A stretch of DNA of 32,000 bases from Gemmata obscuriglobus (lineage in GTDB: Bacteria > Planctomycetota > Planctomycetia > Gemmatales > Gemmataceae). Positions within the stretch are counted from its first letter, which is position 1; every line of letters starts with the position of its first letter. Below are positions 1 to 32,000 of this stretch, in pieces. The stretch lies in the NCBI RefSeq assembly GCF_008065095.1, contig NZ_CP042911.1, positions 8,967,202 through 8,999,201 on the forward strand. Direction: 5' to 3'. A program made the translations under genes and the position numbers. The notes under the pieces were generated by a model. It had not been told where the DNA came from, made no database searches, and saw nothing but the letters and a program-made list of their open reading frames with translations.

Positions 1-147
1 CTCGATCGCGCCCGCGGGGTCGGTCGCCGCGAGGAGCACGCCCGCCGGGTCGCGGAACTCGATGCGCTGGGTGCGGGCGGCTTCGACGAACAGCTTTTCG
101 GCGTCGGCCCAGCTCACGGCCCGACCGCCGATGTGCAGCGTAACCAT
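1..147 (-). CDS. hypothetical protein, N-terminal fragment (gene runs off the left edge of the window)
   Basis: Minus-strand ATG at 147-145, with GGAGG (complement of 154-158) 6 nt upstream. The frame MVTLHIGGRAVSWADAEKLFVEAARTQRIEFRDPAGVLLAATDPAGAIE stays open to base 1. No family recognised. Confidence 0.4.
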   Translation of the reverse strand, partial: MVTLHIGGRAVSWADAEKLFVEAARTQRIEFRDPAGVLLAATDPAGAIE

Positions 148-453
148 CACACGCCTCCGATGAGATCAGTCTGTATTGTAACACGTCTGCCCGGCGCTCA
201 ACAACGCGCGAAAGCGGCACAGCAAGGGCTGTCGATGGGGCGCGGTTCGTCGTCAGGAAGGGCGCCCGGGCAAAAGGCGCCGGCTCGACTTCTTTGAGCC
301 GAAGGAGTGGACCGCGGGCACCGAGCGCGAACCAAGTCACGCCCGTCGTCGGCTTGAACAGCACCGCCTGCCGTTCCCTTGGCGCAAGAAAACAGTACCG
401 GGTTTACCGCCGCCGCGGCTTCACCGCGCTCCGCTCCTCGCGCGTCCCGTCCT

Positions 454-490
454 CCGTACAACAGCGGGTGACTCGTCCCGCTGTACGGAG
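454..490 (+). promoter_or_regulatory. 5' leader hairpin overlapping the Shine-Dalgarno of the sugar kinase gene
   Basis: ccgt(aca)acagcggg at 454-468 pairs with cccgctgtacgg at 477-488. This gives 12 bp with a 3-nt bulge and an 8-nt loop. The right arm overlaps GGAG at 487-490, 10 nt before the ATG at 501. Confidence 0.25.
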
Positions 491-500
491 CTTCCTTCCG

Positions 501-1586
501 ATGCCTCTCGCCATCCGCACCGACGCCTGCGCCCTCGACTTCCTTTCCCTCGGCGCGCTGGTCCACCGGCTCGACCCGGGCGTCGTCCCGTTCCGCAAGG
601 CCCGTAACTTCGACATCCACGTGTCCGGCGGCGAGTACAACGTCGCCGCGAACCTGTCCGACTGCTTCGGGCTGAAGACCGGCGTCGCCACCGCGATGGT
701 GAACAACCCGGTGGGCGACCTCGTCCAGGCGCGCGTCCGCGAGATGGGCGTGGCCGCGTTCTACAAGCACTTCGAGCACGACGGCGTGCGCGGGCCGAAC
801 ATCGCCACGGTGTACAGCGACCGCGGCCAGGGCGTGCGCGCCCCGGTCGTGTTCTACAACCGGGCCAACGAGGCCGCTGCGCTCCTGAAGGTCGGCGACT
901 TCGACTGGAAGGCGATCATGACCGGCGGGTGCCGGTGGTTCCACTCCGGCGGCATCTTCGCGTCGCTCTCCGAAGCCAACCCGGACCTCATCATCGACGG
1001 GATGAAGGCCGCGAAGGCGCAAGGCGCGGTCGTGTCGTTCGACCTGAACTACCGCGGCAAGCTGTGGAAGACGGTCGGCGGCGACAAGCGGGCCGTTGAG
1101 GTGCTGCGCAAGATCGTGGCCAACGTGGACTGCCTCATCGGCAACGAAGAGGACATGCAGAAGGGGCTCGGCGTGAAAGGCCCCGAGGTGACCAAGAAGG
1201 AAGAGTCGAAGCTGAACCCCGACGTGTTCTTCGGGATGATCGAGAACACCGTGAAGGAGTTCCCGAACATCAAACTGGTCGCCACCACGCTGCGCGAGAC
1301 GCACTCGGCGAACCGGCACGACTGGGCCGCGGTGCTGTGGATGGACGGGCAGCGGTACATCAGCCCGACCGCCCAGCTCGACGTGATAGACCGCATCGGC
1401 GGCGGCGACGGGTTCGCCGCGGGCACCATTTACGGCCTGCTCGCCGGGCGCCAGCCGCAGGAGGCGCTGAACCTGGGCTGGGCGCACGGCGCGCTGCTCA
1501 CCACCTACCACGGCGACACCACGATGGCGACGCTCGCCGAGGTCGATGCGTTCGCCGCCGGCACCGGGGCGCGGGTGCAACGGTAA
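501..1586 (+). CDS. PfkB-family sugar kinase (2-keto-3-deoxygluconate kinase-like)
   Basis: Internal ATG at 501 in the 294..1586 ORF, with GGAG upstream. It has the PfkB C-terminal signature DRIGGGDGFAAG and an N-terminal LGALVHRLDPG...GGEYNVAANL region typical of KDG/ribokinase-like kinases. The 69 upstream codons of the track ORF are Arg/Ser-rich and look non-coding. Confidence 0.85.
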   Translation: MPLAIRTDACALDFLSLGALVHRLDPGVVPFRKARNFDIHVSGGEYNVAANLSDCFGLKTGVATAMVNNPVGDLVQARVREMGVAAFYKHFEHDGVRGPNIATVYSDRGQGVRAPVVFYNRANEAAALLKVGDFDWKAIMTGGCRWFHSGGIFASLSEANPDLIIDGMKAAKAQGAVVSFDLNYRGKLWKTVGGDKRAVEVLRKIVANVDCLIGNEEDMQKGLGVKGPEVTKKEESKLNPDVFFGMIENTVKEFPNIKLVATTLRETHSANRHDWAAVLWMDGQRYISPTAQLDVIDRIGGGDGFAAGTIYGLLAGRQPQEALNLGWAHGALLTTYHGDTTMATLAEVDAFAAGTGARVQR

Positions 1587-1594
1587 GTCAGATC

Positions 1595-1632
1595 GGCCGC
1601 CCCGGACCCGTGTCAGGGGACCGGAGGCGGCC
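1595..1632. terminator. GC-rich hairpin between convergent genes (candidate bidirectional terminator)
   Basis: GGCCGCC CCGG ACCC / GGGA CCGG A GGCGGCC gives about 14 bp, with one bulge, one mismatch and a 7-nt loop. It sits between the kinase stop (1586) and the FKBP stop (1647). There is no clear T-tract. Confidence 0.4.
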
Positions 1633-1646
1633 CGACCGCTCAGTCG

Positions 1647-2549
1647 CTACTTGACCAACTCCACCTCGAAGATCAGGGTGGCGCCGCCCGGGATGCTCGG
1701 CTCGCTGCCGCGCTCGCCGTACCCCAGATCAGAGGGCACAACCAGTTTGCGGATGCCGCCGGGTTTCATGCCCGGAATGCCCTTCTGCCAGCCCTGCACC
1801 AGACTGGTCAGCGGCCACGTGTTCGGCGCCTTGCCCTTGTTGCTGTCGAACTGCGTCCCGTCCACCAGCCACCCGGTGTAGTGGATCGTGACCGTCGCGC
1901 CCGGCGCGGCCGGTTCGCCGGTGCCTTCCTTCAGGTCGCGGACCTTCAGCCCCTCGCCGATGTCCTTCAGGCCGGGATCGTCGGTGCCGCCGTTCGACCC
2001 GTCCGACATCGGCTTCCCGGGACCGGTGGTCACGTTCTTTTGCGACATCACCTCGATCAGCTCGACCTCGAAGATGAGGGTACTGTTGGCCGGGATCTTG
2101 CCCTTGCTCGTCGACCCGTAACCCTTGTCGGGCGCGATCACCAGCTTGCGGATGCCGCCCGGTTTCATGCCCGGGATGCCCTCCTGCCAGCCCTTGATGA
2201 GCCCGGCCAGTTTGAACTGCGCCGGCTGCCCGCGGTCCTTGCTGCTGTCGAACTGCGTCCCGTCCACCAGCCACCCGGTGTAGTGGATCTTCACCTCGGC
2301 CCCCGCGGGGCACTCCTCGCCGACCCCCGCCTTGATGTCGCGGTACTTCACGCCCGGGGTCAGTTCCTTCAAACCGGGATCGTCGGGCGACCCATCCGAC
2401 CCGTCGGACATCTTCTTCGCCGTCGCGGCGTCGGACACGTAAATCACCAGCGACACCAGCACGATGATCACGCCGACCGCCAGCGCCGGCACCAGGATCT
2501 GCTTCATCTTCTGCTTGTCCAGCCCGTCGGGCTGAGCCGCACCCGCCAT
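1647..2549 (-). CDS. membrane-anchored FKBP-type peptidyl-prolyl cis-trans isomerase with two tandem FKBP domains
   Basis: ATG at 2549 with GGAGG 7 nt upstream; the track start at 2585 is a TTG. TM helix ILVPALAVGVIIVLVSLVIYV. Two FKBP domains, each with IHYTGWLVDGTQFDS...GWQ.GIPGMKPGGIRKL...IP..(S/A)TLIFEVEL. Confidence 0.9.
   Translation of the reverse strand: MAGAAQPDGLDKQKMKQILVPALAVGVIIVLVSLVIYVSDAATAKKMSDGSDGSPDDPGLKELTPGVKYRDIKAGVGEECPAGAEVKIHYTGWLVDGTQFDSSKDRGQPAQFKLAGLIKGWQEGIPGMKPGGIRKLVIAPDKGYGSTSKGKIPANSTLIFEVELIEVMSQKNVTTGPGKPMSDGSNGGTDDPGLKDIGEGLKVRDLKEGTGEPAAPGATVTIHYTGWLVDGTQFDSNKGKAPNTWPLTSLVQGWQKGIPGMKPGGIRKLVVPSDLGYGERGSEPSIPGGATLIFEVELVK
1841..1887. repeat. intragenic direct repeat, copy A (47 nt identical to 2243-2289)
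   Basis: tgctgtcgaactgcgtcccgtccaccagccacccggtgtagtggatc is identical at both positions, offset 402 nt. It encodes IHYTGWLVDGTQFDS in both FKBP domains. Confidence 0.9.
2243..2289. repeat. intragenic direct repeat, copy B (47 nt identical to 1841-1887)
   Basis: Same 47-mer as 1841-1887. A second near-identical block (1741-1800 vs 2140-2199) lies at offset 399, implying a one-codon indel between the blocks. Confidence 0.9.
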
Positions 2550-2647
2550 CGCCGCACCTCCGCGCGCCAGGAATGGGAATCGCAAGCTGTTATACGCCCG
2601 CGCCCCGGGGTAGCATCAACCCTCTCACCCCTCGCGAGGATTAAATC

Positions 2648-3505
2648 ATGCGCTTGTGTACTGCCGTCGTGTTCGCCCTGTGCGCGTGCGCGCTCGGGGC
2701 CGGCGGCCAGGAAAAGAAAGACAAAGAGGAGCTGACGAAGCTGCTCGGCGAGATCAAATCTCTCATGCAGGACCGAAAATACGCGAAGGTGATCCCGCTC
2801 GCGAAGAAGGCCGCCGAACTCGACCCCACGAACCCCGGCCCGCCGTTCGCTGCGGCAAACGCCCACGCCGAGCTGCGCCAGCACGCCGAGGCCGTAAAGG
2901 CGTGGAGCCAGTTCATCAAGCTCGTGCCCGAAGAGGCGAAGGCCTACGACGCCCGCGGCGACGCGCAACTCAAGCAGGGGAACTTCAAGGAAGCCCTCGC
3001 GGACTTCGACGAGTACCTCAAGCACAACCCGAAGGCGGCCCCGGACCACTGGCGGCGCGGGATCGCGCTGTACTACGCCGGCCGGTTCAAGGACGGGGCG
3101 GCGCAGTTCGACGCGGCCGAAGGGAAGGCGCGCGAGGACGTCGAGAACTCGGTGTGGCACTACCTCTGCAACGCCCGCGCGAACACGCCCAAGAAGGCCC
3201 GCGCGGAGCTGATTCCGGTAACGAAGGACGCGCGGGTGCCCATGAAGCAGGTGCTGGAACTGTTCGCGGGCAAGATCAAGCCGAAGGATGTGCTCGCTGC
3301 CGCCGAGGACGCGCAACTGGACGGCGAGGGGCTCAAGGAAGCGCGGTTCTACGCGAACCTGTACGTCGCGCTGTACTACGAAACCGAAGGCGACGCGAAG
3401 AAGTGCCTCGAGCACATGGCGACGGCGGTCGAGAAGTACGAAATCGGCCACTACATGTGGGACGTGGCCGCCGTCCACTTGAAGCTGTTGAAAGGCAAGA
3501 AATAA
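2648..3505 (+). CDS. secreted or lipoprotein TPR-repeat protein
   Basis: ATG at 2648. N-terminal signal MRLCTAVVFALCACALGAGG. TPR-like helical repeats follow (AKAYDARGDAQLKQGNFKEALADFDEYLKHNP; ARFYANLYVALYYETEGDAKKCLEHM). Confidence 0.7.
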   Translation: MRLCTAVVFALCACALGAGGQEKKDKEELTKLLGEIKSLMQDRKYAKVIPLAKKAAELDPTNPGPPFAAANAHAELRQHAEAVKAWSQFIKLVPEEAKAYDARGDAQLKQGNFKEALADFDEYLKHNPKAAPDHWRRGIALYYAGRFKDGAAQFDAAEGKAREDVENSVWHYLCNARANTPKKARAELIPVTKDARVPMKQVLELFAGKIKPKDVLAAAEDAQLDGEGLKEARFYANLYVALYYETEGDAKKCLEHMATAVEKYEIGHYMWDVAAVHLKLLKGKK

Positions 3506-3507
3506 GC

Positions 3508-3611
3508 GTGTTCACCGCAGAGGGCACGAGAGGGCGCGGAGAAAGGCATTGAGAGTCCGAGAACTCTCAAGGTCTTTCTCCGCGCCCTCTCGTGCCCTCT
3601 GCGGTGAACAC
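3508..3611. repeat. perfect 38-bp inverted repeat (REP/MITE-like palindromic element; probable bidirectional terminator)
   Basis: Left arm 3508-3545 (gtgttcaccgcagagggcacgagagggcgcggagaaag) is the exact reverse complement of right arm 3574-3611. The spacer holds a nested 8-bp palindrome, ttgagagt at 3549-3556 with actctcaa at 3563-3570. The element lies between the convergent TPR gene (stop 3505) and the MATE gene (stop 3652). Confidence 0.9.
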
Positions 3612-3647
3612 CTTTCTTGTCTTCTCTGCGCCCTCTGCGGTTAACAC
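3612..3647. repeat. degenerate third half-copy of the palindromic element
   Basis: ctttcttgtcttctctgcgccctctgcggttaacac resembles the right arm (ctttctcc...ctcgtgccctctgcggtgaacac), in the same orientation and directly abutting it. Confidence 0.6.
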
Positions 3648-3651
3648 CCTT

Positions 3652-5220
3652 CTATTCACTTAACCCCGGCTCGATGACGCGCATCGACTTCCACTTGCCG
3701 CCGCGGAACCGGAACCAGAAGCACACGCTCATCCCGATGATGTGCAGCGTCGCGAACACCCAGCACCAGTACAGGTTCCCGCCGTTGAACACAACGACCG
3801 CGGTCGGGATCACCATCAGGGGCCACGCCAGCGCGAACGTGAGGGCGGTCACGTACTTGGTGTCCCCGGCCCCGCGGAGCGCGAACGCGAACGACACGTT
3901 GATCGCGTCCGCCACCGAGAACACCGCCACGCACAGCAACAGGTTCGGAACCAGCGCCGCGATCGCCGCGAACTGCTCCGGCTCCTTATCCCCCTCGAAC
4001 ACCGACAGCAGCACCGTCGGAATGGTGACGTAAGCGAGCGCGATCAGGGACATGTACCCGAACGTCCACTTCAGCCCGGTGTAGGTGCTCTTCTCCGCGA
4101 GGTCCGGGCGGTCGCCGCCGAGCCGCTGCCCCACCATGATGCAGATCGCCTGCCCCATCCCCATCATCGGCAGGAACGCGATCATGTTCAGCCGGATGGC
4201 GAGGGTCGTCGCGCCCAGGGCCGCGTCCCCGAGCCGCCCGACCAGTTGCGTGAAGGCGTTGAACACCAGCACGTCGAGGAACACCTGCATCCCCGCCGGA
4301 CCGCCGTAAACCATCAGCCGCCGGAACAGCTCGCGCTCCGGCTTCCACCCGCTGAAGGTGCCGAACTCGTCGCGGTACTTCTTGCGGAGCATCAGCGCCA
4401 GCGCGAACAGCGCCGCCGCCCACGACCCCGCTACCGTCGCCCACCCAGCGCCTTCGATGCCCAGTTCCGGAAAGCCCAGTCGGCCGAAAATCAGTACTAA
4501 GGCGAATGCGATATTCACCGCCGTGCCGGCCGCTTCGATTCCGAGCACGGTCCACGTCTGCCCGCGCCCGGAGAAGAACCCGTTGATCGCGCCCATCACG
4601 AGCATCGGCAGGGCCGCGAAAGCGAGACACCGCAAGTAAATGGTCTCGAGCCGCTGGATCTCCGGCGTGTGCCCGCCCACCGCAATCAGGTGCGGGGACG
4701 CCGGAACCACCACAAGGAACAGCACGCCCGCGACAACGGCGAAGTGAATCCCCTGCCACACGGCGGCGCCGACGCGGTGCGGGCGCTTGGCCCCGGTGTA
4801 CTGGGCGACGAACGTCGAGGTGTAGCCGGCCGTGACCTGAAGCACGCCGAAGAACAGCCAGTACCACATGACCGCCGGGAACGACGCGGCCATCTCGCGC
4901 GGGTCGTGCCAGGACAGGAGCACGGTGTCCACGAACACCTGCACCGTCATGAAGCTCTGGCTGACGATCAGCGGCAGCGCGAGCTTGAGCAGTTCGCGCG
5001 AACCGCCGGGGGTGTCGGTCGAAGGCGCATGCGTAGCGTGTGTCTCGGCCACGGCGGCCCCGACCGCTTCGGTCGCGCCCGCCGGTTCCGAGTACGGCCC
5101 GGCCGGGACGCCGGGGTCCGGGTCGGGAACGGCGGTCGGGTCGGTTTCAACTGCTGGGCGGGCGGCGGGCTTGGGGCCTACGGTTGGGGAGAGTGCGGGT
5201 TCAACCGGGTCGATGCCCAT
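3652..5220 (-). CDS. MATE family efflux transporter
   Basis: 522-aa ORF with ATG at 5220. The hydrophobic core LLKLALPLIVSQSFMTVQVFVDTVLLSWHDPREMAA...AQYTGAKRPHRV is typical of NorM/MATE proteins with 12 TM helices. The first ~75 aa form a Pro/Ala/Thr-rich low-complexity extension. Confidence 0.88.
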   Translation of the reverse strand: MGIDPVEPALSPTVGPKPAARPAVETDPTAVPDPDPGVPAGPYSEPAGATEAVGAAVAETHATHAPSTDTPGGSRELLKLALPLIVSQSFMTVQVFVDTVLLSWHDPREMAASFPAVMWYWLFFGVLQVTAGYTSTFVAQYTGAKRPHRVGAAVWQGIHFAVVAGVLFLVVVPASPHLIAVGGHTPEIQRLETIYLRCLAFAALPMLVMGAINGFFSGRGQTWTVLGIEAAGTAVNIAFALVLIFGRLGFPELGIEGAGWATVAGSWAAALFALALMLRKKYRDEFGTFSGWKPERELFRRLMVYGGPAGMQVFLDVLVFNAFTQLVGRLGDAALGATTLAIRLNMIAFLPMMGMGQAICIMVGQRLGGDRPDLAEKSTYTGLKWTFGYMSLIALAYVTIPTVLLSVFEGDKEPEQFAAIAALVPNLLLCVAVFSVADAINVSFAFALRGAGDTKYVTALTFALAWPLMVIPTAVVVFNGGNLYWCWVFATLHIIGMSVCFWFRFRGGKWKSMRVIEPGLSE

Positions 5221-5257
5221 AGGTGTCCGTCGTCCTTGTGGAATGGGTCCGGGCGAA

Positions 5258-5986
5258 CTACTTGGCCGGCAGCAGCCAGACGTTCCGGAACTGAACCGGG
5301 TGGCCGTGGTCTTGTAGCAAAATCGGGCCGGGCTTCGAGATGTCGCCGCCGAGGCCGCTGGTCGTGTTGTCCGAGGTCACGGCAACGTCGTCGTGAATCG
5401 TGATCCCGTTGTGACTCACCGTCATGCGGGCGGGTTCGGTCTTTTTGCCGTTTTCCACTTTCGGCGGCGTAAATTCAATGTCGTAGCTCTGCCACACGGT
5501 CGGCGCCTTGCAGGCGTTGACCGCCGGCGCCGCGACCCCGTAGATGGCGCCGCAATCGTTCTTGCCGCTCTTGAGGCCGTAACTGTCGAGGATCTGCACC
5601 TCGTAGCGCCCCTGGAGGTACACGCCGGAGTTGCCGCGCCCCTGCCCGCTGCCGCCCGGCTCGTAAGGCACACGGAACTCGACGTGTAGCTTGAACTTCC
5701 CGCCGAACACGTCCCTCGTGATGATGTCGCCGTGCCCCTTAACGCCCTCCATCACCCCGCCCTTGAGGGTCCACTTCACCTCACTCTTCCCGTCGCGCTT
5801 CACCCACTTCGAGAAGTCCTTGCCGTCGAACAGCACCACGGCCCCTTCGGGCGGCGCGGTGCTCGCAACGTCCTTGAGGTCTTCGGGCTTGGCCGCCTTG
5901 AACGTGTCCCCGAGTTTGTAGGGGTCGTCGGCCGCGAGTGCCACGAATGGCACAAGCACAAAGGCGAACGTGAGGAGCGGGCGCAT
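5258..5986 (-). CDS. DUF1080 (3-keto-disaccharide hydrolase-like) domain protein, secreted
   Basis: ATG at 5986 with GGAG upstream. Signal peptide MRPLLTFAFVLVPFVALAADD. C-terminal PILLQDHGHPVQFRNVWLLP and WQSYDIEF are hallmarks of DUF1080. It lies 37 nt upstream of the MATE start on the same strand. Confidence 0.85.
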   Translation of the reverse strand: MRPLLTFAFVLVPFVALAADDPYKLGDTFKAAKPEDLKDVASTAPPEGAVVLFDGKDFSKWVKRDGKSEVKWTLKGGVMEGVKGHGDIITRDVFGGKFKLHVEFRVPYEPGGSGQGRGNSGVYLQGRYEVQILDSYGLKSGKNDCGAIYGVAAPAVNACKAPTVWQSYDIEFTPPKVENGKKTEPARMTVSHNGITIHDDVAVTSDNTTSGLGGDISKPGPILLQDHGHPVQFRNVWLLPAK

Positions 5987-6164
5987 CGGACAAGCTCCGA
6001 AGGGAATAGGGAAGGCAAGAGCCAATTGTAGGCTTGTGAGCGGTATAAGCCCGCCGGTGAGCGGAACGGAAACCCGAGACGGTCAACGGAATGCCGCCGC
6101 ACCAGCAGGCTTACACCGCCACTCGCTTCGGTTATACTCTCCCGCAACCCGCCGGAGATGCTGC

Positions 6165-9041
6165 ATGTTCCGCGCCCCGCTCGCCGCGCTGTCGCTCATC
6201 GCATTCGGAACCGTTGCCCGAGGCGCAGACGCACCTCGCCCGCTGGTGCCGACCCATCAGGTGAAGCTCAACGGCCACACGTTCACGCTGCCCGAAGGGT
6301 TCACCATCGAACTCGCGGCCGGCGCGGACCTGGCACCGCGCCCCATCGCCGCCGCGTTCGACCCAAAGGGCCGCCTCTACGTCACGGATTCGTCCGGCTC
6401 GAACGAGAACGTGAAGGTGCAGTTGGAGAAGAAGCCGCACCGCGTTCTGCGGCTCGAATCGACCAAGGGCGACGGCGTCTTCGACAAACAGACCGTGTTC
6501 GTGAAGAACATCATGTTCCCCGAGGGGTGCATGTGGCTCAACGGCGCGCTGTACGTCGCCGCCCCGCCGCACATCTTGAAGTTCACCGACACGAACGACG
6601 ACGGCATCGCAGACAGGGAAGAGATCTGGTTCGACGGCAAGACGCTCACCGGCTGCGCCAACGACCTCCACGGCCCGTACCCCGGGCCGGACGGCTACGT
6701 CTACTGGACGAAGGGCGCCTTCGCGAAGCAGGAGTACGTTCTGCCGAACGGGAAGAAGCTCGGAACGCGGGCGGCCCACATCTTCCGCGCCACGCCCGAC
6801 GGCAAGAACATCGAACCCGTCATGACCGGCGGCATGGACAACCCGGTGGACCTCGTGTTCACCCCGTCGGGCGACATCGTTTTCAACACGACGTTTTTCC
6901 AGCACCCCGCCAACGGGCGGCGCGACGGCCTCGTTCACGCGATCTACGGCGCCGTGTACGGCAAGGACCACGATGTCGTTTACGACCACCCGTGGACCTC
7001 ACCGCAACTCATGCCGCCGATGACGCACCTCGGACCGGCGGCGCCGGCCGGGCTGCACCGCTATGAGAACGACCAGTTCGGCGCGGAGTACACGAACAAC
7101 ATCTTTTGCTGCCAGTTCAACATGCGGAAGGTGAGCCGGCACGTCCTCGTTCCGAAGGGCTCGACCTACGAAACGCGCGACTCCGACTTCCTCGCGTCCG
7201 ACAGCATCGACTTCCACCCGACGGACGTGATCGAGGACGCCGACGGGTCGCTGCTGGTCGTGGACACCGGCGGCTGGTACAAGCTGTGTTGTCCCACGTC
7301 GCAGCTCGTGAAGCCGGACGTAACCGGTGCCATCTACCGCGTGAAAAAGGTCGGGGCGCACAAAGAAAGGGCGAAGCCGAAGCCCCTCCCGCTGTCGCAC
7401 CTGCGCGAGATCGCGCTGACGCGCGACCCGAAGGGGTTCAAGGAAGCTCTTGCGGCCCTCCGGTCGCCCGACCTGCACACGCGCCGCCTCGGGGCCGAGG
7501 CGCTCGGCCGCATCGGCAACGTCAAAGCAACCGCGGCCCTTCTCGGCGCGCTCACGGACGAGAGAAATGATCGCGAACTCGACCACGCCCTCACCTACGC
7601 ACTCATCGAGATCGGTGACGCGCCCGGCACGCGCGCCGGGCTCGCTTCGCCCTCGCCGCGGGTGCGCCGCGCGGCCCTCGCCGCCCTGTCGTACATCCCC
7701 AGCGGCCTCGAACCGAAGGCAGTGCTCGCCGAACTGGACGCGCCGGACGCCGCGATGCGCGACACGGCTTGGTGGGTCGCGGGACGGAACGCGCAGTGGG
7801 GAGATGAGCTTGCAGGGTACTTCAAAACCAAATTGAAGGCCGCAGACAAGTTAAAACCGGAGGATCGCGCCGACCTCGCGAACCGACTCGTCCGGTTCGC
7901 AAGCAGCCCGGGCGTCCAAAAGGTGCTCGGCGAAACCCCGGCCGCCAACCCGGCCGCCGCCCGGCTCGCGCTCGGGGTGATGGAACGGTCCGGCCTCAAA
8001 GCGCTGCCGGCGGCCTGGAAGCTGAGCCTTTCAAGCGCGATCGCCTCGGAGCATGAGTCGGTCGCGCTGCTCGGCTGCGCCGTCCTGCGGGCCGTGCCGC
8101 CGAGCGAGCAGGACCACACGGACGTGCTGACGATGGCGGAACTGGGCCGCGGCGCACACAACCGCCCGCGAACGGACTCCGAACGGCTGGCTCTCTTGAG
8201 TACGTCACGGCCGGGCACCGTGAAGCTCACACCCGCCGACCTCACGCGCGCGCTCAAGGCACTCGATCGCAACGCCACCCCGGCCGACCGGTTCCTTGCG
8301 ACCGAAGCCCTTACCCGGGCGAAACTCGATCCCGAACAGTTCACCACACTTGCGGCAGCTCTCAAAACGGTCAGCCCGCTCGAGTTCTCCCGGATTCTGC
8401 AATTGTTTGCCAGGTCGGCAGATGAGAAAGTCGGAATCGCTCTGGTCGAATCGTTGCGTCAATCTTCGGTGCGATTGGGTGTGCGCACCGAAGTTGTGAA
8501 ACCGATCCTCGATAAGTACCCTGCCACGGTGAAAGTGGAAGCGGAAAAGCTCTACGCCGAACTCGCAGCGGCCCGCAAAGATGAAACCGCCAGACTCGAT
8601 CAGCTCCTGAGCGAAATGAAACCCGGCGACATCCGCCGCGGGCAACTCGTGTTCAACGGCACGAAGGCGAACTGCATCGCGTGCCACAAGGTCGGCTACG
8701 TCGGCGGCACCGCGGGGCCGGACCTGACCCGCATCGGCGGCATCCGCACCGAGCGCGACCTGCTGGAATCGATCCTGTACCCGAGCGCCAGTTTCGTGCG
8801 GAGTTACGAGCCCGTCCGTGTGGTCACGAAGGACGACCGCACCTTGAACGGGGTGCTGAAGAAAGACGCGCCGGAAGAGGTCGTGATCGTGGTGGCGGCC
8901 GACAAAGAAGAGCGCATCGCCCGCTCGGAGATCGAGAGCCTTGCACCCAGCACAGTGTCACTCATGCCCGGCGGACTGGAGCAGCAACTCACGCCTCTGG
9001 AATTGGCCGATCTGATCGCGTTCTTGAAAGCCTGCAAATGA
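6165..9041 (+). CDS. PVC-type membrane-bound dehydrogenase domain / HEAT-repeat / c-type heme-binding protein
   Basis: ATG at 6165, GGAG at 6154-6157, signal peptide MFRAPLAALSLIAFGTVARGADA. The N-terminal region is beta-propeller-like (GRLYVTDS, NGALYVAAPP). HEAT-like repeats follow (RRLGAEALGRIGN, PRVRRAALAAL). The C-terminal cytochrome c motif CIACHKVGYVGGTAGPDLTRIG matches the Pirellula/Verrucomicrobium-type heme-binding domain. Confidence 0.85.
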   Translation: MFRAPLAALSLIAFGTVARGADAPRPLVPTHQVKLNGHTFTLPEGFTIELAAGADLAPRPIAAAFDPKGRLYVTDSSGSNENVKVQLEKKPHRVLRLESTKGDGVFDKQTVFVKNIMFPEGCMWLNGALYVAAPPHILKFTDTNDDGIADREEIWFDGKTLTGCANDLHGPYPGPDGYVYWTKGAFAKQEYVLPNGKKLGTRAAHIFRATPDGKNIEPVMTGGMDNPVDLVFTPSGDIVFNTTFFQHPANGRRDGLVHAIYGAVYGKDHDVVYDHPWTSPQLMPPMTHLGPAAPAGLHRYENDQFGAEYTNNIFCCQFNMRKVSRHVLVPKGSTYETRDSDFLASDSIDFHPTDVIEDADGSLLVVDTGGWYKLCCPTSQLVKPDVTGAIYRVKKVGAHKERAKPKPLPLSHLREIALTRDPKGFKEALAALRSPDLHTRRLGAEALGRIGNVKATAALLGALTDERNDRELDHALTYALIEIGDAPGTRAGLASPSPRVRRAALAALSYIPSGLEPKAVLAELDAPDAAMRDTAWWVAGRNAQWGDELAGYFKTKLKAADKLKPEDRADLANRLVRFASSPGVQKVLGETPAANPAAARLALGVMERSGLKALPAAWKLSLSSAIASEHESVALLGCAVLRAVPPSEQDHTDVLTMAELGRGAHNRPRTDSERLALLSTSRPGTVKLTPADLTRALKALDRNATPADRFLATEALTRAKLDPEQFTTLAAALKTVSPLEFSRILQLFARSADEKVGIALVESLRQSSVRLGVRTEVVKPILDKYPATVKVEAEKLYAELAAARKDETARLDQLLSEMKPGDIRRGQLVFNGTKANCIACHKVGYVGGTAGPDLTRIGGIRTERDLLESILYPSASFVRSYEPVRVVTKDDRTLNGVLKKDAPEEVVIVVAADKEERIARSEIESLAPSTVSLMPGGLEQQLTPLELADLIAFLKACK

Positions 9042-9045
9042 AATC

Positions 9046-9091
9046 GTCGCGACCGCGCCCGGCACCGGAGCCCGCTCGGCACGGTCGCGAC
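9046..9091 (+). terminator. hairpin immediately after the heme-protein stop codon
   Basis: gtcgcgaccg at 9046-9055 pairs with cggtcgcgac at 9082-9091, a 10-bp perfect stem. The 26-nt loop is large and there is no T-tract. Confidence 0.3.
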
Positions 9092-9370
9092 GACTGCAAC
9101 GAAACAATCGCGCCGGGCCTCATCCTCCAGCCCGGACATCGGCCGGTGCTGCGCCATTCGGCACGGAACGTGTGTGTAAAGTTGATGAGAAATCCCGGTA
9201 TGAACCGGTAGAGAGAGACACCTGGGCGCTTCGATAATATCAAAGCCTGCGAAACGCCCTTTGTCCGCCCCTTTCTTGCTTTCGCCCCGCCCAATTGCGC
9301 CCATCTGTGCTGCGTTCCGACCCCTTCTCAGAGGGTGCGGCTCCATCTCTGTTTTCTCGTAGGAGTTCTT

Positions 9371-10297
9371 ATGCCCTCTCCGGTTCACGCTCCATTCCGT
9401 CGCCGCGCGTTCACACTGATTGAACTACTGGTCGTGATTGCAATTATCGCGATCCTGATCGGACTACTGCTGCCCGCAGTTCAGAAAGTGCGGGCCGCCG
9501 CCGCGCGGATGCAATCGGCCAACAACCTGAAGCAGATCAGCCTCGCGTGCCACAGTTACCACGACGCCAACTCCAAACTGCCCCCGCTGTCGGCCGCCCT
9601 CCCGCCTCCCACCGGTTCGAGCGGCGGACAGGTGTCCGTCTTCTTCTTCCTGCTCCCGTACATCGAGCAGGATAACGTGTACCGGCTGGGTGTGGCCAAC
9701 GGCGGGGCCTGGGAAGGCGGGGCCGCTTCGGCCGGGTCGAAGAAGATCAAGACCTATCTGTCGCCGCGCGACCCCTCGAACCCGCCGGACACCTGGGTGG
9801 AGAGCAACGGCGGCACCTGGGCGCACAACAACTACGCGGCGAACCACGCCCTCTTCGGCGTCCCGGGCGGCGGCAACACGATCTCGAACCTCACCCTTCA
9901 GGGCATCGGCGACGGCACCTCGAACACGGTGGGTTTCGGCGAGCAGTACGCGGTGTGTGGCACCGGCGAAACGGACACCACGTCCGGCTCGCAGTACTAC
10001 CACAAGCTGTGGGCGTACTACATCCCGTGGCGGTGGGAGCGCGGGCCGTACTTCGACACCCGCATCATGAGCAACGACACCATCACCCCGAACGAAGCCT
10101 CCACCGCCGCGACCCCGCAGCTCACGCCGACGGTGCAGAACTGCAACCCGTACCTGCTCCAGGCGATGGACGCGGGCGGGTGCCAGGTCGGGATGATGGA
10201 CGGGAGCGTGCGGCAGGTGAACTCGGGCGTCTCGGGTGCGACGTGGGTTCGCGCGATCTGGCCGCAGGACGGTCTCGTCCTCGGTAGCGACTGGTAA
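9371..10297 (+). CDS. DUF1559 domain protein with prepilin-type N-terminal cleavage/methylation motif
   Basis: ATG at 9371 with AGGAG at 9361-9365. The N-terminus [55 protein letters not shown] is the canonical planctomycete DUF1559 pseudopilin-like leader. It ends with MDGSVRQV. Confidence 0.9.
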
Positions 10298-10383
10298 GTT
10301 ACGCCCCACGAATTTTCCACAACTGCCGGGGGCGTGTGAACGCCCCCGGCGGCTTTTCCCTTCTCCCAGGAGTTCAAGAACCG

Positions 10384-10782
10384 ATGAATGCCATTTCCCG
10401 CGCACTCGCCCTCGGAGCGCTGGCCTGCCTCGTTGTAACGGGTTGCTCGAAAGGCGAGATCAAAAAGCAGACGATCGAAGGGACGATAACGTACAAAGGC
10501 GCGCCGCTCCAGTCGGGCATCCTGCGCTTCGTCGGTGCCGGCGGCGCGTTCGCAACGGCCCCGATCCACTCCGACGGCACGTTCACAATCACCGACGTGG
10601 TCCCCGGCGAAATTCAGGTGGGGATCATGGAAGGGCCGCGGTCGTCGTCCTCGTCGGACGGAAAGGGCGCAGCGGCACCGAAAACGGCCCCGCTCCCTGC
10701 GAAGTACAAAGACCCGGAACACTCGGGCCTCAAGTACACCATCGACGAGAACACCAAGAAGCTCAACATCGAACTCAAGTGA
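10384..10782 (+). CDS. small lipoprotein (carboxypeptidase-regulatory-like beta-sandwich), typical DUF1559 neighbour
   Basis: ATG at 10384 with AGGAG at 10369-10373. Lipobox LACLVVTGC. GTITYKGAPLQSGILRFVG...SDGTFTITDVVPGEIQVGI looks like a beta-sandwich. Confidence 0.7.
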   Translation: MNAISRALALGALACLVVTGCSKGEIKKQTIEGTITYKGAPLQSGILRFVGAGGAFATAPIHSDGTFTITDVVPGEIQVGIMEGPRSSSSSDGKGAAAPKTAPLPAKYKDPEHSGLKYTIDENTKKLNIELK

Positions 10783-12124
10783 CCGTGTGTGCCGCTCCCG
10801 CCGGGCGCGGCGCCTTCCACAGTACCAAAAGGGCAACCAGCCCGATGACCGGCGCCAGACCCGCGATGGCGAGCCCCACGTCGTAGCTCTTCGTCGCCTG
10901 GATCTGAGCGCCGATCAAAATCTGGAACACGCTCGACACCACCCACCCGCCGGCCGCCAGCGCGCCGGACAGCACACCCATGTGCCGGTGGGGCAGTTCC
11001 TGGCTCAGCGCGTAATACAACGGGTGCAAACCCAAGATGCCGGCTCCGGCGACCATCAACCCCGTCAGCATGAGCGCACCCGACCCTACAAAAGGCACGA
11101 GCGCGGCGACAGCGGTTAACCCCGCGTAACCGGCGAACGCGATGACACGCGCCGCGCGCACACTTCGTCCGCCGCGCACCAAGACCATCACCACAAACCC
11201 CACGAGCAGGCAACCGATCTCAGCGGACACAAAGTAGCCAGTCGTCGCGAGCCGCGCGTCGAGTCGGCTGTACTCGTGAAAGTCGAGGAGCAGCGTGAGC
11301 CAGGCGCGGAGGAACTGCCAGCTCACCGTGATCGTGCAAACAATCAGCCCGAGCACGAAGGCCCGGCGAAATACCCCGGTACGATCGGCCGGCTCTGTGG
11401 CCACGGCGCCGCCCCTGTCAGGTGGTTCGACAGAAACGGTCAGGCTCCCCCGCGGCACGAGCAACAGCCACAGCGGCACCCACAGCAACCCCACAACGCC
11501 GATCGACCAAAACGTGACCTGCCAGTTCCCGCCGACCCGCTCGATCAGTTCGGCATAGAGCGGGATGCAGATCGACGCGACGGCCCCGCCGCTCTGGAGG
11601 ATGCCGTTCCCAAGGGTGCGGTCCTTGCGCGACAGCACCTGTCGCGCGGTGATGAGTGCGCAGGGCCAGTGCCCCGCCTCGAACACGCCCAGCACCGTGC
11701 GCCAAAACAGCAGCCAGCGGAACACACCGGTTCCGGGGTCGTCGCCCGCCCCTTCGAGCCACGACACCGCACGCGGGTCACCGGCAAACGCCGTCGCGAC
11801 CCCGGCGAGGGACCACCCGGTGAGCACCACCGGGTACAGTCCGCGCGGGCCGACACGGTCGGCGAGCAACCCGAACACGATCGACCCGGCCGCGAACGCG
11901 AACCCGAAGCACCCCTCGATCAGCCCGATCCGCTTTTCCTGGAGGTTGTACGCGCGCTTCAGTTCGGGCAGTGTGACCGCCAGAGCCTGCCGGTCCATGT
12001 AGTTCAGGAAGGTGGCGAGCAGAAGCACCCCACACACCCACCAGCGCCAGGAAGAACGAGGGGCGAGAGGCGAGGAATCAACAGCGCTCACGTGATGCAC
12101 CCGTTGGCCGTAAACGAAACACAA
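10775..12124 (-). CDS. MFS transporter (ACS/hexuronate-like family)
   Basis: Multi-TM ORF with the N-terminal motif LLATFLNYMDRQALAV. The start is uncertain: the track start at 12124 is a TTG, and in-frame GTG codons lie a few codons downstream. The 3' end overlaps the convergent lipoprotein gene by 8 nt. Confidence 0.8.
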   Translation of the reverse strand: MCFVYGQRVHHVSAVDSSPLAPRSSWRWWVCGVLLLATFLNYMDRQALAVTLPELKRAYNLQEKRIGLIEGCFGFAFAAGSIVFGLLADRVGPRGLYPVVLTGWSLAGVATAFAGDPRAVSWLEGAGDDPGTGVFRWLLFWRTVLGVFEAGHWPCALITARQVLSRKDRTLGNGILQSGGAVASICIPLYAELIERVGGNWQVTFWSIGVVGLLWVPLWLLLVPRGSLTVSVEPPDRGGAVATEPADRTGVFRRAFVLGLIVCTITVSWQFLRAWLTLLLDFHEYSRLDARLATTGYFVSAEIGCLLVGFVVMVLVRGGRSVRAARVIAFAGYAGLTAVAALVPFVGSGALMLTGLMVAGAGILGLHPLYYALSQELPHRHMGVLSGALAAGGWVVSSVFQILIGAQIQATKSYDVGLAIAGLAPVIGLVALLVLWKAPRPAGAAHTVT

Positions 12125-12259
12125 CCCATACCCGTCCGTGCCTCATCCAAATCCGGCTAAAGAATAACGGCCTCGGGAGGGTGTCAGCCGGCGGGTGGCG
12201 CTCCCGACCACCGGTACTCTTCAATCGGACTTGGTATCACTCCTCGTTCTGCGCTGCCC

Positions 12260-13021
12260 TTAGCTGTCCCAGCTCCCGTCCCAGTTCACAACCCGCTCCA
12301 GATAGGCGACGACTCCGGCCGCGAAATGCGCGAACAACGCTTCGCCTTTTTCGGCGGTCGCAGCACTCGGCGCACCGACGTGCCCCGGCTCGCTGCGGTC
12401 CGGCATCACCCAGGCACGATAACCGGGGGCAAACTCGCGGCCGTGCGGCACCTCCGGCACGGCGGCCACGTCGCCGATCACCAGTTCGGGCCGCAGTCGC
12501 AGCACCATCGACGTTTCCCATTCGCACGCGTGCCCCATCCGCGCCTGCACCAGCCCGGGAATGGTGTCTGCCGGGTTACCGGCCGCGTCCCAGTAGGTCA
12601 GCGCGAGCAAAAGCAAATCGCGACGGTCGCGGTACTGCTGTTTCAGTTCAAAGAGCGCTTGCTGGTAGGGAGTAACGTTCCCGCCGTGCCCGTTCACGAA
12701 CGCGATCCGCGTGAACCCGTGCCGGATGAAGCACTCGGCGAGGTCTTTCAGGAGGTCGAGGTACACGCGCGGCGACGCGGACAGCGTGCCCGGGAAGTCG
12801 AGGTGGTGGTGGGAGTTTCCGAGCCACTGGAGCGGCGCGAACAGGCACTTCGTTGCTACCGGCGCGAGCTTCGTGCGGCGAACCACTTCGCCCAGCAGCA
12901 TCGAGTCAGTGAACACGGGCATGTGTTTCCCGTGCTGTTCGAGGGCGGCGATCGGCAAGATGATGGGTGTAGTCTTCGGCAGCGCCGCAACTGCGGGCCA
13001 CGTGAGATCGGCGAGGTCCAT
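12260..13021 (-). CDS. creatininase-family amidohydrolase
   Basis: ATG at 13021 (MDLADLTWPAV). Motifs LPIAALEQHGKHMPVFTD, IAFVNGHGGN and HACEWETS match the creatinine amidohydrolase/MftE-like family. The upstream 43 codons of the track ORF overlap the hicB-like promoter region and were discarded. Confidence 0.85.
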   Translation of the reverse strand: MDLADLTWPAVAALPKTTPIILPIAALEQHGKHMPVFTDSMLLGEVVRRTKLAPVATKCLFAPLQWLGNSHHHLDFPGTLSASPRVYLDLLKDLAECFIRHGFTRIAFVNGHGGNVTPYQQALFELKQQYRDRRDLLLLALTYWDAAGNPADTIPGLVQARMGHACEWETSMVLRLRPELVIGDVAAVPEVPHGREFAPGYRAWVMPDRSEPGHVGAPSAATAEKGEALFAHFAAGVVAYLERVVNWDGSWDS

Positions 13022-13127
13022 TCGAGGCGTTCCGGCAGAGTGCGAAGGCGGGATGCCGCTAGTGTACCCAGAGGGAGGGTTGTGTCGCGCGCGAAATGCG
13101 TGTATCACTTCGAAAGGAGGACACAGG

Positions 13128-13343
13128 ATGCCAAAGAAATACATCGTCACCGACGGCGAGTTGGTGCTCGAACTCGAAGCCGCTGAAGAAGGCGGATATA
13201 CGGTAACCGCACCCTACATTAAGGGACTCGTGACCGAAGCGGACACGCTGGAAGAAGCCTTTGAAATGGCGAAAGATGCCATGACGGCGCTAGCAGAATC
13301 ACGCGAGAACTCGCGTGTCGCCAAGTCAATTGTTATAAAATAA
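13128..13343 (+). CDS. HicB-like antitoxin domain protein (71 aa)
   Basis: ATG at 13128 with a strong AAGGAGG at 13112-13118. LELEAAEEGGYTVTAPYIKGLVTEADTLEEAFEMAKDAMTAL matches the HicB N-terminal (HicB_lk_antitox/UPF0150) pattern. No DNA-binding extension is present. Confidence 0.65.
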   Translation: MPKKYIVTDGELVLELEAAEEGGYTVTAPYIKGLVTEADTLEEAFEMAKDAMTALAESRENSRVAKSIVIK

Positions 13344-13403
13344 GCGGGAAGTGTTTGTGACGACTTGGGCGTATCGCGTCCTGATAACCTGTGACCGCTC
13401 GTC

Positions 13404-13853
13404 TCAAGCCCGTTCTGCAGCCGCGCGGCGGGCGAACGATTTCAAGTAGCCGATCTGTTCGTCGCTGATCGCCTCCACCGGGATCGTGAGTACGGCCCCT
13501 TCAAGGTGAAGAACGGTCCACACCCCTTCGGACTTGTACACCTGAAAAATCCCACCGAGTGCGAGCTTCCGGCGTTCACCGAACGCGGTCACTTCCAGCG
13601 TCGATTCGTCAACAACCAGCTCGACCGGCGGCCCAGCACAGAACGCGATCTCATAGGCGAACCGAAACAACCCGGGGTAAGCGAGCAACGGCCCGGCGAG
13701 TAACAGCAGAAACCACACCGACACGGTGTTCGCCAGGTACACGGCACCGACACCGAACCCAACCGTCGCGGCCGCCGCCGGGAGCCAGGGCATCAGCTCG
13801 ACCCCGAGCCGCTGCCGACGCGATAGCGTGAACGTGAGGTGAAACGGTTGCAC
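13404..13853 (-). CDS. hypothetical membrane protein (two N-terminal TM helices plus a soluble C-terminal domain, YcxB-like topology)
   Basis: GTG at 13853 with GGGAGGG 5 nt upstream. TM segments LPAAAATVGFGVGAVYLA and VWFLLLLAGPLLAY. The family assignment is tentative. Confidence 0.55.
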   Translation of the reverse strand: MQPFHLTFTLSRRQRLGVELMPWLPAAAATVGFGVGAVYLANTVSVWFLLLLAGPLLAYPGLFRFAYEIAFCAGPPVELVVDESTLEVTAFGERRKLALGGIFQVYKSEGVWTVLHLEGAVLTIPVEAISDEQIGYLKSFARRAAAERA

Positions 13854-13869
13854 GCGACCCTCCCTGCGC

Positions 13870-14997
13870 TCACTTCTTGGCGGCGCGCTCGCGCGCGTAC
13901 TCGATCAACACTTTTTCGGCCGCCGCCACCGCCTTCTGAGCCTCATCCCCGCCCGCGTTAGTCACAACCAAAAAGGCGACGTTCTGTTTCGGCACCAGAC
14001 GCACCCGCGAGTACCAGAACGAGTTGCTCCCGTCGTGCGAGAGGTTCGCGTCCTTGTTAACGCCCCACCCGCCGGCGTACCGGAACCCCTCGGCCGGGGT
14101 GTGCAACTTGGCAAACGTCTCGGGCTTCAAGAACGTTCCTTTCCCCTGTGCGCCGCGGAGGTGAGCGGATGCGAACTTGGCCCAGTCCGGTAGCGACAGG
14201 TGAACCGTACCGGCCGGACCGATCACGGGAGCGTTGTCGAATTGCGTCGGCTCGAACCCGTCCTTCGCGGGCTTGTGGCCCCACGGCTGCTCCGTTGCAC
14301 CCTTCTTGCCCGGCGAGCCAAAACCTGCACTCGCGAGCTTCAACGGCTTGAACAGCCGCTCGCGCATCAGCTCTTCCCACGGGGCGTCGGCAACCGCCTC
14401 GGCCATCGCGCCCGCGACCACGTACGACGCGTTCGAGTACACGAACTTGGTCCCGGGCTTGTCGGCCGGCGCGTTCTTCAGGATCACCGGCAGCAGCGCG
14501 GCCCGCTGATCGCGCACCGGTTTGTCCCGATCGGTCCCCCACCAGAGCACGTTCGGCACCACCCCGCCCTCGTGGGCGAGCAGTTGCGAGACCGTAACGC
14601 CCAGGTAGTCGTCGTGAATTTTGCCCTTGAGGTCGGGCAGCACTTCACCGACCGTGGACGACCAGCTCAACTTTTTCTGCTCGATCAGGACCGCGAGCAA
14701 AGTCGCAGTCATGGCCTTGGTGTCCGACCCGATGTGAACGCGGTCGGCGGCGGTAACCGAGTCGTCGGCACCGACCTTACGAACCCCGACCGCGGCGACG
14801 GCAACGAGCGCCTCGCCTTCCACGAGCCCGGCCCAGAGGGCCGGCACCTTGTGCGCGTCCCGGACCGCCGCGATCTGTCGTGTGAGCGTGGGGTCGGGCT
14901 TCGCTTCGTCGGCGCGAAGCCCGGTCGGGAAGGTGCCGAGCAGAAGTGTGAGCGAAACGAGAACAGCGGCGGCAAATGCGGGCCGGCGGCACAGCAT
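13870..14997 (-). CDS. serine hydrolase / class C beta-lactamase-related protein, secreted
   Basis: ATG at 14997 gives the signal peptide MLCRRPAFAAAVLVSLTLLLG; the track start at 15060 is a TTG. The S-x-x-K active-site motif lies in IGSDTKAMTATLLA, and YSN in FVYSNASY. Confidence 0.85.
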   Translation of the reverse strand: MLCRRPAFAAAVLVSLTLLLGTFPTGLRADEAKPDPTLTRQIAAVRDAHKVPALWAGLVEGEALVAVAAVGVRKVGADDSVTAADRVHIGSDTKAMTATLLAVLIEQKKLSWSSTVGEVLPDLKGKIHDDYLGVTVSQLLAHEGGVVPNVLWWGTDRDKPVRDQRAALLPVILKNAPADKPGTKFVYSNASYVVAGAMAEAVADAPWEELMRERLFKPLKLASAGFGSPGKKGATEQPWGHKPAKDGFEPTQFDNAPVIGPAGTVHLSLPDWAKFASAHLRGAQGKGTFLKPETFAKLHTPAEGFRYAGGWGVNKDANLSHDGSNSFWYSRVRLVPKQNVAFLVVTNAGGDEAQKAVAAAEKVLIEYARERAAKK

Positions 14998-15076
14998 GGC
15001 GAACCCCGGGCGTTCGGAGGACCTTCCCGGCCACAATACGCCGCAACGGTCCCGGGGCAAGCACCGGCAACAGCCG

Positions 15077-17014
15077 CTACGCGCTGGGCTCTTCGAGATA
15101 GGTGTAGCCCTCGAGCCCGTTCTCGTAGAAGCGCAGGAAATGCCGCGCCTCCGCCGCCGTGATCTTCCCGCGCTTCACGGCCTTCTCCACGTCCTTGCGC
15201 ATCCGGTCGGTGAGCTTCTCGGCGTTGTACTGGACGTAGTTCAGCACCTCCGTCACGGTGTCGCCCTTCACAACGGAGTCGATGCTCGGGGTGCCGTCCT
15301 CTTCCATCGACACGTGAACCGCGTGCGTGTCCCCGAGCAGGTTGTGGAGGTCGCCGAGGATCTCCTGGTACGCGCCCAGGAGGAACGCCCCCAGGTAGTA
15401 CGGCTCGTTGGCGTTGTGCGGGTGCAGTTCGAGCGTGTTGCGCACGTCGCGCAGGTCGATGAACTGGTCCACCTTGCCGTCGGAGTCGCAGGTGATGTCG
15501 CCCAGCACCCCGCGCCGGGTCGGCGGCTCAGTGAGCCGGTGGATCGGCATAATCGGGAAGAGCTGCTTGATGGCCCACGAGTCGGGCATGCTCTGGAACA
15601 CCGAAAAGTTGCAGAAGTAGGTGTCCGAGAGCATGTTGTCGAGGCCGTTCAGCTCCTCCGGGACGTAGTCCAGGTCGCGGACGATCCGCTGGAGCTTCCG
15701 CCCGAACGCCCAGAACAGCCGCTCCGCCAGCGCCCGCAGCTCGATGGTGAGGTGGCCCAGGTTGAAGAGCGACAGCGTCTTCTCCATCTGGTCCACGGCG
15801 TCGTGGTAGAACTCGATGAAGTTCTTCTTGTTCAGCTCCTTGTAGTTGCTGAACAGGTCGCGGATCGGTTCGGGGGCGTCGTCCGGGAGCGTGTCCGGGG
15901 CGGTACACTTGTCGAAGTCGCTGGTGCCGAGCACATCGAACACCAGCACCGAGTGGTACGCGACCAGCGCCCGGCCGCTCTCGGAGATGATCGCGGGGTG
16001 CGGCACCCCGGCCTCGTCGCACACCGACTTGATCCGGTACACCACGTCGTTCGCGTACTCCTGCAGCGTGTAGTTCATGCTGCTCTCGAACGCGGTCTGC
16101 GAGCCGTCGTAGTCGATGCCCAGCCCGCCGCCGACGTCGATGTACTTGAGCCCGGCGCCGAGCCGGCACAGTTCCACGTAGATGCGAGCCGCTTCGGACA
16201 GCGCGTCCTTCACCTTGCGGATGTCGGACACCTGCGAGCCCATGTGGAAGTGGGTCATCTGCAGGCAGTCGCCGAGGCCCTTGCTCTTGAGGAACTCGTA
16301 GGCTTCGAGCACCTCCGTCAGCGTGAGCCCGAACTTCGACCGGTACCCGGCCGAGCCGCGCCACCGGCCGCTGCCGCGCGACGCGAGCTTCACCCGCACG
16401 CCGATGGGCTGCCGGACGCCCAGCTCCTCCATGTACTTGACGATCAGTTCCAGTTCGGTGAACTTCTCGACAACGGGGATGATGTTCTTCCCGATCTTCC
16501 GGGACATCACCACCATCTTGATGAACTCGTCGTCCTTGAACCCGTTGCAGATGATCGGCGTGTCCACGCCGTTGGTCAGCGCGAGCACCGCGAGCAGTTC
16601 GGGCTTGCTGCCGGCTTCGAGGCCGAAGTTGTAGTCCTTCCCGAAGCTCAGCACCTCCTCGACCACGTGCCGCTGCTGGTTCACCTTGATCGGGTACACG
16701 CAGTGGTACTCGCCGGCGTAGCCGTACTCCTTGCGGGACCTCTCGAACGCGCCGGCGATCTCGCCGATCCGGTGCTGGAGGATGTCCGTGAACCGCAGCA
16801 GCAGGGGCGGCTCGATGCCGCGGGTGCGGATCTGGTCGACGAGGTCCTTGAGGTCGATCGCGCGGTCGGTGTTCTTGTCGGGGTGGACGGTGACGTGCCC
16901 CTGCTTGTTGATGCCGAAGTAGCCCTTACCCCAGTTCTTGACCCCGTAGGTCTCGAACGCGTCGTGGAGCTTCCAGGCCGGGTTCAGGTCGGACGAGTCG
17001 GGGCGCTTGGCCAT
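15077..17014 (-). CDS. speA: biosynthetic arginine decarboxylase
   Basis: 645-aa ORF whose N-terminus WKLHDAFETYGVKNWGKGYFGINKQGHVTVHP is typical of SpeA. It also shows CVYPIKVNQ (PLP lysine region), DVGGGLGIDY and GDITCDSDG. Confidence 0.95.
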   Translation of the reverse strand: MAKRPDSSDLNPAWKLHDAFETYGVKNWGKGYFGINKQGHVTVHPDKNTDRAIDLKDLVDQIRTRGIEPPLLLRFTDILQHRIGEIAGAFERSRKEYGYAGEYHCVYPIKVNQQRHVVEEVLSFGKDYNFGLEAGSKPELLAVLALTNGVDTPIICNGFKDDEFIKMVVMSRKIGKNIIPVVEKFTELELIVKYMEELGVRQPIGVRVKLASRGSGRWRGSAGYRSKFGLTLTEVLEAYEFLKSKGLGDCLQMTHFHMGSQVSDIRKVKDALSEAARIYVELCRLGAGLKYIDVGGGLGIDYDGSQTAFESSMNYTLQEYANDVVYRIKSVCDEAGVPHPAIISESGRALVAYHSVLVFDVLGTSDFDKCTAPDTLPDDAPEPIRDLFSNYKELNKKNFIEFYHDAVDQMEKTLSLFNLGHLTIELRALAERLFWAFGRKLQRIVRDLDYVPEELNGLDNMLSDTYFCNFSVFQSMPDSWAIKQLFPIMPIHRLTEPPTRRGVLGDITCDSDGKVDQFIDLRDVRNTLELHPHNANEPYYLGAFLLGAYQEILGDLHNLLGDTHAVHVSMEEDGTPSIDSVVKGDTVTEVLNYVQYNAEKLTDRMRKDVEKAVKRGKITAAEARHFLRFYENGLEGYTYLEEPSA

Positions 17015-17142
17015 CAGGGTGTGCCTTTCCCGCGGGAGCGGGCGAGTAAGTGGACGACAGCGCGACAGCGCGATTGTCCCATCTTACGTCGCGCGCCCCG
17101 GGGTGCAACGCCTCTTGAAACGGGACGGGCGAGGCGCCGCGC

Positions 17143-19416
17143 TCAGTCGCCCAGCTCCCGGAAGATGCGATCGAACTGCGGGGCCGCCTGGAGGAACGCC
17201 TCGCGCAGCCCGGGGTCGAACTGGCCCTCCGATTTCTCGGTGATCACGAGCACCGCCGTGTGGTGTGACAGGGCGGGCTTGTACACGAGCCGGCTCCGCA
17301 TCGCGTCGTACACGTCCGCGAACGCCACCAGCCGGGCGACCAGCGGGATGCCCTCGCCCGACAGCCGGTCCGGGTACCCGCTCCCGTCCCAGCGCTCGTG
17401 GTGCCCCCGCGCGATGTCGATCGCCACGTGCAAGAAGCCGGTCGCGAACGGGTGCTGACGGGCCACCTCGCGGAGCGTGTCCGCCCCGATGGTGGTGTGG
17501 GCCTCCATCAGCGTGCGCTCGCCCTCGTCGAGCCGGCCGGGCTTGTTCAGGATGTGGTCCGGCAGCGCCGCCTTGCCGATGTCGTGGAGCGGCACCGCGT
17601 CCTCGAGCACCCGGATGAAGGTGGCGTCGATCTGGGGCGCGTAGGCGGGCAGGGCGGCGGCCCCCTCGGCGAGGGCGCGGCAGTACCGCTGGAGCCGCTG
17701 CAAGTGCCGGCCGCTCTCCGCGGACCGGTGCTCGACCAGCTTCGCGAGCGCGAGCACCAGCCCGTTGCGGGCGCGGAGCAACTCGCCGTCGCGGGCCTCA
17801 AGGGCCTGCTCCAGTTCGGCGTTGACGGTGAGCAGCTCGCGGTTCAGCACGTCCGCGCGGTCCTGTGCGTCCTTCAGGCGCAGCGCGGCCTTAACCCGGG
17901 CGCGGAGCTGCACCACGCTGAACGGCTTGGTGAGGAAGTCGTCGGCGCCGGCCAGCATGATGCGCGACAGCTCGTCGCCGCTGGCGGCCCCGGAGAACAT
18001 CACCACCTTCAGGTGCCGGGTGGGCTGGCGCTGGCGCAGCCGGCGCAACACCTCCTCGCCGCTGAACCCGGGCAGGTCCACGTCCAACAGGACCAAGTCG
18101 TAGGCCTTTTGACACGCCAGCGCGACCGCGTCCGGGCCGTTACCGACCTCCTCGCACTGGAGCCCCTCGGCCCCGAGCGCGACCCGACACAGCCGGCGGA
18201 TGTCTATCTGATCGTCGACGATAAGAACGCGCCCCGGCGAGGTGTGCGTGGTCGCGCACGGGCCGCTGTCCGCAGACGCCCGCGCGCCGCCGGGGGGTGG
18301 GGTGAGCGGCCCCTGCGCACGGGCGGGCAGAGCGCCCGCGCTCGCCGGGAGGAACGCGAGCAGCGCCCGCATCGCGGCCTCGGCCGTCGGGTACCGCTGC
18401 GCGGGCTCCGCGGCCATCATCCGGCTCACCACCGCGTCGAGCCCGGCGGGCACCTCGGGCCGCAACGCCCGGGCGCTGGGCGTGGGGCCGAACGCGGCCG
18501 TCACGCTCGAAAACGGGGCCTGGCCGGTGAGCGCGAAGTAGAGCGTGCAGCCGAGCCCGAAGACGTCGGCCCGGGCGTCCACGTCGTGCGCGTTGCGGGC
18601 CTGTTCGGGCGCCATGTACCCGACCGTGCCGAGCTGCGCGCCGGTGCGGGTGATGCGCTCCTCCCCGGGCAGCCGCGCGAGCCCGAAGTCGAGCAGCTTG
18701 GCCTGCCCGTCGGGCGTGACCAGCACGTTGGACGGCTTGATGTCGCGGTGGACGAGTTTCAGCCGGTGCGCTTCGATCAGCGCGTCGGCGATCTGGTGCG
18801 CGATCTGGCACGCGAACCCGACGGACAGCGGGGCCGCCGCGGCGACGCGCTCCAGGTCCGCCCCCGCGAGAAACTCCATCACGAAGTACGGCAGCGCCGG
18901 AACGTCCGGGCCGCGGGCCGGCTCCTCCCCGGCGTCGATCGCGGCGACGATGTTGGGGTGCTTGAGCTGCCCGACGGCGCGGGCCTCGAGAAAGAACCGC
19001 GCGAGCATCCGCGGGTTCACCTCCGGCGACGGCTGCAGCACCTTCACCGCGACGACCGTACGCAACTGCCGGTGCTCGGCGCGGTACACCACGCCCATGC
19101 CGCCGGTGCCGATCCGATCGAGTAACCGGTAGTTGCCGAGGGTGAGGCCGTGGAGACGGCCGGTGCGCACGCGGGCGGCCTGGAACTCGGTGAGCAGGCG
19201 GGTGCGAACGAGTTGATCGAGCAGGGCGGCGGCGGAGGGCGCGTGATCGACGGCGAACCGGTCCGCGGCGTCAAGCGCCTCGTAGCTCTCGTTCGCCACA
19301 ACCCCGCTGGCGAGCAGTTCGCGCAACAGGGCGGTCGGGTCGGTGTCTCGCATGGGGGGCAACAGCGCGGCAACCGAGCGCGGGAAGACGGAAGTACCCA
19401 CGGCTGACGACTCCAT
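17143..19416 (-). CDS. multidomain signalling protein: Hanks-type Ser/Thr kinase + response-regulator receiver + HD-GYP domain
   Basis: Single uninterrupted 757-aa ORF. Kinase, about aa 96-354 (nt 18355-19131): GTGGMGVVY, VAVKVL, HRDIKPSNVLV, DFGLAR, GTVGYMAPE. REC, about aa 396-512 (nt 17881-18231): VLIVDDQ, LVLLDVDLPG, FLTKPF. HD-GYP, about aa 551-745 (nt 17182-17766): PLHDIGK, HHERWDGSGYP. Confidence 0.9.
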   Translation of the reverse strand: MESSAVGTSVFPRSVAALLPPMRDTDPTALLRELLASGVVANESYEALDAADRFAVDHAPSAAALLDQLVRTRLLTEFQAARVRTGRLHGLTLGNYRLLDRIGTGGMGVVYRAEHRQLRTVVAVKVLQPSPEVNPRMLARFFLEARAVGQLKHPNIVAAIDAGEEPARGPDVPALPYFVMEFLAGADLERVAAAAPLSVGFACQIAHQIADALIEAHRLKLVHRDIKPSNVLVTPDGQAKLLDFGLARLPGEERITRTGAQLGTVGYMAPEQARNAHDVDARADVFGLGCTLYFALTGQAPFSSVTAAFGPTPSARALRPEVPAGLDAVVSRMMAAEPAQRYPTAEAAMRALLAFLPASAGALPARAQGPLTPPPGGARASADSGPCATTHTSPGRVLIVDDQIDIRRLCRVALGAEGLQCEEVGNGPDAVALACQKAYDLVLLDVDLPGFSGEEVLRRLRQRQPTRHLKVVMFSGAASGDELSRIMLAGADDFLTKPFSVVQLRARVKAALRLKDAQDRADVLNRELLTVNAELEQALEARDGELLRARNGLVLALAKLVEHRSAESGRHLQRLQRYCRALAEGAAALPAYAPQIDATFIRVLEDAVPLHDIGKAALPDHILNKPGRLDEGERTLMEAHTTIGADTLREVARQHPFATGFLHVAIDIARGHHERWDGSGYPDRLSGEGIPLVARLVAFADVYDAMRSRLVYKPALSHHTAVLVITEKSEGQFDPGLREAFLQAAPQFDRIFRELGD

Positions 19417-19680
19417 GTGAGCCGGTGTGCGATCCGTCGCGCGGAGCAGTCGAACCTCGCGCCCGCCGCACCCAAAAACGGGCCGCGCGTCACGAGTTCA
19501 GTTATCGCATGATTCTAAGCCGAATTTGCCCTAGCAACAGAGATCTTCGGCGAAAAGCGCATAATCCCTCCCTCCGGAGTAAGGGAACTCAACCGCTTTA
19601 CGCAGAATTCGCGCCTAACCGGAGTGACCGCTTGTGACCCGCCAAGAGTTTACTCCTGCGGGCTGGTGCTGCGTGTGAAG

Positions 19681-20370
19681 CTACCGCAACTTCAGTTGCT
19701 TGAAGAGGTCTTCGGTCCAGGTGCGGTGGGCGGACGAGAGCGGCACATCGGGCGGCGGCGGGCTCTTGTAATCAATTTGGCCGGCAAAGCTCCCGAGGTC
19801 GTAGGCACGACCGAAAGCGGCCTGCAAGTCGAGCAGCGCGTCGCGGTCGTCGGCCGCGAGCGGGAGCTTGAACTTCGGCAGCTTCTTCTGGAGCGTCGCG
19901 GTGTAAATCTCGTACCGGTCCGGGGCGTTCGAGCGTGTCACCGTGACCGCGTAGTCGTACTCCGGCAGACCGTCGCGCGAGTACGTGAGCAGCGGCTTAC
20001 CCTGTAACACAATGTCGATTTCGACAACCCCGGCCCGTTGCGCCAGGGCCTGCTGACGGGCGTGGAGGTACGCGGCGCGCCCGGCGGGGGTGGTTTTGTT
20101 CGCGGGGCACACCACTTCGAGCAGCGTCACCAGCTTGCCATCGGAGCGGTTGCGGATCTCAATGAACTCCTCCGCGAACTCCTCACGGACGATGGAAGTG
20201 AACAGCGGCATCTCGGAGGTGTAGGTGCGGGTGCCGACGCGGGCGCGGTAACGGTCCACAAGACCCGGGAGGAGAATTTGGTACAGGCACGCGAGGAGTT
20301 GGTGCTGGAACGCGGGCCAGAGTTTCGGCGTTTCGAGGTACGGGTCCATGCCAGGAAACGGGCTGGGCAT
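19681..20370 (-). CDS. DUF4058 family protein
   Basis: The N-terminus MPSPFPGMDPYLE...LWPAFQHQLL is the hallmark of DUF4058. The internal EEFIEI ... LLEVVCPANK pattern is also present. Confidence 0.85.
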   Translation of the reverse strand: MPSPFPGMDPYLETPKLWPAFQHQLLACLYQILLPGLVDRYRARVGTRTYTSEMPLFTSIVREEFAEEFIEIRNRSDGKLVTLLEVVCPANKTTPAGRAAYLHARQQALAQRAGVVEIDIVLQGKPLLTYSRDGLPEYDYAVTVTRSNAPDRYEIYTATLQKKLPKFKLPLAADDRDALLDLQAAFGRAYDLGSFAGQIDYKSPPPPDVPLSSAHRTWTEDLFKQLKLR

Positions 20371-20529
20371 TGCGGTGATCTCCGTGTGGCACCGGTTCCA
20401 GTCCCGGGGTGCGTTCCGACCCCAGGCGGCTCGACGGCACCGAGTGAGTTGTGGCTCCTGTGCATTGTAGCGGCTGGGGGGCGGCGGCGCGAAGTGCGGA
20501 TGCCCGAACTTACTCTTACCGCCGTTGAT

Positions 20530-20543
20530 GTTCCACGTGGAAC
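20530..20543. promoter_or_regulatory. 14-bp perfect palindrome in a divergent intergenic region (candidate operator)
   Basis: GTTCCACGTGGAAC at 20530-20543, directly 5' of an AT-rich patch (about 20545-20600). The region lies between DUF4058 (minus) and the LRR gene (plus). Confidence 0.25.
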
Positions 20544-20683
20544 GCTATCTCATTGTTATTATCTTTCCGGCACGAGTGATTTTGACGAATTTGTATCGGG
20601 CGGCCGCCGTTTGCTCCGCGCCGCACGCGCGTTAACATCATCGTCTCTGGTCCGCTCCGTCACACGCCGAAGGCGCGATCGTC

Positions 20684-21853
20684 ATGTTGCGGGTGTTGCT
20701 GCTCGGGGTTGGTACGGTCTGGAGTTTCCCGGCCCGCGCGGGCGACGAAACGGCGGCCGTTCAGTTCGTTGAAAAGTCGGGCGGGCGGGTGTTCCTATCG
20801 GACGGTGCGGTAACCGGAGTCGACCTGTCTGGCGCGAAGACGTTTACCGATGCCGGGCTCAAGGAACTCAGCTTGTTCGCCGGTCTGACGAACCTCAACC
20901 TCACTAACACTCAGGTAACGGACGCCGCGTTAAAAGACGTGGCCCGGTTCCCGAAGTTGACCGTTCTCAACGTCTCCTACACACAGATCACGGACGAAGG
21001 GTTGAGGGAAATTGCAGGCCTGACGGAGCTGACGGACCTCGTCCTCGATTACACGAAGGTGTCTGGCAGCGGCCTCAAACACCTGGCGGCCCTGACCAAA
21101 CTGAGGACACTCTCACTCGGCTCAAAAATTGTAACTGATGCCGGGCTGAGGGGACTGGTCGGGGTGCGCGGGCTCCGCCAACTCGACCTACGAGAGACCA
21201 GCGTCACCGACGCGGGACTGAAAGAAATCGCTCCGCTCTCGGAACTCAAAACCCTCATGCTGGTGAACGCGCCGGTGACCGGCCCCGGCCTCAAGGACCT
21301 CGCGCTCCTGACCAAGTTGCAGTTCTTGTTCCTGAGCGGGACGCGAATCACCGGTGACGGGTTGAGCGAACTGACCGGCCTCAAGAGCCTCAGGTTACTT
21401 GAACTCGGAGGCACGCCGCTCACGGACGCGGGGCTGAAACAGTTGGCCGGGTTCGACACGCTCGGCCACCTCGGCTTGTCCAACACCAAGGTCACCGGCG
21501 CGGGGCTGAAAGAACTTGCCGCCCTCAAGCAGTTATCCGGACTCGACCTCGGCTCCACAAAAATCACTGACGCGGATCTGAAAGAAATCGCGGCACTCAC
21601 GAACCTCACCGGGCTCACGATGCGCGACACACCAGTAACGGACGCCGGCGTCCGCAACCTGGCCCCGTTAACCAAACTTCGGCGCCTAAATCTGACGCAC
21701 ACGAAGGTGACGAACGCGTGCGCGAAGACACTCGCCACGTTCAAGCACTTAACCAGCGTTGATTTGCACCAAACCGACGTGACCGAAGAGGGAGGGAAAG
21801 AACTCAAAGCGGCACTGCCGAATTGCCAATTCATCATCAGCCAGCGGAAGTAG
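20684..21853 (+). CDS. secreted leucine-rich repeat protein (about 13-14 repeats of 24-25 aa)
   Basis: ATG at 20684 with signal MLRVLLLGVGTVWSFPARAGD. The unit L..L..L.L..T.VTDAGLKEL is repeated, for example VTDAGLKEI, VTGPGLKDL, LTDAGLKQL, VTGAGLKEL and ITDADLKEI. Confidence 0.9.
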   Translation: MLRVLLLGVGTVWSFPARAGDETAAVQFVEKSGGRVFLSDGAVTGVDLSGAKTFTDAGLKELSLFAGLTNLNLTNTQVTDAALKDVARFPKLTVLNVSYTQITDEGLREIAGLTELTDLVLDYTKVSGSGLKHLAALTKLRTLSLGSKIVTDAGLRGLVGVRGLRQLDLRETSVTDAGLKEIAPLSELKTLMLVNAPVTGPGLKDLALLTKLQFLFLSGTRITGDGLSELTGLKSLRLLELGGTPLTDAGLKQLAGFDTLGHLGLSNTKVTGAGLKELAALKQLSGLDLGSTKITDADLKEIAALTNLTGLTMRDTPVTDAGVRNLAPLTKLRRLNLTHTKVTNACAKTLATFKHLTSVDLHQTDVTEEGGKELKAALPNCQFIISQRK

Positions 21854-21855
21854 GG

Positions 21856-21888
21856 CCGCGGGGCGGTGGTCTGTGCCCCGCCCCACGG
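21856..21888. terminator. imperfect GC hairpin between the convergent LRR and cysK genes
   Basis: ggggcgg at 21860-21866 pairs with ccgcccc at 21878-21884, plus 3 flanking bp. There is no T-tract. Confidence 0.3.
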
Positions 21889-21894
21889 GGCCGG

Positions 21895-22887
21895 TCAATC
21901 CTGCGGGTACAGCGCGGTGCTGAGGTACCGCTCGCCGAGGTCCGGCAGCACCACCACGATCACCTTCCCGGCGTTCTCGGGGCGGTGGGCGATTTTCACC
22001 GCCGCGTGGGCCGCGGCGCCGCACGAGATGCCGCACAGCATCCCTTCTTCTTTCGCGAGCCGCCGGCCCATCTCGAAAGCTTCGTCGTCGGTCACCTGAA
22101 CGACCTCGTCGATGATCGCGGTGTTCAGCACGTCCGGCACGAACCCGGCGCCGATGCCCTGGATCTTGTGCGGCCCCAGCGGCTTCACCTGGTCCTTCGG
22201 CACCCCTTGAACGATGTGCTGCGTCAGAACCGGGCTTTGCGTCGGTTCGACGGCGATACACTTCACCGACGGCTTGCGCGACTTCAGCACCTCGCCGCAC
22301 CCGGTGATCGTCCCGCCGGTACCGACGCCCGACACCAAAATGTCGATCGTTCCGCCGGTCGCGCGCCAGATCTCCTCGGCCGTCGTGCGGCGGTGGACAT
22401 CGGGGTTCGCCGGGTTCTTGAACTGCTGCGGGATGAACGCCTTCGGCTCGCCGCCCGCTTCCTGGAACATTTCCATCGCCTTCGACACGGCGCCTTTCAT
22501 TCCCAGCTCGCGTGGCGTCAGGACGAGTGTGGCGCCGAGCGCCTTCAGGAGGCGCTGGCGCTCCAACGACATGCTTTCGGGCATCGCCACCGCGAGTTTG
22601 TAACCCCGTGCAGCGCACGTGAACGCGAGACCGATACCGGTGTTACCGCTCGTCGGTTCAACGATGAGCGTGTTCGGCCCGATCTTGCCGGCTTTCTCCG
22701 CGGCGTCGATCATCGCCACCCCGATGCGGTCCTTCACCGACCACAACGGGTTGAAGTTCTCCAGCTTACCGATCACCGTGGCTTTCGCGTCACCCACTAC
22801 CTTCCGAAGGCGGATGCACGGAGTGTTCCCGAACGTCTGCGTGATGTCGTCGTAAACGTGACCGCGAAAGGTGGTATCGGTGGCCAT
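21895..22887 (-). CDS. cysK: cysteine synthase A (O-acetylserine sulfhydrylase)
   Basis: ATG at 22887. Motifs: [19 protein letters not shown] (PLP lysine), [30 protein letters not shown]. Confidence 0.92.
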
Positions 22888-23245
22888 TGAAGGTTCCCCC
22901 CGCTCGAAGAGTCAGAATGCTGAGTCAGGTTCTATTGTATCGGGAAATGTAAGCTCGCGAAGAAGCGCGGGCGTGCGAAATCGCCCTCAGCCGGTGACAG
23001 TCAGTTCTGCCTTCGGGTCACAGTCGAGCAGCGCGGCGTAATCGGGAATCTGATGAGAGGCGTGTGCGCGTGGTACAGGGCACCGCCGCAAAGGGTTAAC
23101 GTTACAGGGCGCCAAGCACTATTGAGCCGAGAGCGGGCCGAAATTCCGGAGTAGTGTAACTTTCCGACGGAGAATTGTTCGCTCCGGAAACTTGTTGTAC
23201 CGTATCGGGACCGCCGGCACCACCAACACGCCCGAGAACGAGCCG

Positions 23246-23773
23246 ATGAGCGCGCCCGAGTACGTTCGCGTCCCGTGTTCCGAGTGCCAAGCCAACGTCA
23301 AGGTTGAAACGGCCGACCTCGGCGAGTGGGTTACTTGTCCGAAGTGCGATCAGGACTTTGTCGCGAAAGACCCAAACGCACCGAAACCGAAGCCGAAGGC
23401 ACGCCCGGTTGCGCGAAGCGATGACGACGACCGCCCGCGCCGTGGCAAAAGTCGTGGCCCCGCCAACGACTTCGACTTCGACCGCGCGGTGGGCGAAGAG
23501 GACGATGAAGATGACCGCCCGCGCCGCCGTGGGCCGCGCCCGGGAACGTGCCCGAATTGCGGGAACCGCCGATCCACAAAGGTGTCATTCACGTGGTGGG
23601 GCGGGCTCATCGGGCCAGCGATCTTTGGATTGGTGTCCTGCACCCGGTGCCGCACGCAGTACATGAAGAACAGCGGCCAAAAGCTCGGGGTGCTTCAAAT
23701 CGGCTTGTACTCTCTGGCCGTCTTTGCGATCGGCGTGGGCGTATTTTTCGCCCTTCAGTTCGCCGCGCGGTAA
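23246..23773 (+). CDS. hypothetical membrane-anchored protein with two zinc-ribbon-like CxxC pairs
   Basis: ATG at 23246; the track start at 23192 is a TTG. CSECQ...CPKCD at the N-terminus, then a highly charged linker (DDDDRPRRGKSRG...EEDDEDDRPRRRGPRPG), then CPNCG...CTRC flanking one hydrophobic segment, and a C-terminal TM helix LYSLAVFAIGVGVFFALQF. Confidence 0.6.
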   Translation: MSAPEYVRVPCSECQANVKVETADLGEWVTCPKCDQDFVAKDPNAPKPKPKARPVARSDDDDRPRRGKSRGPANDFDFDRAVGEEDDEDDRPRRRGPRPGTCPNCGNRRSTKVSFTWWGGLIGPAIFGLVSCTRCRTQYMKNSGQKLGVLQIGLYSLAVFAIGVGVFFALQFAAR

Positions 23774-23821
23774 CCGGCACCCGTGCGGAATGCGGTGCGC
23801 GCACGAAACAGCAGCGAACAA

Positions 23822-24436
23822 TCACGGGAGCAAATCGGCGACGGGAATCGAGGTGACCGTCGTGCCGTCGAGAACGAGCGGAACCGCGTCGCCGGGTGTG
23901 TAGTTTTGCACAGAAGCGTAGGCCGGAGCGGCGCCCGGGCCGGACGGTTGCGTGTGAACCTCGACCCGGCGCTCTTCAAGATTGATGATCCAGTAGCAAG
24001 CGACATTCGCGCGGGCGTAAATGCGGGCCTTGTCGCGCTGGTCGCGGAGCAGCGACGCGTTCGCAACTTCGATCACCAGCGCCGTGTCATCCGGGGTCGG
24101 GTGTCGCGTCGTGTAATCGGCCGGGTCTTCGCGAACGACCGCGAAATCCGGCTCCGGGCGACTATCAGAAAGTGCCAGCGTGCCCTGTTCGCGGATATCC
24201 CATCCTGTCGGTAGCGCACGTGAGAGTCGCTTACGAATACGGAGTGCCGTGCCGTCGTGCGCAGGATTCTTGGGCATCTTGAGCACCACGTAGTTTTCAA
24301 GCAGTTCGACGTCGTCGTCCGGCGTAAAGATCCCCGCCCCAACCATGCGGTCGTACCGCTCGGTTGAGAACTTCGCGATCGACGCCTCGTTCAGGAACGT
24401 CGGCGTGAAAGGCGCGGCGGTCAGTACAGCGGACAT
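23822..24436 (-). CDS. Uma2-family (DUF820) putative PD-(D/E)XK endonuclease
   Basis: FSTERYDRMVGAGIF...ELLENYVVLKMP...PEPDFAVV...ALVIEVANASLLRDQRDKARIYARANVACYWIINL matches the Uma2 pattern. Confidence 0.85.
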   Translation of the reverse strand: MSAVLTAAPFTPTFLNEASIAKFSTERYDRMVGAGIFTPDDDVELLENYVVLKMPKNPAHDGTALRIRKRLSRALPTGWDIREQGTLALSDSRPEPDFAVVREDPADYTTRHPTPDDTALVIEVANASLLRDQRDKARIYARANVACYWIINLEERRVEVHTQPSGPGAAPAYASVQNYTPGDAVPLVLDGTTVTSIPVADLLP

Positions 24437-24509
24437 GTGAGCCCTCCTTGAGCGTCCCCCGATTTATACCGCGAAGCAGCGCCGCCCCTCCAGCCGGGTT
24501 GACGCGCCG

Positions 24510-25931
24510 TTACGCCACGGGCATCGGGTCGGCGTGGTAGAGGTGGTGCGGGCGGTTCTCCGCGTCGTGCCACGCCGCCGTCTTCGGCAACCCCAGTGCG
24601 CTATAAATGGTCGCCGCGAAGTTTTCCGGCGTCTGCGGATCGGTCGCCGGGAAGCCGCCGTTCTTGTCCGATGAGCCCACCACGCGCCCTCCGCTCACTC
24701 CGCCGCCCGCGAGCAGAACCGACTGCACCGCGCCCCAATGGTCACGACCCGGCCCCTTGTAGTGTTGCGTCAAGGTGCTGACGCGCGGGGTGCGCCCGAA
24801 CTCGCCCGCCACCACGACCAGCGTTGAACCGAGCAACCCGCGCTGGTCGAGGTCGGCAATCAGGGCGGACAGCGAGCGATCCGTCGGCGGGAGCAATTTG
24901 TCTTTCAGGTGCGGAAACGCGTTCCCGTGCGTGTCCCAGGTCTCGTTGTTGCCCAGGTTCACCTGAACCAGATTCACCCCGGCTTCGACGAGGCGCGCGG
25001 CCATCAGCAACGACCAGCCGAACGCGTTGTTGCCGTACCGCTCCACGTCCCGCGGGTCCGCCCGCTTCAGATCAAACGCCGCCCGCACCCGGGCGTCGGT
25101 GAGCAGGCTCACGGCGTCGGCGCGCGAGCGGTCGAGCGCGCCCGTGCTGGCGGCCTCGGCTAACGTCTTGCGCTGCCTGTCGAGGTGGGCCAGTACGTCG
25201 AGCCGGTCCGCGAACCGTTCCGCCCCGATCCCCTGCGGCAGGCTCAGGTCGGGCAGAGTAAACCCCTTACGCACAGGCTGAAACGGCCGCTGCTGGTGGT
25301 CGAACTCGTACTCGGGGTACGCACCGTACGCCTTCGGCTCGAACGCGCTGGCTTCGAGGAACCACGGGTCGCGGGCGCGTCCCATGACGCCCGCGAACTG
25401 CCCCGGGATCACCCGACCGGCGTTGTGAACGATCTTGTCCGGCAGCACGAGGGCGGGCGGCAGGTTGTTCCGCGCCCGCGTGACCGCACCGGCGATCGCG
25501 GCGAGGCTCGGGTGATCGGTGGGCTGCGGCTTGCTCGGGTTGAAGCCGACCGGCGCGTCCGAGCGGCCGGTGAGCATGATATGGTGCCCCAGCGAGTGGT
25601 CGTTCGACTTGTGCGTCAGCGAGCGCACGACGCACCACTTGTCCGAGCACGCGGCGAGCTTCGGCAGGTGTTCGGTGACGCGCAGCCCGGGGGTCTTCGT
25701 CGCGGTGGTGCCGAACTCGCCGCGGATCGAATCCGGGGCGTTCGGCTTCGGGTCGAAGCTCTCGTGCTGCGCGAGCCCGCCGGAAAGGAACACGTAAATG
25801 ACCGCCCGCGCCCGCGGGCTCGGTTCCGCGCGGAGCGCACTCAACGGCGACATTCCGAGGCCGAGCAGGCCGACGGCGCCGGCCTGGATCGCGTCGCGGC
25901 GCGTGAGGTGAGGATGGGTGAACGGGGACAT
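24510..25931 (-). CDS. DUF1501 domain protein (sulfatase-like fold) with Tat signal
   Basis: Twin-arginine leader HLTRRDAIQAGAVGLLGLG. Also IYVFLSGGLAQHESFDPKP, VVVAGEFGRTPRV and GRDHW, all typical of DUF1501. Confidence 0.9.
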   Translation of the reverse strand: MSPFTHPHLTRRDAIQAGAVGLLGLGMSPLSALRAEPSPRARAVIYVFLSGGLAQHESFDPKPNAPDSIRGEFGTTATKTPGLRVTEHLPKLAACSDKWCVVRSLTHKSNDHSLGHHIMLTGRSDAPVGFNPSKPQPTDHPSLAAIAGAVTRARNNLPPALVLPDKIVHNAGRVIPGQFAGVMGRARDPWFLEASAFEPKAYGAYPEYEFDHQQRPFQPVRKGFTLPDLSLPQGIGAERFADRLDVLAHLDRQRKTLAEAASTGALDRSRADAVSLLTDARVRAAFDLKRADPRDVERYGNNAFGWSLLMAARLVEAGVNLVQVNLGNNETWDTHGNAFPHLKDKLLPPTDRSLSALIADLDQRGLLGSTLVVVAGEFGRTPRVSTLTQHYKGPGRDHWGAVQSVLLAGGGVSGGRVVGSSDKNGGFPATDPQTPENFAATIYSALGLPKTAAWHDAENRPHHLYHADPMPVA

Positions 25932-26269
25932 GGCGGCGCTCTGACAGGTGGGATCGTTCGACTATCCCGGAACCGCACGGCCGTGTCCAGAGGGTAGCAC
26001 GAATCGAACAGCACTTTCAGCGCCGGGTAGCGACCTGTGCTGAACAGCGTGTGACCGCGCAGGGGCAAATTTTGTTCGATCCCGCTTGACGAAAGTCGTT
26101 TTCTGCCGTCCTATTAAGTCACGGCCGCGGCGCCGAAACGTGTGCTCGCCCTGGGTTCCGATCCGGCGCGGATTGGCGACGGAACTTTTCACCGCGATTC
26201 GCGTCCAACGGAAACACGTCGGTTCGGACCGGCTCCGTCAGCGAACACCCGATTCCAGGATTCGCAGCA

Positions 26270-27100
26270 ATGATACGCATCTCCTCTCCGCGGTTACGGT
26301 CCGCCGGCCGGTTCCTGTGTGCGGCGGCACTGGCACTGGTCGTCACGGCGATGTTCGCGCAACTGGCCCAGGCCCAGGACGCCCCGACGCCGGCGAGCGG
26401 CAAGGAGCAGACCGGCACCGGCCTCATCGTGTTCATGCTCGAGTCTCTCGGGTTCGTGTTCGGCATACCGCTGCTACTCATCTCCCTCGCCATGCTCGCG
26501 CTGGTGGTGCTCCTGTTCCTCGACCTCCGCATGGGCTCCGCCATCCCCCCGGGGTTCGTCGACGAGTTCACCGACATTGTGAACAAGCGCAAATTCAAAG
26601 AGGCATTTGAAATGGCGCGGAACGACCCGTCGTTCCTCGGCCAGGTGCTGACCGCCGGCATGAGCCGCCTCCAGTACGGCCTCGAGGACGCCCGCGAGGC
26701 CGCGATGAACACGCTGGAAAGCATCAAGAGCGACAAGGAGATGAAGAACAACTACAACTCGGTGATCGCGACCGTCGGCCCGATGCTCGGGCTGGTGGGC
26801 ACGGTGTGGGGGATGATCCGGTCGTTCTCCGTGCTCGCGACCGCGACCCAGGTGAACCCCTCGGAGTTGGCCAAGGGCATCTCGCACGCCCTCGTGGTGA
26901 CGCTGTTCGGGGTCGCCATCTCGGTGCCCGCGATCTTCTTCAACGCGTTCTACCGGAACCGCATCACTCGCGTAACGATGGACGTGGGCCACATCGCCGA
27001 CGACCTGCTCACGCAGATGTACCACAACTCGAAGAAGGCCGCGGCCCCGCCGCCCGCGACCCCGGCGCCCGCCAACGGCGCCCCCCCGGCGGCGCGCTAG
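26270..27100 (+). CDS. exbB: MotA/TolQ/ExbB proton-channel family protein
   Basis: ATG at 26270. N-terminal signal-like segment RFLCAAALALVVTAMFAQLAQA. Conserved C-terminal core GPMLGLVGTVWGMIRSF...ISHALVVTLFGVAISVPAIFFNAFYRNR. Confidence 0.9.
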   Translation: MIRISSPRLRSAGRFLCAAALALVVTAMFAQLAQAQDAPTPASGKEQTGTGLIVFMLESLGFVFGIPLLLISLAMLALVVLLFLDLRMGSAIPPGFVDEFTDIVNKRKFKEAFEMARNDPSFLGQVLTAGMSRLQYGLEDAREAAMNTLESIKSDKEMKNNYNSVIATVGPMLGLVGTVWGMIRSFSVLATATQVNPSELAKGISHALVVTLFGVAISVPAIFFNAFYRNRITRVTMDVGHIADDLLTQMYHNSKKAAAPPPATPAPANGAPPAAR

Positions 27101-27187
27101 GACGCCCGGAGCGAGAAGTTAAGGCACGGGCCGGCGGCCCGTAACTCTGGCCCCACGCTCCCCTTCACCCCTCACTGGTCGCCGACC

Positions 27188-27667
27188 ATGAGCCACGGCA
27201 GCAGCGACAAGTGCGAACCGAACTTCACCCCGCTGCTCGACCTCGTGTTGCAGCTCGTGATGTTCTTCATGCTGTGCGCCAACTTCGTCATGGACCAGAC
27301 GAACGTGGACATCAAGCTCCCGCTGGCAACGACCGCCAGGGCGATCGAAGCGACCGAGCCTTACGTGCTTTACCTGAACGTGAACGAAAAGGGGCAGGTG
27401 ATCTACCCGCCGGGCGCGCTGGGCAAGGACGGCGAGTCGTCCGACAACCCGGTCCAGCTCGCGATCTGGCTGAAGCGCCGGGCCGACGAGGACCGGCTCA
27501 TTGCCGGCCCCGGTAACGAGGACAAGCCGCTCCGCACGCTCATCGTGCTGCGGGTTCATAAGGCGTGCCCGTTCGAGAAAACGTACCCGGTCATGAAGGC
27601 GTGCCGCTCCGCGGGGTACCAGCGGGTTCAGTTGCGAGCCATCCTCGCCGGAAGCGGTCCGGGCTGA
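27188..27667 (+). CDS. exbD: ExbD/TolR-family biopolymer transport protein (paralog 1)
   Basis: ATG at 27188. The N-terminal motif and TM EPNFTPLLDLVLQLVMFFML is followed by a periplasmic domain (LYLNVNEKGQV...LIVLRVHKACPFEKTYPVMKACRSAGY). Confidence 0.85.
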   Translation: MSHGSSDKCEPNFTPLLDLVLQLVMFFMLCANFVMDQTNVDIKLPLATTARAIEATEPYVLYLNVNEKGQVIYPPGALGKDGESSDNPVQLAIWLKRRADEDRLIAGPGNEDKPLRTLIVLRVHKACPFEKTYPVMKACRSAGYQRVQLRAILAGSGPG

Positions 27668-27763
27668 CGCGACGTCGGCACACGCTCGCCCGCGAACTGC
27701 CGGCACGTGCGGCGCGCGCCCAGCGAATTAACGCGGGTGCGAAACGAGAAATGAGTTGGCCCC

Positions 27764-28291
27764 ATGTTGAGGCACACACGCAAGCGCACCGGCACCGATT
27801 TCGTCGAGCCGGAGCTGCCGATCACGCCCATGCTGGACATGTCGTTCCAGTTACTGGCGTTCTTTATCCTGACGTTCAAGCCGGCCCCGACCGAGGGCCA
27901 GATCATGCTCTCGCTGCCGAAGGAGGACGGCGGGGGACAGGGCGCCCCGAGCCCGGCCGTGGCCGACGCCCCGGTCCATTACATCGTCCGCGTGCTCGCC
28001 ACCGACGACGGCGACATCGGACAAATGACCCTCAGTCAGGAGGGCAGCGCCGCCGAGCCCAAAGAGCTGAAATCCGGGCTCCACAAGCGCCCGGACGGGT
28101 CGGACATGTCCATGCTCGAGGTGTACCAGAAGGAACTTAGCGACCGGGAGCCGCAGAAGCAGCCGATGAAGCTGACGCTCGAACTCCCGCCGCGGCTGTC
28201 GCAGGACAACGTCGTTCGCCTCGTGGACACCGGAACCAGCGCCGGGTTCACCGACATTTCGCCCGTGCCCATCGACAAAAAGAACCGGTAA
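27764..28291 (+). CDS. exbD: ExbD/TolR-family biopolymer transport protein (paralog 2)
   Basis: ATG at 27764. [22 protein letters not shown], with C-terminal [27 protein letters not shown]. Confidence 0.85.
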
Positions 28292-28364
28292 GCTCGGCGC
28301 TCCGATCTCGCCCGAGGCGAAGTGCGAGGGCGACTCGGGGCACACGTTTTGCCCTCCGCATTCC

Positions 28365-28405
28365 GCCCACCGCACTCCCGAACCAGCTCCGGGAGTGCGG
28401 TGGGC
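28365..28405 (+). promoter_or_regulatory. 16-bp perfect stem-loop in the 229-nt exbD2-to-downstream-gene spacer
   Basis: gcccaccgcactcccg at 28365-28380 pairs with cgggagtgcggtgggc at 28390-28405, with a 9-nt loop. No adjacent T-run, so it could be an attenuator, an RNA-processing site or a weak terminator. Confidence 0.45.
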
Positions 28406-28520
28406 CGTTCCGTCCGTCTGATTTCCACTTCAAGAGCAACGGCAGAGGGTGTGGGAACCGGATCGGAACCTGGAACTTCTGCCGGTATTTGTCGTCAAAT
28501 GAGGTGTTGGAGGGGCGCGC

Positions 28521-30059
28521 ATGTCCGCCGGGACCGTGGGAACCGTACCGCTGAAACTCAAGGCCGCCGCGCTCCTCGCGCTCGCGGCGCTGTTCGGCTT
28601 CGCGCCCGGTCCGTTCTCGGCGGTAGACTTCGCGAGCGCCCAGCCCACTAACAACTCAAACACGAGCGGCCAGACCAAGGGGGACGGCGAAAAAGAAACG
28701 CCCAGTGAGGCGGACCTCGACCGGCGCGACCCGGTGCCGGCCGACTCGCCGCGCCGCAAGGGATACGACAAGCTCCGCATCCCAGACACCGACCGCACAA
28801 TCTTCACCGAAATTGTGGACTTCAAACCGGTCGCGGCTCAGGACAAGAACCCGCGCGAGTACGACGCCTGGATCGAGTACGTCCTTCACGCGCGAAAGCA
28901 GAACGCCCGCGACCTCAACGAGCACGGCATCCGCGACCTGGTCCCGCTCGAGTTCGCCAAATTCCCCCGCGCGTACCGAACCGAGCTGATCCGGTTCGAC
29001 GGCAAGCTGAGTTGCGTCCGCCGGTTGGTGCCCCCGCCGCAGTTGCGCAGCTCCGGTGTGAAGGATCTGTACGAAGCCCGCCTCGTGCCGCTCGACGAAT
29101 CGCCGGCCACGCCGGTGTCGGTCGTGTTCACCGACCTGCCGGAGTCGCTCGCCGCGGTGAGCGGCAAGGCGCCCGAGGAGTGGCTCGACGCCGACGGGTG
29201 GGTCACCGCCACCGGGTACTTCTTCAAGACCATGAGCGTCGCGGGCGAACAGGGCAGCGCGGTTGTGAACCTGCCGCTCCTCATCGGGAAGGGGCTCACC
29301 CCGCTCCCCGGGCCGCCCCCGGGAAGCCCGACCCCGACCGCGCTGGACAAGAGCCTGCGGCTCTACAAGTTCATTCAAGACGACGTGAAGATGACCCGCA
29401 CCCGGCCGACCGCGGCCACGTGGCCCGAGGTCGCCGCGTACAACCGGGTCGTGCTGCACGCGGCCCGGTTCTCCGCGGAGGAACTGGAGCGCGACGCGGT
29501 CACCGACGTGCGGTTCGCGGACCTGTTCGAGGAGCCGCGCATCGGGCACCGGCTGTCGCTCGTCAAATTCGAGGGCCGGCTGATTTCGCTGCGGCGCATG
29601 GACTCGAACGACTGGCTCGGCGCCGCCGGCGTGAACCAGCTTTTCGAGGGCTGGCTGATCCCCGATCACGAGCCGCGCGGGAACCCGGTGTGCGTCGTGT
29701 TCAGCGAGCCGCTCGAGGGTGTTGACCCGGCCCGGCGCGTTAACAAGTGGGTGACGTTCGCGGGCTACTCGTTCAAGCGCATGCGGTACGAGTCCGCCGA
29801 GGAGGACGCCAAGAACCCGTCGAAGCACATCGACAAACTCGCCCCGTTACTGATCGGGAAGAGGCCGATCGGGCGCCGCGACCCCGACCACGCGACGCCC
29901 GTGACGTGGAACGCGTTCGCCGAGGGGGCCATCATCGGCGCGGCGCTTTTAATCTTGTGCGCGGGGGTGTTTGCCCTCTGGTACCGCCGCGGCGACCGAC
30001 AGGCCCGGGCGGAAATGGACGCGGTGCGGGGCCGAAATCCGTTCGACCCGGCAGCGTAA
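28521..30059 (+). CDS. hypothetical bitopic membrane protein with an internally duplicated ~145-aa module
   Basis: ATG at 28521 with GGAGG at 28510-28514. N-terminal signal/anchor LKLKAAALLALAALFGF. C-terminal TM AIIGAALLILCAGVFALWY plus a basic tail. Modules at about aa 113-257 and 302-448 share VLHA, R..L..F.G.L...RR, PV.VVF, WVT..GY.FK.M and PLLIGK. No known family recognised. Confidence 0.7.
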   Translation: MSAGTVGTVPLKLKAAALLALAALFGFAPGPFSAVDFASAQPTNNSNTSGQTKGDGEKETPSEADLDRRDPVPADSPRRKGYDKLRIPDTDRTIFTEIVDFKPVAAQDKNPREYDAWIEYVLHARKQNARDLNEHGIRDLVPLEFAKFPRAYRTELIRFDGKLSCVRRLVPPPQLRSSGVKDLYEARLVPLDESPATPVSVVFTDLPESLAAVSGKAPEEWLDADGWVTATGYFFKTMSVAGEQGSAVVNLPLLIGKGLTPLPGPPPGSPTPTALDKSLRLYKFIQDDVKMTRTRPTAATWPEVAAYNRVVLHAARFSAEELERDAVTDVRFADLFEEPRIGHRLSLVKFEGRLISLRRMDSNDWLGAAGVNQLFEGWLIPDHEPRGNPVCVVFSEPLEGVDPARRVNKWVTFAGYSFKRMRYESAEEDAKNPSKHIDKLAPLLIGKRPIGRRDPDHATPVTWNAFAEGAIIGAALLILCAGVFALWYRRGDRQARAEMDAVRGRNPFDPAA

Positions 30060-30174
30060 GGGCCGGAACACGATCTATTGGTTGAGTGTCGCGAACCACA
30101 TCAGCCCACTTGCCGCTTGTCTTGGTGATCCGGCTGCCGCTTGCCGCCCCGGCGCAGCCCCGAGGAGAACGACC

Positions 30175-31794
30175 GTGAGCGAGAAAAAAGTCAAAGAGCC
30201 GAAGGAGGCGGTGATCCGTCGGGTGGAGTTCGCTGAGGAGACCGCTCAGGAGCGGTTCCTGATGAAGTACGTACCGGCGTGCCTCATGAGCGGCGCGATC
30301 CACGCCGGCGTGCTCGGGCTGGCGATCCTGTTCTTCGGCTTCCGAACCGCCGAAACCAAGCAGCCGGACAAGCCGCTCACCACCACCGCCGAGAAGTCGG
30401 ACGAACCCGAGCAGCTGAACCTCACCACCGACGACCTCGGTGTGGACTCCAAAATCGAATCGGCGCTGCCCGAGATCGATCGGCTCGACACGAAGACGGT
30501 CGACGAAAAGGTCACGATGGACAACATCGGCCAGCCGACCGTTCAGGACAACGACCTCCAGGGCGCGACGCTCCCGGGCATCTCGGACATCCGCGAGTTC
30601 ACCACCCCGGGCGTGGCCGGTGACACCGGCTCGTTCATGACGGGCGGCGGCGGCAACGCCGGGGTCGGCAACGCGATGGTCCAGGGCCGGTCGGGGGCGA
30701 CCAAATCGCGCCTGCTGCGCGAGGGCGGCGGCAACGCGGAGAGCGAGCGCGCCGTGGGGTTGGGGCTGGCGTGGCTGGCCAAGCAGCAAAAGGCGGACGG
30801 CGGGTGGACCTACGACCAGGGCCGCAAGGAGGAGCGCGCCGCCGCCACCGGGATGGCGCTGCTGCCGTTCCTCGCGGCCGGCGTGACCCACAAGAAAAGT
30901 AAGGAGCACGAGCAGAAGAACTACGACCAGGTGGTTCAAAAGGGGTTGGGGTTCCTGATGAAGCTGTGCTCCCCGAGCGGGGCCAGCGCCGGGCGCATGA
31001 GCACCGACGTGTACGCCCAGGGCATCGCCACTATCGCCCTGTGCGAGGCGTACGGAATGACCAAGGACCCGGCCCTCAGGCCGTACGCGCAGGCGTCCAT
31101 CAACTTCATCCAGCGCACCCAGGGGCCGAACGGGAGCTGGGGGTACGGCAACACCGGCAACGGCGACACCTCGATCGTCGGCTGGCAGATCCAGGCGCTC
31201 AAAGCCGCGAAGCTGAGCAAGGAACTGGTGGTCGACGACCGGGTGATCCAGAAGGCCGAGAAGTTCCTCGACCTGGCCGCGGCCGGCTCGCGGAAATCGA
31301 TGTACGGGTACGCCGACAACTCCGACGCCCAACCGGGCACCGCGCGGACCGCGGTCGGCCTGCTGTGCCGGTATTACATCTCGGGATGGGGACCGAACAA
31401 GGACGGCATGATCGACGGCGTCAGCGGGCTGATGAAAGTGGCTCCCCTCTCATCGGCCACCGGAAAGCCGCCCGCTGTTAAAGAGATGTACTACTACTAT
31501 TACGCGACTCAAGTCGTCCACTTCTGCGAGGGTGACGACTGGAAAACGTGGAACGAAGGGCCGAGACAAGCCGACGGCACCCGTAAAGGCGGCATGCGCG
31601 ACTGGCTCGTTCAAACCCAGATCCGGGCCGACACGAACGCGGGGAGTTGGGACATCGAAGACGGCTGGATCGGCCGCGGGTGCGGGCGTCTGGGCACGAC
31701 CTGTATGTGCCTCCTGACGCTCGAGGTCTACTACCGCCACTTGCCGCTCTACAAGCGCGGCGCCGACGGTAAGGCGATCCAAATCATCGATTAG
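30175..31794 (+). CDS. TonB/TolA-like N-terminal anchor fused to a prenyltransferase/squalene-oxidase-repeat (alpha/alpha toroid) domain
   Basis: GTG at 30175 with GAGGAG at 30162-30167; the track ORF start at 29971 overlaps the upstream gene. The TM helix ACLMSGAIHAGVLGLAILFF contains SxxxH (S39, H43). A ~130-aa acidic/Gly-rich linker follows. The C-terminal region has AVGLGLAWLAKQQKADGGW, INFIQRTQGPNGSWGY and DTSIVGWQIQALKAA, repeats typical of terpene-cyclase-like toroids. Confidence 0.8.
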   Translation: MSEKKVKEPKEAVIRRVEFAEETAQERFLMKYVPACLMSGAIHAGVLGLAILFFGFRTAETKQPDKPLTTTAEKSDEPEQLNLTTDDLGVDSKIESALPEIDRLDTKTVDEKVTMDNIGQPTVQDNDLQGATLPGISDIREFTTPGVAGDTGSFMTGGGGNAGVGNAMVQGRSGATKSRLLREGGGNAESERAVGLGLAWLAKQQKADGGWTYDQGRKEERAAATGMALLPFLAAGVTHKKSKEHEQKNYDQVVQKGLGFLMKLCSPSGASAGRMSTDVYAQGIATIALCEAYGMTKDPALRPYAQASINFIQRTQGPNGSWGYGNTGNGDTSIVGWQIQALKAAKLSKELVVDDRVIQKAEKFLDLAAAGSRKSMYGYADNSDAQPGTARTAVGLLCRYYISGWGPNKDGMIDGVSGLMKVAPLSSATGKPPAVKEMYYYYYATQVVHFCEGDDWKTWNEGPRQADGTRKGGMRDWLVQTQIRADTNAGSWDIEDGWIGRGCGRLGTTCMCLLTLEVYYRHLPLYKRGADGKAIQIID

Positions 31795-31816
31795 CAGCTC
31801 TTTTCAACCGGCGATG

Positions 31817-31868
31817 GCGACGCGTGGTGCCGTTTGTGCGCAAACGGCACCACGCGTCGCTGCTTTTT
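31817..31868 (+). terminator. rho-independent terminator
   Basis: Perfect 20-bp stem: gcgacgcgtggtgccgtttg at 31817-31836 pairs with caaacggcaccacgcgtcgc at 31841-31860. The loop is tgcg, and TTTTT follows at 31864-31868. It begins 23 nt after the stop at 31794. Confidence 0.75.
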
Positions 31869-32000
31869 AGCCAGATGCGGTCGTTTCTGCCCTCGCTGCC
31901 ACCTCACATCTTATGGCACATAATCCATTATTTCTTAACGACTTACGACTAAGCTATTGGGCTTTACCGGCAACTCAAAAGTGGGTAAAATACTGACTCA

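Follow-up and report, generated by a model that had tools for sequence, protein, structure and literature searches.

What does a motor of the ExbB-ExbD family act on in Gemmata obscuriglobus, a bacterium reported to encode no TonB and 0 TonB-dependent receptors (Speth et al. 2012, PMC3422733)? The question is raised by the window analyzed here (the whole 32,000-nucleotide stretch of G. obscuriglobus DNA), in which five plus-strand open reading frames (ORFs), exbB, exbD1, exbD2 and the genes of two proteins that we call P4 and P5, are followed by one strong intrinsic terminator (Table 1). A previous sequence-only reading had described these same-strand genes as ending at a single terminator, and the gene calls bear this out, with the stem beginning 22 nt past the P5 stop codon, the final one. 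Since numerous homologues exist for each of the five genes (E-values as low as 0), they are real and not chance ORFs. P5, whose GTG start codon lies 8 nt 3' of GGAGAA, matches GobsT_76000 of G. obscuriglobus along its entire length at 100% identity. In line with the same reading, Pfam scans (E up to 0.1 or 0.001) found the TonB C-terminal domain (TonB_C, PF03544) in neither P4, P5 nor any large window ORF, and no TonB-dependent receptor among the window's other large ORFs. Our preferred answer, which we regard as reasonably probable, is that the five genes constitute one Ton/Tol-type force-transduction system in which a toroid head replaces the TonB/TolA C-terminal domain.

Table 1. Coordinates of the five genes and the terminator in the G. 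obscuriglobus window
Feature	Position (nt)	Strand	Description
exbB/tolQ-like proton-channel subunit	26270..27100	+	276 aa; PF01618 MotA_ExbB
exbD1/tolR-like subunit	27188..27667	+	159 aa; PF02472 ExbD
exbD2, second, more divergent ExbD/TolR paralogue	27764..28291	+	175 aa; PF02472
P4	28521..30059	+	512 aa; no Pfam/NCBIfam family
P5	30175..31794	+	539 aa; sole family match, sub-threshold SQHop_cyclase_C
Intrinsic terminator	31817..31870	+	perfect 20-bp stem (31817-31860), 4-nt loop, TGCTTTTT tail

The motor subunits are clear members of their families. ExbB scores 84.1 bits against PF01618 (cut-off 22.9, E 8.8e-24), which places it in the MotA/TolQ/ExbB family, and its hydrophobic segments are an N-terminal signal-like helix and three transmembrane (TM) helices. 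TM2 includes LGLVGTVWGM and TM3 GISHALVVT, so the threonines of G-T-V and V-V-T are retained; LGLVGTV is present in 35 of 40 cluster ExbB proteins. His206 in TM3 stands at the position of E. coli ExbB Glu176, as does a histidine in all 35 cluster-linked ExbB proteins with a readable TM3, and the motor chemistry may consequently differ too. Orthology to ExbB or TolQ was rejected, given the equivalog scores of only 47.5 and 56.4 bits (NCBIfam cut-offs of 206 bits for TIGR02797 exbB and 221 bits for TIGR02796 tolQ) and the presence of His, not Glu, at ExbB-176/TolQ-173. Judged from its sequence, the protein appears to be a family member assignable to neither ExbB nor TolQ proper. ExbD1 (61 bits, E 1.6e-16) and ExbD2 (37 bits, E 4.3e-09) both exceed the PF02472 gathering score of 25.4 and keep the TM aspartate of the ExbD/TolR family, Asp18 in TPLLDLV and Asp25 in TPMLDMS, respectively; ExbD2 had no NCBIfam match. 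The T-P-x-x-D motif was also tallied over the loci. Every complete locus has two ExbD genes, sometimes three. Zorya-type or other anti-phage defense with MotAB-like parts was discarded as an identity for the cluster, as the five proteins had no PADLOC match at E up to 0.01.

The association of this motor with P4 and P5 is conserved. The order ExbB-ExbD-ExbD-P4-P5 is kept in 40 of the 46 loci that could be evaluated (those with enough upstream DNA), and P4 lies directly upstream of a P5 in 58/58 loci, which is the synteny that the sequence-only reading had proposed looking for among homologs of the genes at 28521 and 30175. Motor-P4-P5 loci were found in Gemmata, Frigoriglobus, Limnoglobus, Fimbriiglobus, Urbifossiella and the Gemmataceae isolate CJuql4, with identities to the window proteins as low as 59 to 64% for ExbB, 30 to 36% for ExbD2, about 30% for P4 and 44 to 47% for P5. 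The same gene order surrounds more divergent P5 relatives from metagenomes and MAGs (E-values of about 1e-101 to 1e-130 against the P5 profile), as around P0321, P0401 and P0489. Only five gene families are conserved in these loci, any other family being common to at most 10 of them. The sampled relatives are all Gemmatales-like, and common descent may therefore explain part of the synteny; against this, none of the flanking genes is conserved across loci.

P5 is laid out as a TM helix, a disordered linker and a globular head. It is predicted to have a cytoplasmic N-terminus with an AVIRR motif and a single TM helix at residues 34-56 (nt 30274-30342), in which Ser39 (30289-30291) and His43 (30301-30303) are found. 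Among 55 cluster-linked copies, P-A-W-x-x-S-G-x-x-H occurs in 49, with Asn for His in 4 and unreadable ORF calls in 2; in E. coli, Asn can reportedly stand in for TonB His20, as Swayne and Postle are said to have found in 2011. The serine is invariant and the histidine at least 90% conserved (Asn otherwise) in a 36-sequence alignment, and 62 of the best 150 50%-identity representatives of the wider family carry a P/W-x-x-S-x3-[H/N] helix. Three of the four positions of the SHLS motif (Ser-x3-His-x6-Leu-x3-Ser) are present, the last Ser being missing and the Leu at Ser+11 moderately conserved. The P5 helix profile aligned with E. coli TolA in register on Ser18/His22 (hhalign E 2.8e-5, score 33.7), above the three control helices, ZipA (19.6, E 0.0094), FtsN (12.5) and P4 (15.9), whose E-values ranged from 0.0094 to 0.2. 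The alignment with E. coli TonB was also in register, at E 0.042 and a score of 15.5, weaker than that of the unrelated ZipA control. What had been called a TonB-like anchor appears to be more than a bare hydrophobic helix.

Beyond the helix, the AlphaFold model shows a disordered linker at residues 57-184 (pLDDT below 50 at 55-184) and then a globular head. The linker, of about 130 residues, contains 5% proline, i.e., it is not proline-rich. A conserved E-K-V-V-x-T-T-x-E-K-like segment at residues 63-72, located 8 to 16 residues past the helix, is a candidate "motor box"; the model contains no confident beta-strand at residues ~63-72. Secreted P5 paralogues retain the head but neither the cytoplasmic motif nor the helix with the segment after it, and the N-terminal module therefore behaves as a separable unit.

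The head (residues 185-522) is confidently modeled as an (alpha/alpha)6 toroid with a C-terminal LEVYYRHLPLYKR, as expected from the terpene-cyclase-like toroid that the sequence-only reading had recognized. This fold, together with QW-like Q-x(2-6)-G-[GS]-W repeats, is shared with class II terpene cyclases, prenyltransferase beta subunits and the thioester domain (TED) of alpha2-macroglobulin and complement, from which P5 differs in being a single toroid, predicted to be periplasmic and fused to a TonB/TolA-like anchor. Foldseek matched the model to single-domain squalene-hopene-cyclase-like proteins, GH76, AprG and the complement TED (E 5e-5 to 1e-3), while the Pfam score for SQHop_cyclase_C (24.4 bits, E 1.7e-5) falls under its threshold of 26.1 and the sequence similarity to squalene-hopene cyclase is weak (E 2e-4). 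P5 was rejected as a class II terpene cyclase, with no DxDD anywhere, this sub-threshold Pfam score and NCBIfam scores far under the cut-offs; as an alpha2-macroglobulin/complement thioester domain, with CGEQ absent and L-C-E-A-Y-G as the nearest string; and as TonB, its C-terminal domain being an alpha/alpha toroid. Many polar positions of the toroid are invariant, for example in G-D-T-S-I-V-G-W-Q and L-C-E-A-Y-G. Its family comprises thousands of sequence clusters, with the Ser-x3-[H/N] helix in about 40% of the best representatives. Giant relatives carry this toroid in fusion with PD40 propellers of the TolB type.

P4 has a signal peptide at about residues 9-35 with an ASA-Q site, and a disordered N-terminal segment with a conserved D67-x3-P71-x-P73 (a D-x3-P-L-P-A-D-like motif). 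Two repeats are predicted, each a helical hairpin plus an OB-fold barrel (about residues 90-262 and 281-446), before a C-terminal TM helix (463-489) and a conserved, putatively cytoplasmic tail ending in R-N-P-F. The internal repeat is detectable at 32% identity (E 2e-17), and the AlphaFold model (pLDDT 80.8, pTM 0.71) resembles the OB folds of SSB, RPA, POT1 and CST in Foldseek (E about 1e-5). Sequence searches of Pfam, NCBIfam and the PDB returned no match for P4. The searches assigned neither P4 nor P5 to a characterized family foreign to Ton/Tol machinery; such an assignment of both would have counted against the sequence-only reading.

In the force-transduction system that we favor, ExbB, probably as a pentamer, and an ExbD1/ExbD2 heterodimer would make up an inner-membrane motor of 5:2 stoichiometry that is driven by protons. 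We infer that P5 acts as the force transducer, its N-in helix using the Ser39-x3-His43 face to dock at the ExbB periphery in a TonB/TolA-like manner. The short beta-prone segment after the helix may engage the periplasmic domains of ExbD, and the disordered linker would carry the toroid head across the periplasm, where the head would bind a ligand and be pulled upon by the motor. P4, as an obligate partner of P5, would be held by its C-terminal helix with its two OB-fold modules exposed, most likely serving as a scaffold, a regulator or the first ligand of the P5 head. As to the task, we lean, weakly, toward a Tol-like housekeeping role at the outer membrane or cell wall rather than nutrient import, because each fetched locus holds one strongly conserved motor-linked P5 copy, the host reportedly has no TonB-dependent receptors, and toroid-PD40 propeller fusions exist.

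Other explanations have to be weighed against this one. The motor and the P4-P5 pair could be independent neighbors, with ExbB-ExbD-ExbD driving an unlinked partner and P4-P5 forming an inner-membrane complex that is complete without a motor. Such independence would account for the six loci where P4-P5 lacks adjacent motor genes (L011, L031, L049, L051, L084 and L086), and for the many unlinked P5 paralogues, at least 13 of which are of the helix type and have no P4 or motor neighbors (4 of these being too close to a contig end to judge). The exbD2-P4 spacer also fits, since it measures 229 nt in the window and at least 200 nt at every locus, making two transcription units possible, and it holds a 16-bp hairpin in the window genome. 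However, the Gemmata algarum locus, although 96% identical, already lacks that hairpin, the motor stays directly upstream in most evaluable loci though all flanks change, and the P5 helix bears a TonB/TolA-like motor-binding signature. Moreover, tonB is often unlinked from exbBD in other bacteria. We therefore consider independence of the two units unlikely.

That same signature, with the conserved cytoplasmic motif and the motor synteny, would be left unexplained if P5 were a membrane-anchored periplasmic enzyme (a glycan hydrolase, lyase or epimerase, or a terpenoid cyclase or prenyltransferase), its toroid being catalytic and not force-bearing and the motor supplying substrate or being unrelated. 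The best Foldseek matches are indeed enzymes (squalene-hopene-cyclase-like proteins, GH76 mannanases, AprG and cellobiose 2-epimerases), and both the weak cyclase similarity and the invariant polar residues of the toroid agree with catalysis. Yet these matches are all weak, with a TM-score to target of about 0.6 and E-values no better than 5e-5, and they are scattered over unrelated enzyme classes and the non-enzymatic TED; with DxDD and CGEQ absent and the Pfam score under the gathering threshold, an enzymatic P5 seems to us improbable. A sub-case of the preferred explanation, differing in task only, is Ton-like import of nutrients or macromolecules, in which the P5 head would engage an unrecognized outer-membrane gate. 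It draws on the motor and the TonB-like anchor, on the abundance of P5 paralogues per genome, which is akin to TonB paralogy, and on the energy-dependent protein uptake that Lonhienne and coworkers reportedly described in G. obscuriglobus in 2010, which it would explain. We find import rather doubtful, as none of the loci encodes an outer-membrane component in or beside the cluster, and the P5 head bears no resemblance to the C-terminal domain through which TonB contacts TonB boxes by a beta-strand. The reported absence of TonB-dependent receptors from the genome (PMC3422733) points the same way.

The proposed system can be compared with known machines. With Ton, it shares a MotA/ExbB-family channel, ExbD-family subunits with a TM aspartate and, in P5, an N-in single helix with Ser-x3-His and a long non-globular periplasmic spacer. 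It differs in lacking PF03544 in P5 and the window, in the low proline content of the spacer, in its two ExbD paralogues, the additional P4 and the ExbB histidine at the Glu176 position, and in a host reported to be without TonB and its receptors (PMC3422733). With Tol-Pal (TolQ-TolR-TolA-TolB-Pal-CpoB), it has in common the motor family, a transducer helix whose profile aligns best with that of TolA, the joint encoding of motor, transducer and periplasmic accessory protein, and a housekeeping-like conservation of the locus. The cluster differs from Tol-Pal in having no homologues of TolB, Pal or CpoB and no TolA domain III, in placing the transducer gene last and in the inner-membrane anchoring of P4. 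Identity with Tol-Pal was rejected, none of the five conserved families being a propeller or OmpA-like protein.

The closest published analogue appears to be the family of vWA-headed transducers of PVC bacteria, TMH(SHLS)-linker-vWA proteins whose genes follow tolQ and a heterologous pair of tolR genes (Williams-Jones et al., Mol Biol Evol 2025, PMC12204202). They share with P5 an N-terminal helix with a Ser/His motor-binding motif and a head unrelated to the TonB/TolA C-terminal domain, and the function of the vWA proteins is not known. They differ in the head itself (vWA versus the (alpha/alpha)6 toroid) and in the accessory protein (TPR versus the OB-fold, C-terminally anchored P4). The text of that paper makes no mention of toroid, cyclase, squalene, prenyl, terpen or macroglobulin. 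Of the suggestion that this locus encodes an undescribed system with a non-canonical partner, the pairing of the motor with two downstream proteins of no characterized family is supported, but the concept of a TonB-like anchor with a non-TonB head beside tolQ and two tolR genes had already been published for vWA heads.

The combination of anchor and toroid head in Gemmata points to a variant, not described so far, of the systems by which inner-membrane energy reaches the outer envelope. A bolder reading, which we put forward as quite unlikely, is that the Gemmatales, reportedly without TonB and TonB-dependent receptors, have swapped the Ton/Tol transducer for toroid-headed TonB-like proteins that have radiated widely. 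These proteins would draw on a His-variant ExbB motor, cooperate with an OB-fold partner and power a process without counterpart in model bacteria. If true, that process might be, for example, energy-dependent capture and uptake of macromolecules, or remodeling of the invaginated planctomycete envelope in budding.

The locus most likely encodes a force-transduction system of the Ton/Tol type. ExbB, ExbD1 and ExbD2 (the products of the first three genes) would form the motor that supplies the power, P5 (the 539-aa product of the last gene) would be the transducer, with a toroid replacing the TonB/TolA C-terminal domain, and P4 (the 512-aa product of the fourth gene) would act as an obligate accessory or first ligand. 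As the sequence-only reading had described, five same-strand ORFs lead up to a single terminator. The identities it gave to the first three agree with scores above the Pfam gathering thresholds for MotA_ExbB (ORF 1) and ExbD (ORFs 2 and 3), and both ExbD proteins retain the membrane Asp (Asp18 in ExbD1, Asp25 in ExbD2). Since all three score below the NCBIfam equivalog cut-offs for ExbB, TolQ, ExbD and TolR, they are family members and not assignable orthologues. P4, claimed to belong to no known family, indeed matched no Pfam or NCBIfam family and no PDB relative by sequence. For P5, whose whole sequence matches GobsT_76000 of Gemmata obscuriglobus with 100% identity, the sole family match in Pfam was a sub-threshold one to the squalene-hopene-cyclase C-domain. 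Pfam scans of all the other large ORFs in the window found neither a TonB C-terminal domain nor a TonB-dependent receptor, the absence of both having been noted earlier. Because G. obscuriglobus has been reported to have no TonB and no TonB-dependent receptors (Speth et al. 2012, PMC3422733), a motor without its canonical partner is expected to pair with something else. No PADLOC model matched any of the five proteins, and an Rfam scan of positions 25800-32000 for a riboswitch hinting at a substrate gave only chance matches, on the two hairpins listed below.

Features of the window considered in the analysis
Feature	Position	Strand	Remarks
Five-ORF cluster	26270-31794	+	ORFs found in the window
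exbB (ORF 1)	26270-27100	+	
exbD1 (ORF 2)	27188-27667	+	
exbD2 (ORF 3)	27764-28291	+	
P4 gene (ORF 4)	28521-30059	+	
P5 gene (ORF 5)	30175-31794	+	
Terminator hairpin	3' of the P5 stop codon	+	perfect 20-bp stem, then T-tract
Spacer hairpin	28365-28405		perfect 16-bp stem, 9-nt loop, no T-tract; in the 229-nt exbD2-P4 spacer
DUF7133/HEAT/cytochrome c protein	5970-9041	+	1023 aa
DUF1559 protein	9335-10297	+	N-terminal methylation (pseudopilin-like) motif
Ser/Thr protein kinase, response-regulator receiver and HD domain fusion	17143-19416	-	757 aa
DUF1501 protein	24510-25931	-	divergent from exbB

Gene order supports the reading as one unit. A genome scan with the P5 family alignment, using one genome per species, yielded 80 loci that were examined by tblastn, jackhmmer and profile HMMs; all are of the Gemmatales type except some probably mis-binned MAGs. 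P4 lies directly upstream of P5 on the same strand in every locus that has P4 (58 of 58), and no other association in the data set is as tight as this strict pairing. ExbB-ExbD-ExbD stand directly before P4 in 40 of the 46 P4 loci with enough upstream DNA, three of the 40 (L007, L013 and L073) carrying three ExbD genes. The clustering of both downstream genes with the motor, on which the earlier reading was built, is thus syntenic across related genomes. The proteins of the most distant loci share with those of the window about 60% identity (ExbB), 30-36% (ExbD2), about 30% (P4) and 44-47% (P5). When the ORFs from 81 loci were all clustered against each other, no family beyond the five was common to more than 10 loci; therefore, the five genes move as a module through varying surroundings. 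Among the more divergent P5 relatives, found by searching 1.84 billion cluster representatives, three (P0321, P0401 and P0489) show the same gene order, P0489 with two tandem P5 genes. The P4-P5 pair occurs without adjacent motor genes in six loci (L011, L031, L049, L051, L084 and L086), and many P5 paralogues stand alone. Tandem copies of cluster-linked P5 were seen in L031, L071 and L087, and in L003 another two P5 genes precede exbB.

These proportions describe a conservation sample of Gemmatales-like genomes only: the genome scan, the search of representatives and a third homologue search from a divergent seed gave named results only in Gemmata, Gemmataceae and Planctomycetes. MAGs labelled Alcaligenaceae, Sandaracinobacter, Bacteroidales, Singulisphaera and Isosphaera (L061, L065, L066, L069, L073, L005 and L025) carry a Gemmatales-type P5 locus with 43-68% P5 identity. 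The entire five-gene cluster is present in L061, L069, L073, L005 and L025, and the upstream DNA of L065 and L066 is too short to show the motor. These probably represent binning or labelling errors and not true occurrences in the labelled taxa.

Several other elements of the window do not travel with the cluster. The DUF7133/HEAT/cytochrome c, DUF1559 and DUF1501 genes belong to typical expanded planctomycete families. None of the three is conserved with the cluster past its closest relatives, the DUF1501 gene being shared, divergent from exbB, by only 10 of them. The spacer hairpin was rejected as a part of the system: of six related loci, five lack it, among them the Gemmata algarum locus, which is 96% identical; the corresponding spacer of Limnoglobus has two unrelated 11-bp hairpins.

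In its helix motif, the membrane end of P5 resembles TonB and TolA; the earlier reading had called the anchor TonB-like. A helix of the form P-A-W-x-x-S-G-x-x-H is found in 49 of 55 cluster-linked P5 proteins, with Asn for His in 4 of the 55. The wider pattern P/W-x-x-S-x3-[H/N] occurs in 62 of the best 150 (50%-identity representatives) of 14,534 clusters, and a 36-sequence alignment of those carriers has an invariant Ser and a His conserved in at least 90%. Ser-x3-His is the motor-binding face of TonB (Ser16/His20) and of TolA (Ser18/His22) (PMC12204202). Comparing the P5 family profile with Escherichia coli TolA by hhalign placed Ser and His in register (E 2.8e-5, score 33.7), above the control helices of E. 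coli ZipA (19.6) and FtsN (12.5) and of P4 (15.9). The match to E. coli TonB was also in register and was discarded as evidence, as it scored below an unrelated control helix. Consequently, the case rests mainly on the conservation pattern of the helix, and the profile evidence speaks with moderate strength for a putative TonB/TolA-type helix. After the helix comes a conserved, beta-prone and acid-flanked segment, E-K-V-V-x-T-T-x-E-K (P5 residues 63-72), which would lie at the site of the TonB/TolA 'motor box'.

The motor itself is a variant. ExbB His206 (26885-26887) occupies the position of Glu176 in E. coli ExbB and Glu173 in TolQ, so that the 'GIAEAL' of the models' third transmembrane helix reads 'GISHAL' here; [GN]-[IV]-[SA]-H-A-L is present in all 35 cluster-linked ExbB proteins in which this helix could be read. 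With His in place of Glu176, the ion pathway of the motor may differ from that of model systems.

The AlphaFold model of P5 has a short cytoplasmic N-terminus, a single helix (residues 34-56), a low-confidence region (55-184) and a confident (alpha/alpha)6 toroid (185-522), in keeping with the terpene-cyclase-like toroid of the earlier reading. Foldseek returned only generic toroids (E 5e-5 to 1e-3), namely single-domain squalene-hopene-cyclase-like proteins, GH76 mannanases, AprG, epimerases and complement TED domains, and a PDB profile search returned squalene-hopene cyclase (E 2e-4). A class II cyclase or a thioester domain was rejected, as the P5 sequence has neither DxDD nor CGEQ, the motifs that define them. 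Many signal-peptide paralogues of the head, secreted, possibly as lipoproteins, and some in tandem, were seen in Gemmatales (L079, L080, L081, L067, L055, L053, L048 and L038). They retain G-R-S-G-A-T-K-x-R-L-L-K-x-x-G-G, the toroid and the C-terminal L-E-V-Y-Y-R and lack the cytoplasmic AVIRR motif, the anchor helix and the post-helix segment; the head and the anchor module can therefore be separated.

The AlphaFold model of P4 is of good quality (pLDDT 80.8, pTM 0.71). It predicts a signal peptide, then a disordered segment (about 50 residues) with a conserved D-x3-P-x-P motif at its end, a unit of helical hairpin and five-stranded barrel that is present in two copies, a C-terminal helix and a conserved cytoplasmic tail ending in R-N-P-F. 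The copies share 32% identity (E 2e-17); Limnoglobus and Fimbriiglobus P4 have a single repeat versus two. By Foldseek the modelled barrels resemble the OB folds of SSB, RPA, POT1 and CST (E about 1e-5), an assignment of fold only and not of function. The P4 profile had no PDB match at E up to 1, and its family gave only scattered Pfam matches (E > 0.01) in one or two members.

As to its task, Tol-like envelope maintenance is weakly favoured over import, because the motor-linked copy is highly conserved, the module is without any outer-membrane gene, and the same toroid is fused to PD40 (TolB-type beta-propeller) repeats in giant relatives (P0274, P0277, P0281 and P0328; 1481-2279 aa, with two toroid domains).

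To our knowledge, TonB and TolA are the only well-established routes by which proton-motive force reaches the outer envelope. Among published systems, the one most similar is the vWA-headed TMH-linker family proposed by Williams-Jones et al. (2025, PMC12204202), whose genes likewise occur in PVC bacteria, where they follow tolQ and two heterologous tolR genes. The Gemmata cluster differs in its head, its accessory protein and the Glu176-to-His change in ExbB; it is therefore a variant, akin to TonB/TolA at the membrane end yet a member of neither family. Toroid-headed proteins are not mentioned in that paper, and full-text literature searches found no description of a toroid-headed transducer architecture.

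If true, a second non-canonical head, the alpha/alpha toroid, would suggest that the TonB-type anchor serves as a portable 'power take-off', coupled in the course of evolution to varied working heads. This head comes with its own obligate partner, a variant motor and a family of 14,534 sequence clusters (at E up to 1e-3). Planctomycetes have a diderm envelope and are reported to be without TonB, TonB-dependent receptors, TolB and Pal; the system would also offer a concrete point of entry, open to genetic tests, to the way in which outer-envelope processes are energised in these bacteria.

Follow-up and report, generated by a model that had tools for sequence, protein, structure and literature searches.

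A toroid-headed protein with a TonB/TolA-like membrane anchor, encoded with ExbB and ExbD in Gemmata obscuriglobus, as a candidate periplasmic force transducer

Energy transducers were long thought to exist in two forms, TonB and TolA, until a vWA-headed class was added in 2025. A 2012 survey detected neither TonB nor a TonB-dependent receptor in Gemmata obscuriglobus, and the 32,000-nucleotide stretch of its genome analyzed here (contig NZ_CP042911.1, hereafter the window) raises the question of whether a protein with a TonB/TolA-like anchor helix and an unrelated C-terminal domain could serve as a transducer in this organism. An earlier note, made from sequence alone, had read this protein as an energy transducer with a new effector domain. 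All those of its proposed checks that can be computed support that reading, while coupling to a motor is itself an inference. On balance, the evidence tips modestly toward a periplasmic force transducer of the TonB/TolA class with a new C-terminal domain, in which docking, force transmission and the load are all inferred. The toroid would then be the second non-canonical head, and our literature search found no description of a toroid-headed transducer. Table 1 collects the features of the locus.

Table 1. Features of the toroid-protein operon, in window coordinates.
Feature	Position	Strand	Basis or remark
ExbB/TolQ-type proton-channel subunit, 276 aa, signal-like N-terminal extension	26270..27100	+	First operon gene; Pfam MotA_ExbB E 8.8e-24
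ExbD/TolR paralogue 1 (ExbD1), 159 aa, TM aspartate D18 (TPLLDLV)	27188..27667	+	Pfam ExbD E 1.6e-16
ExbD/TolR paralogue 2, 175 aa, TM aspartate D25 (TPMLDMS)	27764..28291	+	Pfam ExbD E 4.3e-9
X512, partner gene, 512 aa	28521..30059	+	Signal peptide, two repeats, C-terminal TM helix
TonB/TolA-like anchored protein with alpha/alpha-toroid head (toroid protein), GTG start	30175..31794	+	539 aa; main finding
Cytoplasmic N-terminus, aa 1-34 (AVIRRxExxEETxQERLxKKxVP)	30175..30276	+	Conserved in alignment; predicted helical
Single TM helix, aa 35-56, with S39 (30289-30291) and H43 (30301-30303)	30277..30342	+	Proposed ExbB TM1 docking site
Disordered linker, aa 57-184, acidic, Gly/Thr-rich	30343..30726	+	pLDDT < 50, composition, conserved columns
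Candidate D-box/motor-box strand, P67-LTTTAE-K74	30373..30396	+	Alignments; pattern only
Alpha/alpha(6) toroid domain, aa 185-527, QW-like repeats	30727..31755	+	AF2, Foldseek, Pfam, family conservation
GDTSIVGW motif, aa 330-337, degenerate class II terpene-cyclase acid motif	31162..31185	+	Structural alignment; only D331 kept
Intrinsic terminator closing the operon	31817..31860	+	20-bp stem, 14 G-C pairs, then TTTTT

The reading depends first on where the protein starts and on which side of the membrane its domains lie. Homologues start MSEK... and conserve the 34 residues preceding the helix, so GTG 30175 is assigned as the start codon. The downstream ATG at 30262 (MKYVP...), which the earlier note had named as a possible objection, is ruled out by conservation among homologues of the 29 residues upstream of it, and the N-in topology stands. 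Only one hydrophobic segment is present, ACLMSGAIHAGVLGLAILFFGF at aa 35-56; for the cytoplasmic N-terminus, AF2 places a helix at aa 24-37 with low confidence. A single transmembrane helix with a cytoplasmic N-terminus and most of the chain in the periplasm is the likely arrangement, although this topology is inferred without measurement. In many paralogues the same toroid follows a cleavable signal peptide, from which it can be concluded that the toroid is an exported domain; a cytoplasmic C-terminal domain, which would have refuted the earlier reading, is not borne out.

Inspection of the helix reveals the feature on which that reading was built. The E. coli TonB helix is PWPTLLSVCIHGAVVAGLLYTS, and comparison with it and with the TolA motif confirms the quotation made earlier: S39 (codon agc) and H43 (codon cac) hold in position, spacing and helix context. 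TonB S16/H20 and TolA S18/H22 contact ExbB/TolQ, where cryo-EM identifies the Ser and His as a contact hub with TM1. Across an alignment of 26 sequences, P34, A35, S39 and G40 never vary, and residue 43 is His in 22 and Asn in 4, with no other alternative. The check on conservation of the Ser and His therefore held, the Ser being invariant and the His swapped for Asn only. Asn has been reported as a full substitute for His20 of E. coli TonB (title of Swayne & Postle 2011), and genes with SxxxN are likewise located in ExbBD operons (L035, L045, L063). The remainder of the SHLS motif is not retained: position 50 (the Leu place, H+7) is A, L or M, and position 54 (the Ser place, H+11) is F, L or G, with no conserved Ser. 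That is to say, the first half of SHLS (Ser-x3-His) is kept and the second half (Leu, final Ser) is not, and this loss counts against the transducer reading.

The half that remains occurs far above chance in the helices of the toroid family. Sxxx[HN] lies within a hydrophobic helix in 116 of 120 close homologues of the toroid protein, in 115 of 120 Pirellulales-type relatives, and in 81 of the best 150 representatives of clusters at 50% identity, against a background of 6 in 506 hydrophobic 21-mers (1.2%) taken from neighboring genes. Most homologues and representatives without the motif are signal-peptide proteins or fragments, and among full-length anchored relatives, Pirellulales included, ~96% carry SxxxH or SxxxN. 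The family itself is very large: 10,520 clusters at 50% identity match the domain, and the anchor is present in over half of the 150 best.

The genes surrounding the anchor provide evidence that the earlier note did not contain. Five genes on one strand, separated by gaps of 87-229 bp, form an operon in the order ExbB, ExbD, ExbD, X512 and toroid gene, and within it the + strand presents a single weak terminator-like match (28399) ahead of the strong final terminator. The motor looks intact at the sequence level: neither ExbD has lost its TM aspartate, and ExbB retains its Thr and Pro residues as well as the TM1 Ser. The window ExbB aligns to the structures of E. coli ExbB and TolQ with the Thr of GTVWG, the TM3 Thr and the Pro retained. 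The TM1 Ser, equivalent to ExbB S34 and TolQ S28, is kept in nearly all ExbB orthologues and is Ala in L063; among the few SxxxN operons for which ExbB is available, one has Ala at this position and one retains Ser. Weighing against the proposed docking, the orthologues do not conserve the equivalent of ExbB Trp38, a TonB contact in E. coli. The two ExbD paralogues likely form a heterodimeric plug, an arrangement that is inferred. A Zorya-like or other MotAB-motor defense system was also considered and set aside, as none of the five operon proteins has a PADLOC match.

Synteny was assessed in loci of Gemmatales having 4 kb or more of upstream sequence, comprising 46 SxxxH/N-anchored genes and 7 signal-peptide paralogues. 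ExbB/ExbD lie upstream of 37 of the 46 anchored genes and of none of the 7 signal-peptide paralogues (Fisher p = 7e-5), and X512 sits directly 5' of the toroid gene in 41 of the 46 anchored loci. The five-gene order is preserved in relatives at 48% and 41% identity. The surroundings of the operon are less constant: the DUF1501 gene upstream is conserved in close relatives only, and downstream in Gemmata algarum lie genes of the dnaN/gyrB region, whose linkage to the operon is not conserved. The conserved operon with ExbB/ExbD makes it probable that the toroid protein is an energy coupler of a kind not yet described. Against this stand the Pirellulales-type members, which keep SxxxH yet are not adjacent to exbBD, and five Gemmatales paralogues that are orphans without the operon; for both groups, coupling in trans is an assumption.

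Between helix and toroid lies a linker of 128 aa (22 D+E, 16 G, 24 S+T; pLDDT < 50), as the earlier claim of an acidic, Gly-rich linker of ~130 aa had it. AF2 pLDDT and composition together meet the expectation of a non-globular, periplasm-spanning linker for transducers of the TonB/TolA class. Conserved motifs within it include NLTxEDxG, ALPEIER, TVD..VT.D..GQP and GRSGATK. Near its beginning, 11-18 residues past the helix, is a candidate D-box strand with prolines on both sides and a nearly invariant T70. All lineages show an alternating hydrophobic/polar motif 10-20 residues past the helix, often flanked by proline, as in RTMLTFTPP of relatives versus PISVTMVTP of E. coli. The D-box definition was taken from PMC10907165 and the assignment rests on a loose pattern only, with LTTTAE of the window a weak example, and this is a further reservation about the transducer reading. 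A more direct link to the motor is found in P0125, a protein from a 135-kb Planctomycetota contig in which two ExbD-like periplasmic domains are fused to the same linker motif and a toroid. Its ExbD-like part shares 33% identity with ExbD1 (E 8e-16), and the natural fusion marks a likely interaction surface. A metagenome scan returned no further ExbD-toroid fusions, so that this evidence rests on one protein. Together, the operon context, the candidate D-box-like strand and the fusion are the strongest support for the transducer reading.

We then turn to the head itself. The earlier note had described a domain of roughly 350 aa with prenyltransferase/squalene-oxidase-type repeats rather than a TonB C-terminal domain. 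This held: AF2 predicts the 343-aa C-terminal domain to be a 12-helix alpha/alpha toroid (pLDDT 72-96 in most 10-residue blocks, falling to 53-67 in four), and neither Pfam nor NCBIfam matches TonB_C or TolA-III in the protein. The structure prediction and Foldseek search confirm the toroid, and the weak matches to class II terpene cyclases, GH76, epimerases and complement TED bear out the claim that the fold is common to terpene cyclases and thioester domains. Profile scores remain below threshold, with Pfam SQHop_cyclase_C (PF13243) at E 1.1e-5 and 25.1 bits against a gathering cut-off of 26.1, TIGR01507 at 20.5 against a cut-off of 431, and TED_complement under cut-off at E 0.0086. The N-terminal 185 aa gave nothing in Pfam at E <= 10, and no VWA domain was matched, the C-terminal domain having the toroid fold. 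Databases label such proteins terpene cyclase/mutase or prenyltransferase/squalene oxidase repeat because of the alpha/alpha(6) barrel, the QW-like repeats and the alignment of GDTSIVGW to the acid motif.

That alignment pairs GDTSIVGW with G-D108-[D109]-A-T-T-G-W of MstE and E-D-A-D-S-T-G-W of 6ij1. The check for a catalytic Asp-rich motif versus a binding scaffold found no DxDD (or VxDCTAE) in the toroid protein, GDTS standing in its place with the first Asp (D331) alone kept. D331 is present in 136 of 139 relatives (98%), and none of the 139 has Asp at position 332 or 333. The toroid protein thus resembles class II terpene cyclases (squalene-hopene cyclase; the single-domain MstE; 6ij1, 8pak, 8paj) in its alpha/alpha(6) barrel, QW-like repeats and aligning acid-motif segment, and differs in being an exported single domain in which the general-acid Asp is Thr or Ser family-wide. 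A true terpene cyclase or prenyltransferase is ruled out by the sub-cut-off scores, the single exported domain and the family-wide degenerate acid motif. The earlier exclusion of a sterol or hopene cyclase likewise held, since a single 343-aa toroid lacks the beta-gamma two-domain architecture. With TED domains of alpha-2-macroglobulin and complement, the toroid shares fold class, extracytoplasmic location and use as a binding or capture module; in contrast, it lacks CGEQ/CxEQ and is not embedded in macroglobulin domains. The missing CxEQ rules out a thioester domain. The loss of the acid motif, the absence of a thioester motif, and the use of the toroid as the periplasmic module of an ECF-sigma/TM protein (P0244) point to a binding head more than a cyclase. 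A non-enzymatic binding module is the likely identity of the head, inferred without ligand or activity data.

A rival explanation takes the protein for a periplasmic enzyme held at the membrane and related in type to terpenoid cyclases, glycan hydrolases, lyases or epimerases, for which the helix is a mere anchor and the motor genes are incidental or serve to position the enzyme. In its favor, enzymes predominate in the fold family, with class II cyclases, GH76 and epimerases heading the Foldseek list, and the acid-motif region is recognizably homologous with its D331 conserved. The toroid mouth is strongly conserved (D331, R505, Y280, Y439, Y442/443, T225, T509), which is equally compatible with an enzyme and tempers the transducer reading; E291, D298, R399, R505 and conserved Tyr/Trp residues could make an active site. 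Other family members are moreover fused to FGE-sulfatase or 3-keto-disaccharide-hydrolase domains. Against it, the general-acid positions are never Asp and DxDD is absent, and a plain anchor would not be expected to retain the Ser, the His/Asn and an upstream P-A-W throughout the depth of the family when the motif background is 1.2%. The signal-peptide paralogues, equally usable as enzymes, are never in the operon, and the ExbD-toroid fusion and D-box-like strand suggest a physical link to the motor. We regard the enzyme reading as unlikely.

A sensor or regulator is similarly improbable. Under this explanation, the toroid would bind a periplasmic signal and the SxxxH helix would gate the ExbBD channel or relay to the cytoplasmic N-terminus. 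Support comes from the toroid of P0244, from a 34-residue cytoplasmic N-terminus unusually conserved for a TonB-like protein, and from the cryo-EM work, whose authors propose signaling from the Ser/His hub to ExbB Pro190. In contrast, long linkers without order and D-box-like strands typify pulling devices and not sensors, the cytoplasmic part contains no output domain, and the operon contains no regulator gene.

The force-transducer reading can be stated as a sequence of putative steps. Co-transcribed ExbB and two distinct ExbD proteins would form a proton-driven motor of 5:2 type in the cytoplasmic membrane, and the N-in helix would dock outside the ExbB ring via S39 and H43 in the manner of TonB and TolA. 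As with the D-box of TonB, the periplasmic domains of ExbD may capture the beta-prone strand at ~aa 67-74, such that the motor would pull on the acidic linker and hence on the toroid. The head, in turn, would grip an unidentified periplasmic or outer-membrane ligand with its mouth, whose polar and aromatic residues are conserved. Docking has neither experimental nor structural evidence behind it, and AF2 confidence is low for helix and linker.

The co-conserved X512 is probably either an adaptor or the load of the transducer, a role that is inferred. It carries a signal peptide (ASA|QP), a TM helix at ~aa 463-485 and, in the cytoplasm, a tail that ends in RGRNPF, and alignment A2 reveals two tandem repeats, each a helical bundle with an OB-like beta-barrel. 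No match was found in Pfam (including E <= 10), NCBIfam or PADLOC, and the AF2 model (pLDDT 81) gives only weak OB-fold matches in Foldseek and no function. Its 159 homologues have Gemmata, Frigoriglobus and Gemmataceae as named sources.

Two further explanations concern the load. In the first, the protein is a Tol-like envelope tether, a TolA analogue that joins the cytoplasmic membrane with the wall or the outer membrane. Its toroid would bind peptidoglycan, glycan or a lipoprotein of the outer membrane, in the service of division or a stable envelope and not of import. One survey gives Planctomycetes as its example of a phylum with reduced envelope systems (Lpt/Tol-Pal), giant relatives combine TolB-type PD40 propeller repeats and toroids with an internal SxxxH helix, and toroid folds commonly bind glycans. 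Against the tether, no pal, tolB or cpoB-like gene lies within or near the operon; as a variant of the transducer reading that differs in load alone, it is not discriminated by the present data, and we hold it to be unlikely in this specific form. In the second and bolder explanation, also doubtful, the SxxxH proteins with a toroid head stand in for the missing TonB of Planctomycetes, and proton-motive energy delivered by the ExbBD-toroid machine drives the uptake of whole macromolecules such as dextran and GFP through the outer membrane. In that case the toroid would hold on to a glycan, a lipid-linked molecule or some part of the crateriform complexes of the outer membrane, and not to a Ton box. 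No outer-membrane partner was found at the locus. Uptake of dextran and GFP by Gemmata is abolished by CCCP.

The toroid family occurs in a phylum for which TonB and its receptors have mostly gone undetected, though Gemmata takes up macromolecules across the outer membrane in this uncoupler-sensitive manner. The operon is therefore a genetically testable candidate for the role of ExbB/ExbD there.

Returning to the force-transducer reading, the protein can be set beside known systems. With TonB it shares an N-in TM helix with Ser-x3-His, a post-helix beta-prone strand (pattern only in the toroid protein), a long non-globular periplasmic linker, linkage to exbB/exbD and tolerance of Asn at the His position. 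The toroid protein differs in its head, where TonB has a ~90-aa TonB_C that pairs with Ton boxes, in an acidic, Gly/Thr-rich linker versus the Pro-rich one of TonB, in the missing final Ser of SHLS, in a longer conserved cytoplasmic N-terminus, and in a host genus reported to lack TonB-dependent receptors. The resemblance to TolA extends to the helix motif (ISAVLHV vs ISGAVHV), the three-part architecture and the TolQ/TolR-type motor, whereas domain III and the alpha-helical domain II are absent from the protein, and tolB, pal and cpoB from the locus. The closest published case is that of the vWA-headed transducers (Williams-Jones et al. 2025, PMC12204202), SHLS-anchored proteins known beside tolQ and two tolR in the PVC group, with the class extending to other phyla, in a paper that does not mention a toroid head. 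Their operons differ in that the toroid locus has no TPR gene and encodes an extra membrane protein with two OB-like domains, and a toroid replaces the vWA head. Both have an SHLS-type helix (its first half only in the toroid protein), a motor box (by pattern only in the toroid protein), a linker of ~100 residues and a globular head other than that of TonB, and the function of the vWA class is itself unknown.

Comparative evidence tips the balance toward reading the toroid protein, in which a single SxxxH-bearing helix anchors an α/α-toroid head, as a transducer of the TonB/TolA class. Its gene lies in planctomycete sequence (65.8% G+C across the window), and at this locus Gemmata algarum JC673 shares 96% protein-level identity with the window. 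That the plus strand is coding is shown by its codon usage (GC3 = 0.87) and by over a thousand homologues. These homologues begin MSEK and conserve the 34 residues ahead of the hydrophobic segment, and the start is therefore the GTG at 30175. Conservation upstream of the hydrophobic segment rules out the ATG at 30262 as an alternative. Inspection of the AlphaFold2 model reveals an unstructured linker (pLDDT < 50) followed by a 12-helix α/α toroid at aa 185-527, with most 10-residue blocks at 72-96 and four at 53-67. The earlier note had described this ORF, its SxxxH helix, linker and toroid domain, and that observation held in every detail.

Features of the toroid protein, its operon and nearby genes
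Feature	Position	Strand	Remarks
Ser/Thr protein kinase, response-regulator receiver and HD-GYP-like HD_5 in one chain	17143-19416	-	757 aa
DUF4058 gene	19681-20370	-	
Uma2-family putative endonuclease gene	23822-24436	-	
DUF1501 gene	24510-25931	-	divergent from exbB
ExbB/TolQ homologue	26270-27100	+	upstream of toroid gene
ExbD1, ExbD/TolR homologue	27188-27667	+	TM aspartate D18
ExbD2, ExbD/TolR homologue	27764-28291	+	differs from ExbD1; TM aspartate D25
X512, family unknown	28521-30059	+	512 aa; upstream of toroid gene
Toroid gene	30175-31794 (stop)	+	GTG start; 539 aa
Toroid protein N-terminus	aa 1-34		conserved, cytoplasmic
TM helix, single	aa 35-56		ACLMSGAIHAGVLGLAILFFGF; S39 = 30289-30291, H43 = 30301-30303
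Linker	128 residues		22 acidic, 16 Gly, 24 Ser/Thr
C-terminal domain	343 residues		followed by a short tail
Terminator	31817-31860		20-bp stem, 3' of toroid gene
AT-rich stretch	31870-32000		past operon terminator; promoter-like matches at 31896 and 31963

The anchor motif is far commoner in the family than chance would give. Across 26 aligned homologues (56-83% identity), P34, A35, S39 and G40 are invariant, and position 43 holds His in 22 sequences and Asn in the other 4, this being the sole substitution seen at the motif His. The check proposed in the earlier note, invariance of S and H among homologues, is thus met by Ser, while His is held except for Asn replacements. Among the 120 closest database clusters, 82 carry SxxxH and 34 SxxxN in a hydrophobic helix, the remaining 4 being either fragmentary or of the signal-peptide type. 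When 1.84 billion cluster representatives were scanned without a profile, the toroid domain turned up in 10,520 proteins, the best 150 of which (33-76% identity) include 75 with SxxxH and 6 with SxxxN in a hydrophobic helix; most proteins without the motif are fragments or begin with an ordinary signal peptide. The motif typically stands in the context P-[AS]-W-x-x-S-x-x-x-H, and SxxxH is kept in 115/120 of a Pirellulales-type subfamily (~40% identity). The background rate is 1.2% (6 occurrences in 506 hydrophobic 21-mers, taken from 427 further proteins encoded at the same loci). In cryo-EM structures, S16/H20 of TonB and S18/H22 of TolA form the contact hub with ExbB/TolQ TM1, and Asn can reportedly stand in fully for His20 of E. 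coli TonB (Swayne & Postle 2011, by title, cited in PMC8928145).

The toroid gene closes an ExbB-ExbD-ExbD-X512-toroid series with intergenic gaps of 87-229 bp. The window ExbB retains the pore threonines, the TM3 proline and the TM1 serine, the last being a TonB contact in E. coli, and lacks the counterpart of Trp38. From these key residues we infer that the motor looks functional. In two operons with SxxxN transducers, the conserved ExbB TM1 Ser is Ala in one (L063) and retained in the other (L045), too few cases for a covariation call. The DUF1501 gene probably lies outside the system, since few loci, all Gemmata-type (L001, L003, L041), keep it in this position; matches occur in 9/80 loci overall.

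To place the operon among relatives, 80 loci from GTDB species genomes (Gemmata, Frigoriglobus, Fimbriiglobus, Limnoglobus, Urbifossiella and others) were compared, counting only toroid genes with ≥ 4 kb of upstream sequence. ExbB/ExbD lie upstream of 37 of 46 anchored (SxxxH/N) toroid genes, all 37 loci also having X512, while 4 anchored genes have only X512 as a neighbour and 5 are orphans. All 7 paralogues with cleavable signal peptides are orphans, with neither ExbB/ExbD nor X512 (Fisher p = 7e-5 for the difference in ExbB/ExbD linkage). Three operon toroid genes that fell below the hydrophobicity filter are SxxxN or SxxxH forms. Relatives of 48% and 41% identity in a JGI metagenome show the order MotA_ExbB, ExbD, ExbD, unknown, toroid gene, the unknown protein having 293 or 347 aa. 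Pirellulales-type toroid genes stand alone and adjoin rpmG/recJ, often as tandem pairs, and no exbB or exbD was found near the SxxxH-anchored examples in L082, L083 and L084. E. coli tonB is likewise unlinked to exbBD. Tandem SxxxH-anchored genes occupy 8001-11466 in L082 and 8001-11410 in L083 and also occur in L084; in L081 and L082 such genes adjoin a divergent rpmG-recJ pair. The Gemmatales-type operon or gene also appears on contigs of MAGs labelled Alcaligenaceae, Sandaracinobacter or Bacteroidales (L060, L064, L065, L068, L072), which most likely reflects mis-binning and not occurrence outside Planctomycetota.

In TonB and TolA, a short strand just past the helix forms the D-box or motor box; that of E. 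coli, QPISVTMVTPAD, alternates hydrophobic and polar residues between flanking prolines and is captured by the ExbD dimer. Every toroid-family lineage has a comparable element 10-20 residues past the helix, followed by an acidic stretch (for example KIVATSVEKEE, LAIVVEEPE, RTVLTVANPS and RTMLTFTPPP). The window protein has it as P67-LTTTAE-K74, in which T70 hardly ever varies. The element is possibly a D-box counterpart, a pattern match and not a proof. A relative of 705 aa, P0125, is encoded on a 135-kb contig from a Planctomycetota MAG and departs from this layout at its N-terminus: in place of the helix it has a lipoprotein signal together with two periplasmic domains that resemble ExbD. 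The first of these domains matches window ExbD1 (33% identity, E 8e-16), and the shared linker motif LPEIERVD and the toroid follow. Such a fusion would be expected if the linker-toroid protein ordinarily works in contact with the periplasmic domains of ExbD; a metagenome scan yielded no second ExbD-toroid fusion.

The exported head resembles known toroids only weakly. Foldseek against the PDB returns matches at E about 1e-4 (TM 0.5-0.6 by target) to single-domain class II terpene cyclases (8pak, 8paj, MstE, 6ij1), GH76 mannanases, cellobiose epimerases and complement TED domains. In sequence profiles, the most conserved family segment, G-D331-T-S-I-V-G-W, aligns with the class II cyclase acid motif (MstE G-D108-D109-A-T-T-G-W; 6ij1 E-D-A-D-S-T-G-W), where MstE D109 is the catalytic residue mutated in 6sbd. 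Only the first Asp of that motif survives: D331 is present in 136/139 diverse relatives, which have Thr or a hydrophobic residue at 332 and Ser at 333, never Asp. DxDD and CxEQ are absent from the whole protein, and scores for Pfam and NCBIfam cyclase families fall under their cut-offs. On this sequence evidence, cyclase chemistry has been lost, and the database names 'terpene cyclase/mutase family' and 'prenyltransferase/squalene oxidase repeat-containing' are misleading. A rival explanation, that the protein is a tethered enzyme, is unlikely; we read the toroid as a binding head, without excluding an unconventional enzyme. Polar residues invariant across the family (T225, Y280, D331, S333, Y439, Y442/443, R505, T509) lie at the N-terminal ends of six alternate helices, which we read in the AlphaFold2 model as the inner ones. 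Model and conservation together therefore suggest that they line one barrel mouth. This mouth is where toroids of this fold usually bind their ligands, and such a site fits one that is polar or amphipathic.

Elsewhere, the toroid domain occurs behind signal peptides and after FGE-sulfatase or DUF1080 domains. Giant relatives of 1370-1900 aa (P0155, P0160, P0161, P0167, P0172, P0176, P0179, P0199) match the toroid domain at two separate places and also carry SxxxH in a hydrophobic helix inside the chain, e.g. KCIIASLMLHLF; most of them start with a TM helix. Pfam identifies TolB-type PD40 propeller repeats in P0155, P0160 and P0172, the three that were scanned. In P0244 (661 aa), a TM segment connects regions 2 and 4 of an ECF sigma factor with a toroid in the periplasm, which raises the possibility that the toroid can act as a ligand-sensing module. 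A second rival, that the toroid protein is a sensor gating the motor, is considered improbable.

A signal peptide opens the partner X512; two tandem repeats follow, in each of which a helical bundle is paired with an OB-like barrel, and past a C-terminal TM helix the protein closes with a conserved cytoplasmic tail (RGRNPF). It is an internal duplication of a ~170-aa module and matches no known family. Its 159 homologues are, where the source is named, all from Gemmataceae/Planctomycetes, with single-repeat forms (~300-350 aa) in Fimbriiglobus, Limnoglobus and more distant operons. X512 stays beside the toroid gene even without exbBD upstream, and is a plausible candidate for the adaptor or load of the transducer. 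A third rival, a Tol-like tether, differs from the transducer reading in load only and is also thought unlikely.

Under the transducer reading, proton flow through ExbB5-ExbD1/ExbD2 would drive the motor, S39/H43 would dock the toroid protein on ExbB, and the post-helix strand would be held by ExbD periplasmic domains. The motor would then pull the linker and hence whatever the toroid head holds; docking, force transmission and ligand are all inferred. What the analysis itself shows is the architecture, the conservation of the motif, the operon, the export of the head and the loss of cyclase chemistry. The protein would work like TonB and TolA, yet it stands outside both families: it lacks the TonB_C and TolA-III domains and does not keep the second half of their SHLS. 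The nearest published concept is a vWA-headed transducer class, whose genes in the PVC group adjoin one tolQ-like and two distinct tolR-like genes (PMC12204202). A toroid head is not mentioned there, and no description of a toroid-headed transducer was found in the literature searched. What is new is the α/α-toroid head, the transducer class itself being already known. The earlier note's finding is genuine, and comparative evidence gives its reading, an energy transducer with a new effector domain, good support.

A 2012 survey found neither TonB nor a TonB-dependent receptor in Gemmata obscuriglobus, yet in Gemmata GFP and 10-40 kDa dextran enter the periplasm by an uptake that is sensitive to CCCP. 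The ExbBD-toroid operon may be a concrete candidate energy coupler for this uptake, with no evidence linking the two. Past the operon, the next genes in Gemmata algarum (L001 9876-15302) are AAA+/DnaA-like, dnaN, a small DUF721-like gene and gyrB, judged from N-terminal sequences only. Given these dnaN/gyrB-like neighbours and the AT-rich stretch, the operon possibly lies beside a replication-origin region.
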